Source: Fimbriimonadales bacterium (lineage in GTDB: Bacteria > Armatimonadota > Fimbriimonadia > Fimbriimonadales > GBS-DC). Taken from it: DNA of 64,000 bases. Positions 1 to 64,000 of the stretch are shown here, piece after piece. The notes beneath the pieces are model-generated. The model was given only the letters and a program-made list of their open reading frames with translations. It had not been told where the DNA came from and did not search any database. The position numbers and the translations under genes are program-made. The stretch covers positions 78,104-142,103 of the forward strand of contig JANXAW010000023.1 in NCBI GenBank assembly GCA_025061985.1, written 5' to 3'. Every line of letters begins with the position of its first letter. Position 1 is the first letter of the stretch.

Positions 1-1
1 C

Positions 2-364
2 GCCTATGAAACGATGGACCGCATTGTCAACATGTTCCCCCCTGAGGAAAAGAAACACATTCTGCAAAGGCTGGCGAACACGCTTCGGGGGATTGTGGCG
101 CAGAAGCTCGTGCCTCGTGCGGGAGGGCGTGGACGTATTGCCGCTGTGGAGATTATGATCAATACCCCCACTGTTCAGAAGATGATTGAAGATGGGCACA
201 TTGGCGAAATCTACAATGCCATCCGCGAGGGCGAGCACTGGGGGATGCGCACGATGAACCAGTGTCTGTATCGTTATGTGCAAAAGCAACTTATCACGCC
301 TGAAGAAGCGCTCAACTATGCAGGGATTCACTCTGAGCTGCGTCAAATGCTGCGACGCTTGTAA
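2..364 (+). CDS. pilT: Type IV pilus retraction ATPase, PilT/PilU family, C-terminal fragment (5' end outside window)
   Basis: The frame is open from the window edge. The C-terminal sequence is PilT-like (...LRGIVAQKLVPRAGGRGRIAAVEIMINTPTVQKMIEDG...). Stop TAA at 362-364. Confidence 0.75.
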   Translation, partial: AYETMDRIVNMFPPEEKKHILQRLANTLRGIVAQKLVPRAGGRGRIAAVEIMINTPTVQKMIEDGHIGEIYNAIREGEHWGMRTMNQCLYRYVQKQLITPEEALNYAGIHSELRQMLRRL

Positions 365-443
365 ACGGTAACTCAGCTTCCACAGAGGGGGCAGGGCAGG
401 CCTCCTGTTGCCCCCTTCCTCCTGTGGGGTATCCTTCCGATGG

Positions 444-1331
444 ATGCCTGAAATATTGCTCTCCATCCAAATTGTCAACTGGAATGCCCGAGAGCCATTG
501 CGGGTAGCTTTGCGCTCCATTTTAGCGTACCCGCCTTCCTGTGGGTATGAAATCATCGTGTTAGACAACGCCTCCAGCGATGGCAGCGTGCAGATGCTCG
601 AGAAAGAGTTCCCCCAAGTTCGGCTGATTGTCAGCGAAGAAAACTTGGGCTTTTCCAAGGGGCATAACCTTGCAGCTCGCGCTGCTCGAGGGAAATACCT
701 TTTCATCCTGAACCCTGATACGGAAGTACTGCCGAATGCACTGGACCTGCTGGTTGCCTTCGCTGAGCAACACCCCGAAGTCGGTATCATTGGCCCAAAG
801 ATTCTCAACCCCGATGGCAGCTTGCAGTACTCTTGCCGGCGGTTTCCTAACCCTGTGGCGGCATTGTTTCGCAACACCCCCTTGGGCAGGCTGTTCCCCA
901 ACAATCGCTACACGCGCGAGTATCTAATGACTGACTGGGACCACAACTCCGTGCGTGAAGTAGACTGGGTTTCAGGAGCTGCGCTGTTTGTCCGCCGCGC
1001 TGTGTTCGAACAGCTGGGGGGATTTGACGAGCAGTTTTTTATGTACTGCGAGGATATGGACTTGTGCTATCGCGCGTGGCAGGCGGGCTACAAGGTCGTG
1101 TATTACCCTGAGCCTAAGATCATTCATGCGATCGGGCGCAGCACAGACCTCGTGGCGAACAAAATGATTATCGCCTTCCACAAGAGCATGTACCTTTTTT
1201 ACAAGAAGCATTACGTCAAGCGCGTTTTCCCTTTGTTGCGCCCGTTTGTGCCGCTAGGGTTGGCACTGCGCGCCTCGATCTTTCTGCTGAGAAACTATCG
1301 AGATGCGCTGGTGCGCCGCTTGCGAAGGTAG
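444..1331 (+). CDS. Family 2 glycosyltransferase (rhamnosyltransferase-like)
   Basis: GT2 hallmarks are present: IIVLDNASSDGS, NLGFSKGHN and the acidic motif YCEDMDLCYR. I chose ATG 444 over the upstream TTG at 408. Confidence 0.8.
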   Translation: MPEILLSIQIVNWNAREPLRVALRSILAYPPSCGYEIIVLDNASSDGSVQMLEKEFPQVRLIVSEENLGFSKGHNLAARAARGKYLFILNPDTEVLPNALDLLVAFAEQHPEVGIIGPKILNPDGSLQYSCRRFPNPVAALFRNTPLGRLFPNNRYTREYLMTDWDHNSVREVDWVSGAALFVRRAVFEQLGGFDEQFFMYCEDMDLCYRAWQAGYKVVYYPEPKIIHAIGRSTDLVANKMIIAFHKSMYLFYKKHYVKRVFPLLRPFVPLGLALRASIFLLRNYRDALVRRLRR

Positions 1332-1337
1332 TTCGGA

Positions 1338-1655
1338 TCAGTAGTCCTCTGGCATTGCCCCGCGTCGTCCAAAGCCTCCGCCCCCACCAGGCGGGGCAGC
1401 AGGAGCCATGGCAGCAGGCCCGCCGGGCGGTCCACCAAATCCGCCTACCGTTGGGATGGCACCAGAGCTCGTAGCCGCCGACGTGGCTGCCGCGAGAGGG
1501 TCTTCAATCTTACGCTCTAGGCCAGCGAGGTCAGGCATTTGGGGCGCTGGTAAGGGTTGGGGCATCATGTTATTGCTTAGCACCACCAGTACAACCAACA
1601 GCACCACGCCCAATGCGATCACGCCAATTCCGATGGGGTCTACACCCTTGCGCAT
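1338..1655 (-). CDS. Small single-pass membrane protein with a Gly/Pro/Phe-rich tail (hypothetical)
   Basis: ATG at 1655 lies 6 nt downstream of an AGGAGG site. The N-terminal TM helix is IGIGVIALGVVLLVVLVVL. The tail reads ...PTVGGFGGPPGGPAAMAPAAPPGGGGGFGRRG.... Confidence 0.5.
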   Translation of the reverse strand: MRKGVDPIGIGVIALGVVLLVVLVVLSNNMMPQPLPAPQMPDLAGLERKIEDPLAAATSAATSSGAIPTVGGFGGPPGGPAAMAPAAPPGGGGGFGRRGAMPEDY

Positions 1656-1761
1656 GACTTGCCTCCTAAGTCTAACGCCAAAATTCTACCCAACCAATGG
1701 GGCAGTTGGAAAGCTCGCAGGCGGCTTGTTTGGCAGGAAACTGGGAAGGTTATGCTCGGGA

Positions 1762-2979
1762 TCACTTGCGTCCTACGATGTTCGTGAGAATGACCGCTCC
1801 CCCAGCGTCGCCTTCTACGTTGACCATCGTGCGGAACATATCTAGGATGCGGTCTACTGCTAAAATCAGCCCAATGCCTTCTATTGGCAGTCCTACTGAT
1901 TGCAGCACGATGACCATCGTGAACAGCCCCGCGCTGGGAATGCCCGCTGCGCCGATAGCTGCCAGGGTCGCCGTAAATAGCACCACAATTTGCTGCGTAA
2001 ACTCTAACTGGATGCCGTATGCTTGCGCGATAAACAGTGCGGCGACTGCTTCGTAGAGAGCGGTGCCATCCATATTGACTGTAGCGCCGATCGGAATGCA
2101 AAAGCGGCAGATGTAGCTCGGCACCTTGAGTTCCTGCTCTACGGTGCGGATTGTCACAGGTAGGGTGGCAGCGCTGGAACTGGTGCTAAGCGCGGTAAGC
2201 ATTGCTTGCGAGATCCCCCGCAGAAACCGCCACGGTGGCATGCCCCCTAACAGCCATACCAGAGTGGGTAGCACAATCAGTCCGTGAATCGCCAGTCCGC
2301 CTAGTACCGCGCCCATATATTTTGCCAGTGGCGCGAACACCTCAAACCCTGCTTGCCCAACTGTGCGCATCAGCAGTAGCGCCACCCCTACTGGCAGCAG
2401 ATACAACACCCAGCGCACAATCACCATTGAAAGTTCCAACACTTCGTGCATAAACTGCCTTAGGGACTGAGCGCGTTCGCCCAGTAGGTTGAGCGCAATC
2501 CCTGCGATGAGGCTGAAGGTGATGATTTGTAGCATGTCGGCGCGCACCAGCGCATCAATGGGGTTCACAGGGATAAGGTTGCGCAGCAAGTCAGCGAAAG
2601 TGGGTGGCTTTTGTTCGCGCAGCTCTTTGGGCAACTCGGCTATTTGGAGCACGGCGCCCACCCCTGGGTCTACGAGGTTGACAATCACAAGCCCCAGCGC
2701 TGCCGCTAAGATGGTGGTGGACAGGTAGTACACCATGGTGACGGTGCCGAGCCGCCCCAAGTAGCGCGTGTCTAGCCCTGCAGCTGCTGTAACCAAGGAA
2801 GCGACTACTAGGGGCACAATGACCATCCGCAGCAGGCGAACAAACAAGTCTGCCCCTAAGGCAACCAGTTCGAAAAAGCGTGCCTGTGCGCCCCCCGCTT
2901 GATTGAGGAGCAGACCGCCGATAATGCCCACTACGATCCCTGCTACTACCCAGCGTATTGAAATGAGCTGTCGCTCCAT
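1762..2979 (-). CDS. Dicarboxylate/amino acid:cation symporter (DAACS, GltP-like)
   Basis: 405 aa and polytopic. It carries the conserved NMDGTALYEAVAALFIAQ and SSSAATLP motifs of the sodium:dicarboxylate symporter family. Confidence 0.85.
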   Translation of the reverse strand: MERQLISIRWVVAGIVVGIIGGLLLNQAGGAQARFFELVALGADLFVRLLRMVIVPLVVASLVTAAAGLDTRYLGRLGTVTMVYYLSTTILAAALGLVIVNLVDPGVGAVLQIAELPKELREQKPPTFADLLRNLIPVNPIDALVRADMLQIITFSLIAGIALNLLGERAQSLRQFMHEVLELSMVIVRWVLYLLPVGVALLLMRTVGQAGFEVFAPLAKYMGAVLGGLAIHGLIVLPTLVWLLGGMPPWRFLRGISQAMLTALSTSSSAATLPVTIRTVEQELKVPSYICRFCIPIGATVNMDGTALYEAVAALFIAQAYGIQLEFTQQIVVLFTATLAAIGAAGIPSAGLFTMVIVLQSVGLPIEGIGLILAVDRILDMFRTMVNVEGDAGGAVILTNIVGRK

Positions 2980-3160
2980 TTGGTGCTACGTAGCCGCTTC
3001 GTGCCTGCAGAATTTGGAGCGTATAAGAAGCCTCCCGCTGGCAAACAGCTTACGGGTCGACTACGCGACGAGCCCCCCTAGGTTCTTGCGTGGCGTCGCT
3101 TAGAGTAGCAAACCTGTGAAATGCTCCATTTGGCGAGCCCTTGGTGGCGTGTGTCTATCG

Positions 3161-3400
3161 CTACTCCTCGACGCCCAAGATTTGGGTATAGACTACTTGC
3201 TGAGGGTGTACGGCGACAACCCCACGCGCTCCCAACTCTGATGAGCCAGCTGCCCGAATGTAGCAGATACCTGGCAAGTCCACTAAGTCATCGGAGGCGC
3301 GTAGCTGGTTGATGATTTGATACGCCTCCTCACGCGAGTTGATTGGGCAGTCAATCTCTTGCCCGTTAGTTAGGCCAATCAGCAAGGTTACTCGTGCCAT
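3161..3400 (-). CDS. Hypothetical small protein
   Basis: ORF downstream of greA. ATG at 3400 has a GGGGAGG site 8 nt upstream. Longer alternatives start at TTG 3433 or ATG 3424. I recognise no family. Confidence 0.4.
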   Translation of the reverse strand: MARVTLLIGLTNGQEIDCPINSREEAYQIINQLRASDDLVDLPGICYIRAAGSSELGARGVVAVHPQQVVYTQILGVEE

Positions 3401-3449
3401 AGCAGGTGCCTCCCCAAAAAGCATTTCGGGCAAGAGTTGTTGATTCCTG

Positions 3450-3917
3450 CTACTCGATGCGCGTGATTCGATAGCGCACGATGCCTTTTGGTGTGTTGAC
3501 AGTCACTTCTTCGCCTGCTGTCTTACCTAGCAACGCTTCACCCAAAGGTGAGAGGATAGAGATGAGGTCTTGTAGCGGATCTGCCTCAAATGAGCCGACG
3601 ATAGTGATAGTGCGTTCCTTGCCTGTTTCAAGGTCTTGCAGGGTGACCTTGCTGCCCATGTGGACAATCTGGTCGGCATTTTCGGGGCGTGGTACAACGC
3701 GCGCGCGGCTGAGCACGGTCTCTAAGTCGCGGATGCGCCCTTCCAAAAATGCCTGCTGGCGCTTCGCGTCTTGGTAATCGAAATTCTCGCTGAGGTCGCC
3801 TAATGCGCGCGCTGCCCTGATTCGCTCCACAATCTCGCGCCGCTTGACCGTTTTGAGTTCTTCCAGCTCGCGCTTCAGGCGCTCGTACCCCTCAGGTGTG
3901 ATAAGAATCTCCGACAT
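3450..3917 (-). CDS. greA: Transcription elongation factor GreA
   Basis: 155 aa. The N-terminal coiled coil contains GDLSENFDYQDAKRQQAFLEGRI, and the C-terminal domain is FKBP-like. Confidence 0.9.
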   Translation of the reverse strand: MSEILITPEGYERLKRELEELKTVKRREIVERIRAARALGDLSENFDYQDAKRQQAFLEGRIRDLETVLSRARVVPRPENADQIVHMGSKVTLQDLETGKERTITIVGSFEADPLQDLISILSPLGEALLGKTAGEEVTVNTPKGIVRYRITRIE

Positions 3918-3923
3918 GGCTAC

Positions 3924-4964
3924 TCACCCGCGCTTCGTGTTTTCCACGCGCTCCGCAAGATACTGGCGGAATGCCTCGTATGTGGGCTGTTCCAGAAGCT
4001 CCTCATAAATTTGCCACAGCAGGTCTGGACTCTCAACTTGCTGCACTAGCGGTGTTAGCCTTGCCCCCTTTTCACCAAACCGTTTCGTGAGGGCGCGGAT
4101 GATGACCTCTCTCAACGCTTCAGCGCGTCCTTCTGCGAAGCCTTCGGCACGCCCTTCCGCGAAACCTTCAGCACGCCCCTTTGCGTACCCTTCTGTGTAC
4201 CCTTCCACTAATCCTCTGCGCAGCCCGATGCGCTCCGCAGCCGAGATGAAGGGCACCTGTTTCTGACGCTTGTACTCTTCAAGGGCACGTTCAAACTCTT
4301 TCTCCAGAAACTCGGGCAGTGCCATAATCCCCTCCAGCAACTCGTCCAACTGAGCCAGCAGCTCTTCATTATACCCCCGCTCGCGTGCCAAGAACGCCAA
4401 CTGCTTGCGTGCCTCAAAGCGCAAGTCTGGGCTACCTGCCGTTTCCCGCGCCTTCAAAAATGCTAGTAGCAGGAGCGCGACGGGGTTTCTGCTTTGCTCC
4501 AACTCCGAGCGATCAAAGTCCAGCAGCTTGGCTACGCGAAATCTGAACCGTAGCTCGCAGCCCCCGAAAGCATACCGATACTCCTCTGGGCGCCAGCGAC
4601 GGTTGGTGTCTACCAGTAGCGCAAAGCTGAGTATCGGTGCGTCGTACTCTAAGAACAGCCGCGCAAAGTACCGAAACATTCGCTTTGCGAACAGTGGCTC
4701 GCGCTGAGCCTGTACCTCTATGTGGATTAGGAGCAGTGGCGTCTCCCCTGAGTGAAGCCTAACTTTGAAGAGGCAGTCTACGAACATACGACGTGCGCGT
4801 CCTCGGGGCGACGGCGGCAGCAGCTCCTTGTCTATGAACTCGACTTCGCGAGACCAGTCTATTTGCGCATGCAGGTCAGGAGCTACCAGCTCCAGGAACT
4901 CTTTCAGGAATCGCTGTAGCAAAGATTTCCACCATAGGTCAAGCGTGCCTGGCGCAGGTTCCAT
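3924..4964 (-). CDS. Rpn/YhgA-like PD-(D/E)XK nuclease (putative transposase family) with a DUF4351-like C-terminus
   Basis: The core reads ...FVDCLFKVRL..LLLIHIEVQAQREPLFAKRMFRYFARLF.... A GYAKGRAEGFAEGRAEGFAEGRAEA repeat and a DUF4351-like tail follow. Start is taken at ATG 4964, because the longer ORF to 5093 overlaps the divergent pepP start. Confidence 0.65.
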   Translation of the reverse strand: MEPAPGTLDLWWKSLLQRFLKEFLELVAPDLHAQIDWSREVEFIDKELLPPSPRGRARRMFVDCLFKVRLHSGETPLLLIHIEVQAQREPLFAKRMFRYFARLFLEYDAPILSFALLVDTNRRWRPEEYRYAFGGCELRFRFRVAKLLDFDRSELEQSRNPVALLLLAFLKARETAGSPDLRFEARKQLAFLARERGYNEELLAQLDELLEGIMALPEFLEKEFERALEEYKRQKQVPFISAAERIGLRRGLVEGYTEGYAKGRAEGFAEGRAEGFAEGRAEALREVIIRALTKRFGEKGARLTPLVQQVESPDLLWQIYEELLEQPTYEAFRQYLAERVENTKRG

Positions 4965-5032
4965 CCGAGCTGTGTAGCGCACGTTCGTGGCATGGCGTAC
5001 AATTCCTACCCAGATTAGGTACACTTGGGAGC

Positions 5033-6340
5033 ATGAGGCGCGCGGTTTTGGGGTGGTTGGCGAGTGTTGCGTTTGTCGGCAGCACCCTCGCAACAGCAGA
5101 GACGCCTACCTTGTGGGGCATTCCGATTGGTGAGTATGCCCAGCGTCGCGCACAGCTGCGCAAACTACTAGAGCCTGACCAGATAGCCATCCTTGCCAGC
5201 GAGAGTAGCCCGCCCACACGCCTGAAATTCCGCCAAGACAGCAACTTTATGTATCTCACGGGGCTGGAAGCCATCAACGGAGTGCTGGTGATTTTGCCCA
5301 AAGACAGCCCATTAGAGGAGAGCGAGGTTCTGTTTTTGCCGCGTCAGTCACGCCTTTCGCGCTTATTTGAGGGACCTCTGCCCGAGCCGAACGCCCAAAC
5401 CCGTCGCGAGTCGGGCATAGAAGACATTCGCGAGCGCAGCGAGTTGCGCGAGTTCCTAGCCCAAGCGCTCAAGGTACACCCGCGCGCTTTGCTCAACCGC
5501 CCTGCACGCACCTTGCTAACCGATACCCTACGTGAAGCGAACCCTGAAGTGCAACTAAGCAGTGTGGATCGCTTGATGGCGCGTCTGCGCGTGATCAAAT
5601 CGCCAGCAGAAATCGCCCTTATGCGCAAAGCGATTGAAGCCACTATTGCAGGGCATCGCGCCCTAGCGCAACGACTAAAGCCCGGCGTATACGAGTACGA
5701 GCTGGAGGGCGCTGCGCAAGACGCCTTCCGCCGCCACGGCTCTGAACGCGAAGGCTACCCGATGATCATCGCCTCTGGACCCAACGCCTGCATCCTCCAC
5801 TACCACGCCAACAAGCGCCGAGTCAACGCGGGCGAACTGGTGCTGGTGGATATCGGCGCAGAGTACTCATACTACACTGCCGACATTACGCGCACCTATC
5901 CTGCTTCAGGCAAGTTCACCCCACGCCAGCGCGAACTCTACCGCGCCGTGCTGGACGCACTCAAGTACGCCGAGTCGGAAGCAAAGCCCGGCATCACACT
6001 GGCGCAGCTCCACCAGAAGGTGGTCGCCTTCTTCCGTAATCATCCCTTGCGCGCTCGCGACGAGAACGGGGAACTCAAAACCCTTGACCACTTCTTCGTG
6101 CATGGGCTGTCGCACATGCTGGGCATGGATGTACACGACTTAGACCCGAACCTGCCCCTCGCCCCGGGAATGGTGTTTACCATCGAGCCTGGGCTGTACG
6201 TCCCCGCAGAGGGCATCGGTATCCGCATCGAAGATAACTACTTGGTAACCGAAAAGGGCGTGGAGAACCTTAGTCGTGCGTTGCCACGCGAGCCTGAAGC
6301 CATTGAGCGTATGGTGGGCGCTGGCAAATCCCAACGTTGA
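5033..6340 (+). CDS. pepP: Xaa-Pro aminopeptidase (M24B), secreted
   Basis: An N-terminal signal-like segment is present. M24 metal-ligand blocks are VLVDIGAEYSYYTADITRT, HGLSHMLGMDVHD and FTIEPGLY. Confidence 0.85.
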   Translation: MRRAVLGWLASVAFVGSTLATAETPTLWGIPIGEYAQRRAQLRKLLEPDQIAILASESSPPTRLKFRQDSNFMYLTGLEAINGVLVILPKDSPLEESEVLFLPRQSRLSRLFEGPLPEPNAQTRRESGIEDIRERSELREFLAQALKVHPRALLNRPARTLLTDTLREANPEVQLSSVDRLMARLRVIKSPAEIALMRKAIEATIAGHRALAQRLKPGVYEYELEGAAQDAFRRHGSEREGYPMIIASGPNACILHYHANKRRVNAGELVLVDIGAEYSYYTADITRTYPASGKFTPRQRELYRAVLDALKYAESEAKPGITLAQLHQKVVAFFRNHPLRARDENGELKTLDHFFVHGLSHMLGMDVHDLDPNLPLAPGMVFTIEPGLYVPAEGIGIRIEDNYLVTEKGVENLSRALPREPEAIERMVGAGKSQR

Positions 6341-6346
6341 GCGCGG

Positions 6347-6352
6347 TATAAT
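6347..6352 (+). promoter_or_regulatory. -10 box TATAAT 6 nt upstream of the nuoE ATG (leaderless candidate)
   Basis: GGTATAAT-TGCGCT-ATG. There is no SD between the box and the start. Confidence 0.45.
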
Positions 6353-6358
6353 TGCGCT

Positions 6359-6988
6359 ATGCAAGACCCGCTAATCCGTATCACCGAGCGTCCGAAACCG
6401 CCGCGTCCTGAAGAACTCACCCTGCGCTTTTCGGAGCGCGCTGTCAAGGAGCTGGAAGCTATCCTAAAGCATTACCCCGACCGAAAGTCGGCAATGCTCC
6501 CGGCGCTTTGGATTGCCCAACGCGAGTATGGGGGGCACCTCACTGCCGAAGCTCTCGCAGAAGTCGCTTACCGCTTGGGGCGCTCCTACGCGGAAGTAGA
6601 AGGCGTAGCGACCTTCTACACGATGTACAACAAAACACCCGTCGGCAAATACATGCTGGAGGTCTGCACCAACCTCCCTTGCATGCTGTGCGGTGCCTAT
6701 CGCATTCTAGAGTACCTTGAGCAGAAGTTAGGCATCAAGCTCGGCGAAACGACCCCTGACGGGCTGTTCACGCTTACTGAGGTCGAATGCCTCAACAACT
6801 GTGGCGATGCCCCCGTGATGCAAGTGGGCGATGTGTACTACCGGCGCCTTACCCCCGAAAAAATCGACGAGATTATTGAGTATCTGCGCACCCACGAAGA
6901 GCACACCGTAGTGCAATTAGCCGATGCGGAGGTGCAGCTCCATCTAAGCGAGCAGGAACGCCAGCAGATTGAGGGCACACAAGGCTGA
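6359..6988 (+). CDS. nuoE: NADH-quinone oxidoreductase subunit E (24 kDa, 2Fe-2S)
   Basis: Thioredoxin-like 2Fe-2S cysteine pattern: EVCTNLPCMLCG...VECLNNCGDAPVMQV. No other nuo genes are adjacent. Confidence 0.85.
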   Translation: MQDPLIRITERPKPPRPEELTLRFSERAVKELEAILKHYPDRKSAMLPALWIAQREYGGHLTAEALAEVAYRLGRSYAEVEGVATFYTMYNKTPVGKYMLEVCTNLPCMLCGAYRILEYLEQKLGIKLGETTPDGLFTLTEVECLNNCGDAPVMQVGDVYYRRLTPEKIDEIIEYLRTHEEHTVVQLADAEVQLHLSEQERQQIEGTQG

Positions 6989-6990
6989 CT

Positions 6991-7476
6991 ATGTACGAAG
7001 CAGGCTTTGACATTCAGCGGGTTATCGAACTCATTGCCGAACGTAAGGTAGAAGAGGCAATGCAAGAGGGCAAGTTCGACAACCTGCCCGGCAAGGGTAA
7101 GCCGCTGCCGTTGGATGAGGAGTGGTTTGCGCCACCTGAGATGCGTCCAGCTATTCGCCTTCTGAAAAGCGCGGGTGTGCTTCCTGATTGGCTGGAACGC
7201 GCTCGCGAGATAGAGCAGCTCCGCGAGCACGTGGCACGCTTGTGGCGTATCGCCGAACACGAATACCCTCGCGCCTGCCAGCTAAGCATAGAACGCTTCC
7301 ACGAATGGCGCGACGCCAGCTGGAATGGCATTCAGACGGTGATGCAGCAGGTCAATAGCCTTATTCTGACCTACAACTGTATCGCGCCCGCGAACGCTCG
7401 CCCCCAAATCCCATTCCGCATTGAGGCGGAGCGGATGCGTTTCTACGCGCAGTTTGTGGCGGTAGACGAGCGATAG
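6991..7476 (+). CDS. DUF1992 (DnaJ-C28-like) domain protein
   Basis: Carries the signature AERKVEEAMQEGKFDNLPGKGKPLPLDE. It starts 2 nt after the nuoE stop. Confidence 0.7.
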   Translation: MYEAGFDIQRVIELIAERKVEEAMQEGKFDNLPGKGKPLPLDEEWFAPPEMRPAIRLLKSAGVLPDWLERAREIEQLREHVARLWRIAEHEYPRACQLSIERFHEWRDASWNGIQTVMQQVNSLILTYNCIAPANARPQIPFRIEAERMRFYAQFVAVDER

Positions 7477-7522
7477 GCACGCTCCGCCCCTCCTGTAGCC
7501 AGCTACGCAGCCCTTAGTGAGG

Positions 7523-7528
7523 TATAAT
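7523..7528 (+). promoter_or_regulatory. -10 box TATAAT 7 nt upstream of the accB GTG
   Basis: AGGTATAAT-CCCACCC-GTG. Confidence 0.4.
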
Positions 7529-7535
7529 CCCACCC

Positions 7536-7958
7536 GTGCAGTCGGCGGTAGAGACGGTAGAGCGCTGCTTGAAGCTTATGGAGCGCTACCAGCTCCAGAC
7601 GCTGGAGATTAGCCTCGGCGAGACCCACCTGCGCATTGAGCGGGCAGAGGTATCTCCTGCGCCTGTTGCTGCGGTTGCGGCCCCTTCCGAGCCTGCTTTT
7701 GCCGAAGCCCCTGAATGGATTCCTATTGAAGCGCCGATGACAGGCATGTTCTACCGAGGTCCCTCGCCGAACGAACCACCCTACGTAGAGGAGGGAGACC
7801 TCGTATATGAAGGGCAGACGATTGGGCTGATTGAAGCGATGAAGGTGTTCAATGAAATCCCCTCGCCTGCTACGGGAATCGTGCGACGGATTGTGGCGCA
7901 GAATGCGACGTTGGTGCATCAAGGCGAAGTGTTAATGCTGCTGGAGCCGCCCGAATGA
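7536..7958 (+). CDS. accB: Acetyl-CoA carboxylase biotin carboxyl carrier protein
   Basis: The C-terminal biotinyl domain has the EAMKVFNEI motif. Start is GTG. The stop overlaps the hom start (ATGA). Confidence 0.85.
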   Translation: MQSAVETVERCLKLMERYQLQTLEISLGETHLRIERAEVSPAPVAAVAAPSEPAFAEAPEWIPIEAPMTGMFYRGPSPNEPPYVEEGDLVYEGQTIGLIEAMKVFNEIPSPATGIVRRIVAQNATLVHQGEVLMLLEPPE

Positions 7959-9238
7959 GCAAGACTGTGGGCTTAGCGCTGCTTGGTGCAGGCACCGTAG
8001 GTGGGGGCGTGCTTACCTTGCTGCAAGAGAACGCGGATCTGCTCTATGCGCAGACGGGCAAACGGTTCGTCGTACGCCACGTAGTGGTGCGCGACTTGAG
8101 CAAGCCCCGCACGATACCGATTCCTCCGAGGGTGCTCACCACAGATGCCCAGCGCGCCTTTGCTGACCCCAAGGTGAGCGTTGTGTTGGAGCTGATGGGC
8201 GGGCTGGAACCTGCACGCAGCTACATCCGCGAAGCCTTGCAGCGCGGTAAGCATGTCATCACGGCAAACAAACTGGTGATGGCAGTTGCAGGCGAGGAGC
8301 TGATACGCTTGGCACAGCAACAGCGTGTGCGCCTGCTTTATGAGGCAAGCGTTGCAGGCAGTTTGCCGATCCTTACTGCTTTGCAGGGTGCTTTGGCAGG
8401 CAACCGCATCACGCGCGTGGTGGGCATCGTAAATAGCACAACCAACTTCATTTTGCGTGAAATGGAGCGCGCCGTAGAGGCGAACGAACCCGCTGAGACC
8501 GCCTACGCCAACGCCCTACGCAAGGCTCAGGAACTTGGCTACGCCGAGGCTGACCCTACTAGCGATGTAGAGGGCTATGACGCGCAATACAAGACCGCTA
8601 TCTTAGCGCGCTTAGCGTTCCTGCAGTATGTGCCTGTGGAGAGTGTCTACCGAGAGGGAATCACCCACCTTAGCGGGCGCGACCTACTTTGGGCAGCGCG
8701 CCTTCAGATGGGGCTGAAACTGCTCAGCATCACCGAGCGGTTGCCTGATGGGAGGCTCTGCGCGCGGGTACATCCCACGCTTATCCCGCGTGAGCACCCC
8801 CTGTATGCCGTGCGTGGAGCGTTTAGTGGCGTGTGGCTGCAGGGCAATGGTTTTCAGGAGATGTTCTTCCACGGTTTTGGGGCAGGGGCGCGGGCGACCG
8901 CCAGTGCTGTGATCGGCGACTTGATTGAGATTGCTCGCCACCCACGCCCCTTGAAGCTGGAAGACCCCTCGCTGCGGGCAGGTGAGACCGCCCCCATTGA
9001 TGTCCTTACGATGCGCTACTACCTGCGTTTTCGTGCCCCCGACGAAGCGTCAGCGCAGCCCCTGCGCAACACGCTCACCTCGCTGGGCGCAAAACTCTAT
9101 CCGCCAGAGGTGCTGCCCGATGGCATAGAGCAAGTAGCGCTCACACCGCCGCTTCTTGAGAGTGACTTGCAACGCCAGCTAGCCGAATGGCGCCGACATA
9201 CTGCGCTCACAGTCCAGTGCATTCGGTTGTTGGAATAG
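7955..9238 (+). CDS. hom: Homoserine dehydrogenase
   Basis: Rossmann motif LLGAGTVGGGV, catalytic-domain blocks NFILREME...GYAEADPTSDVEGYD, and an ACT-like C-terminal domain. Confidence 0.9.
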   Translation: MSKTVGLALLGAGTVGGGVLTLLQENADLLYAQTGKRFVVRHVVVRDLSKPRTIPIPPRVLTTDAQRAFADPKVSVVLELMGGLEPARSYIREALQRGKHVITANKLVMAVAGEELIRLAQQQRVRLLYEASVAGSLPILTALQGALAGNRITRVVGIVNSTTNFILREMERAVEANEPAETAYANALRKAQELGYAEADPTSDVEGYDAQYKTAILARLAFLQYVPVESVYREGITHLSGRDLLWAARLQMGLKLLSITERLPDGRLCARVHPTLIPREHPLYAVRGAFSGVWLQGNGFQEMFFHGFGAGARATASAVIGDLIEIARHPRPLKLEDPSLRAGETAPIDVLTMRYYLRFRAPDEASAQPLRNTLTSLGAKLYPPEVLPDGIEQVALTPPLLESDLQRQLAEWRRHTALTVQCIRLLE

Positions 9239-9283
9239 CTCCAACTGCCAACAGGGTACAATTTCCCCCTTGAAGGAGGTTCC

Positions 9284-9616
9284 GTGCGACTGGACGAGTT
9301 CAAGCGGCTGGTGGAGGCTGAGTTTGGTCCTGGGCTGCGCAATGCGACACCTGCGAATGTACGCGAGTTTCTAGACAGGCTGCAGCAGGAAGCGTGGGTG
9401 CAACAGCGTTGTCTAAGCACTCGCTACGAGCTACCCCCTGCAAACACTTGTACCTTCGAGGAAGTGATGAAGCAGTTTTTTGCAGATGTGTTGGACTTAC
9501 CCCCCGAAAAGGCAGTGATTTTGCTGTGGACGCTGGCGTTAGAGCTTACGTATGCTGCCATTGAGCAGCAGTACGCTGAGGTGCTTGACCCCCTTTTCCG
9601 CACGGCAGAGGAGTAG
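9284..9616 (+). CDS. Hypothetical protein
   Basis: GTG start lies 4 nt after a GAAGGAGG site, with a TACAAT -10 at 9257-9262. I recognise no family. Confidence 0.45.
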   Translation: MRLDEFKRLVEAEFGPGLRNATPANVREFLDRLQQEAWVQQRCLSTRYELPPANTCTFEEVMKQFFADVLDLPPEKAVILLWTLALELTYAAIEQQYAEVLDPLFRTAEE

Positions 9617-9704
9617 GGACTACTGGCTGATGGCGTGTGTCGCTTGAGCAAAAAGCCCGCGCCGCCTTCACGCAGCGCGAGCTCTGGCAGAGTAGCTGCG
9701 AGGC

Positions 9705-10355
9705 TTAGCGACAGGTGCGACGACGCAGACCCACAAGGCTAGTCAGCGCCGTGGCTAACGCAATCAAGCTTGCTGGCTCTGGCACGGGACGAATCAACTC
9801 CCAATCAGTGAGGGTGAGGAATCCGGGCCCCAGGTCAAGCCATTGGTTTGGCCCGATTTGCGCTTGAATGTTGCCCGCAACCACGAAGTTAGGACCGTTG
9901 TTGTCCACAATTCGCCAAACGCGCGGTCCGTAGGCTTCAATAACGGCGTTGTTGATTCCCACGATGTCGCCGTTGGCGATTGCAGTGACCCCATGGAAGC
10001 GGAGAGCCATTGGCAGTATAGCCCCCGCAGGCACTTCAATCAGAGGGTAACCCGCAGCCAAAATAGTGGTCTGAGGAGTGGGCAGTGGGTTGATGTTCCC
10101 AGTCAATACCAGCGTAGAAGGGTTGAATCCTGATGGCAGTTGGTGCTGCAGTTGGTAGCTGTTGGTGGCTGTCTGGATAATCTCCACACTGGCGTTAGTC
10201 ACGCTGACAGTGGTGGAGAATCCCATCGAAGGCACGAGGAGGTTGCCACTTAGGTTCAATCTCCAGTCGTTGCCGTAGACGCTTAGGGCATGAGCGTTGA
10301 CCGTCAAAACCGCTGCAACCGCTACCAACCCCACAGCTCGGTTGATTGTTCGCAT
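9705..10355 (-). CDS. PEP-CTERM sorting-domain secreted protein
   Basis: Signal peptide MRTINRAVGLVAVAAVLTVNAHA. The C-terminus is VPEPASLIALATALTSLVGLRRR (PEP motif, TM helix, basic tail). ATG 10355 follows a GGGGGTGA site. Confidence 0.75.
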   Translation of the reverse strand: MRTINRAVGLVAVAAVLTVNAHALSVYGNDWRLNLSGNLLVPSMGFSTTVSVTNASVEIIQTATNSYQLQHQLPSGFNPSTLVLTGNINPLPTPQTTILAAGYPLIEVPAGAILPMALRFHGVTAIANGDIVGINNAVIEAYGPRVWRIVDNNGPNFVVAGNIQAQIGPNQWLDLGPGFLTLTDWELIRPVPEPASLIALATALTSLVGLRRRTCR

Positions 10356-10483
10356 CGTTTCACCCCCGCTTCGTAGTAGTTGGTACTTCGTTGGGGAGCA
10401 ACATCTGTGCCACAAGGGCTTACTGCCCCTGTCATAAATGTGAGGATTGCGTCAAACCCCACAATTTTGCAAGCATCGCCGAG

Positions 10484-10489
10484 TAGAAT
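10484..10489 (+). promoter_or_regulatory. -10-like TAGAAT 7 nt upstream of the thioesterase ATG
   Basis: GAGTAGAAT-TCACTTG-ATG. Confidence 0.35.
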
Positions 10490-10496
10490 TCACTTG

Positions 10497-10978
10497 ATGG
10501 AACCGCGAACTCCGTCGGAGACGGCAGTGACGCTTACTCAGGTGATGAATCCAGAGCATGCAAACCCGCTGGGCAACGTGCATGGCGGGTGGATTTTGAA
10601 GCTCATTGACGAAGCAGGGAGCATCGTTGCCTCGCGCCATGCGCGTCATCCTGCTGTGACGGTGGAGATAGACTCAGTCAGCTTCCGTGAGCCAGTGTAT
10701 GTGGGCAATCTTGTGCATGTGCAGGCGCGCATTGTGCGCGCTTGGCGCACCTCAATGGAAGTGGAGGCGATTGTAGAAGCGGAAGACCCTCTCACGGGCG
10801 AGCGGCGCATTACTTCGCATGCTTATTTGGTCTATGTGGCGCTTGATCGCGCGGGTCGCCCAACCCCCGTGCCCCCTGTGCAGCCAGAGACTGAAGAAGA
10901 GTGGCGTAAGTGGCACGAGGCAGAGCAGCGTCGCGCCGAGCGATTAGCCCGCCGCGAACGCGAACGGCTTTCAAGCCG

Positions 10979-10982
<4 letters not shown>
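10497..10982 (+). CDS. Acyl-CoA thioesterase (hotdog fold, YciA/BFIT-like)
   Basis: Carries the motif [29 protein letters not shown] 10497 was chosen; the longer ORF from 10380 would overlap the divergent upstream gene. Confidence 0.8.
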
Positions 10983-14026
<3,044 letters not shown>

Positions 14027-14115
14027 CCTCGCCTCCAAACGGGAGCAAGGTATATGATACCATATGTGAGGCTCACCCACGCCTTCGGCAGGTGAGGGGT
14101 GCCGCCGCACCTGCC

Positions 14116-15243
14116 TTATTCGATTTCAAACGCCTCAATCAGCGAGTTGTCTATCCGGTATGCTTCCACGCGCAGCGCTCCTTGTGCGGGCACGCGCACT
14201 TTGAGGTAGCAGTAAGTTTTCTCGCGTTTGGCAGTCCACGGCGTCGGTTCAGGCATCAGGTCATAGAGCGAGGCTCCGCCTCCGCCGCAGGTAACATACA
14301 CCACTCCTGCGCCTTGCTTGTAGCGCGTGCCTGACTTGACCACCGCCGTGTTGTTGCGCATTGGGTACATGCGCTCGTACACGTGGTCGTGCCCGTGAAT
14401 CACCAAGTCCACGCGGTAGCGGTCAAACAGGGGCTGAAAGCGGCGGATCATCGCTTGGTTGTTGCCGCGTCGGCGCGTAGAGCCGTAGAGGGGATGATGC
14501 GCAAACACGATGAGCCAGCGGATTGTGCGGTCGGCGCGGGCGCGCTGTAAGGCGCGCTCCAACCAAGCGTACTGCTGCTCATCCTTGCGCTCGTTGCTAT
14601 TGAATGCCACGAAACGCGCATTGCTGATGGTGAACTCATAGTACTGCCCGCGATTGGGCATGGCAAAGCGCGTCTCGGCAGCGACATAGCCGATGCGTTG
14701 CTCCCCAATCCGCTCGTTCTCGTGATTGCCGAAGCACACCATCACGGGGATTCGGGCAGCCAATACTTCCAGTTGCTCCAAGTAAGTGTCCCATACTTCC
14801 TGCCGCCCGTCGGCGTACGAGAGGTCTCCCACAATGAAGTGGAAGGTGGGGTTATGTGCCAGCACGTTGCGCGTGTTGCGAACGCTGTAGCGCGTCGTGC
14901 CGTGGTCGGCAAACGCGGTGAACACAAAGTCGTGTAGCCCTGCGCGGGGTGTCCGAAAGTCGTAGGCACGCGAGAAGCCACCTTCTGCACTGCCCACGCG
15001 GTAATAATACCGATGACCGGGTTTGAGGTCGGTGAGCAGGGCGCGGTAGATGGCGCCTGTCTCGTAGGGATAGCGCACGCGCTCCGCGACAGCACGCCTG
15101 CCCAGGTTCGGTGTCTCGCCATACTCCACCACCGGGTTTTTCACAGGCTGGCGTGTTTGCCAAGTGATGCTTATCTGCGTAAGAGGGTCTGCGCCGAACG
15201 CAATTCGCAACTGGCGTGGCTCTGTGCGCATGGCGTGGGGCAT
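14116..15243 (-). CDS. Purple-acid-phosphatase-like metallophosphoesterase
   Basis: Calcineurin-like motif series: [25 protein letters not shown]. Confidence 0.8.
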
Positions 15244-15376
15244 GATTCACGAGCGCCTTATCGTGCCCTGCTGCACAAGCTGTAGGGGCGCGGTCTCCGC
15301 GCCCCGTCGTAAACCCTTGTGAAGCCGTCTTTTCAGACACCGATGCCTTGGTAGGGCATCGGCAGGATCACTGACG

Positions 15377-17119
15377 CTACGCTATCGGATAGCCGTCGCG
15401 TGCCAGCACGTGTTCGGCTAAGCGGTTGGCAGCCTCAACCGCGTTGAAGCGCGGGATTGGTACGCGCGGCACTGGCTCGTTGATGCCCAGCGCCCCGTAA
15501 ATGAGGTCTAACTTGTCGTTTAGCTGTAGTGCGCCTTCACGTGCGAAGAGCAGCGCCATCAGTTCGCCCGCGTTGACATTTGAGCCGCGCAGTTTGGGTA
15601 GGCGTGCCAAGATGCTGTCCAGACCATACAGGTACACTGCCATCTCCGCAATGGCAGCGGCGACTTCTTGTCGCTGTTCGCGCAAATGCTCACCGTAGGC
15701 TCCCCATGCTCGCTGGAATGCCAGCAGGGTCGCAGCGCGAAACTGCTGAGCGAGCGTGCACAAAGCATCCTGCGCGGTAGTATCAGCCACTGACAGCTCG
15801 CCGTTGCGCAGAGTCTTTGCCTGAGTACGCGCTTCTTCCAGCAGCGGTAGCCCGGCGCGCTGCATTTGTCGTATCAGATGTTGCGTGAAGTTGAGGCGAT
15901 TGATTTCGTTTGTGCCCTCGTAGATGCGAGGCACGCGCGATTCGCGAAAGATTTTCGCGATTGGGAAGTCCTCCGTGTAGCCGTAGCCGCCGTGAATCTG
16001 CACCCCTTCATCGGCGCATAGGTATTGCACTTCTGTTCCGTAGAACTTGAGTAGGGCACACTCGCCCGCGTACTCAGAGGCTGCCTCGCGATAGCGCAGA
16101 TGCAGTTCGGGATAGTCAGGTGGCAAGTCATGCAGTGGCTCAAACCACGCTTGGATTAAGTGTCCCGTGCGGTAGAGCATGCTTTCCAGCGCGAACAGAT
16201 GGGTTGCCATTAGCGCGAGCTTGCGTCGAATAAGCCCAAAGTTGGCAATTGGTTGTCCAAACTGGTGGCGGTCTTTGGCGTAGCGGGTTGCTAACTCAAG
16301 CGCGTATTTACCTGTGCCCAACGCGCTGGCTGCCATCTTGTAGCGTCCGAGGTTCAGTGTGTTGAGCGCGATGTAGTGGGCTTTGCCGACCTCGCCAAGC
16401 AGGTTCTCTGCGGGCACGAACACGTTTTCAAACGCTACGCGGCGCGTGCTGGAGCCGTGCAGACCGATTTTATGTTCTTCGCGCCCCAAGTGTACGCCGG
16501 GGTAAGTGCGCTCTACGAGGAACGCTGTGAACTGCTCGCCGTTGAGTTTTGCGAAGACCGTAAACAGGTCGGCGAAGCCTGCGTTGGTCACCCACATCTT
16601 CTCGCCGTTGAGGATGTAGCCGCCGTTGGTGGGAGTGGCGCGGGTACGCATGGCTAGGGCATCGGAGCCGCTGGCGGGTTCGCTCAGGCAAAACGAGCCG
16701 CACCACTCACCTGATGCCAGCTTAGGCAAGTATCGCTCTTTTTGCTGGGGCTTGCCCTCCAACACAAGGGGTAGGATTGCCAACCCCGCGTGCGCCTGAA
16801 GCGTAAGGCACGTTGCTGGTTCAGGACCCAACTTCTCCACGATCAGAGCGACGGTAGTTTTAGGCAGGTCTAAACCGCCATAGTGGGTGGGCACTTCGGC
16901 AGCGGTAAAGCCCAGCTTGCCCATTTTGCGGTCTAATTCGCGCATCAAGCCCTCTTTGGCTTGCTCGATTTCGGGTAGCAGGGGCAACACCTCGTTGCGC
17001 ACGAAGTCCTCGGCAGCTTTACCCATTAGGCGGGCTTCAGTGTCAAAGTCCTCGGGGGTAAACACTTCGCTGGAGCAAGCAGGCTGGATCATAAAGGTGC
17101 CGCTGCGTTGCTTAGCCAT
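15377..17119 (-). CDS. Acyl-CoA dehydrogenase (long form with C-terminal extension)
   Basis: ACAD blocks are present: FCLSEPASGSDA, WVTNAGFADLF, IHGGYGYTEDFPI..RIYEGTNEI. Confidence 0.9.
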   Translation of the reverse strand: MAKQRSGTFMIQPACSSEVFTPEDFDTEARLMGKAAEDFVRNEVLPLLPEIEQAKEGLMRELDRKMGKLGFTAAEVPTHYGGLDLPKTTVALIVEKLGPEPATCLTLQAHAGLAILPLVLEGKPQQKERYLPKLASGEWCGSFCLSEPASGSDALAMRTRATPTNGGYILNGEKMWVTNAGFADLFTVFAKLNGEQFTAFLVERTYPGVHLGREEHKIGLHGSSTRRVAFENVFVPAENLLGEVGKAHYIALNTLNLGRYKMAASALGTGKYALELATRYAKDRHQFGQPIANFGLIRRKLALMATHLFALESMLYRTGHLIQAWFEPLHDLPPDYPELHLRYREAASEYAGECALLKFYGTEVQYLCADEGVQIHGGYGYTEDFPIAKIFRESRVPRIYEGTNEINRLNFTQHLIRQMQRAGLPLLEEARTQAKTLRNGELSVADTTAQDALCTLAQQFRAATLLAFQRAWGAYGEHLREQRQEVAAAIAEMAVYLYGLDSILARLPKLRGSNVNAGELMALLFAREGALQLNDKLDLIYGALGINEPVPRVPIPRFNAVEAANRLAEHVLARDGYPIA

Positions 17120-17193
17120 CGTCGATCACTCCTTCCGTTGGTGCAGGTGATTATACCGCGACGGCTTGCTCTGGCGCCTATGCAAAAGCATTT

Positions 17194-17229
17194 GCGGAGG
17201 GGCAGAGCTGCCCCTCCGCGGATTTTTTG
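17194..17229. terminator. GC-rich hairpin terminator (bidirectional candidate)
   Basis: GCGGAGGGGCAG-AG-CTGCCCCTCCGC is followed by GGATTTTTTG on the + strand. On the - strand it lies 50 nt downstream of the dockerin-protein stop and is followed by AAATGCTTTTG. Confidence 0.6.
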
Positions 17230-17277
17230 CACCTGCCTCCAAGCGGTGAGCTTGAGGCAAGCGGTTAGGGCGTGCTC

Positions 17278-19176
17278 TTATCCGCCGCAGCCGAAGTTGA
17301 ACAGCACGATGAGTAGGTCAGCGTTGTTGACCGTACCATCGTTGTTCACATCGCCCGGCAGCCCGAAGCCCGACTGACCGAAGTTGAAGAGCGCGATCAG
17401 CAGGTCTGCGTTGTTCACGCGCCCGTCGTTGTTCGCATCGCCCGGGCAAGCAGGCTCTTGACAGCCGCTTGGTCGGACGAAGTAGGCGCCACGCAGCCTA
17501 ATGGTGTACGCGCCACCGCTAGCCGTCTCGCCTGTCCAGCCTGCTAGCGGGTTGTTCGCACCTGGACCATCGGGGCAGCGGATTGTGCCGAAGGGCGTGT
17601 TGTTCCAAATCAGCTGGCCATTGGCGTCCACTGCGTCGCGGTTGTAGCGGCTGATACCCAAGATGTAGATCCCCGGTTGCTGGATGCAGTTGGTGCTGTT
17701 ATCAATGCGCGACTGGAATCCACCACTATCGTCGTTGAACACCACGCCAGTGCCGTCGCAGCGGAACAGCCAAAGCTGGGTGTCCCACGTAGCGCCGCCA
17801 ACAGTGGTGGCGACGAATCGTGCTGGGTCGGTAATGCAGATGACAAAGAGGTCTACATCGTTAGCGTCATTGGTGCCCATGATGGGGCTCACTAGCGTCT
17901 CGCATGGAGTAGCCGTGGAGGAGTGCACGATTTGAGCCGTGTTTACGAGGTCACCAGCATCGCCGCCGCCGTTGCTGGTCTCATCCCACGGTTGATAGGG
18001 TGACGGCGGACAGTCGTTAGGATCACCCGGATTGGCGCCTTGCGCACCAGAGAGGAAGATAATGTAGCTACCACCTGCGCTGGGTTCGCCGACCCAGCTT
18101 TTTACGCGCGAGTTTGCCTCGGGTCCGTCGGGACAACGCATCGCACCATATGGCGTGTCGTTCCAGATCCGTTCGTCCTCGCAGCCGATAGGATCACGAT
18201 TGAACCGCGTGATTGCCAAGTAGTAAAGACCCGGCCCAGGGATGCACCCTGTGGAGTTGTCGATCCGAGAGAGCTCTCCGCTCCCCGTGTCGTCATTGTG
18301 CACAACACCTCTGCCGTTCGCATCGAACAGGAACAGCTGCGTGTCAAAGGTTGCTTGACCCGGGATGCAGACTCCTTGAGGCGCAAGCGTGGACGCAGAG
18401 AAAGCGGCGGGGTCAGTGATGTAGATGGCGTACACATCGGTATCGGCTGCGCCCAAGGTGCCCCGAATGGCAGTCAGTGCGCCGCTGGGCGTTGCTTGAG
18501 CTGTCTCGGGCAGCTCACCTGCATCACCTTGCTCTTCGTACCCCGTGAAGGGCGGTACATTGCCGAAAGCAAAGGTGAGCGTGCCGCTGTCCCAGTTGCC
18601 ATCTTGACCGCAGTTACGGAAGTCGTCGAAGGTCTCGAAAAACTCTAAGTACAGCCTCCCATCGGGCAAGGGAATGGGGGGTAGGCTGTACACGTTGCAC
18701 AGGTCGTTCACACCGTTGCTGGAATAGCTTCGCGTACCTGCGGACCCATCCCTTGCGCCGGGGCGCAGCACGTAGCCTTCGCCGTTCACATTGGTGACAA
18801 GCACCGCGATTTCGCTCAGCCAGCTAGGCGAGAAGGCGGTCAGCTGCACCTCCCAGCCAATCCCGGTCCACGCCGCTTTACCAGCGGGCGCCTCAACTAC
18901 CCTGCGTATATTGCAGCTCGCTCCGCGCCCATCGTAGCTGGGCGTGTTGCTCACATCAAGCGTGACCGTGCCGCCCGAAGCGGGGTAAAAGTCGCTGTAG
19001 GGCACGTACTGGCTTGGATCGCGGGGTCCAACATTCACAGGCACGATTTGCAAGTTCTGGGGCACGCTGAGCTTCTCGTTGGGATCAGGTTTCTCGCCTA
19101 CCAATCCTTTCTGCGCAAAACCAATGCCACTTAGCGCTAACGCGCTCACAAGCACTATGCTCAATGCCCGCCACAT
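17278..19176 (-). CDS. Secreted protein with two PPC-like repeat domains and a C-terminal dockerin-type repeat pair
   Basis: ATG 19176 lies 7 nt after a GGAGG site, followed by signal peptide MWRALSIVLVSALALSGIGFAQ. Two internal domains of about 160 aa are paralogous. The C-terminus reads DANNDGRVNNADLLIALFNFG...DVNNDGTVNNADLLIVLFNFG. Confidence 0.7.
   Translation of the reverse strand: MWRALSIVLVSALALSGIGFAQKGLVGEKPDPNEKLSVPQNLQIVPVNVGPRDPSQYVPYSDFYPASGGTVTLDVSNTPSYDGRGASCNIRRVVEAPAGKAAWTGIGWEVQLTAFSPSWLSEIAVLVTNVNGEGYVLRPGARDGSAGTRSYSSNGVNDLCNVYSLPPIPLPDGRLYLEFFETFDDFRNCGQDGNWDSGTLTFAFGNVPPFTGYEEQGDAGELPETAQATPSGALTAIRGTLGAADTDVYAIYITDPAAFSASTLAPQGVCIPGQATFDTQLFLFDANGRGVVHNDDTGSGELSRIDNSTGCIPGPGLYYLAITRFNRDPIGCEDERIWNDTPYGAMRCPDGPEANSRVKSWVGEPSAGGSYIIFLSGAQGANPGDPNDCPPSPYQPWDETSNGGGDAGDLVNTAQIVHSSTATPCETLVSPIMGTNDANDVDLFVICITDPARFVATTVGGATWDTQLWLFRCDGTGVVFNDDSGGFQSRIDNSTNCIQQPGIYILGISRYNRDAVDANGQLIWNNTPFGTIRCPDGPGANNPLAGWTGETASGGAYTIRLRGAYFVRPSGCQEPACPGDANNDGRVNNADLLIALFNFGQSGFGLPGDVNNDGTVNNADLLIVLFNFGCGG
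17479..17964 (-). repeat. Internal protein-domain repeat 2 (PPC-like) of the dockerin-tailed protein
   Basis: GDAGDLVNTAQ...NDVDLFVICITDPARFVA...WDTQLWLFRCDGTGVVFNDD...RIDNSTNCI...RCPDGPGAN. Confidence 0.6.
18043..18528 (-). repeat. Internal protein-domain repeat 1 (PPC-like) of the dockerin-tailed protein
   Basis: GDAGELPETAQ...DTDVYAIYITDPAAFSA...FDTQLFLFDANGRGVVHNDD...RIDNSTGCI...RCPDGPEAN aligns by eye with repeat 2. Confidence 0.6.
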
Positions 19177-19316
19177 AGTGTAGCCTCCTCTCGCGGATGC
19201 AAAAAGTATTACCCCATTGTACCCCATCTGCCCACTGCTTTTGCCTTGTTTCGGCAAAAATGATGGGCTTTGCCTAAGATAACGGTTTGTGTGGGATATA
19301 ATCCAGTGCGCAGGGG

Positions 19317-20936
19317 GTGCATCTTAGCGTGTCTGAGCCGGGTGGCTCGGGTGTGATGACAGATGGTCGGTGGGATGGGCGCGAGCCGATTTTCCACGAT
19401 GTGCCCTTTGAGCAAAGCGAATGGGCAGCGCTGCACGCTACGCTGGCGCAAGTGAACCCAGTCAAGGCAGAGTTAGTGCGCGTGCAGTACGAGACGGTGC
19501 GCATTGCCTACCGAAATTATCGCGAGGCTCTCAACGAGGAGCGAGAACGCTACCAAAAGCAGCGCGAAATCGACCTTGAGTACAACGCTCGGCTACACGG
19601 CGAACGAGCGAGACTACTCAGCCAGATAGAAGGGATTCGCCATCAGCGAGAGCCAGAGTTAGATGCTCTACGACGCCAGCTCGATGAAGCGCGGTTGCAA
19701 GCCTTTCGCCTTGCTGCACGCACAGGCGTTCAACTGCGCGAAGACCCAGAGGCAGGGCTGGAAATTGTGAACCCTTCCCAACCTCCTGAGGCTTCTTTGC
19801 AGAAGGAGGAAAGCTCGGAGCCCCGCTCCAGAAACCTGCCGTTGGTTGCGCGCTTCTGGAGGCGATCGCCCCAGAGGGTCGCTCCATCAGCAACTGATGT
19901 GCCTGCTTTCGCGGATGCTACGCCACTTGCACCCCTTACCCCAGAAGAGGTAGCACACGCACCCCAACTTCCCACAAACCACGCCCCTGCTGCGCCGCCA
20001 TGGCTCCCGTGGGGTGCTACAATTGCCGTAGGGCTGGCACTGGGGCAGATTTTGCTGGCGGCGATGGAGCATCCTTGGGGGGCGTGGCAATCGCCGACGT
20101 TCTGGATTGCCTCGATCGCGGGCGTGCTGATTGGGATCGTGTGGTACCGCGCGGTATGGAGCCTCAGTCGCGCCATCACCGAGTTATACTACTTGCACGA
20201 TTGGGAGGCACGCAAGGCGCATCGTGCAGCATGGCTAGGCGGTGGCGTGCTGATAGTGGTGCTGCTGTTGCCTATGACTGCGCTGCTCATGGCGATTATG
20301 CGCTTGCCCGCAGCCGGGGCAGCGGATAGCCTCTTACTGGCAGTGCTTACCACTGTGCTGACTGTGCCTTTGTTGGCGCTGGCGCTGGTAGGAGGCTACT
20401 TTTATGGACGAGCTGCAGTTGTTCACAACATCATTCAAAGCAAGGTAACTGCAGCGCTACGGGAGCATCAGCATGCTGAGCATGCTCAAACACGTGCCGC
20501 GGCAGCATCCGAATCGCCTGAGAGCGACGATTTGCCACGCGGCGCCGACGAGAACGAGAAGCTCACTCCTCAGCCTCCTGCTAACCACTCTTCACCTACG
20601 CCAGTTTCGGAGTCGCCCCGCTCGTCTTCGCCCCCTGCCGAGGTGCGCGAGGCTGTTGCAGAGGTGCGTGCCCTGCATAAGGCATGGCTTCGCCTTCAGG
20701 CGGTTAGGCAGGAGGAGTTGTCGCCCTATGAGCGTTTGCTGAACGAGATGCAGCCGCGCCCGATTTACGACTACCTGCCGCCCCACGCGGAACGACGCAT
20801 TGGGGTACTGTACGCGCAGTGGCTCAAGGCTTATGTCGCCTTTTTGGACTATGTGGGCGAAGCCGTGCGCGAGTGCAAGGACGGCGAACAGTTGCAGCAG
20901 CGGATTAGCGCGTTTAGGCAAGCTATAGAGCGTTAG
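19317..20936 (+). CDS. Hypothetical membrane protein (N-terminal coiled coil, about 4 TM helices, acidic/Pro-rich linker, helical C-terminus)
   Basis: Long ORF preceded by TATAAT at 19297-19302. The start is uncertain (GTG 19317 or ATG 19356). I recognise no family. Confidence 0.5.
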   Translation: MHLSVSEPGGSGVMTDGRWDGREPIFHDVPFEQSEWAALHATLAQVNPVKAELVRVQYETVRIAYRNYREALNEERERYQKQREIDLEYNARLHGERARLLSQIEGIRHQREPELDALRRQLDEARLQAFRLAARTGVQLREDPEAGLEIVNPSQPPEASLQKEESSEPRSRNLPLVARFWRRSPQRVAPSATDVPAFADATPLAPLTPEEVAHAPQLPTNHAPAAPPWLPWGATIAVGLALGQILLAAMEHPWGAWQSPTFWIASIAGVLIGIVWYRAVWSLSRAITELYYLHDWEARKAHRAAWLGGGVLIVVLLLPMTALLMAIMRLPAAGAADSLLLAVLTTVLTVPLLALALVGGYFYGRAAVVHNIIQSKVTAALREHQHAEHAQTRAAAASESPESDDLPRGADENEKLTPQPPANHSSPTPVSESPRSSSPPAEVREAVAEVRALHKAWLRLQAVRQEELSPYERLLNEMQPRPIYDYLPPHAERRIGVLYAQWLKAYVAFLDYVGEAVRECKDGEQLQQRISAFRQAIER

Positions 20937-22165
20937 CGTGTAGCCACTGCTTGCAACGCCGCGCGCACCCCTTGCATAATCGCTTCGCCTGCCTCGGGTC
21001 CGTTGAATGAGATTGTTGCCTCGTAGCTGCCCGTATGGTACTCGCGTGGCGTGAGGATATAACCAATCCACTCATTTGTGAGGGCGACAGGGGTGGCATA
21101 GCGCAAGCCCATCTCTCGCCCCATCTCGCGCGTGCGTAACCCTAAAATGCTTGTCGGCTCTCCCGGAAAACCTACCAGCACCAGCTCCCCAAGTCGTAGC
21201 ACGCTCACGGGGGCTGTCTCAGGCATCAGTTGCTTGACTAACTGCTGCAGTAGGGACTCAGGCACTTTGTATTCGCGCCCGGCAGTTTCGTAAAAGGCGG
21301 GGTGGGGGCGTGCTTCGGGTAGGCGCACCTGTACTTGGTGGGTGCGCAAAGCGGCAGGCATCGGTTGAGCTGCTCGAAGCAGGCGGAGCGCGTGTCTTGC
21401 AAGTCGGCTTCCATAGCGTTGGACGCGCTCGTGGGGCGTGCTGCCTTCGTTCGCGACAGGAGAAACATCACCCAACGCGCCATTTAGGAAAAGTGCCACG
21501 GTGCCTCGCCCAAGAGCGTGCTCCAACTGTAACTGCACGACGCCTGGAAAGTCGGCGGAGATTTCCATCATCGTATGCGGGTAAATCGTAGGGTGAGCTG
21601 CGAACACCACCAGTGCTCCTATTGGCGTTCCGCGTTCAGTCTCTACGCGTAGTACGGTCATCGTGGGGTCTACCACAGGGCGTCCGCGGCGGTTGCGGTT
21701 TAGTTGAGGCAGGGGGTGGGCTGCTACCGCAAGCGTAGCGGGCTTTAGCGCGCGAAACGCTTTACGCACTGCTTGCGCCACGCGCTCCGCCGTGAATTGC
21801 AAAAACTCTGGCAAGAAGGTACCCACGCCGGGAAGGGAGAAACGCATCCGTTCATTCAGCCCCATCGAATCGGGCGCGCTGTGCGTATGAGTAGCGCACA
21901 AAAACAGCTGTTCAGGAGCCAGCCCTGTGGCGGTTAGCACCTCGCGAGTAAGGCTCCACGGCACCAGCAGATGGTCTATGGATACGATTGCTGCCCGTTG
22001 CTCGCCATACTCCAGCGCCAGCGCCCGCGCGTAGATTGGATCGTGCACGCCTTGGGGCGGCATGTTCAGCCGCGCGTTGTAGCCCCCTAACTGGATTCGG
22101 ATTCGGCTAATGTCGGGGGTGATGTCTACCTTGGCAACGCCCGCTCTCATCCGCCCGCGTCTCAT
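20933..22165 (-). CDS. Neutral/alkaline ceramidase-like hydrolase
   Basis: The N-terminal domain pattern is MRAGVAKVDITPD...LGGY...HDPIYARALAL...IVSIDHLL...CATHTHSAPD. The start is taken at ATG 22165, because the upstream part of the ORF is antisense to the next gene. Confidence 0.65.
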   Translation of the reverse strand: MRRGRMRAGVAKVDITPDISRIRIQLGGYNARLNMPPQGVHDPIYARALALEYGEQRAAIVSIDHLLVPWSLTREVLTATGLAPEQLFLCATHTHSAPDSMGLNERMRFSLPGVGTFLPEFLQFTAERVAQAVRKAFRALKPATLAVAAHPLPQLNRNRRGRPVVDPTMTVLRVETERGTPIGALVVFAAHPTIYPHTMMEISADFPGVVQLQLEHALGRGTVALFLNGALGDVSPVANEGSTPHERVQRYGSRLARHALRLLRAAQPMPAALRTHQVQVRLPEARPHPAFYETAGREYKVPESLLQQLVKQLMPETAPVSVLRLGELVLVGFPGEPTSILGLRTREMGREMGLRYATPVALTNEWIGYILTPREYHTGSYEATISFNGPEAGEAIMQGVRAALQAVATR

Positions 22166-22172
22166 AGCCCTG

Positions 22173-22178
22173 ATTTTA
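22173..22178 (-). promoter_or_regulatory. -10-like TAAAAT 7 nt upstream of the ceramidase-like ATG 22165
   Basis: The minus strand reads GGTAAAAT-CAGGGCT-ATG. Confidence 0.35.
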
Positions 22179-22240
22179 CCGTTTCTGTGAGTTCTTACAG
22201 CAGGAACCTTCTTGAACTCTAACGAATCAAAAAATCCGCT

Positions 22241-23050
22241 ATGCGAAGGAGCGGGTTTACACTGATTGAGCTGTTGGTTGTGATTGCGATTATCGCCATT
22301 TTGGCAGCGATTCTGTTCCCCGTGTTTGCTCAGGCGCGCGAAAAGGCGCGTCAGACCCAGTGTCTCAGCAACCTGAAGCAAATCGGCTTGGCAGTGATGC
22401 AGTACATCAACGACTACGACGAGAAGTTCCCGATGAGCATTTACCGCGCCACTGATAGCAACAATCAGCCCTGTTTGTTTACGCTTTACCACGCGATCTT
22501 CCCCTACATCAAAAACATCGAGGTGGCGCAGTGTCCTTCGGATCGTCCTGGCTTAGACATTCAGACGGGCTTCGCGCCGTTGGGACAGCTGTGTCCGTTG
22601 CAGGGGTTCCGCTACACGGGCTATATTTTCAACTGGTGCGTGCTGGAGAATGGCTCACTGCCTCCTGCGTTGCAGCCGAACCCCGTCGTGTCGCAGGCGC
22701 AACTGGAGTTCCCCGTTCAAACCTCAATGGTGTATGATGGCACGCTTGGACCTTTGCAGCAGGGCATTCCCTCGTACCTACAGGCGCGGCATAATGACTT
22801 GGCGAACGCCAATTTTGCGGATGGGCACGCACGCGCCGTGAAGGGGCGCCCTGTAGACCCGCCAAATAACACTCGCCCCACCATGGACGGCAGGACAGCG
22901 CGCCTGTTCCGCGTGGGCGAGGTAGGTCCGTATCAGGGGCAGACCAGCCTGTGGGGTGTGGCGCGTCAACGCACGGACGGCTCGTGGTGCTATGAGTGCA
23001 TCAACCGTCGAGATGCGCAAGGGCGTGCACCTGGCAATTGCAGCCAGTAG
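22241..23050 (+). CDS. Prepilin-type N-terminal cleavage/methylation protein with an H-X9-DG motif (DUF1559-like)
   Basis: The N-terminus is [25 protein letters not shown]. The H-X9-DG motif reads [13 protein letters not shown]. Confidence 0.85.
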
Positions 23051-23061
23051 TGTGTAAGACC

Positions 23062-23088
23062 ACCTGCGCAGGCTCGCCCTGCGCAGGT
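23062..23088. terminator. Hairpin between convergent genes
   Basis: ACCTGCGCAGG-CTCGC-CCTGCGCAGGT gives an 11-bp stem built from two copies of the self-complementary decamer CCTGCGCAGG. There is no U-tract. Confidence 0.35.
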
Positions 23089-23098
23089 ACACCCCACT

Positions 23099-23731
23099 TT
23101 AGGGTTGCGCAATCCAAGCAGGTTGCGTGATGAGGGAGCGCTGGCGCTTGAGATAGTCGCCGATTACTTCGGCGAGGGTACGCCCTGTAGCGAGGGTGAT
23201 TTGCTCCCGGCTCCAGATGCGGAAATAACCTAACGCTCCGCGTGCCATTGGCGCAGTGGTAGCGACCTTGTAGAGGCGTTCTGGCTCCAGTTTTGCCCCT
23301 GCAATTACAACGCTCACAACACGCTTACCTACATCCGCACGCGGGCTGAAGCGCACTTCAACCCCCGCCAGTTGCAAGAAGGCGTTGTTGCGCTGCGGGT
23401 AAAGTTCCAAAGCTCGCTCCAGCGCTTGCAGAATCTGCTCCCCGCGAAGGCTAAGCACTACCACTTCATCGTCGGGATGTGCCAACGCCTTCACCAAGTC
23501 CTCAGCGGTAAAGCCTGTGGCAGGCACAGAGGCAGTCTCGTTGAAAAACGCGGCGCCCAAAAACGCCATATCCGCGCCTGTGGTGGAGCGCATGGCGTCT
23601 ACAATCGTTTGCGCCACAGGGTTTGGTCGCTCGCCCACAGTTGCCAGCGACTCACTTGACCCCCCAACTAGCTGCCCCCAGCTCAACACGCATACGAACC
23701 ATCCCAGAAGAGCTGCGCAAACCGCTCTCAT
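23099..23731 (-). CDS. Secreted 5'-nucleotidase C-terminal-domain-like protein
   Basis: A signal-like N-terminus is present. It resembles the UshA C-terminal substrate-binding domain (...VVLSLRGEQILQALE...FLQLAGVEVRF...VVSVVIAGAKLEPERLYKVAT...). The match is from memory only. Confidence 0.5.
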   Translation of the reverse strand: MRAVCAALLGWFVCVLSWGQLVGGSSESLATVGERPNPVAQTIVDAMRSTTGADMAFLGAAFFNETASVPATGFTAEDLVKALAHPDDEVVVLSLRGEQILQALERALELYPQRNNAFLQLAGVEVRFSPRADVGKRVVSVVIAGAKLEPERLYKVATTAPMARGALGYFRIWSREQITLATGRTLAEVIGDYLKRQRSLITQPAWIAQP

Positions 23732-23734
23732 CGC

Positions 23735-24866
23735 TTACTCCGCTTTTGCCTCAAGCGCAGCGCGCTTCGAGGCGTTCCACCTTAAATACGCTTCAATGAA
23801 GCCGTCTATCTCACCATCCAACACCGCTTGGGCATTGCCCGTTTCGTAGTCTGTGCGATGGTCCTTGACAAGCGTGTAGGGGTGCAATACATAGCTTCGG
23901 ATTTGGTGTCCCCATTCCGCAGGAGTGACTTCGCCCTTGAGTTGGCGCAGCTTTTGCTCTTCTTGGCGGCGGTAGTACTCGGCTACGCGCGCTGCCAGTA
24001 CCTTGAGGGCGACTTCTTTGTTTTGGTGCTGGGAGCGCTCGTTTTGGCACGAGGCGGTGATACCAGTAGGGATGTGCGTGACGCGCACGCCAGTCTCGGT
24101 TTTGTTGATGTGCTGCCCGCCGTGTCCACCAGCGCGGAAGGTTTCGATTTTGACCTCCTCAAGCTTGAGTTGGTACTCCGTGTGTTCCACCTGAGGCATT
24201 ACTTCCACCAAGGCGAAGGAAGTGTGGCGTCGCCTATTGGCATCGAACGGCGAAATACGCACTAATCGATGCACGCCATGCTCAGACTTGAGCAAGCCGT
24301 AGGCATTTTCGCCTTCAATCAGCACGCCGACGCTGGAGTAGCCTGTTACTGTGCCGGGCGATTCATCGACAATCTCAGTGCGGAAGCCGCGGCGTTGTGC
24401 CCAACGCAGATACATCCGCAGCAACATCGCCGCCCAGTCGCATGCTTCCGTGCCTCCCGCGCCTGAGCTGATCTCCAAGATGGCGTTGTGCGAGTCATAT
24501 TCCCCGCTGAGCAGGGTGAGCAAGTCTAAACGCTCCACTTCGCGCTGGAGTTGAATGATTTGCGCGCTCACCTCGCGGGCAGTAGGTTCGTCGTACTCGA
24601 TTTGCAGGAGGCTAAGCCACTCGGCGAGTTCATCTGCTTGGCGGTGGAGCCGCTCAATTGGCTCAATCTTATCACGCAGGCGCGCGATTTGTTGCATTAT
24701 GCGCTGCGCCTCAGCGGGGTTCGCCCAAAACTCTGGCGACTCGCTGCGGCGCTGCAATTGCTCCAGCTCGGCTTTCAGGCGAGCGAGGTCAAAGATGCTC
24801 GCCGATGGCGTTGAGCCGTCGGCGAGCCTCCTGAATCGCCCCGTTCAGCATGTGGAAATCCAGCAT
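23735..24866 (-). CDS. prfB: Peptide chain release factor 2, expressed through a programmed +1 frameshift
   Basis: Frame 0 runs from ATG 24866 through 25 codons (MLDFHMLNGAIQEARRRLNAIGEHL) to TGA at 24791-24789. The +1 frame runs from GAC 24790 to the stop at 23735. SPF and GGQ motifs are present. Confidence 0.9.
24788..24794 (-). promoter_or_regulatory. prfB: prfB +1 ribosomal frameshift site CTT TGA C
   Basis: The minus strand reads ...GGC GAG CAT CTT TGA CCT CGC.... This is the canonical CUU-UGA-C slippery/stop context, with a G-rich element 3 nt upstream. Confidence 0.85.
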
Positions 24867-24873
24867 CGTTAGG

Positions 24874-24879
24874 ATTATA
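24874..24879 (-). promoter_or_regulatory. -10 box TATAAT 7 nt upstream of the prfB ATG
   Basis: The minus strand reads TCAGGTATAAT-CCTAACG-ATG. Confidence 0.45.
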
Positions 24880-24907
24880 CCTGACTTTTAGGTATCCTGC
24901 TTTAGGG

Positions 24908-25888
24908 ATGCGTAGCTTTAGATGGGGCATTTTGGGCACGGGCAAGATCGCTCGGCGCTTTATGCAGGCAGCGTTTTATGTGCCTGAAGCGCAGGTTATA
25001 GCGGTTGGCTCGCGAGCACAGTCCACGGCAGACGCTTTCGGGGCGCAGTTTGGCATCCCTAAGCGCTACGGCAGCTACGAGGCGTTGCTGGCTGACCCCG
25101 AAGTGGAGATTGTGTATGTCGCCACGCCGCATAGCCTGCATGCGGAAAACGCGCTAGCGGCGCTGCAGGCAGGCAAGCATGTGCTTTGTGAAAAGCCATT
25201 CACGCTGAATGCCCTCCAAGCGGAGCAGGTGATTCGCGTGGCACGCGCCTTGGGCAAATTTGTGATGGAAGGCATGTGGACCCGCTGCTTCCCGCTGATT
25301 CGCGAGGTGGTGCGTCGTGTGCAGGCGGGCGAACTGGGCGAGGTGCGGTTAGTAATTGCCGACTTCGGGTTCCGCCCCCCGTTTGATCCCAACAGTCGCC
25401 TGTTTGCCCCCTCCCTGGGAGGTGGCGCACTGTTGGATGTGGGGGTTTATCCGGTGTCCTTGGCGTTCCTGATTTTGGGTGCACCTGCACAGATAGTCTC
25501 CTACGCCGCGCTCGGCGCCACGGGCGTAGACGAACTCTGTAGCATTATCTTTACCTATCCTAACGGAGCGCAGGCGATCCTAAGTGCCTCCTTGCAAGTG
25601 GAAACGCCTAAGCAAGCCCACCTCTGCGGCACACACGCTCGGATTGATATCCCCGCCCCGTGGTGGAAACCTTCCGAAGCGTGGCTTACCCGCAGCGACG
25701 GCACGCGCGAACACCTCTTGTACCCCTATGAAGGCGACGGGTTGCAGTTCGAAATCCGCCACGTGCACGAGTGCATTCACCAAGGGCTTACTGAAAGCCC
25801 GTGGATGCCACTGGATGAGACGTTAGCGATTATGCGGGTGCTGGATACGCTGCGCGCGCAGTGGGGCGTGCGCTACCCTGGTGAGTAG
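24908..25888 (+). CDS. Gfo/Idh/MocA family NAD(P)-dependent oxidoreductase
   Basis: N-terminal Rossmann segment FRWGILGTGKIARRF and the EKP motif (VLCEKPF). Confidence 0.85.
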   Translation: MRSFRWGILGTGKIARRFMQAAFYVPEAQVIAVGSRAQSTADAFGAQFGIPKRYGSYEALLADPEVEIVYVATPHSLHAENALAALQAGKHVLCEKPFTLNALQAEQVIRVARALGKFVMEGMWTRCFPLIREVVRRVQAGELGEVRLVIADFGFRPPFDPNSRLFAPSLGGGALLDVGVYPVSLAFLILGAPAQIVSYAALGATGVDELCSIIFTYPNGAQAILSASLQVETPKQAHLCGTHARIDIPAPWWKPSEAWLTRSDGTREHLLYPYEGDGLQFEIRHVHECIHQGLTESPWMPLDETLAIMRVLDTLRAQWGVRYPGE

Positions 25889-25986
25889 CCCGTTGGTGAA
25901 CATTCTTGCGCTACCGTGCGTCAATCCCATGAACCGTCTGCGCAGGTTTCCCCTGCGCTAATCCTACGCGGTCTGGAGGTATCTCT

Positions 25987-26601
25987 ATGAGTGTCGTGAA
26001 GGTTGCCGTTATCTACTACAGCTCTACAGGCACAAACTATCAAATGGCTCTGGAGGCGACCCGTGCAGCAGAGCAGGTAGGCGCAGAAGTAAGGCTTCGT
26101 CGGGTGCGTGAGTTAGCGCCTGAGGAAGCTATTGCCCAGCGCCCCGAATGGAAAAGCCACCTAGAGGCGACTCGGCACATCCCTGAAGCGACCTTAGACG
26201 ACCTCGATTGGGCAGATGTCATTGTGCTGGCTACGCCCACCCGCTACGGCTTAGTCTCCGCCCAGATGAAGCAGTTCCTCGACTCTACGGGTCCACTGTG
26301 GGCACAGGGTAAGCTTGCAAACAAAGTGATGACTTTTATGAGCAGTGCCCAAAATCCCCACGGTGGGCAGGAGATGACCTTGCTCTCGCTGTTTGTGATC
26401 GCGGCTCACTGGGGCGCGATTATTGTGCCTCCTGGCTACACAGCTCCAGCTGTGTTTGCTGCAGGCGGCAATCCGTATGGCACAAGTACTGTGCCCCAGC
26501 CTACTCTGAGCGATAATACTGTGCAAGCAATCCATCACCAAGTGCAACGCGCAATCCAAGTTGCCCGGTGGATCAAGCAAGGACAACAAGTCAGTCAGTA
26601 G
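25987..26601 (+). CDS. wrbA: NAD(P)H:quinone oxidoreductase WrbA (flavodoxin-like)
   Basis: KVAVIYYSSTGTNYQMA...ATPTRYG....MKQFLD. A GGAGG RBS lies upstream. Confidence 0.85.
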   Translation: MSVVKVAVIYYSSTGTNYQMALEATRAAEQVGAEVRLRRVRELAPEEAIAQRPEWKSHLEATRHIPEATLDDLDWADVIVLATPTRYGLVSAQMKQFLDSTGPLWAQGKLANKVMTFMSSAQNPHGGQEMTLLSLFVIAAHWGAIIVPPGYTAPAVFAAGGNPYGTSTVPQPTLSDNTVQAIHHQVQRAIQVARWIKQGQQVSQ

Positions 26602-26655
26602 GTGCTTTCGGTGCTCGTGGGGGTATTCTCCCTACGAGCACACAACGAGGTCGCT

Positions 26656-27261
26656 ATGGCTCGCACAGGTCGGTTAGTGGTAGGCGTCACTGGCGCCAGT
26701 GGTGGGATTTATGCCATTCGCTTCCTACAGCAAGCCACCCAACACTTTCGCGAAATCTACTACATTTGTACGGATCAGGCGCTTCAAGTGATGCAAACCG
26801 AGTTGGGGATGGAGGTGTCGCGCGAGACGCTGTGTGCGCGCACCCTTCTGGGCTACGAGTGGGATGGCTTGCGGGTTCTGGATCCGCGCGACTATTTCTC
26901 GCCACCTGCCAGCGGCAGCTTCCGCCACGATGGAATGGTGATTATCCCGTGCTCGATGGGCACTTTGGGGCGCATTGCCAACGGCATTTCCGACGATTTA
27001 ATGACCCGCGCTGCAGATGTTTGCCTCAAGGAACGCCGCCCGCTGATTCTGGTTGTGCGTGAAACGCCGTTCAACTTGGTGCACTTGCGCAACATGGTGC
27101 GAGCGGCGGAGGCAGGTGCGGTGATTTTGCCCGCGAACCCCGCGTTTTACCATCGCCCCACCACACTGGAGGAGGCAGTAGACACTGTAATCGCGCGGGT
27201 TCTGCAACACTTAGGCGTGGAGCAGCACTTAGTGCCAGAGTGGGGAACAGAGGGCGATTGA
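26656..27261 (+). CDS. ubiX: Flavin prenyltransferase UbiX
   Basis: VVGVTGASGGIYA...IIPCSMGTLGRIANGISDDLMTRAADVCLKERRPLILVVRETP. Confidence 0.9.
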   Translation: MARTGRLVVGVTGASGGIYAIRFLQQATQHFREIYYICTDQALQVMQTELGMEVSRETLCARTLLGYEWDGLRVLDPRDYFSPPASGSFRHDGMVIIPCSMGTLGRIANGISDDLMTRAADVCLKERRPLILVVRETPFNLVHLRNMVRAAEAGAVILPANPAFYHRPTTLEEAVDTVIARVLQHLGVEQHLVPEWGTEGD

Positions 27262-27456
27262 GGAGGGGGGTGTGGCTAGCGAGCGATGCCTGCCTAGATA
27301 CCCGCACGGGCAGTTCCCGCACCAGCCTTCGAAGGTGCGTCGAGGCACGCCGCCTCACGGCTGGCAAGGCTGGTAACGGAGCCGGCGCACACCCCCCACA
27401 AAGGAAGTTCGCCACTTTCGTACCTATGGGTAAGCATCTGCTGTTCATAGAGTTCC

Positions 27457-27487
27457 AAAAAAGTTGCCCCCGCGCCAGCGGGGGCAA
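27457..27487 (-). terminator. Intrinsic terminator downstream of the DUF2089/DUF4097 pair
   Basis: The minus strand reads TTGCCCCCGC-TGGC-GCGGGGGCAA followed by CTTTTTTGG, 27 nt after the DUF4097 stop. Confidence 0.75.
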
Positions 27488-27513
27488 GTGTAGTCCCGTC
27501 TCGAGTTGCTGGC

Positions 27514-28755
27514 TTATGCTGTTTCATGGCTGCGCAGGCGCACGCGCAGGTTGCCATGAACCGCTTCCAGCGTGAGTGTGCCTGTGCCGTCTCCTGCGAC
27601 CCCGCGATAAAAGTGGCGTCCGCGCTCTACGGCACGACACTCCAAGTCGCACTCGATGTCGCCAGCGCTCGTTTGCAACTGCACTCGGCAATCGTTGCCG
27701 TCGGGTAATGCCACCACAATATCGCCACTCACGGTCGTAAGGTAGATATCTCCTCGAACAGGCTCCAGCAGTTCCAGTGTGAGGCTTCCGCGCACTGCCT
27801 CTGCCTTCAGGGTGCGTACGGTCAGGCGTTCGGCTTCTAGGTCGCCGTTGGTAAGGTGAAAAGCGCCACTGTCAATCTTCACTTCGCTGAGCCACACGTC
27901 CCCGTTGACGGTGGTAAGGGCAAGGCGGTCGCCTTGCAGGTCAGTAAGGTGGATATCGCCGTTGACAGTTTCCAGCGTAGCGCTGCCGCGCAGGTGGCGC
28001 AGGTGCATGTCGCCGCGCGGGGTGCGCAGGTCAACCGAGCCGTCCAGCTTCTCGACTTCAATGTCGCCTTTATGTTCTAGGCGCACACGCAGGTTCACCT
28101 GGCGCGGGATGCGCAGGGTAAGGTCTACCTTTTGGCGGATGTCACCTTCTAGTTCGGGTGCGCGGATGCGCACCCCTTCGTCGGTTTGCTCAATAGTCAG
28201 GCTATAACGTGCTTTGGCTTGCTCTACTGCTTGTGGGTTGGCTCCCCGCAGGCAGATAGCGGCTTCGACCCGTCCCCCGTCGAAACCGCCTATGATGTGT
28301 AGGTCGCCTGCGGGGAGGTCGATGGACAGCGATTGCCCCCCACCAATCGCGAAGTCCATCGTTTGATGCAAGTCGACCTCATATTTGCTCCACCGTCCCA
28401 AGGACCAGTCGCCCTGTTCCAGCTCTTGAAGCACTTTTCGCAGCTCTTCGAGGCTGCGTTGGGTTTGTTCGCGCACACTGCGCCCGATCTGTTGCCAGTC
28501 GACGCGGCGTACGGCTTGCCCAGTGGCGCGTACGGCTTCTTCTGCTGCACGCAAAATCTGGTCGAACAGCCCTCGCACAGGGCTTGTGCCACCGCTGGTT
28601 TCAGCTGTCGCGGTCTCAGATGACGCCTGAGACGCCTCATGCGTTGGCGATACCTCATACAGGGCATCGATAAGCTCGGCAGCCTCTTCGGGCGTCACAG
28701 TGCCCTGCTGCATCAGGTTCAAGATTCGCATCAGGGTTTCGCGTCGGCTATCCAT
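27514..28755 (-). CDS. DUF4097-type beta-strand-repeat protein with an N-terminal SHOCT-like helix
   Basis: The N-terminus is LMRILNLMQQGTVTPEEAAELIDAL. The C-terminal half contains repeated G(D/S)(I/V).(L/V) beta-helix-like units (VNGDIHLTDL, VNGDVWLSEV, TNGDLEAERL, VSGDIVVAL, SAGDIECDL). Confidence 0.7.
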   Translation of the reverse strand: MDSRRETLMRILNLMQQGTVTPEEAAELIDALYEVSPTHEASQASSETATAETSGGTSPVRGLFDQILRAAEEAVRATGQAVRRVDWQQIGRSVREQTQRSLEELRKVLQELEQGDWSLGRWSKYEVDLHQTMDFAIGGGQSLSIDLPAGDLHIIGGFDGGRVEAAICLRGANPQAVEQAKARYSLTIEQTDEGVRIRAPELEGDIRQKVDLTLRIPRQVNLRVRLEHKGDIEVEKLDGSVDLRTPRGDMHLRHLRGSATLETVNGDIHLTDLQGDRLALTTVNGDVWLSEVKIDSGAFHLTNGDLEAERLTVRTLKAEAVRGSLTLELLEPVRGDIYLTTVSGDIVVALPDGNDCRVQLQTSAGDIECDLECRAVERGRHFYRGVAGDGTGTLTLEAVHGNLRVRLRSHETA

Positions 28756-28767
28756 TGTGCGCCTCCT

Positions 28768-29160
28768 TCATCGCAGGTTGCGCAGTTTGCGGGCGGCTTC
28801 TTCCGCCGTGATCTGCCCATGTTCCAGCATGTCTAAAATCGCGCGTCGCTGTTGCGCTAAGTATTCGTCTTGCTCTTGGGTAGGCGCGGGCGCTAGCCCC
28901 AGCGCCAATAAAAGCGCGTCTAACTTGTTGCGCGCGGTAGGATAACTAATCCCCAACTCACGCTCCACGCCTGCCAACATGCCACGATTACGCAGAAAAA
29001 CTTCCAAAAAGTGCAACTGCTCTTGATCCAGCTGGCTAAAACGATTAGGCAAAAATTGCCCGCTGATGCTCGTGCCACAGTCCTCGCAAGTCACTTGCGT
29101 GACCACGAGCTTGCCATTGCAGATGGGGCAGCGCGTTGGCTGCGCGTGCGACTTTTTCAT
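28768..29160 (-). CDS. DUF2089-type zinc-ribbon/HTH protein with a C-terminal SHOCT-like helix
   Basis: CPICNGKLVVTQVTCEDCGTSISGQF, then LHFLEVFLRNRGMLAGVERELGISYPTARNKLD, then a tail ILDMLEHGQITAEEAARKL. Confidence 0.7.
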   Translation of the reverse strand: MKKSHAQPTRCPICNGKLVVTQVTCEDCGTSISGQFLPNRFSQLDQEQLHFLEVFLRNRGMLAGVERELGISYPTARNKLDALLLALGLAPAPTQEQDEYLAQQRRAILDMLEHGQITAEEAARKLRNLR

Positions 29161-29383
29161 GGTGCGCTGTACAGTACCCGATGGGCTTCAAAAAAGTCAA
29201 GTCCTAACGCCTTCAGAAGTCAAATTTCCTAAGCTGGAAATAAGGATTTTGAAGGCGCACACTCTCGGTACGCTCTCCTCCATTGCAGTAGCCAAGCGGG
29301 CTACCCTGAAAGGTAAGGAAGGTAGACCGACGGCAAGGTACACTTTCCGCAGCCATGCGCCTATAATGCGATGAGGGAGCGCC

Positions 29384-30706
29384 ATGAAAATCGCAGTGGC
29401 AGGGGCGGGCTACGTAGGGCTGGTAACAGCCGTCGTGTTCGCGGATTTGGGCAACGAAGTGATTTGCGTGGATGTAGATCCCGCGAAGGTGGACGCCATC
29501 AACAAGGGCAAATCGCCCATTTATGAGCCAGGGGTAGACGAGCTGCTTCAGCGCAACCTGGAGGAAGGGCGGCTGTGCGCTACAACAGACTTGGTTTACG
29601 CCACGCGCGAGTCGGAAGTGATTTTCATATGCGTGGGCACGCCCCCTACCGAAACGGGCGAGCCTGACCTAAGGCATGTAGATGAGGTTGCGGCGACCAT
29701 CGGGCGCGCCTTGAACGGCTACAAGATTATCGTGAATAAGTCCACGGTGCCCGTGGGCACGGGCGATCGCGTGCGACGCATCATTGAGCAGCACCGTGTG
29801 GAGCCACACGAGTTCGATGTGGTGTCTAATCCCGAGTTCCTGCGCGAGGGTTCGGCGGTGCACGATACGCTCAACCCTGATCGCATCGTGATTGGCGCTG
29901 ACAACCCGCGGGCGGCGATGAAGATCGTAGAGCTGTACGCGCCGTTAGAGCGCCCGATGCTAATCACGAATCTTGCCACTGCTGAAATCATCAAGTATGC
30001 CTCTAACACTTTTCTTGCGCTCAAGATTTCGTTCATCAACGCGATTGCAGACTTGTGCGAGCGTGTAGGGGCGGATGTGGTGCAGGTAGCGAAGGCAATG
30101 GGCTATGACCAGCGGATTGGGCATGCCTTTTTGCAGGCAGGGCTGGGGTTTGGTGGCTCGTGCTTTCCGAAGGATGTGCAGGCGTTCGCGCACACTATGC
30201 AGCGCTACGGCTTGGATCCTTCGCTGTTCCAGCAGATTCTGGCAATCAACGAGGCGCGCCCTGCGCAGTTTGTAGCGCGGATTCGCGAGCGGCTGGGGGA
30301 TCTGCAGGGGAAGGTGGTGGGCATATTGGGGCTGTCGTTCAAGCCCAATACCGATGACATCCGCGAGGCGCGCTCGCTGGAAGTGATTCGTTTGCTGTTG
30401 CAGGCGGGGGCGACTGTGAAGGCGTACGATCCCGTCGCGATGCCGCGCGTGCGCGCGATTTACCCCGAAGTGATCTACTGCCGAAACGCTTATGAGGTTG
30501 CCGAAGGTGCGGATGCGCTGGCGCTGGTTACTGAGTGGAACGAATTTCGCCAACTCAACTTTGAGCGCATTCGCGACCTGATGCGCCAGCCGAACCTCTT
30601 TGATGGGCGCAACCTGTATGACCCGCAGCGGATGCGCAAACTGGGGTTTTACTACTATGGCGTAGGGCGCAGTGCCGACAGCAACGAGTTCCGAGGTGTG
30701 CTATAA
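29384..30706 (+). CDS. ugd: UDP-glucose 6-dehydrogenase
   Basis: MKIAVAGAGYVGLVTA..., the catalytic GGSCFPKD block, and a C-terminal UDP-binding domain. Confidence 0.9.
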   Translation: MKIAVAGAGYVGLVTAVVFADLGNEVICVDVDPAKVDAINKGKSPIYEPGVDELLQRNLEEGRLCATTDLVYATRESEVIFICVGTPPTETGEPDLRHVDEVAATIGRALNGYKIIVNKSTVPVGTGDRVRRIIEQHRVEPHEFDVVSNPEFLREGSAVHDTLNPDRIVIGADNPRAAMKIVELYAPLERPMLITNLATAEIIKYASNTFLALKISFINAIADLCERVGADVVQVAKAMGYDQRIGHAFLQAGLGFGGSCFPKDVQAFAHTMQRYGLDPSLFQQILAINEARPAQFVARIRERLGDLQGKVVGILGLSFKPNTDDIREARSLEVIRLLLQAGATVKAYDPVAMPRVRAIYPEVIYCRNAYEVAEGADALALVTEWNEFRQLNFERIRDLMRQPNLFDGRNLYDPQRMRKLGFYYYGVGRSADSNEFRGVL

Positions 30707-30707
30707 T
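30702..30707 (+). promoter_or_regulatory. -10 box TATAAT overlapping the ugd stop, 9 nt upstream of ATG 30717
   Basis: GTG-CTA-TAA-TCGGTTTGCC-ATG. Confidence 0.4.
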
Positions 30708-30716
30708 CGGTTTGCC

Positions 30717-32345
30717 ATGGCACGCAAGCGAGTGGCTCTGATTGTGCCCCATAACGACCGCAATAGCTCAGCATATCATCGCAATCTGCGATTGGCGCGC
30801 TTTTGGCGCAACGCCTTGCGCCTGTGGGGGGTAGAGGCGGGGATTATTGTTGCTGGGGATGTCTCCAAGAGCCAGTTTCAACAAAACTACGACTTCGGGA
30901 TCGTGCCCACGATGGAGGGGATTACCAGCAATGTCGTAATCAACACTTGGCTGGATTACGCCCCTGGCGACAAACCCCTTTACCTTTGTGGCTACCACAT
31001 CCCTCAGGGCACGGCGGGCACACCAGCCACGGGCGTGTTGGGGCTAGCTCCTATTGAGAACGGAACTACCGACATCAAGCGTGTTGGGCGGCGGGCGCTG
31101 TGGCGGTCAGGAGCAGCGGTTTACGTGGCAAGCTACGCCGCTCGGATTGGAAATGTGTATCACGGCTTGCGCGTAGACCCCACTCATCCCCAGCTGCAGG
31201 TGCTCCTGCGCCCCGACCCCGACTTGCATCCTGCAGATCAGCACGTGTACATCGCACGCTGGCACAATCGCTATTTCCTTCCCACCACTACCGATGGCTT
31301 CAACAGCTCTTCGTGGGTTGTGCCATGGATTATGGTGAACGAAGATGCCGAGCCCGAATGGGGTCGCCCGTGGAGCGCGGACATTGACCATATCGTTAGC
31401 GCGTCTGGGTCGATCATGGACTTCAACTACTATCTGCAAACCTTTTTGTGGTTATACACTTTCTGCCAACAAACGGGGTTAGTGGTTCATTGTGGGGCAA
31501 CGACGAGCGCCCTAAGCAACATCCGACCTGCGAACAACTACCTCCACCGCAATGCGCGCAACGCTAATCCCCAACTGCAGCAGATACATCAAATCTTAGT
31601 TGCTGAGCAACACCGCTATTTCCCAGTGTGCTTGCACGACCACTTCTGGACTGTAGAAGACACGCGCGGAAGTGGAAATGTCACGACTTTTTCCAACCCC
31701 TACGGCACTTTTTGTGAGCTAAGCTCGCCTGCAGCGTTTCGCGCGCACTGGAAGGGCAGCATGGACGAGATGCGTCAGATGGGCTTTACGGATTGCCATT
31801 GCAGTCATTACCGATATGCGAACTTCGCTAACAATCAGTTATCTGACCGCTATTTGCGCTTTTTGCGTGATGAAACGCCCTTACGCGCTGTGCGCATCTG
31901 GTCGGGTAGCTGCGTTGTTTCGCCCCATACGCGCATGATGGCGCCCGCCCCCTTTACGCGCAACCCGTTCGAGCGGCGCTACGGGATTGAGATTGTGAAC
32001 TCCTATGACGCCCTATGGATCAACCAGCCAACGTGGCAGTACCGTATGAATCGCCTGAACATCGCCGTGCTCGATGGCTATGGAAATGCTTCGGAGAATG
32101 TGGAGGTGCTATGGGCGCGGGTGATGGGGCATCGGTTTGGCACGATTATGTGGGATCGGTGGCTGCGCGAAGGCGCGTTGCACTACCACCACCAAGTGGA
32201 GATGGCGACAGAGTACCCCAGCCCTGCGATGTATGTGTATGAGCAAATGCGCACGTGGCGCCAGCTGCTGAGTGGGTGGGTGTTCTTGGGAAGCATTACG
32301 GATGTCGTGAACTGGCGCAATCGTGCGCGCAGTGCACTGGGCTAA
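30717..32345 (+). CDS. Hypothetical cytoplasmic protein (543 aa, rich in W/H/Y/C), family not recognised
   Basis: Uninterrupted ORF. ATG 30717 lies 9 nt after a TATAAT that overlaps the ugd stop. No signal peptide or TM helix. I recognise no motif. Confidence 0.55.
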   Translation: MARKRVALIVPHNDRNSSAYHRNLRLARFWRNALRLWGVEAGIIVAGDVSKSQFQQNYDFGIVPTMEGITSNVVINTWLDYAPGDKPLYLCGYHIPQGTAGTPATGVLGLAPIENGTTDIKRVGRRALWRSGAAVYVASYAARIGNVYHGLRVDPTHPQLQVLLRPDPDLHPADQHVYIARWHNRYFLPTTTDGFNSSSWVVPWIMVNEDAEPEWGRPWSADIDHIVSASGSIMDFNYYLQTFLWLYTFCQQTGLVVHCGATTSALSNIRPANNYLHRNARNANPQLQQIHQILVAEQHRYFPVCLHDHFWTVEDTRGSGNVTTFSNPYGTFCELSSPAAFRAHWKGSMDEMRQMGFTDCHCSHYRYANFANNQLSDRYLRFLRDETPLRAVRIWSGSCVVSPHTRMMAPAPFTRNPFERRYGIEIVNSYDALWINQPTWQYRMNRLNIAVLDGYGNASENVEVLWARVMGHRFGTIMWDRWLREGALHYHHQVEMATEYPSPAMYVYEQMRTWRQLLSGWVFLGSITDVVNWRNRARSALG

Positions 32346-32381
32346 GCGGTCACGCGCTGCTGGGTATCCTAATAAAAGCGC

Positions 32382-33245
32382 ATGGGCGCGCAGATGGCGT
32401 TACCCGAGGGATTGTCCAAAACAGCACCAGGCGCACGGCTCCTCTACCGGAGCGAGCACGCGCTGGTCTTCGAGCGACGGTTCTACTCTGATGACCCGTT
32501 AGCAACGCCTGAGTTTGAAAGCGCGTCGGATTGGGTGGAGTTCGTACTTAGTTTGCGTCCGCCTGACCCTGAGCACCTTACTTGTCCGCGCACGCTCCGT
32601 AGTGATGTTCGCTATCTGCATCACCATCTGGTGGTGCGCTTTGCGCCAAGTTTCCTGAGAACGCTGCTAAAGCCTGAGGTTGAGCGAGTATTGCCTGAAC
32701 TGCAACCGTTTGTGCGGGAGAAGGCGCCGCAGGCCCGTCCCATCTACCTGTTGGTGAACAACCCCTTGCTTCAAGGTGTAGTAGAGGCGTTGCGTACGCC
32801 TCCGCCAGTAGGAAGCTTGCGCCTTTACTATGAGGGCAAGCTGCGTGAACTGGTGGCGTTTTTATGCTTTGCTGAGCCAGAAGTTGTTGCCACGCAGGAA
32901 GGAGAGCGGCTGCGGGCTGCCTTGGAGTACCTACAAAGCCACCTCAGCGACACCGACGTGCTACAAAAGGTATCCGAGCGGCTATGTGTTAGCCCGCGCC
33001 AGTGTCAACGACTCTTTCGGGTGGTGCTGGGATGTTCACCCTCGGAGTATCTTACTGAGTTACGGATGCGTCGGGCAGCGACTCTGCTGGTTAGCACCAA
33101 TATGAGCGTGTCCGAGATCGCGCTGGAGGTGGGGTATCTGAGCCTAAGCCATTTTTCGCGCGTGTTTCGCGAGCGGTTTGGCAAAACGCCGCGCGCTTTC
33201 CGCCGAAACCCCACGTTGAACATAGAAGAGCTGCAGGTCAAATAG
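32382..33245 (+). CDS. AraC family transcriptional regulator
   Basis: C-terminal double HTH: ...LSDTDVLQKVSERLCVSPRQCQRLFR...SPSEYLTELRMRRAATLL..TNMSVSEIALEVGYLSLSHFSRVFRERFGKTPRAFR. Confidence 0.8.
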   Translation: MGAQMALPEGLSKTAPGARLLYRSEHALVFERRFYSDDPLATPEFESASDWVEFVLSLRPPDPEHLTCPRTLRSDVRYLHHHLVVRFAPSFLRTLLKPEVERVLPELQPFVREKAPQARPIYLLVNNPLLQGVVEALRTPPPVGSLRLYYEGKLRELVAFLCFAEPEVVATQEGERLRAALEYLQSHLSDTDVLQKVSERLCVSPRQCQRLFRVVLGCSPSEYLTELRMRRAATLLVSTNMSVSEIALEVGYLSLSHFSRVFRERFGKTPRAFRRNPTLNIEELQVK

Positions 33246-33248
33246 CAT

Positions 33249-33283
33249 AAAAGTGGGACAGCCACGCTTGTGAGCTGCCCCAC
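33249..33283 (-). terminator. Intrinsic terminator downstream of hmgA-like gene
   Basis: The minus-strand hairpin GTGGGGCAGC...GCTGTCCCAC has one mismatch and is followed by TTTTATGC. Confidence 0.5.
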
Positions 33284-33310
33284 CCTGTAGTGAGTTCAGC
33301 GTTCAACTGG

Positions 33311-34510
33311 CTATGCGTTGGTGGTTTTGCTGGAGGTGTCGGGTTGAAGAGGTGCGCCTAGCCACGAGAAAGGATACTCTGGGTCTTCAAACTCCAGCGC
33401 GGCTTTAGTCACCTGCAAGGGGCGGAAGGTGTCCATCATCACTGCCAACTCTTCTGTGTAGGTCTTGCCCAAGCTGGCTTCCACGACACCTGGTTGCGGT
33501 CCGTGAGGAATGCCCGCAGGGTGCAGGGTGATGGAGCCAACGTCGATCCCACGCCGACTGCTGAACTTCTTGTTCACGTAGTACAGCACCTCGTCGCTGT
33601 CGAGGTTGCTGTGGTTGTAAGGCACGGGGATTGCCTGCGGATGGTAGTCCAGCATGCGCGGGCAGAAGGAGCAGACGACAAAGCCAGGGCCCTCGAAAGT
33701 CTGGTGCACAGGTGGTGGCAGATGGATGCGCCCTGTGATGGGTTCAAAGTCGTTGATGTTGAACGCCCACGGATACACGTAGCCATCCCAGCCAACCACG
33801 TCGAAGGGGTGATGCTCGTAGTGATACGAGTAGATGCGTCCGCGCTTGTGGATGCGTACCTCAAAATCACCAGTCTCGGTATGGGTCTCTAACTCTTCTG
33901 GCACGCGGATGTCGCGCTCGCAGAAGGGCGAATGTTCCAGCAGCTGCCCGTACTCGTTGCGGTAGCGCTTGGGGGTTTCGATTTGCCCGCCGATTGCCTC
34001 AATCCACACCAGCTTCGCAGGCAGCTGGTCAAACACCAAGCGCCAGATGGTGCCGTGTGGGATCACCAGGTAGTCGCCCTCGCGGAAGCGCAGGTGCCCA
34101 AACTGCGACTCCAGCTTCCCGCTGCCTTCGTGCACGAAGATGAGGTCGTCGCCGTCAGCATTTTTGTAGAAGTAGGTCATCTGTTCCGCAGGGCGCGCCA
34201 CGGAAAAGATGACATTCTCATTGAACATCAGTTCCACGCGCCCAGTTACAGCGTCGCCTGCAGGGGGCATGTTGCCCGTGCGGAAGTGGCGATGTTGCAA
34301 AACTGGCTCCTCAATCGGTTCGATTTTGCGCTCGTAGCAGGTGTAGAACTCCTTGACGCGCGTCGGGGGATAGTAGTGGTACAAAATGGACTGGGTGCCC
34401 GAAAACCCGTGGGTGCCTAAGACCTCTTCCGCGTATAGCCCTCCATCGGGGCGGCGAAACTGAATGTGCCGTTTAGGGGGCACTTGCCCCATCCGTACAT
34501 ACCACGGCAT
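33311..34510 (-). CDS. hmgA: Homogentisate 1,2-dioxygenase-like cupin dioxygenase
   Basis: 399 aa. The HGD-like N-terminus is MPWYVRMGQVPPKRHIQFR..GLYAEEVLGTHGFSG..SILYH. The C-terminal block is ITLHPAGIPHGPQPG. Confidence 0.7.
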   Translation of the reverse strand: MPWYVRMGQVPPKRHIQFRRPDGGLYAEEVLGTHGFSGTQSILYHYYPPTRVKEFYTCYERKIEPIEEPVLQHRHFRTGNMPPAGDAVTGRVELMFNENVIFSVARPAEQMTYFYKNADGDDLIFVHEGSGKLESQFGHLRFREGDYLVIPHGTIWRLVFDQLPAKLVWIEAIGGQIETPKRYRNEYGQLLEHSPFCERDIRVPEELETHTETGDFEVRIHKRGRIYSYHYEHHPFDVVGWDGYVYPWAFNINDFEPITGRIHLPPPVHQTFEGPGFVVCSFCPRMLDYHPQAIPVPYNHSNLDSDEVLYYVNKKFSSRRGIDVGSITLHPAGIPHGPQPGVVEASLGKTYTEELAVMMDTFRPLQVTKAALEFEDPEYPFSWLGAPLQPDTSSKTTNA

Positions 34511-34572
34511 CGTGGGTTACCTCCTTCTCCTTGCGAGATGCAAAATTATAGCATGCTGAGACGCCTTGCGGG

Positions 34573-35046
34573 CTAGTAGTAGTTTGTGTCGCCGTAAAGG
34601 AGTTGAATGTAGGCGATTTGCCCTAGGTGATAGGTGAGGTTCCAGAAGTGCCCAAGCGCGAGTTCTTTGAGGGAGTAGGGTTCACCCCATGGGGTGGCGA
34701 CCGTTTGTTCTAAAAGCTCGGCGGGCAGCTCCTGCACAGCTTTTAGGAACTGCTCGGTGTTTGTGCGGAGCGCGTGCTCTAGGGCGTCGAGCGTAGTGAG
34801 TTGGGCAGCTTGGGCTTGGATGGCGTTGAACGGCTGCATATCCCTAATCTCGCCTTGGGGGCGAGTTCTTAGCAGCAGCTCTAAGGTAAGCGGGGTTGAA
34901 GCGCACTCTTGGAGGATTTCGATAACGGAACGCGCGTGTTCGGCGGGGCGCCAGTGGAGTTTGTCGGGAGGAACGGCGCGCGCATAGCGCATAATCTCGT
35001 CTACGGCATCGCGCGTAAGTTCTGCAACTAGCTCGGGGAACGACAT
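34573..35046 (-). CDS. DinB family four-helix-bundle protein
   Basis: 157 aa with a DinB/YfiT-like helix pattern (W.PAEHARSV..IL.H......L.....; C-terminal H..YHLGQI). Confidence 0.65.
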   Translation of the reverse strand: MSFPELVAELTRDAVDEIMRYARAVPPDKLHWRPAEHARSVIEILQECASTPLTLELLLRTRPQGEIRDMQPFNAIQAQAAQLTTLDALEHALRTNTEQFLKAVQELPAELLEQTVATPWGEPYSLKELALGHFWNLTYHLGQIAYIQLLYGDTNYY

Positions 35047-35056
35047 CGCCCGCCTC

Positions 35057-35716
35057 CTACTCGAAGATTTTCAAGCCAGCTTTGTGCCAATCGTCCAGGA
35101 ATCGTTGCAGTCCGATGTCTGTGAGGGGGTGTTGGAAGAGCTGTTCCATCACTTTGAAGGGCATTGTGGCGATGTGCGCCCCTAGGCGCATAGCCTCCAC
35201 CACGTGCATCGGGTGGCGAATGCTGGCAACTAGTACCTCGCTGGTGAAGCCGTAGTTTTGGACCATTCGCACGGCGTCTTCGATCGTGCGCATCCCTTCG
35301 CTGGAGACATCGTCTACGCGCCCCACGAATACGCTGATGTAGGTGGCGCCTGCTTTGGCAGCCAGCAGCGCCTGAGTGGGGCTGAACACGAGGGTCATAT
35401 TCACGCGGATACCTTCGCGAGTCAGTTGGCGGGTGGCTGCTACGCCTGCGGGGGTCATCGGGATTTTGACCACGATGTTCGGCGCCCACGAAGCGATTTC
35501 GCGCGCCTCGCGTAGGATTTCGTCTACACTTGTGCCTACTACCTCTGCGCTGACTGTGCCGTGGGGAACCAGCGAGCAGATTTCCAGCACTGTTTCCTTG
35601 AAGCCACGCCCCGCTTGGGCGATGAGGGAGGGATTGGTAGTCACGCCGTCTACGATGCCCCACTCGACAGCGCGGCGCACTTCCTCAACCTTGCCTGTGT
35701 CCAAGAAGAGTTTCAT
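35057..35716 (-). CDS. tal: Transaldolase / fructose-6-phosphate aldolase (class 3B)
   Basis: MKLFLDTGKVEEVRRAVEWGIVDGVTTNPSL, Schiff-base lysine context VVKIPMT. ATG 35716 follows an AGGAGA site. Confidence 0.9.
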   Translation of the reverse strand: MKLFLDTGKVEEVRRAVEWGIVDGVTTNPSLIAQAGRGFKETVLEICSLVPHGTVSAEVVGTSVDEILREAREIASWAPNIVVKIPMTPAGVAATRQLTREGIRVNMTLVFSPTQALLAAKAGATYISVFVGRVDDVSSEGMRTIEDAVRMVQNYGFTSEVLVASIRHPMHVVEAMRLGAHIATMPFKVMEQLFQHPLTDIGLQRFLDDWHKAGLKIFE

Positions 35717-35740
35717 CGGGGGTCTCCTAGAAAAGAAGCT

Positions 35741-35814
35741 TGGCTGCCGGGGGTGGATTCGAACCACCACTACCAGATCCAGAGTCTGGCGTCCTGCCAT
35801 TAGACGACCCGGCA
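35741..35814 (-). tRNA. tRNA-Gln (anticodon CUG), CCA-encoded
   Basis: I folded the cloverleaf by hand. Acceptor TGCCGGG/CCCGGCA, D stem GTCT/GGAC, anticodon stem CCAGA/TCTGG with loop CTCTGGA, T arm GGTGG-TTCGAAT-CCACC, discriminator G, then CCA. It has the U1:A72 pair typical of bacterial tRNA-Gln. Confidence 0.9.
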
Positions 35815-35824
35815 GCGCATAGGG

Positions 35825-35830
35825 ATTATA
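35825..35830 (-). promoter_or_regulatory. -10 box TATAAT 10 nt upstream of the tRNA-Gln 5' end
   Basis: The minus strand reads GGGTATAAT-CCCTATGCGC-TGCCGGG. Confidence 0.45.
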
Positions 35831-35890
35831 CCCTACTTCGCAGCAGGGAATTCAAGGTGTTGTGCTATGCAGTGAAACCGTTACGTTCGC

Positions 35891-37288
35891 TTAGGTGCTC
35901 TGCGCCCTCGCTTGGGCGTGTTGCACACGCTCGGCATAGGTATACGGCGTTTCCAAGTACCGACGCGCACGGGCGTGATAACGCCGCGCCTCATCGTCGT
36001 AGTCAGGAAACTCCAATGCTTTGCGGTAGCACTCCGAGGCGCGTTCCCGCTTGCTCAGTAGGTCGCAAACGAAGCCGTGCTGCAGCCACGCCTCTCCTCG
36101 CAGGGCTGTCTGCTCCTGTTCAGGGGCTGTGGCGGCTTGTTCCATCCACGCCAGGGCTTGCTCTAAGTCGCCCTGCCAGAAGGCGTAGTGCGCCAGCCCG
36201 TAGTATCCTAACCAGAACTCAGGGCGGTCAGCGACCATCGCTTCTGCTAGCAAGCGAACGCGCGAAATGCTGTCGCCACCGCGGATTGCCCACACCAGCG
36301 CGTCGCGCAACGCGCTTCCCAGAGCTTCGCGGCGCGTTGTACTAGGCAGTTGTGTGTGCAAATAATCGCGCCAAATCAGTTCGGCTTGCCCAAGGCTCAT
36401 CCCAAACTCTGCCTGAAATGCCTCGTCCGCCAACTGGTCTGCCAAGCGATGGTAAAACCGCCTGACTGCGGGCATTCCAAATCGCTCAATCAAAAACCGC
36501 ATAAAGCTACCCGCCCACGCATAGTTAGCGTATTGCCACTCGCGGTTGTAGAACTGCTGGCGGTTCAGCAATGCCCCCAACGGGCAGTTAGGGAAGTAAT
36601 GCATAAAGTAGAGCGCCTGCTCGTGTAGACGTTGCGGTATGTCGTGAAACTCAGTAGCTTCGGCGATTCCCACTTCGAAAAGTGGGGGTGCGTTACGGCG
36701 CCACTGTGTTACGATGAGATGGGCGAACTCGTGTGCTATTGTGCGGTAAGCTCGCTCAAGGTCGCCTGTATACACCACCTCGACGATATTTGGCAACGAG
36801 TGAGCGCGCCCGCCGTAGCTCGGCGCACTTTGGTAGATTTGCCGATACACGGCATCTGGGGTGACGAACACCCAAACGCGAGTGCGATTGACAAGGGGCG
36901 TTTGCAAGAACTGCTCCGCGTCGTGGAGAGCGCGCTGCGCTGCTTGCATCAGCACATCTGCTTGTGCCTCAAGGCTCTCGTCATAGCTGAGTACAACCCT
37001 GTCGCTTTCGCGGTAGCGTTTGTGCGCAGCAAAGCGGTAGGCGCGCACTGCAATGGGGGCGACCTGAACGCCCAACCACGCACCCCAAATGGCTAACAAC
37101 GCTGCTGCTAACCAGAACATGGCTTCGCGTACTGCTATGGGCAAGGTGCGCTTAGCTACAAACCAAAGCACAAACCCTGCAAGCACTCCCAGCAACACGC
37201 TGTAAGCGGTTCGTGACTGCTTGACGCGCTGCCACAGGGCGCGAATGCTGTACCGTGTTGCATGCCATGCTCGCAACAGGTCCTCCAA
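35891..37288 (-). CDS. Membrane-anchored HExxH metallopeptidase-like protein with C-terminal TPR repeats
   Basis: HEFAH zinc motif (TIAHEFAHLIV), two N-terminal TM helices, and TPR-like C-terminus. The start is uncertain. TTG 37288 follows a G-rich SD-like site. The longest ORF (to 37408) would overlap the upstream gene by 95 nt. Confidence 0.5.
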   Translation of the reverse strand: MEDLLRAWHATRYSIRALWQRVKQSRTAYSVLLGVLAGFVLWFVAKRTLPIAVREAMFWLAAALLAIWGAWLGVQVAPIAVRAYRFAAHKRYRESDRVVLSYDESLEAQADVLMQAAQRALHDAEQFLQTPLVNRTRVWVFVTPDAVYRQIYQSAPSYGGRAHSLPNIVEVVYTGDLERAYRTIAHEFAHLIVTQWRRNAPPLFEVGIAEATEFHDIPQRLHEQALYFMHYFPNCPLGALLNRQQFYNREWQYANYAWAGSFMRFLIERFGMPAVRRFYHRLADQLADEAFQAEFGMSLGQAELIWRDYLHTQLPSTTRREALGSALRDALVWAIRGGDSISRVRLLAEAMVADRPEFWLGYYGLAHYAFWQGDLEQALAWMEQAATAPEQEQTALRGEAWLQHGFVCDLLSKRERASECYRKALEFPDYDDEARRYHARARRYLETPYTYAERVQHAQARAQST

Positions 37289-37313
37289 CGCGATCCACCC
37301 CCCCGAAGTATGG

Positions 37314-37943
37314 CTATCCGCGTGTTGGTCGTTCCATCCAAAACATCGCTTCGGGAGTGGCGCGCACGTACCACGATTCGCCCATCCTGCCAATAAAGTC
37401 AGCGGCAAGGTTATCCACTACCCCCTCAGGTTTGAGCAAGTGTTCAGCGATGTGAAAGCAGATAACCTCGCCGATGATGTAGTTGGCTGCTGTTGGCCCT
37501 GTGCCGTGCGGAACAATCTGGAACAGTTTGCATTCCATCGCAATGGGGCTTTCGGCAACGCGCGGGGGTTTGACATATAGCGAGGGCGCGCGGGTTAGCC
37601 CTACCTGCTCAAACTCGCACACGCCATACTCGTACTCAAACGAGGTTTGGTTCATCTTTTCTGCGAGCCAGTACGGGGCAATGTTGATCACGAACTCGCC
37701 CGTGGCTTGGATATTGCGCAGGGTGTCTTTGGGGCTACCGTCGCGAGCGTTTGTGCACGAAAACACCACGGACACAGGGTTAGACCCGCCTGCAGTGAAG
37801 TAGCTATAGGGCGCAAGGTTGGTGCAGCCATCAGGTGTGCAGGTGCTCACCCAAGCAATAGGACGCGGCGCCACACAGCTGATTAGTAAAGCGTGTGCCT
37901 CGCGTGGCGGTAACTCCGCCGGGTGAATGACGCGGATGTTCAT
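37314..37943 (-). CDS. Flavin reductase family protein (FMN-binding split barrel)
   Basis: ...APRPIAWVSTCTPDGCTNLAPYSYFTAGGSNPVSVVFS.... ATG 37943 was chosen; TTG 37949 is an alternative. Confidence 0.8.
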   Translation of the reverse strand: MNIRVIHPAELPPREAHALLISCVAPRPIAWVSTCTPDGCTNLAPYSYFTAGGSNPVSVVFSCTNARDGSPKDTLRNIQATGEFVINIAPYWLAEKMNQTSFEYEYGVCEFEQVGLTRAPSLYVKPPRVAESPIAMECKLFQIVPHGTGPTAANYIIGEVICFHIAEHLLKPEGVVDNLAADFIGRMGESWYVRATPEAMFWMERPTRG

Positions 37944-37961
37944 CGGCAACAGTATGATACC

Positions 37962-40007
37962 CTATGACTGGTCGTCGTGTTTGTGCGTGGCAGCCTCTAC
38001 GCGAAAGCGCGGGAAGTAAACCGTAAAGCATGTGCCCTCGCCCACTTTTGTGTGCACCTCTATGTAGCCGCCAAGTTGCTGCACTGCTCCCTGCACGGCT
38101 GCCAGCCCCATCCCCGTGCCCTGACCAGGGGGCTTGGTGGAGAAGAACGGCTCAAAGATGTAGGGCAGCACCTCTTCCGGGATACCCGTACCCGTGTCTG
38201 CTACGCTAAGGGTCACGTATTCTCCCTCGGGAACTTGAGTGGTGCGCGTTTGATCTACGGTCTCGTTCCGAAGGCGGATGGTGATCACGCCACCATTGGG
38301 CATCGCATCGCGCGCGTTTACGACTAAGTTTAGCACGATTTGCATCAGCAGGTTTGTATCGGCTCGGACGGTCCAGAGGTTCGAAGCGACTTCCGTATGG
38401 AGGCGGATGGATTCGGGGAGCACGCGCTGCAGTAGCTCCAGCGCGCCTTCCAGCCAGTTGCCTAAGTTTACAGGCCCAAGTTGCACAGTCTGTCGACGTG
38501 CGTATGCCAACAGCTGGCGGTTGAGGTTTGCGGCGCGCTCGGCGGCTTGAAGAATGCCATCTATGTAGCGGAGGGTGGTCTCGTCCTGCACGCGCCCGCG
38601 TGCCAGTTCGGCGAACCCAACAATGGCTGTCAGCACATTGTTGAAATCGTGAGCAATCCCGCCTGCAATCCTGCCAATGCTTTCCAAGCGGTAGGCTTGC
38701 ATCAATTGCTGTTGAAGACGGCGTAGCTCAGTAATGTCAGTCTGTACCCCCCATGCACGCACCAGCTTACCATCTTCTACAACTCCGACGAAGCTGTTCA
38801 GGAAGTACCGCTCTGTGCCGTCAATCGCACGTTCGCGCGAAACATGCCCCTCAACGCGGTAGTTGTTCATAACAAATGCACGTATCATCTCGCGGTTTTC
38901 GGGGTTATCAGGCGGGAGCAACTTCACCAACGGCGCGCCCACAATCGCCTCGGGAGACTCCAAGCCGTACATCCGAGCAAATGCCTGGTTACACTCGGCG
39001 AGGTAGCCTTCCTGCCAGATGCGCTCTATCTGCTCTTCAACGGGCAAATCTGTTGGAATGGGGTTGCGCGCTTCGAACCGCCAGATGCCTTCATTCGCTA
39101 GCTGCACAAACAATCGATAGCGGGCTTCGCTTTCCTGAAGGGCACGCTGCGCTTGGATAAGTTCGGTCATGTCGTGCAGTACACTCCACGCCCCCAGCAA
39201 CAAGCCTTCGCGCACGATCCCGCGAAAGTTGAACACAAAAAAGCGCTCTTGCCCGTCGGGCAAGGGGAGCCGTAGCAGCACGTCTCGCAGCGAGTATCCC
39301 GCGAGCACAAACTGACGCATCAGATCTATAAGCTCGTGTTTGGGCAATGGGCAAACGCTACGTAGCGGGTTGCCCACGATCTCGTGCAGCGACATGCCTC
39401 TAAGTTGCGCGAAAGCAGGGTTGCATTCAGCAAGGTAGGCGCGTTCGTAGATCAACTCCGCTTGGCGCGCCACAGGAAGCTGTACTGGCACTGGCTCTGT
39501 GAGCATCGCGCGGTAGATTGCCTCATTCGAAAGCTTTATGAACGCTTGGTAGCGATCGTGGCTTAGTTTCAGCTCTTGCTGGACGCGCTCGCGGTCGGTG
39601 ACATCGAGGCAGAACAGATGTACCACCATGCGCCCCCGCGCCTGGGCGAGGGTGTAGTGAGCCTCGACTAGGCGCACTGTGCCCCTTGCCGTGTACTGGC
39701 GCAGCATACGTACACCGTACCGGCACTGACGCACTACCTCCCGCAAATCGCGGGACCACACTAAACCCTCGGCGCTAAGGCAGTCAATATGCCCTTCGCG
39801 AACTGCATCGCCGTAGAACTGTTGTGCCGCGGCGTTTACTGCCAAAATCGCGCCGCTTTCAAGGTCTACAAGTAGTTGAGGCACGCTACTTTCGTGAAAC
39901 AGCTGCACCCCCCACTCGTGCGCTTCTAAAGCGTGCTCCAGCTCTGCAACGCGTTGCCGAAGCCTCTCCAGCTCCGCTTGCAGGCTCAAAGGCGCATCAC
40001 TCTGCAT
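37962..40007 (-). CDS. Soluble multi-PAS sensor histidine kinase (orphan)
   Basis: Several PAS-like modules, H-box IAHDFNNVLTAI, N-box VVNARDAM, G-box DTGTGI...GTGMGLA. No response regulator is adjacent. Confidence 0.85.
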   Translation of the reverse strand: MQSDAPLSLQAELERLRQRVAELEHALEAHEWGVQLFHESSVPQLLVDLESGAILAVNAAAQQFYGDAVREGHIDCLSAEGLVWSRDLREVVRQCRYGVRMLRQYTARGTVRLVEAHYTLAQARGRMVVHLFCLDVTDRERVQQELKLSHDRYQAFIKLSNEAIYRAMLTEPVPVQLPVARQAELIYERAYLAECNPAFAQLRGMSLHEIVGNPLRSVCPLPKHELIDLMRQFVLAGYSLRDVLLRLPLPDGQERFFVFNFRGIVREGLLLGAWSVLHDMTELIQAQRALQESEARYRLFVQLANEGIWRFEARNPIPTDLPVEEQIERIWQEGYLAECNQAFARMYGLESPEAIVGAPLVKLLPPDNPENREMIRAFVMNNYRVEGHVSRERAIDGTERYFLNSFVGVVEDGKLVRAWGVQTDITELRRLQQQLMQAYRLESIGRIAGGIAHDFNNVLTAIVGFAELARGRVQDETTLRYIDGILQAAERAANLNRQLLAYARRQTVQLGPVNLGNWLEGALELLQRVLPESIRLHTEVASNLWTVRADTNLLMQIVLNLVVNARDAMPNGGVITIRLRNETVDQTRTTQVPEGEYVTLSVADTGTGIPEEVLPYIFEPFFSTKPPGQGTGMGLAAVQGAVQQLGGYIEVHTKVGEGTCFTVYFPRFRVEAATHKHDDQS

Positions 40008-40089
40008 AACAGCCCTCTGCCCCCACTAATTTTACCGTGTGCTGACACTGGTACGACTTGCCACAGGCTTACCCCCTAATAGGCTCAGG

Positions 40090-40095
40090 TATAAT
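40090..40095 (+). promoter_or_regulatory. -10 box TATAAT 9 nt upstream of the nuoG ATG
   Basis: TCAGGTATAAT-CGGGCTACT-ATG. Confidence 0.45.
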
Positions 40096-40104
40096 CGGGC
40101 TACT

Positions 40105-42327
40105 ATGCCCAAGCCTAAGTACGCGCAACCGAAGCTGGTCAACATCGAAATCAACGGCATCCCCCTGCAAGTGCCCGAAGGCGAGCCTTTGGTGGAAGCT
40201 GCAAAGCGTGTAGGAGCAGATATTCCCATCTTTTGCTATCACAAGTATATGCAGCCTGTAGGGATGTGCCGAATGTGCTTGGTAGAGATAGGCTACAAGC
40301 AACCTGATGGCAGCGTGCGCAAAATGCCCAAGCCTCAAACTTCCTGCACGCTTCCGTGCACCGAAGGGCTGGTTGCATGGACTGAGACCGAGCAAATCAT
40401 CAAAGACCGTCGCGCTATATTGGAGTTCCTGCTGATCAACCACCCGCTGGATTGTCCTATTTGCGATCGAGGCGGAGAGTGCCCTCTGCAAAACAACACG
40501 CAGTTCTACGGACCTTCCACCAGCCGCTACATTGAGGTCAAGCGCCATTTGCCCAAAGCGTTTCCGCTTTCTAAGTATGTTATGCTAGACTTAGAGCGGT
40601 GCATTCAGTGTGGGCGATGTGTGCGCTTCACCGAAGAGGTGTCGGGCGATTCGCAGCTGGCGTTCCTGTTCCGTGGAGCGCAAACGCAACCCCACACTTT
40701 CCAACTCACTGAGTTCACCAGTCACTTCAGCGGGAATGTGATTGAGATCTGCCCTGTCGGGGCGCTGACCAGCCGCACGTATCGCTTCCGTGCTCGCCCG
40801 TGGGACATCACCACGCAAAAAAGCATTTGCACAATGTGTTCCAACGGTTGCAATCTCTATGTAGATAGTCGTGCAGGTAGGGTTGTACGCATCAACGCGC
40901 GTGAAAACCCGCTGGTAAATGAGACTTGGACATGCGACAAGGGCAAGTTTGAGCAGACCTACATGCATGCATCTGACCGCCTTCTGCAACCGATGGTGCG
41001 CCGTGGCAAGGAGTGGGAGCCAATCCGCTGGAGCGACGCCTACGACTTATTGCTGGAGCGCTGGAGCGCGCTCAGCGGCAACGGGCGTGCTGTCGCAGGG
41101 CTGGCAGGACATCGGCTTAGCAACGAGTCGCTGTATCTGTTCCAGAAGCTATTGCGTGGGGCATTCCAGACTAACCATATCGATCACCGCTTCACGCGCT
41201 ATCAGGGCGCCCTGTGTGTGCCCACCACGCAGAACGAGTACCGCGACTTAGAAGCAGCTGCGCTGGTGTTTGTGTTCGGCATGGATCTGATTGATGAGCA
41301 GCCGATGGTGTTCTTGCGCTTGCGCAAGGCATGCCGTCGCTACGAGGTGCAGTCGATCGTGGCATACCCTGTGCCCAACGCGGCGGAGGAGTTTGCTACG
41401 CTATGTTTGCGCTACCGCCCTGGCAGCGAGGACGCACTGCTAAAGGGCTTGCTGCATGTCGTGCTGGAGCAGCTTCCCACGCTGCCTGCTGAGGCAGAAT
41501 CACTCAAAGCTCAACTTGCAGATTGCACGCCCGCGTGGACGGCTGAGCAGACAGGCGTACCTGCTGAGACCCTGATGGCAGCCGCGCAACAGATCGCTCA
41601 GTCGCCTAGCATGGTGATTTTGGCAGGGGAGAAGGTGTGGAACCACCCGCGCGCTCACGAGGTGGTGGAATGGCTTCAGGTGCTGAATCGCCTTACAGGC
41701 AACGATACTCGTGAGGAAGGTGGGTTGAACTTGATGCCCACAGGTGCCAATCAGCAGGGTGCGTGGGAGTTAGGCGTTGTGCCACATCTGTTGCCGGGCT
41801 ACGCGCTTGTGGAGGACGCAGCCGCGCGTGCCCGCTTTGAGCAAGCGTGGGGCGTGTCGTTGCCTGCAACCGCAGGACTGAGCACGGATGGCATCTTGCA
41901 AGCCTGTTTGCAAGGCGAGGTGCAGTTGCTATACATCGCGGGCGCAGACCTCATAGGCGCGCACTATGAGCCAGCCCTTGCCGAGCGCGCCCTCCGCGCG
42001 TGCGCCTTCGTGGTGGTGCAAGATGTGCAAATGACAGAAACGGCGCGCTATGCCGACTTGCTGCTACCTGCGTGCCCGTTTACCGAGTATGAGGGCACTT
42101 TCACTAACTGGGAGCGGCGCGTGCAGCGGTTCTGGCAAGCCCATCCGCCCCAGGGCGAGGCGAAACCCGATTGGCAGGTGTTTGCCGAGCTGTGGCTGCG
42201 CATACGTCGTCAAGTGCCACCTTTCAGCGCCCGTGAGGTAATGGAGGAGATCGCGCGTCTTGTGCCCGCCTTCGCGCCCGCGGACTACGCGCGTCTTGGC
42301 GAGGAGGGCGTGCGTCTCGGCGTATAA
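40105..42327 (+). CDS. nuoG: NADH-quinone oxidoreductase subunit G-like (75 kDa Fe-S / molybdopterin-fold)
   Basis: 2Fe-2S CYHKYMQPVGMCRMCLVE, HPLDCPICDRGGECPLQ, and 4Fe-4S CIQCGRCVR. ATG 40105 chosen. No other nuo genes are adjacent. Confidence 0.8.
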   Translation: MPKPKYAQPKLVNIEINGIPLQVPEGEPLVEAAKRVGADIPIFCYHKYMQPVGMCRMCLVEIGYKQPDGSVRKMPKPQTSCTLPCTEGLVAWTETEQIIKDRRAILEFLLINHPLDCPICDRGGECPLQNNTQFYGPSTSRYIEVKRHLPKAFPLSKYVMLDLERCIQCGRCVRFTEEVSGDSQLAFLFRGAQTQPHTFQLTEFTSHFSGNVIEICPVGALTSRTYRFRARPWDITTQKSICTMCSNGCNLYVDSRAGRVVRINARENPLVNETWTCDKGKFEQTYMHASDRLLQPMVRRGKEWEPIRWSDAYDLLLERWSALSGNGRAVAGLAGHRLSNESLYLFQKLLRGAFQTNHIDHRFTRYQGALCVPTTQNEYRDLEAAALVFVFGMDLIDEQPMVFLRLRKACRRYEVQSIVAYPVPNAAEEFATLCLRYRPGSEDALLKGLLHVVLEQLPTLPAEAESLKAQLADCTPAWTAEQTGVPAETLMAAAQQIAQSPSMVILAGEKVWNHPRAHEVVEWLQVLNRLTGNDTREEGGLNLMPTGANQQGAWELGVVPHLLPGYALVEDAAARARFEQAWGVSLPATAGLSTDGILQACLQGEVQLLYIAGADLIGAHYEPALAERALRACAFVVVQDVQMTETARYADLLLPACPFTEYEGTFTNWERRVQRFWQAHPPQGEAKPDWQVFAELWLRIRRQVPPFSAREVMEEIARLVPAFAPADYARLGEEGVRLGV

Positions 42328-42328
42328 T
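42323..42328 (+). promoter_or_regulatory. -10 box TATAAT overlapping the nuoG stop, 5 nt upstream of GTG 42334
   Basis: GGC-GTA-TAA-TATGCC-GTG. Confidence 0.35.
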
Positions 42329-42333
42329 ATGCC

Positions 42334-44334
42334 GTGTTTCGGGCAATGCCGCGGTCAATAGCGTGGCTGGGCACGCTTGGGGTTCTGGTAATAGTCGGCG
42401 TGCTGTACGCGCCCACGCTGGACTTCAAGTTTGTATGGGATGATAACCAAGTGATTTATGGGCGTGTGGACTACCGCGCGCCCGCGCGTTGGTTGGAAGC
42501 CGTTCGCCAGCCGCTGGATTTCTCGCCCAACTACTGGCGCCCACTGGCGTTGAGCAGCCTGCTGGTGCAACTGTGGGTTTGGGGCGATAACCCTGCGCCG
42601 TTCCACGCAGTGAATATGCTCCTGCACTTGCTCAACACCGCATTGGTATGTACTTTAGGGCTACGCTTGGCACAGGGGCACTGGCTAGGGGTGCTGCTGG
42701 GCGGGCTGTACGGCGTGCACCCAGCGTTAGTAGAGAGCGTTGCTTTCGTCTCCGCACGGTACGACCTAATGGTCACGCTGTTTTTGCTGTTGGCGCTATG
42801 GCTAGAGAGGCGATTAGGGGGAATCGCGCGGATAGTCAGTGTGAGTAGCGCGTTCGCGCTGGCGTTGCTGTGCAAAGAGTTAGCGATTGTATTCCCGCTG
42901 GTGTTGGTGGCGTGGCAACTGGCATGGCGCGAAGGGGAGTGGCACACGCGCCTTCGGCAGTTGTGGCGGGCAGAAGGCGGGCTGTACGCCGCGATCGGGC
43001 TGACGCTGGCGCTGTACTTGGGAATTCGCTACCTCACGCTTGGCTACTTGCTTACCGAGCCGCCTCCTGGGGTTCAGATAGACCCGGGCACGCCCGTGCA
43101 GCATTTGCTGTTGATTGGGCGCACGCTTACAACGCTAATGGGGCTGGTGGTGTTCCCGTTTTTCAGTATCACGCCAGCCCATCATTCGGAGTTGCCGATC
43201 CCGTTGCACGACGGTTGGGCGTGGGCGCAGTTGGGGGTTGCAGGGGGCATACTCGTGGTGTTAGCCTTACTGGTGTGGCGTGTGCCCCAAGCAGGGTGGT
43301 TGCTTTTGGCAGGGTTGATCAGCTTGCTGCCAGTGCTAAACCTGCGCCCGCTGGAGTTCGCCGTAGGCATCTTTACAGCGGAGCGCTTTCTCACTTTCCC
43401 ACTGGCACTGTTTGCGCTGGGCTTTGGGCAACTGGTGTTGGCAAAGCGGGCTACTACTGAGTTGCACAGGCGGAGCAATGCGGTGGCAACGCAACGCGTG
43501 CGAGCTTTCGCCTTGGGCGCTGCGGTGTGGGGTGCAGGAGCAGTCGTAACTACAGCGACTATATTGCCGAACTGGCGCGACGCCGAAACCTTCTGGTTAT
43601 GGCTTACGCGTGCTTCGCCCCGCTCGCCCATCGGCTATGCGAACCTTTCCGACCTGTACAACAAGATGGGTAGGTACCAAGAAGCAATACCCTATGCAGA
43701 GAAGGCGATTCAGGTTGCCCCCCATTGCGGGATGGGGTATGTAAACAAGGGTGTGGCGTTGCTGCACTTAGGCAATCGTGAGCAGGCAACAGCTCTCTTT
43801 CGTCAAGCTACCCAAGTGGAGCCTCAGAATGTAATCGCTTGGAATAACCTCGCTGTTATGCTCGCCGAGCGTGGCGCATACAACCAAGCAGAACGGATCA
43901 TTAAGCAGCGTGTGCTGGGCAAGGTGCCAAAGTTTTTAGGGCACCAAGCGTTAGGGCTAATCTACTCGCGTCAGGCGCGTTTGGACTTAGCAGAGCAGGA
44001 GTTCCAACGCGCTTATGCACTAATGACTAACCCGCATGGCTCGGTAGCCGAAAGAGCGCTTCAACAGCTGCGCGAAGCAAGCAAGTGGATTGTTGCTGCC
44101 CACCACTGGATGAACCGTGGTGACCTGACCATAGCCGAGCGGCATCTCCAGTCGGCAGCTACGCGCGACCCCAACCGCGTGGAATATGCAATCGCGTTAG
44201 CGCGCCTGCGCCTACTGCAAAATCGCCCTACCGAAGCCCGACGACTGCTTTACGAACTGCGCACCTACGGCTATAGCGACTCCACAATCGAAGCCCTGTG
44301 GGCAGAGCTACAACGGGCACGCTCCCGCCCATAA
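42334..44334 (+). CDS. Polytopic GT-C-like membrane protein (DUF1736/TMTC-like) with C-terminal TPR repeats
   Basis: N-terminal motif YAPTLDFKFVWDDNQVI...NYWRPLALSSLL...FHAVNMLLH, about 10 TM helices, then TPR repeats. The start is GTG 42334 or ATG 42346. Confidence 0.6.
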   Translation: MFRAMPRSIAWLGTLGVLVIVGVLYAPTLDFKFVWDDNQVIYGRVDYRAPARWLEAVRQPLDFSPNYWRPLALSSLLVQLWVWGDNPAPFHAVNMLLHLLNTALVCTLGLRLAQGHWLGVLLGGLYGVHPALVESVAFVSARYDLMVTLFLLLALWLERRLGGIARIVSVSSAFALALLCKELAIVFPLVLVAWQLAWREGEWHTRLRQLWRAEGGLYAAIGLTLALYLGIRYLTLGYLLTEPPPGVQIDPGTPVQHLLLIGRTLTTLMGLVVFPFFSITPAHHSELPIPLHDGWAWAQLGVAGGILVVLALLVWRVPQAGWLLLAGLISLLPVLNLRPLEFAVGIFTAERFLTFPLALFALGFGQLVLAKRATTELHRRSNAVATQRVRAFALGAAVWGAGAVVTTATILPNWRDAETFWLWLTRASPRSPIGYANLSDLYNKMGRYQEAIPYAEKAIQVAPHCGMGYVNKGVALLHLGNREQATALFRQATQVEPQNVIAWNNLAVMLAERGAYNQAERIIKQRVLGKVPKFLGHQALGLIYSRQARLDLAEQEFQRAYALMTNPHGSVAERALQQLREASKWIVAAHHWMNRGDLTIAERHLQSAATRDPNRVEYAIALARLRLLQNRPTEARRLLYELRTYGYSDSTIEALWAELQRARSRP

Positions 44335-44406
44335 GGTATGCTTATATGCGTACTCTCTATCGCTTGCAATGCTCGACGCAGAGTAGCACTCTGGAGGTTC
44401 AGAGCG

Positions 44407-45972
44407 ATGTCAATGCCTATGGATTGGAAAGCCGAGGTTTACAACCGCGAGATCGATGTTCTTCTGGGGCAAGCGAAGCCACTCTATCACAACCTCTCTG
44501 TAGCCGCTCTTGTGGAGCATGCCGTTCTCAATGGCGAGGCGCAACTTGCTTCCAACGGCGCCCTGATCGCGCGCACAGGGCAATACACAGGTCGCTCGCC
44601 CAAAGATAAGTTCATCGTTCGGCATCCTGAGTACGAGGCAGAAATCCACTGGGGAGCGATCAACCAGCCGATGGCGCCAGAAGTTTTCGACCGCTTACTC
44701 CTGCGCGTATCGGCATACTTGGTAAATCGACCGCTGTATGTGCAAGATTGCTTTGCGGGCGCCGATCCCCGCTACCGCATCGGCGTGCGCGTGATCACCG
44801 AAATGGCCTGGCACAACTTGTTTGCCAAGCAGCTATTCATTCGACCGTCGCGCGAGGAGTTGGCGCAATTTCGCGCTAACTTCGTAGTACTGCATGCGCC
44901 CAACTTCAAAACCGAACCTGCGATAGATGGCACGCGCAGTGAAGTGGTCATCGCTATTGATTTCAAGCGACGCATTGTACTGATAGCGGGCACGGGCTAC
45001 GCAGGCGAGATCAAGAAGTCCATTTTCACGGTGATGAATTTTATTTTGCCGACGCAGGGCGTGTTTCCGATGCACTGCGCGGCGAACATGGGCGCAGCAG
45101 GCGATGTTGCACTGTTTTTTGGGCTAAGCGGCACTGGCAAGACCTCGCTTTCTGCAGACCCAGAGCGCCGATTGATTGGCGACGATGAGCATGGCTGGAG
45201 CGACACAGGCGTGTTCAACTTTGAAGGCGGATGTTATGCAAAGTGCATCAACCTCTCGCGTGAACACGAACCCCAAATCTGGAACGCGATCCGCTTTGGC
45301 AGCGTGGTGGAGAATGTGGTGGTAGACCCTTACACGCGCGAACCTAACTACGCTGACGCCTCGATCACCGAAAACACGCGCGCAGCCTACCCTGTGGAAT
45401 ATATTGAGGGGGCGGTACTTCCCAGCATCGGGGGACACCCGCAGCACCTGTTCTTTTTGGCCGCGGACGCATTTGGCGTGCTACCCCCAATCAGCCGACT
45501 GACCATTTCGCAAGCGATGGATATGTTTTTGCTGGGCTACACAGCAAAGGTTGCGGGCACAGAGCGCGGGATCACCACCCCAGAAATGACCTTCAGTGCG
45601 TGCTTTGGCGCGCCTTTCCTACCCATGTCGCCCGTGCGCTATGGGGAAATGTTGGCAGCGAAGTTGAGCCAGCATCAAGCACAAGCGTGGCTGGTCAACA
45701 CGGGATGGACAGGAGGCGCATACGGTGTAGGGCATCGCATTCCCATTCGGTACACTCGCGCGATGATTCGCGCTGCCCTAAGTGGCGCATTAGACCGCGT
45801 GGCTTACCGCACCGATCCGATTTTCGGGTTAGAGGTGCCTGTGAGCGTGCCCGACGTGCCAGACGAGCTGCTGACCCCACGCAACACATGGCAAGACAAA
45901 ATGGCTTACGAAGCGCAAGCACGCCAGCTGGTGGAAAAAATGCAGGAGCGCCTCAAAACCCTGCGAAGCTGA
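44407..45972 (+). CDS. pckA: Phosphoenolpyruvate carboxykinase (ATP)
   Basis: [14 protein letters not shown], kinase-1a [22 protein letters not shown] 44407 lies 9 nt after a GGAGG site. Confidence 0.9.
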
Positions 45973-45996
45973 ACTACTCTGCCTCTCGAAGCATTG

Positions 45997-46026
45997 TGCC
46001 TCCCGACACCAAAGTATCGGGAGGCA
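45997..46026. terminator. Hairpin between convergent pckA and NlpC/P60 genes
   Basis: TGCCTCCCGA-CACCAAAGTA-TCGGGAGGCA gives a 10-bp stem. There is no clear U-tract. Confidence 0.4.
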
Positions 46027-46040
46027 TCTACGCTGCCGCC

Positions 46041-46973
46041 TCAGCGTTTGAGGATTCGCCGTGCGCCTACATAGCGTTTTTTGTAGTAGCCTGAGTTGAG
46101 CGTGTCGATACGCACGCGTCCCCGCGCGCTAGAAGCGTGAATGAACTTGCCGTCGCCAATGTAGATGCCCACATGCGAGACGCTGCGCCCCCGCGTGCGG
46201 AAAAACACCAGATCGCCCGGTCGAAGCTCGTGGCGTGCTACGGGCACGCCCACGCGGAACTGCGCGCGTGAGCTATGAGGCAACACGATGCCGTGTTTAC
46301 GAAACACATGCATTGTGAACCCCGAGCAGTCAAACCCACGCGCACTGCTCCCGCCATAGCGATAGCGGCTGCCCAAGTACGCCAGCGCGCTCCGAACCGC
46401 TTCGGGCAACCCGCGTGACTTAAGCGCGGCTAGCGTTTGCAGACGCGACGGCTTTCGAGAAACGCGCTTTAGGGAAACGCGGCTTGACTTCGCTACTTGC
46501 TTCTCTCGCGGAGGTTTGGTAGGGCTTAGATACTCGCTTTTGATCCAACCCGCACGCCCATTCGGCAGCTGTACGCGACTCCATTCGCCCTGTCGTGCCA
46601 AGATGCGCACCTTCGTCCAGCGGTCCACAAGGGTGATGCGTGCAGCACTAAGGCGGGGGGCAACGCGCACGTTCACACGATCCCGATTAAGCACTGCCCA
46701 GCCCGATGCAGAGGCGTTCGAGCGAATAGAAGAGCGACCCTGGAGCGAAGCGCGCTTTAGGGGGATTTTGATTTTGTCGCCAATCTGAAGCGCGTGCGGA
46801 TTGCGCAGTTTGTTCACGCGCAGCAGGTCTGGTACACGCAAGCCGTGCCTACGTGCTATCGTGGACAGCGAGTCACCTTTCTTGACAGTGTAAGTGATAG
46901 TTTGCTGCGCCGAGGCTGCAACCATCAGGCTCACGAGCGGGGCCATCCAGCCCCAGCGTTTGAGTGTGTGCAT
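46041..46973 (-). CDS. Peptidoglycan endopeptidase, LysM-SH3-NlpC/P60
   Basis: Signal peptide, LysM (YTVKKGDSLSTIARRHG...), SH3b-like segment, and an NlpC/P60 catalytic core (FDCSGFTMHVF...SHVGIYIGDGKFIHA). Confidence 0.85.
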   Translation of the reverse strand: MHTLKRWGWMAPLVSLMVAASAQQTITYTVKKGDSLSTIARRHGLRVPDLLRVNKLRNPHALQIGDKIKIPLKRASLQGRSSIRSNASASGWAVLNRDRVNVRVAPRLSAARITLVDRWTKVRILARQGEWSRVQLPNGRAGWIKSEYLSPTKPPREKQVAKSSRVSLKRVSRKPSRLQTLAALKSRGLPEAVRSALAYLGSRYRYGGSSARGFDCSGFTMHVFRKHGIVLPHSSRAQFRVGVPVARHELRPGDLVFFRTRGRSVSHVGIYIGDGKFIHASSARGRVRIDTLNSGYYKKRYVGARRILKR

Positions 46974-47030
46974 TGCTACCCTCCTTGAATAAAGTCTCGT
47001 GCCCTGCGACCTCGGTCACAAAGCAGGGGC

Positions 47031-47060
47031 AGTATACCCGTTCGAGCCCCCGCAAGTCAA
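47031..47060 (-). promoter_or_regulatory. Sigma70-type promoter for the NlpC/P60 gene
   Basis: The minus strand has TTGACT (47060-47055), an 18-nt spacer, then TATACT (47036-47031). The leader of about 50 nt contains the hairpin GCCCTGC/GCAGGGC and an AAGGAGGG RBS. Confidence 0.5.
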
Positions 47061-47247
47061 CAGGGGAGGAGGGTGTTCGAAGAGTGCCTGCACTGGCTAC
47101 GGTAGATGCCGTTGCTGTGCAAACGAAGCCCACCTACGTGAGCTAAACCGCCGACGAAGATCGGCTTCATCTGCGCAGGAACGGCTTGAGCTGTCTCGCT
47201 CAGGAGAAAGTTTTGCAAACACCCTCATCGGGGAGGGGTAGCGCCGC

Positions 47248-47277
47248 TTGAATTCTTAGCGTGGCTAAGGGTACTAT
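47248..47277 (+). promoter_or_regulatory. Sigma70-type promoter for the ABM gene
   Basis: TTGAAT, an 18-nt spacer, then TACTAT. A GGAGG RBS and ATG 47303 lie downstream. Confidence 0.45.
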
Positions 47278-47302
47278 CTATGGAGAATGGAGGTGATAGC
47301 CG

Positions 47303-47689
47303 ATGGAGACACAACTCAGTTCAGCGGAAACGACTACCTCTATGCAGGCAGAGGGGCAAACTATCGGGGGCTTTGTGGCGATCAACTACATCACCTGTGC
47401 TCCTGAATATCGTGAGCGGTTTGAGTACCTCTTTAGAACGCGAGCGCACGCGATTGATCGCATGCCGGGCTTTCGTGGGATGTATGTGCTGCGCCCCCAG
47501 CGTGAAGGCGACCCTTACTTGGTAGTTAGCCATTGGGAAAGCGAAGCGCACTTTCGCGCTTGGCTTCAATCGCCTGAGTTCCTGGAAGGGCACAAGCGTG
47601 GCTTTGAAGACTTGCGCGCTGCAAAAGCTCGTGGGGAACAGCCACCGATGCACTCGGACTTTCGCACCTACGAGGTCATTGCCCGCTAA
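47303..47689 (+). CDS. Antibiotic-biosynthesis-monooxygenase (ABM/IsdG-like) domain protein
   Basis: FVAINYITCAPEYRERFEYLF..RAHAIDRMPGFRGMYVLRP......YLVVSHWESEAHFRAW. A GGAGG RBS lies upstream. Confidence 0.75.
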   Translation: METQLSSAETTTSMQAEGQTIGGFVAINYITCAPEYRERFEYLFRTRAHAIDRMPGFRGMYVLRPQREGDPYLVVSHWESEAHFRAWLQSPEFLEGHKRGFEDLRAAKARGEQPPMHSDFRTYEVIAR

Positions 47690-47767
47690 AGCAGGAGACG
47701 CACTAAACAGCACCTCTTCTTGTCTCAACCAATAGGAAAGTAGTGGTTGCTGCAGAATCGTATCGGG

Positions 47768-47773
47768 TACAAT
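47768..47773 (+). promoter_or_regulatory. -10-like TACAAT upstream of the pil operon
   Basis: GGGTACAAT lies 66 nt upstream of the pilM ATG. The -35 is weak. Confidence 0.3.
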
Positions 47774-47780
47774 CTATGAC

Positions 47781-47801
47781 GCTCCTGCCAATGGCAGGAG
47801 C
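47781..47801 (+). promoter_or_regulatory. Perfect 9-bp hairpin at the 5' end of the predicted pil operon leader
   Basis: GCTCCTGCC-AAT-GGCAGGAGC. Its 3' arm overlaps a sigma54-like TGGCAG-N5-TCGC element at 47792-47806. Confidence 0.4.
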
Positions 47802-47839
47802 GTCGCTTGCCTTGTCGAACACACGATCGGGAGACTGGG

Positions 47840-49126
47840 ATGGCGAAGCAACCAAGCGTTGTTGTAGGGATTGACTTGGGCAGCCGCCTGATGAAGGTGG
47901 CAGAGGTGCGCACGGGGCGTCCACCGACAGTGACCAATATCGGCATTGCACCCACCCCAGAGGGCGCAATTGACAGCTCAGGCATTGTCGACAAAGCAGC
48001 GGTTGCTGCAGCGCTCAAGCGACTACTTGCCGATTCGGGAATCAGCACGAAATACGCCGCGTTTGCCTTGGCAGGGCAAAACTCGGTCGTCGTGCGCGTG
48101 CTGGAAGTCCCCAAAATGAGCCCCGCAGAGTTGCGCCAGCACATGGAGTGGGAGATCGGGCGCAACATCCCCTTCGCAGATACCAACGTGCAGTCCGCAT
48201 ACGAGGTCATCCGTCGCCCAGACGCCGATCCAAACGCGGATAATATGGAAGTCGTGCTGGCGGTGGCCCCAGCGGAGGCAGTTGACAGCTTAGTTGAAAT
48301 CGCAGATGGGCTGAAGCTGGAGCCTTACGCAATCGATGTGGAGCCGCTAGCGCTGGCACGGAGCTTACTGCTGACCCAACCTGACACGAGTGCAAAAAGT
48401 GTCGCGATTGTTAATCTGGGCGCAGAGTCGACCTCGATAGACATCTACACGCATGGGTTGCTTAGCTTTCCCCGCGTCTTGCCGATTGGGGGCAACGCGC
48501 TCACGCGAGCGATTGCAGACCGCTTGATGATTAGCGAGGCTGAAGCGGAGCAATTGAAAGCGCAGCTAGCAGAAGTGCTGATGGATCAGATTCCCCAAGT
48601 CACCTCGCCATTTAGTGTGCCAACAGGCGGTTTTTACACGCCAGGGTTCGGAGGCATCCCTACTGTTGGCAGCGAACCTTCTCCATTTATGACCCCTGGC
48701 TCCCTAACGGGCGGCTATGAGCCAGGGGCGCCTGAGGAGACGGAGCCTTCCTTCGAGGGGCCTCGCGAGCCAAGTGCTGAAGCGACGCTCCCTGCCCAGT
48801 CGCCCATAGATCCCCAAAAGCGCGAGGTGTTTTTGGCAATCTACCCATTGTTGGAGGAGCTAGCAACCGAAATCCGCCGCTCTGTGGAATACTTCCGCAG
48901 TCGCTACGCCAATGCAGACATCCATCAAATCATCCTGTGTGGCGGTGGTGCAGCACTCCCCAACCTCGACCAGTACATCAATGCTGCAACGGGCATACCT
49001 ACCGTTATCGGCAACCCCTTCAAAGGGGTTCAGCTAAGCGTCAAGCGCCACGGGCCTGACTATGTGGCTGCTCATGCCCACCTTATGGCGGTCGCTGTTG
49101 GAATGGGGCTGCACGCCAGCTTTTGA
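47840..49126 (+). CDS. pilM: Type IV pilus assembly ATPase-fold protein PilM, with a low-complexity insertion
   Basis: Actin-like N-terminus VVGIDLGSRLMKVAEV, ...VNLGAESTSIDIY..., C-terminus IILCGGGAALPNLDQYI. It has an insertion of about 75 aa rich in P/G/F/E (48587-48820). Confidence 0.85.
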   Translation: MAKQPSVVVGIDLGSRLMKVAEVRTGRPPTVTNIGIAPTPEGAIDSSGIVDKAAVAAALKRLLADSGISTKYAAFALAGQNSVVVRVLEVPKMSPAELRQHMEWEIGRNIPFADTNVQSAYEVIRRPDADPNADNMEVVLAVAPAEAVDSLVEIADGLKLEPYAIDVEPLALARSLLLTQPDTSAKSVAIVNLGAESTSIDIYTHGLLSFPRVLPIGGNALTRAIADRLMISEAEAEQLKAQLAEVLMDQIPQVTSPFSVPTGGFYTPGFGGIPTVGSEPSPFMTPGSLTGGYEPGAPEETEPSFEGPREPSAEATLPAQSPIDPQKREVFLAIYPLLEELATEIRRSVEYFRSRYANADIHQIILCGGGAALPNLDQYINAATGIPTVIGNPFKGVQLSVKRHGPDYVAAHAHLMAVAVGMGLHASF

Positions 49127-49141
49127 CGGAGGCGAACAGCG

Positions 49142-50038
49142 ATGAAACTAAACCTGGTGCCTGATTATGTACGTCAGCGCAAGGTCAGCAAGCGAGTAGT
49201 AGCAATGCTGACCCTGCTGTTTATAGCGGTAAACGCCCTTATGGTATTCTGGTTGGTTAGCGTGCAAGCACAACTAGCTGCTCTGCAGCAACGCAAAAGC
49301 GAGCTGGAACTGCAAGCGCAACAGGTCGATAACTTCTACAATCAGGCAAACCAGATGATCGACTCTGCAGCGTTGCTGTTGGGGCTAGTGGAGTGGGCTA
49401 AGCGCGTGCAGCAGCACAACTTGCGGTATCCTGAGCTTTACAGTCAGGTAAGTCAGTACACTTCGCCGCGCGTGCGTTACGCGTCGATGCAGGTGGTTCA
49501 GGGCAACCAGCTTCAGCTCGCAGGGTTTACACGCAGCATTCGGGATCTGGGGCTATTTTTGCAAGCGATGTATCAGTGCCCGTTGTTCACGGCAGTAAGT
49601 TTGACCTCGGCTTCGTTGCCGGGCTATTCGACTGGGGGCACGCAGCAAGGCGTTGCGTTCGGTTTTGGGACACCGGGAGGAAGCGCGCCTGCTACCCCTG
49701 CAGCACCTGTTGCTGCAGGCGTTGTTGGGGCTAGCGTAGGCGGTGCACCACCCGCGCCTTCCGCTCCATCAGCGCCTCCCGCATTCGGGGTACCCGGAGG
49801 AGGTTTTGGCGCGGGGTTCACCGGCAGGGGTACTCAAGCGATGAGTTCGCCCGCAAATCTAATGCCATTCCAAGTCGTCGCCTATCTGAAGGAGCCGATT
49901 ACTCTCCCCGTGCCGCCTGCCAATGTTCCAGGGTTGAATCTAGGTAGCGGGAGCGGCTTCGGCATGTCTATTGGAGGCTTTGGCGGCACAGCTCCGATGG
50001 CTCCTCCAGGCGGAGGCTTCACACCACCAGGCATGTAA
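49142..50038 (+). CDS. pilN: PilN-like pilus assembly protein with a long Gly/Pro/Phe-rich C-terminal region
   Basis: N-terminus MKLNLVPDYVRQRK, then a TM helix, coiled coil and ferredoxin-like core. It sits immediately after pilM. The C-terminal ~135 aa are low complexity. Confidence 0.7.
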   Translation: MKLNLVPDYVRQRKVSKRVVAMLTLLFIAVNALMVFWLVSVQAQLAALQQRKSELELQAQQVDNFYNQANQMIDSAALLLGLVEWAKRVQQHNLRYPELYSQVSQYTSPRVRYASMQVVQGNQLQLAGFTRSIRDLGLFLQAMYQCPLFTAVSLTSASLPGYSTGGTQQGVAFGFGTPGGSAPATPAAPVAAGVVGASVGGAPPAPSAPSAPPAFGVPGGGFGAGFTGRGTQAMSSPANLMPFQVVAYLKEPITLPVPPANVPGLNLGSGSGFGMSIGGFGGTAPMAPPGGGFTPPGM

Positions 50039-50052
50039 AAGGAGCGGACGCT

Positions 50053-50781
50053 ATGAAAAAAGGCTTGTCGATGTTCGCGAAAGTTTCGATTGGGCTAACG
50101 CTCACGATTGTGGTGGCAGCAGCGATTTTCCTGCTGGGCATCCGTCCCACTTTGCAAAACATTGCATACCATGAGGAAAACATTCGACAACTCGAAGCGA
50201 AGGTAGCGCAAATCCCCACTGCGCAACGCTTGGTGCAGCGGGCACAGGAGCGCGTTCGGCAGGCGGAACGCGATCTGGCGCATATTCAGCGCACCAAAAT
50301 GCCTAAAAACACTATTGATGTAAGCGACCGCCTCAAGGCGTGGATGCAGTATCCCGATATGGTGCGGGAGATTGGCATAAAGCTGCGAGTGTGGCCCGAG
50401 CGCACGGGCGTGCAACGCCTCTATGAGGTCAATCTCCCACCCCCACCAAACGACCCGAACGCCATCCCCACGGTGGTGTTGGTATTCCCGATTGGGCAGG
50501 TGCAAGTGCGCGCTCCCTCGTTCCAAGCGCTGCTGAACCATGTGCGCAAGTGGAACGAAGTGCCCAACCTCTTAGTGCTGGTAGATGGGCTGGCTATTCA
50601 GGGAATGAGCCCGGAGTTGTACGGGAGCTACACACTGACTGTGTTTGTGTATCCGCGTGTCTCGGGTGGTCAAGTAGGTCCGAATGTCCCATCATCTCCT
50701 CAGCAAGCGACGGGCGCAACCCCCGCCCCTGGAGGCTTTGGGATGATAGGAGGCGGCGCCTTTGGAGGACCTGACATGTGA
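50053..50781 (+). CDS. pilO: PilO-like pilus assembly protein with a Gly-rich tail
   Basis: Assigned on position and topology (TM helix, coiled coil, globular domain). The tail is ...PAPGGFGMIGGGAFGGPDM. Confidence 0.6.
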   Translation: MKKGLSMFAKVSIGLTLTIVVAAAIFLLGIRPTLQNIAYHEENIRQLEAKVAQIPTAQRLVQRAQERVRQAERDLAHIQRTKMPKNTIDVSDRLKAWMQYPDMVREIGIKLRVWPERTGVQRLYEVNLPPPPNDPNAIPTVVLVFPIGQVQVRAPSFQALLNHVRKWNEVPNLLVLVDGLAIQGMSPELYGSYTLTVFVYPRVSGGQVGPNVPSSPQQATGATPAPGGFGMIGGGAFGGPDM

Positions 50782-50833
50782 AATACCAGCAGGAATCGTG
50801 GGGTAAATCGTCGAACACGGCGGGTGAGCAGCG

Positions 50834-51550
50834 ATGACGAAACAGACACAGATTGCGTTGGCTGTTGCGGTGGTGGTGCTGGTAGTGATTGCGGTGGCAC
50901 TGCTACTTGTGTTCACGGGTGGCGGTGATGTAGACACTGCGACTCAACCACCTTCTGTAAGCGACGATCGAATGGGCATTCCGCCGACGCCTCCTGCGCC
51001 GACGGGGGGGATATCGCCTCCGCCTGCGGCGGCGCCACCGGCTGCGCGAACGGCGCGCCCGCCTTTTACCCCACGTCGAGATCCGTTTGCACCCTTGCCT
51101 GAAGAGCTAGCAGCGATGCAGGCGGAAGCATTTGATCCCTCGCGCTATTTTGTGCTCGCCAGCCCACCTAAACCGCCGCGCGTTGAATTGCCCGAGCCCT
51201 ACGAACCGCAGCCTCGACGACGCGTAGCCGGGGTAATCATCGGTAACACTGTTTCGGCTATCTTAGAACAGGAAGGGGAAGTGCCTCGCATTGTCTACCC
51301 CGGCGACATGGTGGGCGAGTTTCGCGTGGTGTCGATCACGGCAGATGGCATCCTTCTGCGTCGCCCGAAAGGTAACCCACGCGAGGTCCGTGTGCCTCTT
51401 GAACCGCCCAGTGCCTCCACAGGGGGTGCTGCCCCTGGTGTAGGGGTAGGCGCACCAGGCGCACCGGGCGTCCCAGGCGCTCCCGGCGGTTTGCCTCAGC
51501 GAGGCGGTGTAGGTACGCCAGGAGGACGCGGTGGCGGAGTAGAGTTTTAG
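50834..51550 (+). CDS. pilP: PilP-like pilus assembly protein with Pro-rich linker and Gly-rich tail
   Basis: TM anchor, RRDPFAPLP motif, and a beta-domain VAGVIIGNTVSAILEQEGEVPRIVYPGDMVGEFRVVSI. The tail is ...GGLPQRGGVGTPGGRGGGVEF. Confidence 0.55.
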   Translation: MTKQTQIALAVAVVVLVVIAVALLLVFTGGGDVDTATQPPSVSDDRMGIPPTPPAPTGGISPPPAAAPPAARTARPPFTPRRDPFAPLPEELAAMQAEAFDPSRYFVLASPPKPPRVELPEPYEPQPRRRVAGVIIGNTVSAILEQEGEVPRIVYPGDMVGEFRVVSITADGILLRRPKGNPREVRVPLEPPSASTGGAAPGVGVGAPGAPGVPGAPGGLPQRGGVGTPGGRGGGVEF

Positions 51551-51595
51551 AAACGCGCTCGGTTGCTGTGCGTAATCTTATATGGAGGATGAAAG

Positions 51596-52381
51596 ATGAT
51601 GCGAGCGAAACTGATGTGGTTGATAGCAGTGGCGATGCTAATGCAGGTGGCGCCACTCAGTGCGCAAGACGGCGGCCAGCAAGACCCCACTCAAAAGCGC
51701 GTAACGCTTAAGTACGAAGATGCTGATGTGCGCTTTGTGCTAAAGCAACTGTTTGAGAGCGTGGGCTTGAACTATGTGCTTGACCCGAACGTACAAGGTA
51801 CCGTGCGGGTCTCGCTGACCGACGTGCCGTTTACCGTAGCACTTGAAAGCATCTTGCGCCCGTTGAACCTTACCTACCGCGTGGAAAATGGGGTGTACTA
51901 TATCACGGTGCGCCAGCCTGAGGAGGTGCGCGTGCCAGAGGAAGCTCCCGCTCCTACCGAGGAGGGGCCTCGTTTGAACCTGCCGGAGAAGATTCAGCTC
52001 AACTATGCCAATCCGTTGCTGATTGCCAGCCTTTTAGGAGGCACAGTGATTGGGTACGCCCAGTATGAGCTGCAAGGTGGGGTCGGCCTTGGTGGCTTTG
52101 GTGGTTTTGGTGGCTTTGGTGGCTTCGGCTCTGGCTTTGGCGGCTTTGGCGGTTTTGGCGGCTTTGGCGGCTTAGGTGGCTTTGGTGGCTTCGGCTCTGG
52201 CTTTGGCGGCTTTGGCGGCTTTGGCGGCTTTGGCGGTTTTGGCGGCTTTGGCGGCGGCTTTGGAGGCGGTGGCTTTGGCGGAGGCTTCCGCGGTGGCGGC
52301 GGCTTTGGCGGAGGCTTCCGCGGTGGCGGCGGCTTTGGCGGTGGGGGCGGCTTTGGCGGCGGAGGAGGGTTTGGACGCTAA
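51596..52381 (+). CDS. Secreted secretin-N0-domain protein fused to a ~100-aa GGFG repeat tail (truncated PilQ-N paralog)
   Basis: GGAGG RBS and signal peptide. The N0-like domain VTLKYEDADVRFVLKQLFESVGLNYVLDPNVQGTVRVSL...YRVENGVYYIT is followed by a linker and an N1-start-like segment (IQLNYANPLLIASLL). Residues 161-261 consist only of G, F and a few S, L, V and R. Confidence 0.65.
   Translation: MMRAKLMWLIAVAMLMQVAPLSAQDGGQQDPTQKRVTLKYEDADVRFVLKQLFESVGLNYVLDPNVQGTVRVSLTDVPFTVALESILRPLNLTYRVENGVYYITVRQPEEVRVPEEAPAPTEEGPRLNLPEKIQLNYANPLLIASLLGGTVIGYAQYELQGGVGLGGFGGFGGFGGFGSGFGGFGGFGGFGGLGGFGGFGSGFGGFGGFGGFGGFGGFGGGFGGGGFGGGFRGGGGFGGGFRGGGGFGGGGGFGGGGGFGR
52076..52378 (+). repeat. Coding tandem repeat (9-nt GGC-TTT-GGY unit with higher-order 66-nt and 30-nt duplications)
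   Basis: Identical 44-mers at 52108-52151 and 52174-52217. A perfect 30-nt tandem duplication lies at 52271-52300 / 52301-52330. Confidence 0.9.
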
Positions 52382-52434
52382 CCGCCCCTACCCACAACTT
52401 TGACAGCACAACTTCATGGAGGAGGAACCACCCG

Positions 52435-54045
52435 ATGCGGAAAGGAAGAGGAAGTGTGTTGTTTGCTGCCCTGCTGGCAGGAGCTTTGTTTCTAACCAGC
52501 TGGGGCAACGAAGATTACTTGGTCAGCATCGATCTCGTGGACGCCGACTTCATTACCGCAGTAAAGGGCATCGCGCTTCAGGCAAAGGTGGAGGTTGTTT
52601 TTGAGCCGACTGACGAGCCCTACCGGCGCATTAGCTTCATCAGCATTCGCGAAAGACCCTTCGAGCAGGTGTTGCGCTATTTGTGTCAGTCAGCGGGGGC
52701 AACTTTCCGCAAGGAAAACGGCGTGTATGTCATCAGCCCCCTTCGGGCTGCTAAGCCCACCGAAACTCCTCCGGCAGCGGCACCTACTCCGCCCGAGCGA
52801 CAGCGCCCCACGATTGTGGTAGAGTCAATCCCGCTCCGCTACAGTCGTGCGTCGGACATCGTGCGGATTATCAAAACGGAGATGCTGACCGACGACCCGT
52901 TCGCCGAGATTCGCGACTTCGTGAACCACACCATCCAGCAAACTGCGCCGGGGATGCAGGTTCGCGTACCCCCCAGCGTGCCCTTGCGCGTGGACGGCAA
53001 TCCAGCCATCCCATATAACAATGCACCTGTGCCCACCCCCACGACGCCCGCATCTCAGGAGTTTGGCGAGGGGCAACGCGGTGGCCGTGGCTTTGGGGGG
53101 CAGTTTGGCTTCGGCGGGCAGCCCCCAGGGGGCGGCATCGGCGGGCAATTCGGCGGCGGACAACCCGGAGGGGTTGGTCAACCAGGTGCACAAGCAGCTG
53201 GTATCCTCATCCCTGAGGGGCTGGATGGCATCGTTGCCAATGACATCGATAACTCGTTGATTGTGCGTGGCACGCCCGAAGCCGTAGAGTATATTCGCCG
53301 AATCTTGCGCTTCTTGGACATCGCTCCCAAGCAGGTGCTTATCCGCGCAGAGTTCATCACAGTCAGTCGCAAAGACACTGAAAAGTTCGGTATCAACTGG
53401 AGCCTTTCGCGCGTGCACCTGCAAGCGGGGGCGGACCGTCAGGCAGACCTTAGCGCGCCCATCTTCGTCAACTACGCCACAGGCAACTTGGTGACGAACC
53501 TTCGAGCGCAACTGGAGCAGAGCCGTGGGCGCGTGGTCAATGCCCCCGTCGTCGTTACTCAGAACAACAGCCCAGCCGTCGTTGCTTTCGTAACCACAGA
53601 CTACATTGAGCAGCAGGTAGTCGTGTTCGACCAAACAGGGCGCCCAACCACCTTCTCCCAGCCTGTGCCCATTCCTATCCCCACCCAGCTGACAGTGATT
53701 CCGCGCGTGAACGCCGACGGCACAATTACGCTTACTTTGTTCCCGCAGATCTCCACAGCGGGGCGTGTGCGCGTCGGTGCGCGCGACCTACCCCGCTTTG
53801 AGAGCCAGTTCGTGTTCACCGTACGCCGTATCCGCAGCGGAGAAACGATGGTGCTGGGTGGGCTAATCACGCGCAGCGACAACAACGTGGTTACAAAAGT
53901 CCCGCTCCTAAGCGACTTGCCCGTGATTGGGCAATTCTTCCGTGCACGCACCCGCGAAGTCACGGAGTCTGAACTCCTGATCTTCGTGACGGCGACCGTG
54001 CTGGAAGAAGACGAGAGCGCGGGACGCGGTACGCTATCTCCGTAA
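52435..54045 (+). CDS. pilQ: Type IV pilus secretin PilQ with a Gly-rich insertion in the N1 domain
   Basis: GGAGGAGG RBS, N0-like domain, and N1 split by the insertion GQRGGRGFGGQFGFGGQPPGGGIGGQFGGGQPGG (53065-53187). The C-terminal secretin core ends ...VTKVPLLSDLPVIGQFFR. Confidence 0.85.
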   Translation: MRKGRGSVLFAALLAGALFLTSWGNEDYLVSIDLVDADFITAVKGIALQAKVEVVFEPTDEPYRRISFISIRERPFEQVLRYLCQSAGATFRKENGVYVISPLRAAKPTETPPAAAPTPPERQRPTIVVESIPLRYSRASDIVRIIKTEMLTDDPFAEIRDFVNHTIQQTAPGMQVRVPPSVPLRVDGNPAIPYNNAPVPTPTTPASQEFGEGQRGGRGFGGQFGFGGQPPGGGIGGQFGGGQPGGVGQPGAQAAGILIPEGLDGIVANDIDNSLIVRGTPEAVEYIRRILRFLDIAPKQVLIRAEFITVSRKDTEKFGINWSLSRVHLQAGADRQADLSAPIFVNYATGNLVTNLRAQLEQSRGRVVNAPVVVTQNNSPAVVAFVTTDYIEQQVVVFDQTGRPTTFSQPVPIPIPTQLTVIPRVNADGTITLTLFPQISTAGRVRVGARDLPRFESQFVFTVRRIRSGETMVLGGLITRSDNNVVTKVPLLSDLPVIGQFFRARTREVTESELLIFVTATVLEEDESAGRGTLSP

Positions 54046-54072
54046 ACCTCCTTCTAAGTAAGCTCAGCGCTA

Positions 54073-54107
54073 CTGCAGGGGCAGTATGCCCCTGCAGCTT
54101 AATTTTG
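54073..54107 (+). terminator. Intrinsic terminator after pilQ
   Basis: CTGCAGGGGC-AGTAT-GCCCCTGCAG is followed by CTTAATTTTG, immediately upstream of the aroKB RBS and ATG. Confidence 0.6.
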
Positions 54108-54116
54108 TTGAAGGGC

Positions 54117-55742
54117 ATGAGGCACCTGTACTTAGTGGGAAACATGGGCAGCGGTAAGTCCACTGTGGCTGCGTGTGTGGCTCAGCGTCTGGGGATGCCG
54201 TTTGTGGACCTTGACGTCTGTATTGAGCAAGCAGCGGGAATGTCCGTAAGCGCCCTTTTTGAGCGGGAAGGGGAGCCTGCCTTCCGTCAGCGTGAACAGG
54301 CAATGCTGCGTGCAGTCGCTGAAATGCCTCCGCAGGTAGTGGCTACAGGGGGCGGTGTGGTGCTAAGCGAGGCAAACTGGCAACTGATGCGCCAAACGGG
54401 CTGGATTGTGTATCTGCAGGCGTCGGTAAAGACGCTATGGCAGCGCGTGCGCCGCAGTCGGCATCGCCCACTTTTGCGCACAGCAACGCCGCGCGCCACG
54501 CTGGAGGCGATTGTGCGCGCTCGCGAACCCCTTTACCAACAAGCTGACTGGATTGTGCCCACTGACGGGCGCACCCCTGAGCAGGTAGCTGAGGCAGTGC
54601 AGCGCGCTTTCCGCCCCACGGCAGAGCTACCCCTTGCGATAGAGGTCTTGCCACAGCATTCAGAGGGCTATGAAGTGCTAATTGCGCCCCAACTTGCTAC
54701 CCGAGTCGCTACCTATCTGCAGGCACGACTTCACCCTACGCGCGTCGCGTTGCTTACCCATCCGCGTTTGCTGCAGTGGGCAACACCAATTCGCGACGCG
54801 CTGGAAGCCATAGGCGTTTCTACTCACCTTATCACAGTGCCCACGGGTGAGCGCATCAAAACGTTGCGCACTGCGGAACGGCTCTATGCGCAGCTGTTAG
54901 CAGCGGGCGTGGACCGCAGCGGCGCGTTGCTGATTGTTGGCGGAGGCGTGCTGGGCGATTTAGGAGGGTTTGTCGCCGCTACCTACATGCGCGGTATTCC
55001 ATATGTGCAAGTGCCTACCACGTTGCTGGCGCAGGTTGACTCCAGTGTCGGGGGCAAGGTAGCGGTCGACTTACCTCAAGGCAAAAACTTGGTGGGCGCG
55101 TTTCACCAGCCTGCGCTGGTAGTGATTGACCCTGAAGTCTTGACAACGCTACCCTTGCGCCAGTGGCGCAACGGCTTCGCTGAGATGCTCAAGTACGGCA
55201 TCGTCTTGCACGCAGGGTTATGGCAACGCTTGCAAGTGATGCTCCAACAAGGTGTGTTCCGCCGTCGCACGCTCCGAGACAACCCGTATACTTGGACGCT
55301 TCCGATTGCCCAATGTGTGCGCCTCAAAGCTGCGATTGTCGCCGAAGATGAACGCGACCTTACAGGCAAGCGTGCCTTGCTCAACTTTGGGCACACCATC
55401 GGGCACGCGATAGAGGCAGTGCTAGGCTACCGCCATTGGCTACACGGAGAGGCGATCGCTGCTGGAATGGTTGCCGAGGCGGAGTTAGGGCGGATTGTGG
55501 GCGTTACGCCTGCGGAGGTAGTGGAGACCTTGCGCGAGACGCTTACCCAGGCGGGCTTACCCACAAGCCTACCCCGTAACCTCTCGCCCGAGGCGTTGCT
55601 GGAAGCAACCCGCTATGACAAAAAGCGCGCGGGCGATACACCGCGCATCGTGCTCTTAGAGGGGATAGGCAAAGCGCGCTTGGAGCCGAAAATTCCACCC
55701 AGTGCCCTCAAGGAGGCGCTTTCGCGATGCATGCCGTCTTAG
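54117..55742 (+). CDS. aroKB: Bifunctional shikimate kinase / 3-dehydroquinate synthase (AroK-AroB fusion)
   Basis: N-terminal P-loop kinase LVGNMGSGKST...ATGGGVV. The C-terminal DHQS has GGGVLGDLGGFVAATYMRGIPYVQVPTTLLAQVDSSVGGKVAV and NFGHTIGHAIE. It is a single uninterrupted frame. Confidence 0.9.
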   Translation: MRHLYLVGNMGSGKSTVAACVAQRLGMPFVDLDVCIEQAAGMSVSALFEREGEPAFRQREQAMLRAVAEMPPQVVATGGGVVLSEANWQLMRQTGWIVYLQASVKTLWQRVRRSRHRPLLRTATPRATLEAIVRAREPLYQQADWIVPTDGRTPEQVAEAVQRAFRPTAELPLAIEVLPQHSEGYEVLIAPQLATRVATYLQARLHPTRVALLTHPRLLQWATPIRDALEAIGVSTHLITVPTGERIKTLRTAERLYAQLLAAGVDRSGALLIVGGGVLGDLGGFVAATYMRGIPYVQVPTTLLAQVDSSVGGKVAVDLPQGKNLVGAFHQPALVVIDPEVLTTLPLRQWRNGFAEMLKYGIVLHAGLWQRLQVMLQQGVFRRRTLRDNPYTWTLPIAQCVRLKAAIVAEDERDLTGKRALLNFGHTIGHAIEAVLGYRHWLHGEAIAAGMVAEAELGRIVGVTPAEVVETLRETLTQAGLPTSLPRNLSPEALLEATRYDKKRAGDTPRIVLLEGIGKARLEPKIPPSALKEALSRCMPS

Positions 55743-55912
55743 CCGTGGGTTGGCTAGGGGTGGCGCTGCTGGCGTTTTGGCTCGCGTATTGGGCGGGCGA
55801 TTCGCCCACGCTGCTGCGTGTTGGCATGGCGTTCTACGCTTTGCTGCTTGCCCTGACCGTAGTGTTTGTTGTGTTGCGCAAGGGTCGCCTTACCTTAGGA
55901 GGCAAGCCGTGA
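55727..55912 (+). CDS. Small two-helix membrane protein (hypothetical)
   Basis: AAGGAGG lies 10 nt upstream of ATG 55727. It has two hydrophobic helices. Its stop overlaps the next gene's GTG start (GTGA). Confidence 0.5.
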   Translation: MHAVLAVGWLGVALLAFWLAYWAGDSPTLLRVGMAFYALLLALTVVFVVLRKGRLTLGGKP

Positions 55913-57117
55913 AACTCCTTCGATGGTGTTGGAGCTGGGCTTGGGCGGTGATGATGGGCTGGGCGTGGGCTGCCGAGCAAGTTCCAGATTTGCGCGCGCC
56001 GTTAGACCCCGTGTTCCCCTCGCGCTTGCTCAGTCGCATCGAGCGCGAGGGCTACCTTGAATACAAGGTGGAGTTTCCTAGCGCGTTTGATAGCCCTTAC
56101 CCCGAAAATAACAGGGTGCAGGCGTGGTGGCTGGTCCCTGTTCAGCGAAGTGGACGTGTCCCCACGGTGGTACTACTGCATAGCCTAGGCATTCGCCGTC
56201 CAGAGCTAGAAATGGCGCTTGGGCGCGAGCTGGTTCGAAACGGTATCGCGGTGTTCCTGATGACGCTCCCGTACCATATGGCTCGTACGCCTGCTGGTCA
56301 GGACAGTGGAAGCGCGATTTTATCAGGCGATGTGAACCTGTTGCGCGCTGCGGCTGTGCAAGCCGTTTGGGACGTGCGTCGCGCGTTCGATTGGCTGCGC
56401 CGCCAGCCTGAGACCGACCCGGAGCGGATAGCGTTGGTAGGTATTAGCTTGGGGGCGATTTTGGGCGCGACCGCCCTGGGCGTAGAGCCGCGTATCCACA
56501 GCGCCGTGCTGATCCTAGGCGGGGCAGATTTGGCACACGTGCTATGGCACTCTGTACTGACGCTTGGAGCGCGCGCTCGATTGCGTCGCGACGGTTACAC
56601 GCTCGCCCGTCTCCGCGCGGAGCTGGCTTCGATTGAACCCTTAAATCTGCTCACGCCCGAGCATGGCGCAAAAACTTTTGTAATTGGTGCCCGCTTTGAT
56701 ATCGTCGTGCCTGCGGAAGACACCGAGAAACTGATTCGCGCCTTGGGGCGCCCTAAAGTGCTTTGGCTCAGCACAGGACACTTCGGTGGGGGGTTAGTAC
56801 AGCGTCCGCTTTTTCGGGTAGTGCGCCAGTACTTGCAAGCTCGCTTTGCGGGGGAGAACCCCACCAATGCACCTGAAATCTGGGTGCCCACGCTGCGCAT
56901 CGGCGCAATTTACAGCGCGGGGCGCGACTTTCGTTTAGCGCTGGGTACGGACTTTTGGCGCTCGGACAAAAATAGCACGCTGTTTGTGTCTGGTGTGCTA
57001 ACCCCGCGAGGCGCTTCGCTGTTTGCGGGCGTCCGGCTACGATTGGGCTTTTCTGCAGGCGCAGAAATCACCCCCAAGCGCACCTATGGCGCTGTGTTCT
57101 GGCACTTCGTGCTGTGA
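55909..57117 (+). CDS. Secreted alpha/beta-hydrolase fold protein
   Basis: GTG 55909 lies 6 nt after a GGAGG site, followed by signal-like VKLLRWCWSWAWAVMMGWAWA. A nucleophile elbow GISLG is present. The part of the ORF upstream of 55909 overlaps aroKB and looks non-coding. Confidence 0.65.
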   Translation: MKLLRWCWSWAWAVMMGWAWAAEQVPDLRAPLDPVFPSRLLSRIEREGYLEYKVEFPSAFDSPYPENNRVQAWWLVPVQRSGRVPTVVLLHSLGIRRPELEMALGRELVRNGIAVFLMTLPYHMARTPAGQDSGSAILSGDVNLLRAAAVQAVWDVRRAFDWLRRQPETDPERIALVGISLGAILGATALGVEPRIHSAVLILGGADLAHVLWHSVLTLGARARLRRDGYTLARLRAELASIEPLNLLTPEHGAKTFVIGARFDIVVPAEDTEKLIRALGRPKVLWLSTGHFGGGLVQRPLFRVVRQYLQARFAGENPTNAPEIWVPTLRIGAIYSAGRDFRLALGTDFWRSDKNSTLFVSGVLTPRGASLFAGVRLRLGFSAGAEITPKRTYGAVFWHFVL

Positions 57118-57126
57118 TGCCTTTCG

Positions 57127-57176
57127 GTAGCGCTCCTGCGAACAAACGCCACGTAGCAGGAGCGTTGGCTACTTTA
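57127..57176 (+). terminator. Long hairpin after the alpha/beta-hydrolase gene
   Basis: CGCTCCTGC (57131-57139) pairs with GCAGGAGCG (57156-57164). The outer GTAGC/GCTAC pairing extends the stem, and TTTAT follows. Confidence 0.45.
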
Positions 57177-57357
57177 TGTGCGGCGTTGCCTGAAAGAGTA
57201 AAGCACCCCTTGAGCGCCTTTTGCCACCAGAAGCCCCGCAAGATATGGGCAGCTGCAGCGCGTGCCAAACCCCCCGTGTGGGCACTGCATTTGCCCACGT
57301 GGAGAAAGGGCGTGTATCCCCACTGCTACCGCGCGCGTGCCGAGGCGTCAGCTGCTA

Positions 57358-57771
57358 TTAGTCGCGCTCGGCGCGAGTAGCATTAGGCGCGTCGATAATC
57401 GCCTGTGGAGGGGCATACACGAACACGTGCTCGCTTACGCGCTCCACGCTGCCCTCGATCGCATAGACCACGCCGTTGAGGAAGTCGATAATGCGTTCGC
57501 GCACCCCCTGAGGCGTGGATGCTAAGTTGATGATTTGCTGCACGCCTTCCTTAAGACCATCGGCTGCAATGCGCGCGTCCTCAAGGCTGTGCAGCTCCTT
57601 GCGGATGCTGATGTAGTAAGCGTGGAACCGTCGGTAGCGCACATCTGATTGCGGGTGCGGTAGGTTTTCCTCATCCTCGGTGCGTCCTAGTCCAACCCAT
57701 GTGCGCAGGCGCGTCCATAAGCTCTGCCGTTCGCCGTATTGCTCCTCCATCTCCTCGTAGTAGCGATTCAT
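57358..57771 (-). CDS. sepF: Cell division protein SepF
   Basis: SepF/DUF552 core: ...SLEDARIAADGLKEGVQQIINLASTPQGVRERIIDFLNGVVYAIEGSVERVSEHVFVYAP. Confidence 0.8.
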   Translation of the reverse strand: MNRYYEEMEEQYGERQSLWTRLRTWVGLGRTEDEENLPHPQSDVRYRRFHAYYISIRKELHSLEDARIAADGLKEGVQQIINLASTPQGVRERIIDFLNGVVYAIEGSVERVSEHVFVYAPPQAIIDAPNATRAERD

Positions 57772-57938
57772 GCGCTTCCCTCCATCCGTGTGAGGTGCGT
57801 TCGCGATAGCGTCGGCATTTTGCCGACGGAAGCGCTTGTTTTATGCTGCGGGCGGGAAAGCTTAGATTCCTCGCTCCGCTTGGGATGGCAAAGGGTTATG
57901 TCATCGGTCGGCGACGGCATCCCTGCCGTCGTATCAGT

Positions 57939-58613
57939 TCAGGCGCGTTCGCCAAACAACGCGGTGCCAAGGCGCAGCATCGTGCTGCCCTCCTCGATAG
58001 CAATCTCGAAGTCGTGGCTCATGCCCATCGAGAGCCACTGGCGGTTTTGAGCGGGCAGCTGTTCATAGAGTTGCCGAAGCTTGCGGAAGGCGGTGCGGAT
58101 TGTGGGCACGTCGTCGGTGAAGGGAGCGATGCCCATCAGCCCCTGCAGTATCAGGTTGGGCATTGCTAAGGTGCGCTCAATGAGGGCAGGGGCATCTACG
58201 AACGACACGCCTGCACGCTCCGCAACTTCCGCAAGGCGTACCTCAATCAACACGGGTTGCCTCAGCCCGCGCTTGCTCGCCACGCGCTGTACCTCCTCCA
58301 ATAAGGATACCCTATCTACCGATTGTATCAATGCAAATCTCCCCACGACATATTTGACCTTATTGGTTTGGAGGTGCCCGATGAAATGCCACCGTATGTC
58401 GTGGGGTAGGGCATCGAGTTTGGAGCGTGCTTCTTGCCAGTAGTTTTCGCCGAAATCGCGTAGTCCCAGCGCGTAGGCTTCGGCAATGCGCTCTATGGGG
58501 ACTCCTTTCGTGACGGCAACGACGCGGATTGCAGAAGGGTCGCGTCCTGCGCGGGCGCAAGCGCGTGCGATTCGCTCTTGGAGCGCTGCCCAGCGCTCAG
58601 ACAGAGAGGTCAT
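57939..58613 (-). CDS. yggS: YggS/YlmE family PLP-binding protein
   Basis: VVAVTKGVP (PLP lysine), HFIGHLQTNKVKY, and MGMSHDFEIAIEEGSTMLRLGTALFG. Confidence 0.9.
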   Translation of the reverse strand: MTSLSERWAALQERIARACARAGRDPSAIRVVAVTKGVPIERIAEAYALGLRDFGENYWQEARSKLDALPHDIRWHFIGHLQTNKVKYVVGRFALIQSVDRVSLLEEVQRVASKRGLRQPVLIEVRLAEVAERAGVSFVDAPALIERTLAMPNLILQGLMGIAPFTDDVPTIRTAFRKLRQLYEQLPAQNRQWLSMGMSHDFEIAIEEGSTMLRLGTALFGERA

Positions 58614-59355
58614 TGGTGCTTATTTCATCATTGCGCTGCTCAGCAGCGTGCTGAGCCGCTTCTGCGAACGCCTCTTCTAAAGTGCCGCTTTTGTGTTTTT
58701 TCGCCAATTGTTCCAAACGCCCTGTTTCCATGAACCACACGCGCTCGGCGATGTTCGTGGCGTGGTCGGCGATGCGCTCCAAGTAATGGGCTACCAGCAG
58801 CAGCCACGAGGCAGCAGTTACTTTTTCGGGATGAGCGCGCATAATCTCTTGGAGCTGCATACGGATGCGTCGGTATATTGCGTCTACTTCGTCGTCTTGC
58901 TGACACACGTGAAGGACCTGCTGCAGGTCGCGCCTTACGTATGCCTCGATGCTTTCCAAAAGCATTCGGCGAGCCGCGTTGGCAAGGCGTGGGATGTCCA
59001 CCAGTTGCTCTACGGGCGGTTCATCGCGAAGTTTGCGCGCGGCTTTGGCGATATCTACTGCGTAATCGCCAATGCGCTCGATGTCGGTGATCATCTTCAT
59101 AATTGTGCCGATGGTGCGCAGGTCGCTGCCCATCGGTTGCTGCAGGGCAATCAGGCGCAAACACATTGACTCAATCTCAATGTCAATCTGGTCTACCTCG
59201 TCATCGCGTCGGATGACCTGCTCGGCGCGCTGCATGTCGTTGCGCCATAGTGCTTCCACTGCATCGGCGACCATTCCCTCCACAATGCTCGCCATCGCGA
59301 GCACCTTTGTCTCCAGCTCTTGCAGTTCAGCGTCAAACGCTTGGCGCGTCACCAT
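58597..59355 (-). CDS. phoU: Phosphate signalling regulator PhoU
   Basis: Two PhoU repeats (DDEVDQIDIEIE...LIALQQPMGSDLR; DDEVDAIYRRI...). The C-terminal extension is about 35 aa. No pst genes are adjacent. Confidence 0.9.
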   Translation of the reverse strand: MVTRQAFDAELQELETKVLAMASIVEGMVADAVEALWRNDMQRAEQVIRRDDEVDQIDIEIESMCLRLIALQQPMGSDLRTIGTIMKMITDIERIGDYAVDIAKAARKLRDEPPVEQLVDIPRLANAARRMLLESIEAYVRRDLQQVLHVCQQDDEVDAIYRRIRMQLQEIMRAHPEKVTAASWLLLVAHYLERIADHATNIAERVWFMETGRLEQLAKKHKSGTLEEAFAEAAQHAAEQRNDEISTNDLSV

Positions 59356-59363
59356 ATAGCCTC

Positions 59364-59369
59364 ATTATA
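59364..59369 (-). promoter_or_regulatory. -10 box TATAAT 8 nt upstream of the phoU ATG
   Basis: The minus strand reads TCAGGTATAAT-GAGGCTAT-ATG. Confidence 0.4.
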
Positions 59370-59636
59370 CCTGATGCGCGAAGTTTTTCTAGAAGTTTCA
59401 GCCGAAGATGTTGGGGTAGCGAGACCTGCCCCTACTACTGGTTGGATTTTACGCGCTGACGCATGCTAACAAGCAGAAATGAACGAAAATGCCCGCTTTG
59501 TGCACCTGACAGCAGCTAAATGGCTTTTGGTGGCATTCTGGGCGTCTTCATGATAAGGCGTTTGGCAGGAGGTGAGGGGTGCCTTGTGCTATTATATTAG
59601 CCACCCCTCAGGCGGGGAGCATGGAAGCCACCCACA

Positions 59637-61034
59637 ATGCGCAGGGAAGAACTAGACCAGCTTCGGCTCGGAGAGGACATAGACGTAGCGCAGTTGCGCC
59701 GTGCGTGGCGTAATGTGGTGCAGGCGTTGCTTCCGCGCGTGGCCGCTTCCAGCCGGCGGTACTTGGAAGCGATCACGCCTGTGGGGATTGAGGGCGACTG
59801 CGTGCAGCTACGGTTAGATAACGCTTTCGGGCGCGATTGGGTGCGGCAGCGCTACCTGCGCGAGCTGCAGACCCTCTTAAGTCAACAGTTAGGCTTCCCT
59901 GTGGTAGTGCAGCTGGTTGGTGAGGATTCGCCTGCGCCCGTACCGGAGCCGGTAGTGGTTGCCGCTCCTGCTCCGAGCCAGCCAGCGTTTCCTCCGCCAC
60001 GCCTCAACCCACACTACACCTTCGAGACCTTCGTGGTGGGCAGGAGCAACCGCCTCGCGCATGCAGCGGCATGGGCTGTTGCCAATGGCGCAAGCGCCCG
60101 CTACAATCCGCTTTTTATCTACAGCCCCCCTGGCCTAGGCAAAACCCACCTGCTGCATGCTATCGGGCATGCGTGCCTAAGACGGATGCCCAATGCTCGC
60201 ATCCTCTACATCAGCGGTGAGGAGTTCGTAAATAGCTACGTACAGGCGGTGCGTCAGCAGAAAGTCGATGAGTTCCGCGAGCGCTACCGAAATGTGCAGT
60301 ACTGGCTGGTGGACGATGTGCAGTTTGTAGCAGGCAAAGAGCGCACTCAGGAGGAGTTTTTCCATATTTTCAACATGCTCTATAACGCAGGGAAGCAGCT
60401 GGTGATGACCAGCGACAAGGCGCCGCGGGAACTGGTGGGGGTGGAGGAGCGATTGCGCACGCGCTTTGAGATGGGGCTATGTGCGGATATTGCCCCGCCT
60501 GACTTTGAAACGCGCTTGGCGATCTTGCTTAGCAAGGCGGAACGCGAGGGAATTGCCCTCCCGCTTGCTGTGGCAGAGCTTATTGCGGACAAGATTCAGT
60601 CAAACATACGTGTGCTGGAGGGGGTTTTGACGCGCCTAATCGCGCAAAGCTCCATCCTAGGTGAGCCGATCACTGTGGAGCTGGCTGCGGAGGCGTTGCG
60701 AGCCTATCTGGTGGAAGCGCAGCCTAAGGCGCCTTCGCTAGAGCAAATCGTGCAGTTAGTGTGCGAGGAGATGGGCATCTCGCGTGAGGAGCTTACAGGC
60801 AGCAGTCGGCGCGGCGAAGTAGTGCAGGCACGCCAAGTGGCTGTGTTCTTGGCACGCGAAACCACGGGCGAGCCGTGGGCGCGTATTGCGGAAGCGTTGG
60901 GACGCGCCGACCACACGACCGTGCTCCACGCCTACCGCCAGCTACAGCAGCGCCTGCGTCGCGATCCTATCTTGCGCGAGCGGATCCAACGCCTGCGCCA
61001 CCGAGTGGCAGGGAGCGCTACCGTGCGCGCGTGA
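59637..61034 (+). CDS. dnaA: Chromosomal replication initiator protein DnaA
   Basis: Walker A GLGKTHLLHAIG, Walker B WLVDDVQF, sensor motifs, and the C-terminal DNA-binding helix RQVAVFLARE...DHTTVLHA. Confidence 0.95.
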   Translation: MRREELDQLRLGEDIDVAQLRRAWRNVVQALLPRVAASSRRYLEAITPVGIEGDCVQLRLDNAFGRDWVRQRYLRELQTLLSQQLGFPVVVQLVGEDSPAPVPEPVVVAAPAPSQPAFPPPRLNPHYTFETFVVGRSNRLAHAAAWAVANGASARYNPLFIYSPPGLGKTHLLHAIGHACLRRMPNARILYISGEEFVNSYVQAVRQQKVDEFRERYRNVQYWLVDDVQFVAGKERTQEEFFHIFNMLYNAGKQLVMTSDKAPRELVGVEERLRTRFEMGLCADIAPPDFETRLAILLSKAEREGIALPLAVAELIADKIQSNIRVLEGVLTRLIAQSSILGEPITVELAAEALRAYLVEAQPKAPSLEQIVQLVCEEMGISREELTGSSRRGEVVQARQVAVFLARETTGEPWARIAEALGRADHTTVLHAYRQLQQRLRRDPILRERIQRLRHRVAGSATVRA

Positions 61035-61188
61035 GCCAGTCCACAACCTCGCGCAACAGCGCGATAATCGCTTCCACCGCCTGCTCTATGAACTGACGCA
61101 CGGCTTCCCAAGTGATCCCGCTGTTGTCTAAAAACCACCGAAGGATTGAGATCACTACTCCAGCGGTAGCTGCTAGGATGCCCAACAC
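61018..61188 (-). CDS. Possible small membrane protein (hypothetical)
   Basis: GTG 61188 lies 8 nt after an AGGAG site. It has a TM helix (VLGILAATAGVVISIL) and an amphipathic helix. Its 3' end overlaps the dnaA 3' end by 17 nt. Confidence 0.3.
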   Translation of the reverse strand: MLGILAATAGVVISILRWFLDNSGITWEAVRQFIEQAVEAIIALLREVVDWLTRAR

Positions 61189-61190
61189 AA

Positions 61191-61415
61191 TCAGGTCTCC
61201 TGAGGGCGCATCAGTTCTGCCATTGCGCTGAGTTTTTGGTAAAGTTGGCGCAGGTGAGTGGCGTTGAAAGCATCGTCGGTCGCAGTGAGTGCGAGGTCGG
61301 CTTGAAGGGTGGCGTCGGGCGCGGATGCGCCCCCACAGCCCGATAAAGCCACCCTCAGCCCCCCAACCAGCAGCAGTCCAAGTGCCTCTGAAAGCGGCTG
61401 CTTTTGATAAGCCAC
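61191..61415 (-). CDS. Possible small lipoprotein (hypothetical)
   Basis: GTG 61415 lies 7 nt after a GAGGGA site. The signal peptide has a lipobox-like sequence, LLLVGGLRVALSGC. Confidence 0.4.
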   Translation of the reverse strand: MAYQKQPLSEALGLLLVGGLRVALSGCGGASAPDATLQADLALTATDDAFNATHLRQLYQKLSAMAELMRPQET

Positions 61416-61463
61416 AGTTGCATCCCTCAATTTGCTTTCTGAAGCACACCTGCTCCAAGCAGG

Positions 61464-61469
61464 TATAAT
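61464..61469 (+). promoter_or_regulatory. -10 box TATAAT 13 nt upstream of the DUF1611 ATG
   Basis: GCAGGTATAAT-CCCGTGCGCTACG-ATG. Confidence 0.4.
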
Positions 61470-61482
61470 CCCGTGCGCTACG

Positions 61483-62529
61483 ATGCTGACTCCCGATAAT
61501 CGGCTGGCAATCTTGATGCACGGTGGGATTCTGGGGGATTTCGGCAAGACAGGGTTGGGGTTGCTGCGCTACAGCCGCAACCCGATTGTTGCTGTGATAG
61601 ACGCTGAATGCGCAGGCGATTCAATCCCGCGCCTTACAGGCATTCCCCGCGATGTGCCGATTGTGGCTTCTGTGGGTGAGGCGCTTGCTTATCAGCCCGA
61701 TACCCTCGTGATTGGGATTGCCCCTTCGGGCGGTATGCTACCTCCGGAGCTATGGCAGGAAGTGCGCACGGCGGTGATGGCGGGGTTGAACGTTGTGAAC
61801 GGGCTGCATACGCCCCTAGCGAACCACCCCGATTTGCAACCCTTGCTGCGCGGTTGTCAGTGGATTTGGGATATCCGCAAAGAGCCGCCCGGGCTAAGCG
61901 TCGGCACTGGCAGAGCGCGTTTCCTACCCTGCAAGCGCGTGCTAACAGTCGGCACCGATATGGCGGTCGGCAAAATGACCGTAAGCTTGGAGATGCACCG
62001 CGCGTGTCTGCAACGCGGCTTGCGCTCGCGCTTTCTTGCAACGGGGCAGACGGGGATTATGATTGAAGGATCGGGCGTGCCATTAGACGCCGTGCGCGTC
62101 GATTTCGCCTCAGGCGCCGTAGAAAAGTTCGTGATGGAGCTGGCGCAGGACGCAGACATTATCCACATCGAGGGGCAGGGCGCCTTGACAAACCCCGCTT
62201 CTACCGCAACGCTCCCCTTGTTGCGCGGCGCTCAGCCCACGCATCTGATTTTGGTGCATCGAGCAGGGCAGACCCATATTCGCACCTTTCCCGATGTGCC
62301 CATTCCGCCTTTGCCAGAAGTGATCCGCATCTACGAGCAGGTAGCGTCTATGGGCGGGGCGTTTTATCCTGCCAAAGTGGTGGCGGTTGCGCTCAATACG
62401 GCGCACATGAGCGAGTCTGAAGCCCGCGCTGCAATTGCCCAAGTAGAAGCAGAAACAGGACTGCCCTGCACCGATCCTGTGCGCTTCGGTGCAGGGCGGC
62501 TATTAGAAGCAATTGAGGACGAAGGGTAG
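61483..62529 (+). CDS. DUF1611 family protein (DgcN-like N-acetyltransferase family)
   Basis: ...VIGIAPSGGMLP....VVNGLH...VGTDMAVGKMT..LE....TGQTGIMIEG.GVPLDAVRVDFASGAVE.... ATG 61483 lies downstream of TATAAT 61464-61469. Confidence 0.75.
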   Translation: MLTPDNRLAILMHGGILGDFGKTGLGLLRYSRNPIVAVIDAECAGDSIPRLTGIPRDVPIVASVGEALAYQPDTLVIGIAPSGGMLPPELWQEVRTAVMAGLNVVNGLHTPLANHPDLQPLLRGCQWIWDIRKEPPGLSVGTGRARFLPCKRVLTVGTDMAVGKMTVSLEMHRACLQRGLRSRFLATGQTGIMIEGSGVPLDAVRVDFASGAVEKFVMELAQDADIIHIEGQGALTNPASTATLPLLRGAQPTHLILVHRAGQTHIRTFPDVPIPPLPEVIRIYEQVASMGGAFYPAKVVAVALNTAHMSESEARAAIAQVEAETGLPCTDPVRFGAGRLLEAIEDEG

Positions 62530-62545
62530 GAGGGGATGTGAAGCG

Positions 62546-62863
62546 TTATAGGTGGCGTGCAATCCGTTGTTCAATTGCGCCCTTTGGCATCGCGCCCACA
62601 ATCTGCTCCACCACGCGCCCGTTTTTGAATAACAGCAGTGTGGGAATGCTCATAATTCCGTACTGCGCAGCCAGTTGCGGCTCTTGGTCAACATCCACTT
62701 TGAGCACCTTTAGCTTATCTGCGTACTGGCGGGCTAACTCTTCCACCACAGGCTCAAGCAATCGACAGGGACCGCACCAAACTGCCCAAAAGTCCACCAG
62801 CACGGGAATAGGCGATTCGATCACCTCGCTTTGCCACTCACGATGACTGACCAACTTCGGCAT
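62546..62863 (-). CDS. trxA: Thioredoxin
   Basis: VLVDFWAVWCGPCR active site. ATG 62863 lies 8 nt after an AAGGAGG site and gives 105 aa. The longer ORF to 62893 abuts a TATACT box. Confidence 0.9.
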   Translation of the reverse strand: MPKLVSHREWQSEVIESPIPVLVDFWAVWCGPCRLLEPVVEELARQYADKLKVLKVDVDQEPQLAAQYGIMSIPTLLLFKNGRVVEQIVGAMPKGAIEQRIARHL

Positions 62864-62947
62864 TTCCATAACCTCCTTACGCAGCGATGGCATAGTATAC
62901 CTGACTTGTTTGTCTTTTGGCTCCTAAAAGGGAGTGCGCCTTACGCT

Positions 62948-64000
62948 TTATGCTTTGAAGCGGAACCAAAGCAGGCGCAAGCCGTTGAGCACCACCAGTA
63001 GGGTGCTGCCCTCGTGTCCTATAACGCCCAGTGGCAGGCGCAGGTTCGCTGTGAAGGTGAGCACCACCAACACGAGGATTACACCCGTTGCGAAGATAAG
63101 GTTTTGCTTGAGGATGCGCATGGCGTGGCGGCTGAGCGCGACTGCATAGGGCAGGTTGTTGAGGTCGTTGCCCACGAGGGCGATATCAGCGGTTTCTAAG
63201 GCGACATCGGTGCCTGCGCCCATGGCAATGCCCACTTCAGCTGCGGCGAGGGCGGGCGCGTCGTTGACTCCGTCGCCTACCATAGCGACTGCGCCGAACT
63301 CTTGGCTAAGCTGACGCAAGGTGGCGAGTTTCTCGTCGGGCAATAGGTCGGCATAGACGCGATCGATCCCTGTTTGATGGGCGACGGCACGTGCGATTTG
63401 CTCTGCATCGCCTGTGAGCATAGCAACGCAAGGAATGCCCAAGGCATGCAGTTGAGCAACTGCTTGCGCAGCTTGAGGGCGTACCGTATCTGCCGCAGCT
63501 GCCACGCCTAAAAACCGCCCACCCACCCATACGACCATAGCCGTGTTGCCCGCGGCGTGCAAGCGTTCCACTGCCTCCACAACGCCTGTGGGTATTTCCA
63601 TCCCCTCGAATAAGCGCAGGTTGCCGATGCGGATTTCGGTTCCATCTACTCGCGTGGCGCAGATTCCCTTGCCAGGCAGGGCTTCAACGCGCTCTACAGG
63701 GTGCGCAGTATAGCCGCGCGCCGCAGCTGCCTGCACTAATGCTTGCGCCAAGGGGTGCTCCGAACGCGACTCGATATCGATAATCGCCTGCCATACTTCG
63801 GCTTCAGTGGCGTCGTTCAACACAACCAGCTCTGTAAACTGGAGTTTGCCTTCGGTGAGTGTGCCTGTTTTATCGAGGGCGATGGCGCGCACGGTTGCTA
63901 GGCGTTCGACCGGTTCGCCCCCCTTGAAGAGGATCCCGCGCTTAGCGGCGTTGGCGATCGCCGACAGTAGGGTAGCAGGCGTGCTAATCACCAGCGCGCA
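62948..64000 (-). CDS. Heavy-metal-type P-type ATPase, C-terminal part (5' end outside window)
   Basis: The frame is open to the window edge. Phosphorylation site DKTGTLT, hinge GDGVNDAPALAAA, and two C-terminal TM helices. Confidence 0.9.
   Translation of the reverse strand, partial: CALVISTPATLLSAIANAAKRGILFKGGEPVERLATVRAIALDKTGTLTEGKLQFTELVVLNDATEAEVWQAIIDIESRSEHPLAQALVQAAAARGYTAHPVERVEALPGKGICATRVDGTEIRIGNLRLFEGMEIPTGVVEAVERLHAAGNTAMVVWVGGRFLGVAAAADTVRPQAAQAVAQLHALGIPCVAMLTGDAEQIARAVAHQTGIDRVYADLLPDEKLATLRQLSQEFGAVAMVGDGVNDAPALAAAEVGIAMGAGTDVALETADIALVGNDLNNLPYAVALSRHAMRILKQNLIFATGVILVLVVLTFTANLRLPLGVIGHEGSTLLVVLNGLRLLWFRFKA

Follow-up and report, generated by a model that had tools for sequence, protein, structure and literature searches.

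Glycine-rich, predicted disordered segments on the periplasmic parts of a type IVa pilus machine in a thermophilic Fimbriimonadales bacterium

In a metagenome-assembled genome of a thermophilic member of the Fimbriimonadales (Armatimonadota), we have identified a type IVa pilus operon that encodes the alignment complex and the secretin along with an extra N0 protein. Each of its five periplasmic parts bears a Gly-rich segment, nearly uncharged and with predicted disorder. Putative hydrophobic stickers recur every 3-5 residues; the sticker is Phe in this genome, and Met, Tyr, Trp or Leu take its place in related lineages. Gly/Phe disordered tails on parts of the pilus machine are apparently a conserved and undescribed feature; a literature search found no paper describing Gly-rich segments on these Pil proteins, which agrees with the original prediction.

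The operon and its products

The window (the whole stretch of 64,000 nucleotides that was analysed) carries six ORFs on the plus strand in the order pilM, pilN, PilO/GspM-like, PilP-like, a stand-alone secretin-N0 protein (here N0GF) and pilQ, with intergenic gaps, 5' to 3', of 15, 14, 52, 45 and 53 nt. Downstream of pilQ lies aroK-aroB, past a terminator-like hairpin that is likely the operon end. The claim of a six-gene type IV pilus operon proved to be real, where PilM and secretin family matches and an N0 fold match support the identities. The features are the following:

47840..49126, + strand: pilM, actin-like cytoplasmic ATPase-fold protein (Pfam PilM_2, 3.2e-48; TIGR01175, 200.4 bits); an alternative TTG start lies at 47807
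48599..48817, + strand: PilM insertion, aa 254-326, P/T/S/E/G-rich with one GFGG, cytoplasmic
49142..50038, + strand: pilN, bitopic inner-membrane protein, N-terminal LNLVP motif then a TM helix (Pfam PilN, 4.5e-4)
49616..49858, + strand: PilN low-complexity insertion, aa 159-239 (81 aa); G 25%, A 20%, P 16%; FG motifs
49916..50035, + strand: PilN C-terminal low-complexity tail, aa 259-298 (40 aa), after the conserved strand SPANLMPFQVVAYLKEPI
50053..50781, + strand: PilO/GspM-like bitopic protein; TM helix and coiled coil seen in the sequence, T2SSM via orthologues
50662..50778, + strand: PilO-like C-terminal G/P/A/F tail, aa 204-242, from composition
50834..51550, + strand: PilP-like protein, TM-anchored; no lipobox, Pro-rich linker, HR-type beta domain
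51401..51547, + strand: PilP-like C-terminal G/P/A tail, aa 190-238; no GFG motif in this genome
51596..52381, + strand: N0GF, secretin-N0 protein with a G/F tail (Pfam STN, Foldseek 4ar0, AF2); signal peptide, N0 (nt 51692-51913), beta1-alpha1-like piece (nt 51971-52042), tail
52076..52378, + strand: N0GF tail, aa 161-261; G 68%, F 24%, 3 Arg; GFGR end
52435..54045, + strand: pilQ secretin (Pfam Secretin 9e-33, Secretin_N 7e-8; AF2 model; Foldseek 6w6m); signal peptide, N0 (nt 52519-52740), single ring-forming N domain (nt 52816-53316), secretin domain (nt 53332-54003)
52888..53220, + strand: PilQ insertion, 111 aa, from helix alpha1 to strand beta2 of the ring N domain (AF2, 6w6m alignment)
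53068-53187, + strand: G/F/Q/P core of the PilQ insertion, (FGGQPGG)-like
54073..54097, + strand: terminator-like hairpin between pilQ and aroK-aroB, 11 pairs, 8 G-C (consensus scan only)
1338..1655, - strand: unlinked 105-aa bitopic protein with a GGFGG...GGGGGFGRRG tail, without a Pfam match, the sole other G/F tract in the window

The identity of PilM is solid, its TIGR01175 score standing against a cut-off of 133 bits. The PilN family match is weak (20.7 bits, below the Pfam cut-off of 22.8), and gene position and topology were read from the sequence. The PilO-like protein of the window has no family match of its own; 13 of 17 orthologues match Pfam T2SSM (best E 5.2e-4). Pfam PilP was matched by one of 17 PilP-like orthologues (E 0.17), and the PilP identity comes solely from matches of the orthologue profile to the PilP structures 4av2_M (E 0.0032) and 2ivw (0.0063).

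N0GF matches Pfam STN (1e-6) and the N-terminal part of TIGR02515 (7e-13). Its N0 domain (aa 33-106) is modelled by AF2 at pLDDT >90, and Foldseek relates it to the N0 domain of Neisseria PilQ, 4ar0 (1.1e-6, about 30% identity). The protein looks like a truncated PilQ N-terminus that ends inside the alpha1-beta2 loop, with N0, the first strand and helix, then about 100 G/F residues. The family is large, with 114 close homologues and 679 representatives of 50%-identity clusters (E<=1e-10).

The best fold match of PilQ is V. cholerae PilQ (6w6m, Foldseek 7.6e-23), and its Secretin_N match is split around the insertion. As judged from the model, the PilQ tract enlarges the variable alpha1-beta2 loop in the ring N domain below the secretin barrel. 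Some 111 residues of the window PilQ stand opposite about 15 in V. cholerae PilQ, and the expectation that well-studied systems do without such segments thus holds for model secretins. The core is composed of G 52%, Q 15%, F 10% and P 10%. Disorder, as had been suggested, is predicted by low AF2 pLDDT for both the PilQ loop (<50 over aa 151-262) and the N0GF tail (about 42-47 with 46 sequences, without secondary structure).

Composition and distribution of the segments

All low-complexity peptides quoted in the original prediction were found verbatim in the translations, yet its statement that every subunit carries a Gly/Phe segment stands only for the five periplasmic proteins, where the segments are Gly-rich and uncharged. 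The cytoplasmic PilM insertion lies outside the conserved feature: it is made of P 21%, G 15% and T, S and E at 11% each, it has 10 charged residues, and 30 of 31 PilM orthologues are without a G/aromatic tract. The GGFG/GFGG composition applies to the N0GF tail and the PilQ loop, which are extreme in G/F, whereas the PilN, PilO and PilP segments are mostly G/P/A, with G at 25-37% and sparse F (2-7%). Likewise, the supposed 135-aa tail of PilN is low-complexity but not a single tail, as the conserved strand SPANLMPFQVVAYLKEPI separates the insertion from the shorter tail.

The tracts recur in 19 of 23 PilN orthologues, in 16 of 22 PilO-like ones (typically as (GGGF)n) and in 15 of 26 PilP-like ones, with Met replacing Phe in the tails of Chthonomonadales. 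Frequent C-terminal ends among these orthologues are GGRGIGI, GPGI and GGRAPDI; the window's own proteins end in PPGM, GPDM and GVEF. The equivalent PilQ site carries a tract in 100 of 120 homologues. In Fimbriimonadaceae-type PilQ these loops are G/Q-rich without aromatics, so a mesh driven by aromatics cannot be universal in the phylum.

The N0GF tail is encoded by DNA repeats, which are imperfect tandem units of 9 nt and 66 nt (82-89% match). Its first half keeps an exact 3-residue (9-nt) period and its second half has periods of 4-5. About one contig in three breaks off within the repeat. Over lengths of 55-118 aa, the 97 N0GF tails compared consist of G at 67+-4%, aromatics at 19+-3% and acidic residues at 0.8%. 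Stickers are spaced 3-5 apart in 89% of cases and more evenly than in shuffles in 93% of the tails. Two hydrophobics in direct succession (gap 1) are seen just 14 times in about 1,970 gaps from one hydrophobic to the next; 68 of the 97 end in FGR. In more distant representatives F, Y, W, M and L replace one another as stickers, and G/N/Q/S make up the spacers. What is conserved over hundreds of diverged homologues is therefore composition, even sticker spacing and the terminal FGR, whereas sequence and length vary, as do the periods and spacers.

Within 43 related loci, tracts were detected in 95 of the 122 periplasmic Pil proteins, but in only 4 of 408 other ORFs and 1 of 31 PilM; AroKB and the remaining 404 ORFs have none. 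In the window, with its 52 ORFs, only one other ORF bears such a tract (1338-1655, minus strand). These counts speak for more than plain compositional bias. Moreover, orthologous operons of Fimbriimonadales and Chthonomonadales retain the Gly-rich tracts, as anticipated for close relatives, and do so at five equivalent sites even though identity between the folded domains of these lineages is no more than 25-45%. Restriction to pilus proteins was borne out as an enrichment within related loci but not beyond them, since G/F tracts occur elsewhere in many unrelated proteins, such as DnaJ, glycoside hydrolases and Ffh, and in split secretins; about 21 of 80 metagenome matches to GFGGFGGFGGFG are DnaJ. 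In independent split GspD secretins, G/F tracts occur exactly where the two polypeptides join, which fits a connector role.

Relation to known systems

The operon resembles PilMNOPQ of Pseudomonas, Myxococcus, Neisseria, Vibrio and Thermus in its gene order, pilM-N-O-P-Q then aroK-aroB, in the family membership of PilM and in a PilQ with secretin and N0 domains, structurally nearest to that of V. cholerae. It differs by a PilQ that lacks AMIN domains and has only N0 and one ring domain, by PilO and PilP too diverged for family thresholds, by the added N0 protein and by Gly-rich disordered segments on all periplasmic parts.

The PilQ insertion occupies the topological site of the secretin N3 variable loop (InvG residues 217-267; the Gly-rich loop of ExeD/GspD), and a GG-GTATTAGGGASIGGG stretch of ExeD aligns to it. 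This N3 loop, running from the first helix to the second strand of the ring domain beside the barrel, is disordered in most structures and was proposed as a periplasmic constriction that the filament displaces; the InvG insertion would constrict the empty secretin and shifts aside with the needle present (PMC6155069). The window loop differs in its length of 111 aa, its (FGGQPGG)n core and its conservation across a phylum-level group. Type IVb secretins have small, stand-alone secreted partners with an N0-like fold, BfpG and TcpQ, which attach to the secretin 1:1 round the N3 ring (PMC12531336). The N0GF model weakly matches the BfpG chain 9u5s_R (E 0.012), yet N0GF is nearer to true PilQ/GspD N0 domains (4ar0), resides in a T4aP operon and has the ~100-aa G/F tail that BfpG lacks.

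Among Gly/Phe-rich disordered regions of bacteria, the best known is that of DnaJ (Hsp40), which is cytoplasmic, adjoins the J domain, spans 30-70 aa and acts in the Hsp70 cycle; the Pil proteins are periplasmic and have no J domain. FG nucleoporins, glycine-loop proteins, abductin and Gly-rich tick-cement proteins share uncharged sticker-and-spacer low-complexity regions; FG domains are grafted round a channel and abductin has GGFGGMGGGX repeats. The likeness to FG nucleoporins drawn earlier did not survive, as hydrophobics lie 3-5 apart here and not ~10-20, nearer to DnaJ G/F, glycine-loop and elastomer proteins. There is also no homology, Gly reaches ~67% here, the window system has no known transport receptors, and its cohesion is putative. 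The T. thermophilus PilW is likewise a Gly/Pro-rich flexible periplasmic connector of a thermophile T4P machine, but it is one protein, described as a linker, and periodic aromatics are not reported for it (PMC13039148), whereas the window system has five tail-bearing proteins, one of them dedicated to the tail.

Possible roles of the segments

We tentatively suggest, with somewhat less than even confidence, that the tethered sticker-and-spacer regions come together in an elastic, cohesive collar or mesh, its cohesion being deduced from composition only. Should every part occur at 12-15 copies round the pilus conduit, there would be about 5,000-6,000 tethered low-complexity residues; crowding is roughly estimated at 70-350 mg/ml with assumed copy numbers and cage sizes. 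These residues may associate by Phe/Met (and Arg) contacts. The resulting collar would connect the PilNOP platform in the inner membrane with the N rings of the secretin, fill or line the vestibule while no pilus is there, and give way as the fibre passes. As a precedent, the Gly-rich tick protein GRP77 with periodic F/Y/R phase-separates and gels (PMC11794139). Predicted disorder, a sticker-spacer grammar and the place of the PilQ loop in the secretin are compatible with the mesh; the periplasm-only distribution with strong enrichment, and a grammar conserved without conserved sequence, count in its favour. Counting against it are the sparse F of the G/P/A-type tails of PilN, PilO and PilP, the aromatic-free loops of Fimbriimonadaceae-type PilQ, and the many unrelated proteins, DnaJ, glycoside hydrolases and Ffh among them, in which G/F tracts are just flexible linkers.

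The main rival, which fits much of the same evidence and which we consider somewhat less likely still, is that the segments are passive flexible spacers, entropic linkers or bristles. They would let the machine reach across a periplasm of large or changing width and pass through the cell wall, with no specific self-association, and the hydrophobics would do no more than tune chain dimensions. The G/P/A tails, the F-free G/Q loops of Fimbriimonadaceae PilQ, the abundance of G/F linkers among unrelated proteins and the AF2 disorder are all in line with it, as is Thermus PilW, interpreted as a simple flexible linker that adapts to platform movement across a 70-nm periplasm, which also counts against the mesh (PMC13039148). 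However, in four of the five cases the segment is a loop or an unattached C-terminal tail and does not join two folded domains, and spacers leave unexplained the narrowly conserved, evenly spaced aromatics (19+-3%), the near-zero charge, the F/Y/W/M/L swaps, the FGR end and a dedicated, mostly-tail protein. The recurrent ends could instead make the tails leashes, with FGR in N0GF and RG.G[IL]-type motifs in PilN/PilO/PilP orthologues binding a partner such as peptidoglycan, the outer membrane, the secretin or a PDZ-type protein. Such docking arms are improbable; the motifs are short, the window's own proteins end differently, and 100 G/F residues are not needed for a leash.

The period-3 (GGF)n of the first half of the N0GF tail might be taken for an ordered structure, namely polyglycine-II/collagen-like bundles or a cross-beta fibre, giving a rigid strut or an element inserted in membrane or wall, and polyglycine-II bundles are known from the snow-flea antifreeze protein and phage adhesins. 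This we regard as very improbable given the low pLDDT without secondary structure, the longer periods of the second half and the variation of periods and spacers among homologues. Even less probable is a near-neutral expansion, at which slippage-prone GGC-TTT repeats would be tolerated at periplasmic termini and loops without a specific role. The tandem DNA repeats, the wide range of tail lengths and the contigs ending within the repeat agree with it; its difficulty lies in the persistence of tracts at five sites across diverged lineages, their absence from PilM, AroKB and nearly all other ORFs, and the narrow constraint on composition. The repeats evolve by slippage, so that part of the tail length may be neutral, a point against the mesh as well.

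If the cohesive collar or mesh is true, what the pilus machine of these bacteria would gain from it is mechanical compliance and sealing, rather than selective transport.

Gene identities and surroundings of the operon

The pilus machine of the window is a type IVa PilMNOPQ system. Its six ORFs are co-directional and separated by gaps of, in order, 15, 14, 52, 45 and 53 nt.

Operon and surroundings (window positions, strand where assigned, feature)
14-364, +, PilT/PilU-type retraction ATPase, last 116 aa, gene cut by the window edge
1338-1655, -, 105-aa bitopic protein with one TM helix
46041-46973, -, cell-wall hydrolase (LysM + SH3 + NlpC/P60)
47303-47689, +, ABM-domain monooxygenase gene
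47840-49126, +, pilM
49142-50038, +, pilN
50053-50781, +, PilO/GspM-like gene
50834-51550, +, PilP-like gene
51596-52381, +, gene of a stand-alone secretin-N0 protein (N0 protein)
52435-54045, +, pilQ
54073-54097, strong terminator-like hairpin after pilQ
54105-55742, aroK-aroB fusion, after the hairpin
59637-61034, +, dnaA

PilM is a full member of its family, whose fold is actin/FtsA-like, with a family-model score above the trusted cut-off (TIGR01175, 200.4 bits against 133; Pfam PilM_2, 164.8 bits). The assignment of PilN is weaker: it scores just below the cut-off of its Pfam model (20.7 against 22.8 bits), and its sequence shows an N-terminal LNLVP motif, where a PilM-binding motif is expected, followed by a TM helix. 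The third protein gave no match to the PilO and T2SSM models, and its profile retrieved nothing from the PDB; it is putatively PilO/GspM-like solely by way of its orthologues, 13 of 17 of which match T2SSM (best E 5.2e-4). Similarly, the fourth protein is considered PilP-like solely through a profile match to the PilP structure 4av2_M (E 0.0032), Pfam PilP having matched 1 of 17 orthologues at E 0.17. It has no Cys lipobox and is TM-anchored, not a lipoprotein. The N0 protein, encoded immediately upstream of pilQ, combines a signal peptide with an N0 fold that is confidently modelled by AF2 (pLDDT >90 over aa 33-106) and is nearest to the N0 domain of Neisseria PilQ (4ar0, Foldseek 1e-6).

PilQ itself belongs to the secretin superfamily (Pfam Secretin 113.7 bits against a cut-off of 27.5, E 9e-33; Secretin_N 33 bits), and V. 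cholerae PilQ (6w6m) is the best match of its AF2 model among solved secretins (Foldseek 7.6e-23). It reaches neither the PilQ subfamily TIGR02515 (152.9 bits against 284.35) nor the GspD cut-off (152.3 bits). The two scores are about equal; the name PilQ was taken from the operon context. Unlike the PilQ of Pseudomonas, Myxococcus and Neisseria, which carries N-terminal peptidoglycan-binding AMIN domains, the window PilQ has none detectable with Pfam.

No convincing promoter was found in a scan upstream of pilM. The cell-wall hydrolase gene is divergent from pilM, about 0.9 kb upstream, with the monooxygenase gene in between. The aroK-aroB fusion was named via a locus copy with SKI and DHQ_synthase domains. 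The dnaA gene, whose DnaA_N, Bac_DnaA and Bac_DnaA_C domains were found on the identical contig copy L001, puts the probable region of the replication origin some 6 kb away from the pil operon. The PilT/PilU-type fragment (PDB 6ojx, E 1e-21) marks a second pilus-related locus about 47 kb from pilMNOPQ. PilQ has identical copies both in GCA_033581495.1 and in a MAG of Fimbriimonadales, from which the source was taken to be an Armatimonadota bacterium; close relatives are mostly hot-spring MAGs.

Glycine-rich tracts of the periplasmic subunits

The periplasmic pilus proteins carry Gly-rich low-complexity segments, or tracts, with regularly spaced hydrophobic residues (F/M/Y/W/L), or stickers. 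These tracts are specific to the periplasm and almost uncharged, and their grammar is conserved at five positions that are fixed within a single machine; by prediction they are disordered.

Low-complexity segments of the six proteins (window positions, + strand)
48599-48817, PilM insertion, P/T/S/E-rich with 10 charged residues, cytoplasmic
49616-49858 and 49916-50035, two PilN tracts, G 25-37% with P/A, few F
50662-50778, PilO-like tract, G 25-37% with P/A, few F
51401-51547, PilP-like tract, G 25-37% with P/A, GFG motif absent
52076-52378, tail of the N0 protein, G 68%, F 24%, three Arg
53068-53187, core of the PilQ tract, G 52%, Q 15%, F 10%, P 10%

All peptide strings quoted in the original prediction are present in the translations. 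Its statement that GGFG-type tracts occur in every subunit holds for the N0 protein and PilQ, but the PilN and PilO-like tracts are poor in F, the PilP-like one lacks the motif and the PilM insertion is of another composition. In PilN, a conserved strand lies between the two tracts. The DNA of the N0 protein tail is made of imperfect tandem repeats of 9 nt and 66 nt (82-89% matches); a 169-aa ORF with RQS repeats at 51999-52508 (-) is not a gene, being the opposite-strand shadow of this G/F-coding repeat.

Within the window, a comparable tract was found in 1 of 52 other crude ORFs, namely the 105-aa protein about 1 kb from the PilT gene fragment, which is without a Pfam family and whose tail (GGFGGPPGG...GGGGGFGRRG) is the sole non-pil G/F tract there. 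Counting was extended to 43 related loci, drawn from one genome per species of Fimbriimonadales and Chthonomonadales and retrieved with a 6-sequence N0 alignment; ORFs were crude calls assigned by BLASTP, and any 25 consecutive residues with 10 or more Gly and 2 or more F/W/Y counted as a tract.

Proteins with a tract in the 43 related loci
PilN, 19/23
PilO, 16/22
PilP, 15/26
N0 protein, 24/29
PilQ, 21/22
PilM, 1/31
AroKB, 0/23
All other ORFs, 4/408

Fisher's exact test of this enrichment gave p ~3e-74, a value that overstates independence since the loci are related. Two of the four non-pil ORFs with a tract are neighbours of secretin systems. On the evidence of the window ORFs and of the 408 non-pil ORFs in the related loci, a plain proteome-wide compositional bias was rejected. 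Among the outcomes that the original prediction had named as damaging were tracts equally common in unrelated proteins and orthologous operons of relatives without them; the counts in the window and in the related loci carried it past both.

The grammar of the N0 tail was described in 97 homologues, in which it is 87+-13 aa long and contains 67+-4% Gly, 19+-3% aromatics, 0.8% acidic and 2.5% basic residues. Its hydrophobic residues are hardly ever adjacent, 89% of the gaps between them being 3-5 positions, and in 93% of the 97 tails the spacing is more even than in shuffles. The tail ends in FGR in 68 of the 97. When 1.84 billion cluster representatives were searched exhaustively, 679 relatives came up at E<=1e-10. 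The best 143 of those that were new include 106 of at most 310 aa, of which 85 have a Gly-rich/hydrophobic tract that in 74 runs to the C-terminus. The dominant sticker varies among distant relatives (F, L, Y, M or W), with spacers of G/N/Q/S in some. Met takes the place of Phe in the PilN, PilO and PilP tails of Chthonomonadales, and Fimbriimonadaceae-type PilQ has at the same site a G/Q-rich loop with no aromatics. The loop tract is absent from the secretins outside the phylum that were compared with PilQ.

In the related loci L002-L044, N0 proteins end in ...GFGR, while PilN, PilO and PilP orthologues often end in ...GGRGIGI, ...GPGI or ...GGRGGRAPDI; such recurring short C-terminal motifs could be docking or processing signals. 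A Chthonomonadaceae MAG encodes a 922-aa multi-N-domain secretin (L037:12427-16229, -) with a G/M- or G/F-rich loop in every N domain, next to a secreted 298-aa protein with (GGP)n/F-rich ends.

About a third of the related contigs break in the G/F repeat, within about 250 nt past the N0 domain (L005, L007, L012, L017, L019-L021, L029, L031-L033 and L042-L044 end there), and several database proteins (P0069, P0198) are frameshifted translations of it. Such breaks may have concealed the feature. The family of N0 proteins with tails was probably overlooked because assemblies break in the repeat and search filters drop low-complexity matches; with the G/F tail as sole query, HMMER's composition filter left no match.

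The N0 protein, the PilQ loop and known systems

Architecture of the window PilQ (AF2 model)
aa 29-102, N0 domain
beta1 128-133, alpha1 139-150, beta2 263-269, beta3 274-279, alpha2 281-294, single ring-forming domain
alpha1 to beta2, insertion of 111 residues, pLDDT <50
aa 300-523, secretin domain

At this insertion site V. cholerae PilQ has about 15 residues and Aeromonas ExeD a short Gly-rich stretch. The PilQ tract is an expanded form of a known variable secretin loop. The corresponding insertion of InvG is disordered in other secretins; in the empty channel it was proposed to supply the periplasmic constriction, and with the needle in place it threads outward (PMC6155069). Beyond its N0 domain the N0 protein runs through RLNLPEKIQLNYANPLLIASLLGG, a beta1-alpha1-like piece, into its tail, and some of its paralogues have beta2-beta3 sequence (PEG...V.D.DNS.IV) past the G/F tract before they end. 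By this layout, the N0 protein resembles the N-terminal part of a PilQ truncated inside the alpha1-beta2 loop; direct similarity between its N0 domain and that of the window PilQ is weak (28% identity, E 0.002). In some relatives a short second paralogue lies past aroK-aroB (L014:13052-13822, L023:1542-2330), in which N0, beta1-alpha1 and a G/F tract are followed by the ring-domain strands beta2-beta3; no secretin domain follows it by tblastn.

G/F tracts are not special in themselves. A metagenome DNA scan for sequence encoding GFGGFGGFGGFG gave, among the matches listed, at least 21 or so DnaJ G/F regions, glycoside-hydrolase linkers, tails of TPM-domain and Ffh proteins, a TonB-dependent-receptor-like protein, Planctomycete-type lipoproteins, eukaryotic proteins and at least three secretins. 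Two of the three listed secretins come from metagenome contigs of a different lineage (L059:2045-4543 and L085:26-1689) and are true split GspD proteins, with GspL/M-like genes upstream. The first polypeptide covers model positions 1-299 and has a G/S-rich tail ending GGGGF (L059) or GGTQF (L085); in the second, a signal peptide of its own is followed by GGGGFGGFGGFGGFGGGG and next by GspD positions 278-600. The boundary between secretin N-module and C-module is thus a place where G/F tracts recur in another lineage. Lipoprotein-like proteins of Planctomycete type (Gemmataceae; P0112, P0113, L076) combine an N-terminal domain that is unrelated with a G/F tail at the C-terminus, which finishes in FR, IR or VF, and match the N0 protein through this tail only.

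In DnaJ the G/F tract directly follows the J domain; none of the six operon proteins has a DnaJ domain, and this assignment was therefore rejected. In FG nucleoporins the FG motifs are about 10-20 hydrophilic spacer residues apart, and that class was rejected on the closer spacing of the N0 tails and on their Gly content. A functional precedent, by analogy, is BfpG/TcpQ, likewise stand-alone, secreted, N0-like proteins encoded beside a secretin, although theirs is a type IVb pilus and the window context is T4aP-like pilMNOPQ. BfpG/TcpQ bind their secretin 17:17 around the N3 ring (PMC12531336). The T4aP machine, the stand-alone N0 precedent, the variable loop and the DnaJ G/F regions are thus already known. 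The combination of tails on all periplasmic parts, a large N0+tail family and conservation across a phylum-level group is without a description that we found; the literature search on G/F or glycine-rich tracts in T4P and secretin proteins returned none, covering few subscription journals, so that absence is not proof.

A possible cohesive mesh, or passive spacers

Glycine-rich proteins with periodic F/Y/R have been shown to phase separate and gel (PMC11794139). Perhaps the tracts behave likewise. If each part is present in an assumed 12-15 copies, the cage would contain about 5,000-6,300 tethered low-complexity residues, corresponding to 70-350 mg/ml at plausible cage sizes under an assumed geometry. 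Crowding of this order would be expected to draw the tracts together into a compliant collar or mesh, which could couple PilNOP with the secretin rings and occupy or line the vestibule until the fibre forces its way through. This cohesive reading is tentative, a possibility short of an even chance, with cohesion suggested by composition.

Its main rival, which we regard as somewhat unlikely, takes the tracts for flexible spacers with a passive role, of the kind proposed for Thermus PilW, which is rich in Gly/Pro (PMC13039148). Such a role would suit G/P/A tails and F-free loops, but free-ended tails, conserved sticker patterning and a protein consisting mostly of tail fit it poorly. Minor alternatives are that the tails are docking leashes with terminal motifs, that the tracts reflect near-neutral slippage, or that the tail adopts an ordered polyglycine-II or collagen-like structure, for which AF2 yields no confident model. 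A wider form of the cohesive reading, and an unlikely one, is that a large unrecognised secretin-associated "bacterial FG-like" family (N0 plus an uncharged aromatic/Gly or G/N/Q/S tail) would form, together with the PilN/PilO/PilP tails and the PilQ loop, a cohesive disordered phase in or around the periplasmic conduit of the T4P, with the same G/F "Velcro" joining split secretins in other phyla.

Secretin machines (T4P, T2SS, T3SS and phage export) open an envelope channel 6-8 nm wide, and their periplasmic sealing, alignment with the inner-membrane platform and robustness under pilus forces are only partly understood. The N0+tail family is large and its hosts are non-model, often thermophilic bacteria. 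Were the tails merely spacers, they would make a useful catalogue entry without a new principle. Should a cohesive disordered phase exist, prokaryotes would have in their periplasm an equivalent of a grafted low-complexity barrier or elastomer. Sticker-and-spacer regions on every periplasmic part, together with the N0+tail protein, make a natural test system for three questions: whether disordered cohesive phases are at work in the bacterial periplasm, whether such regions serve as seals or springs of envelope-spanning machines, and what role is played by the secretin "variable N3 loop", which is poorly resolved.
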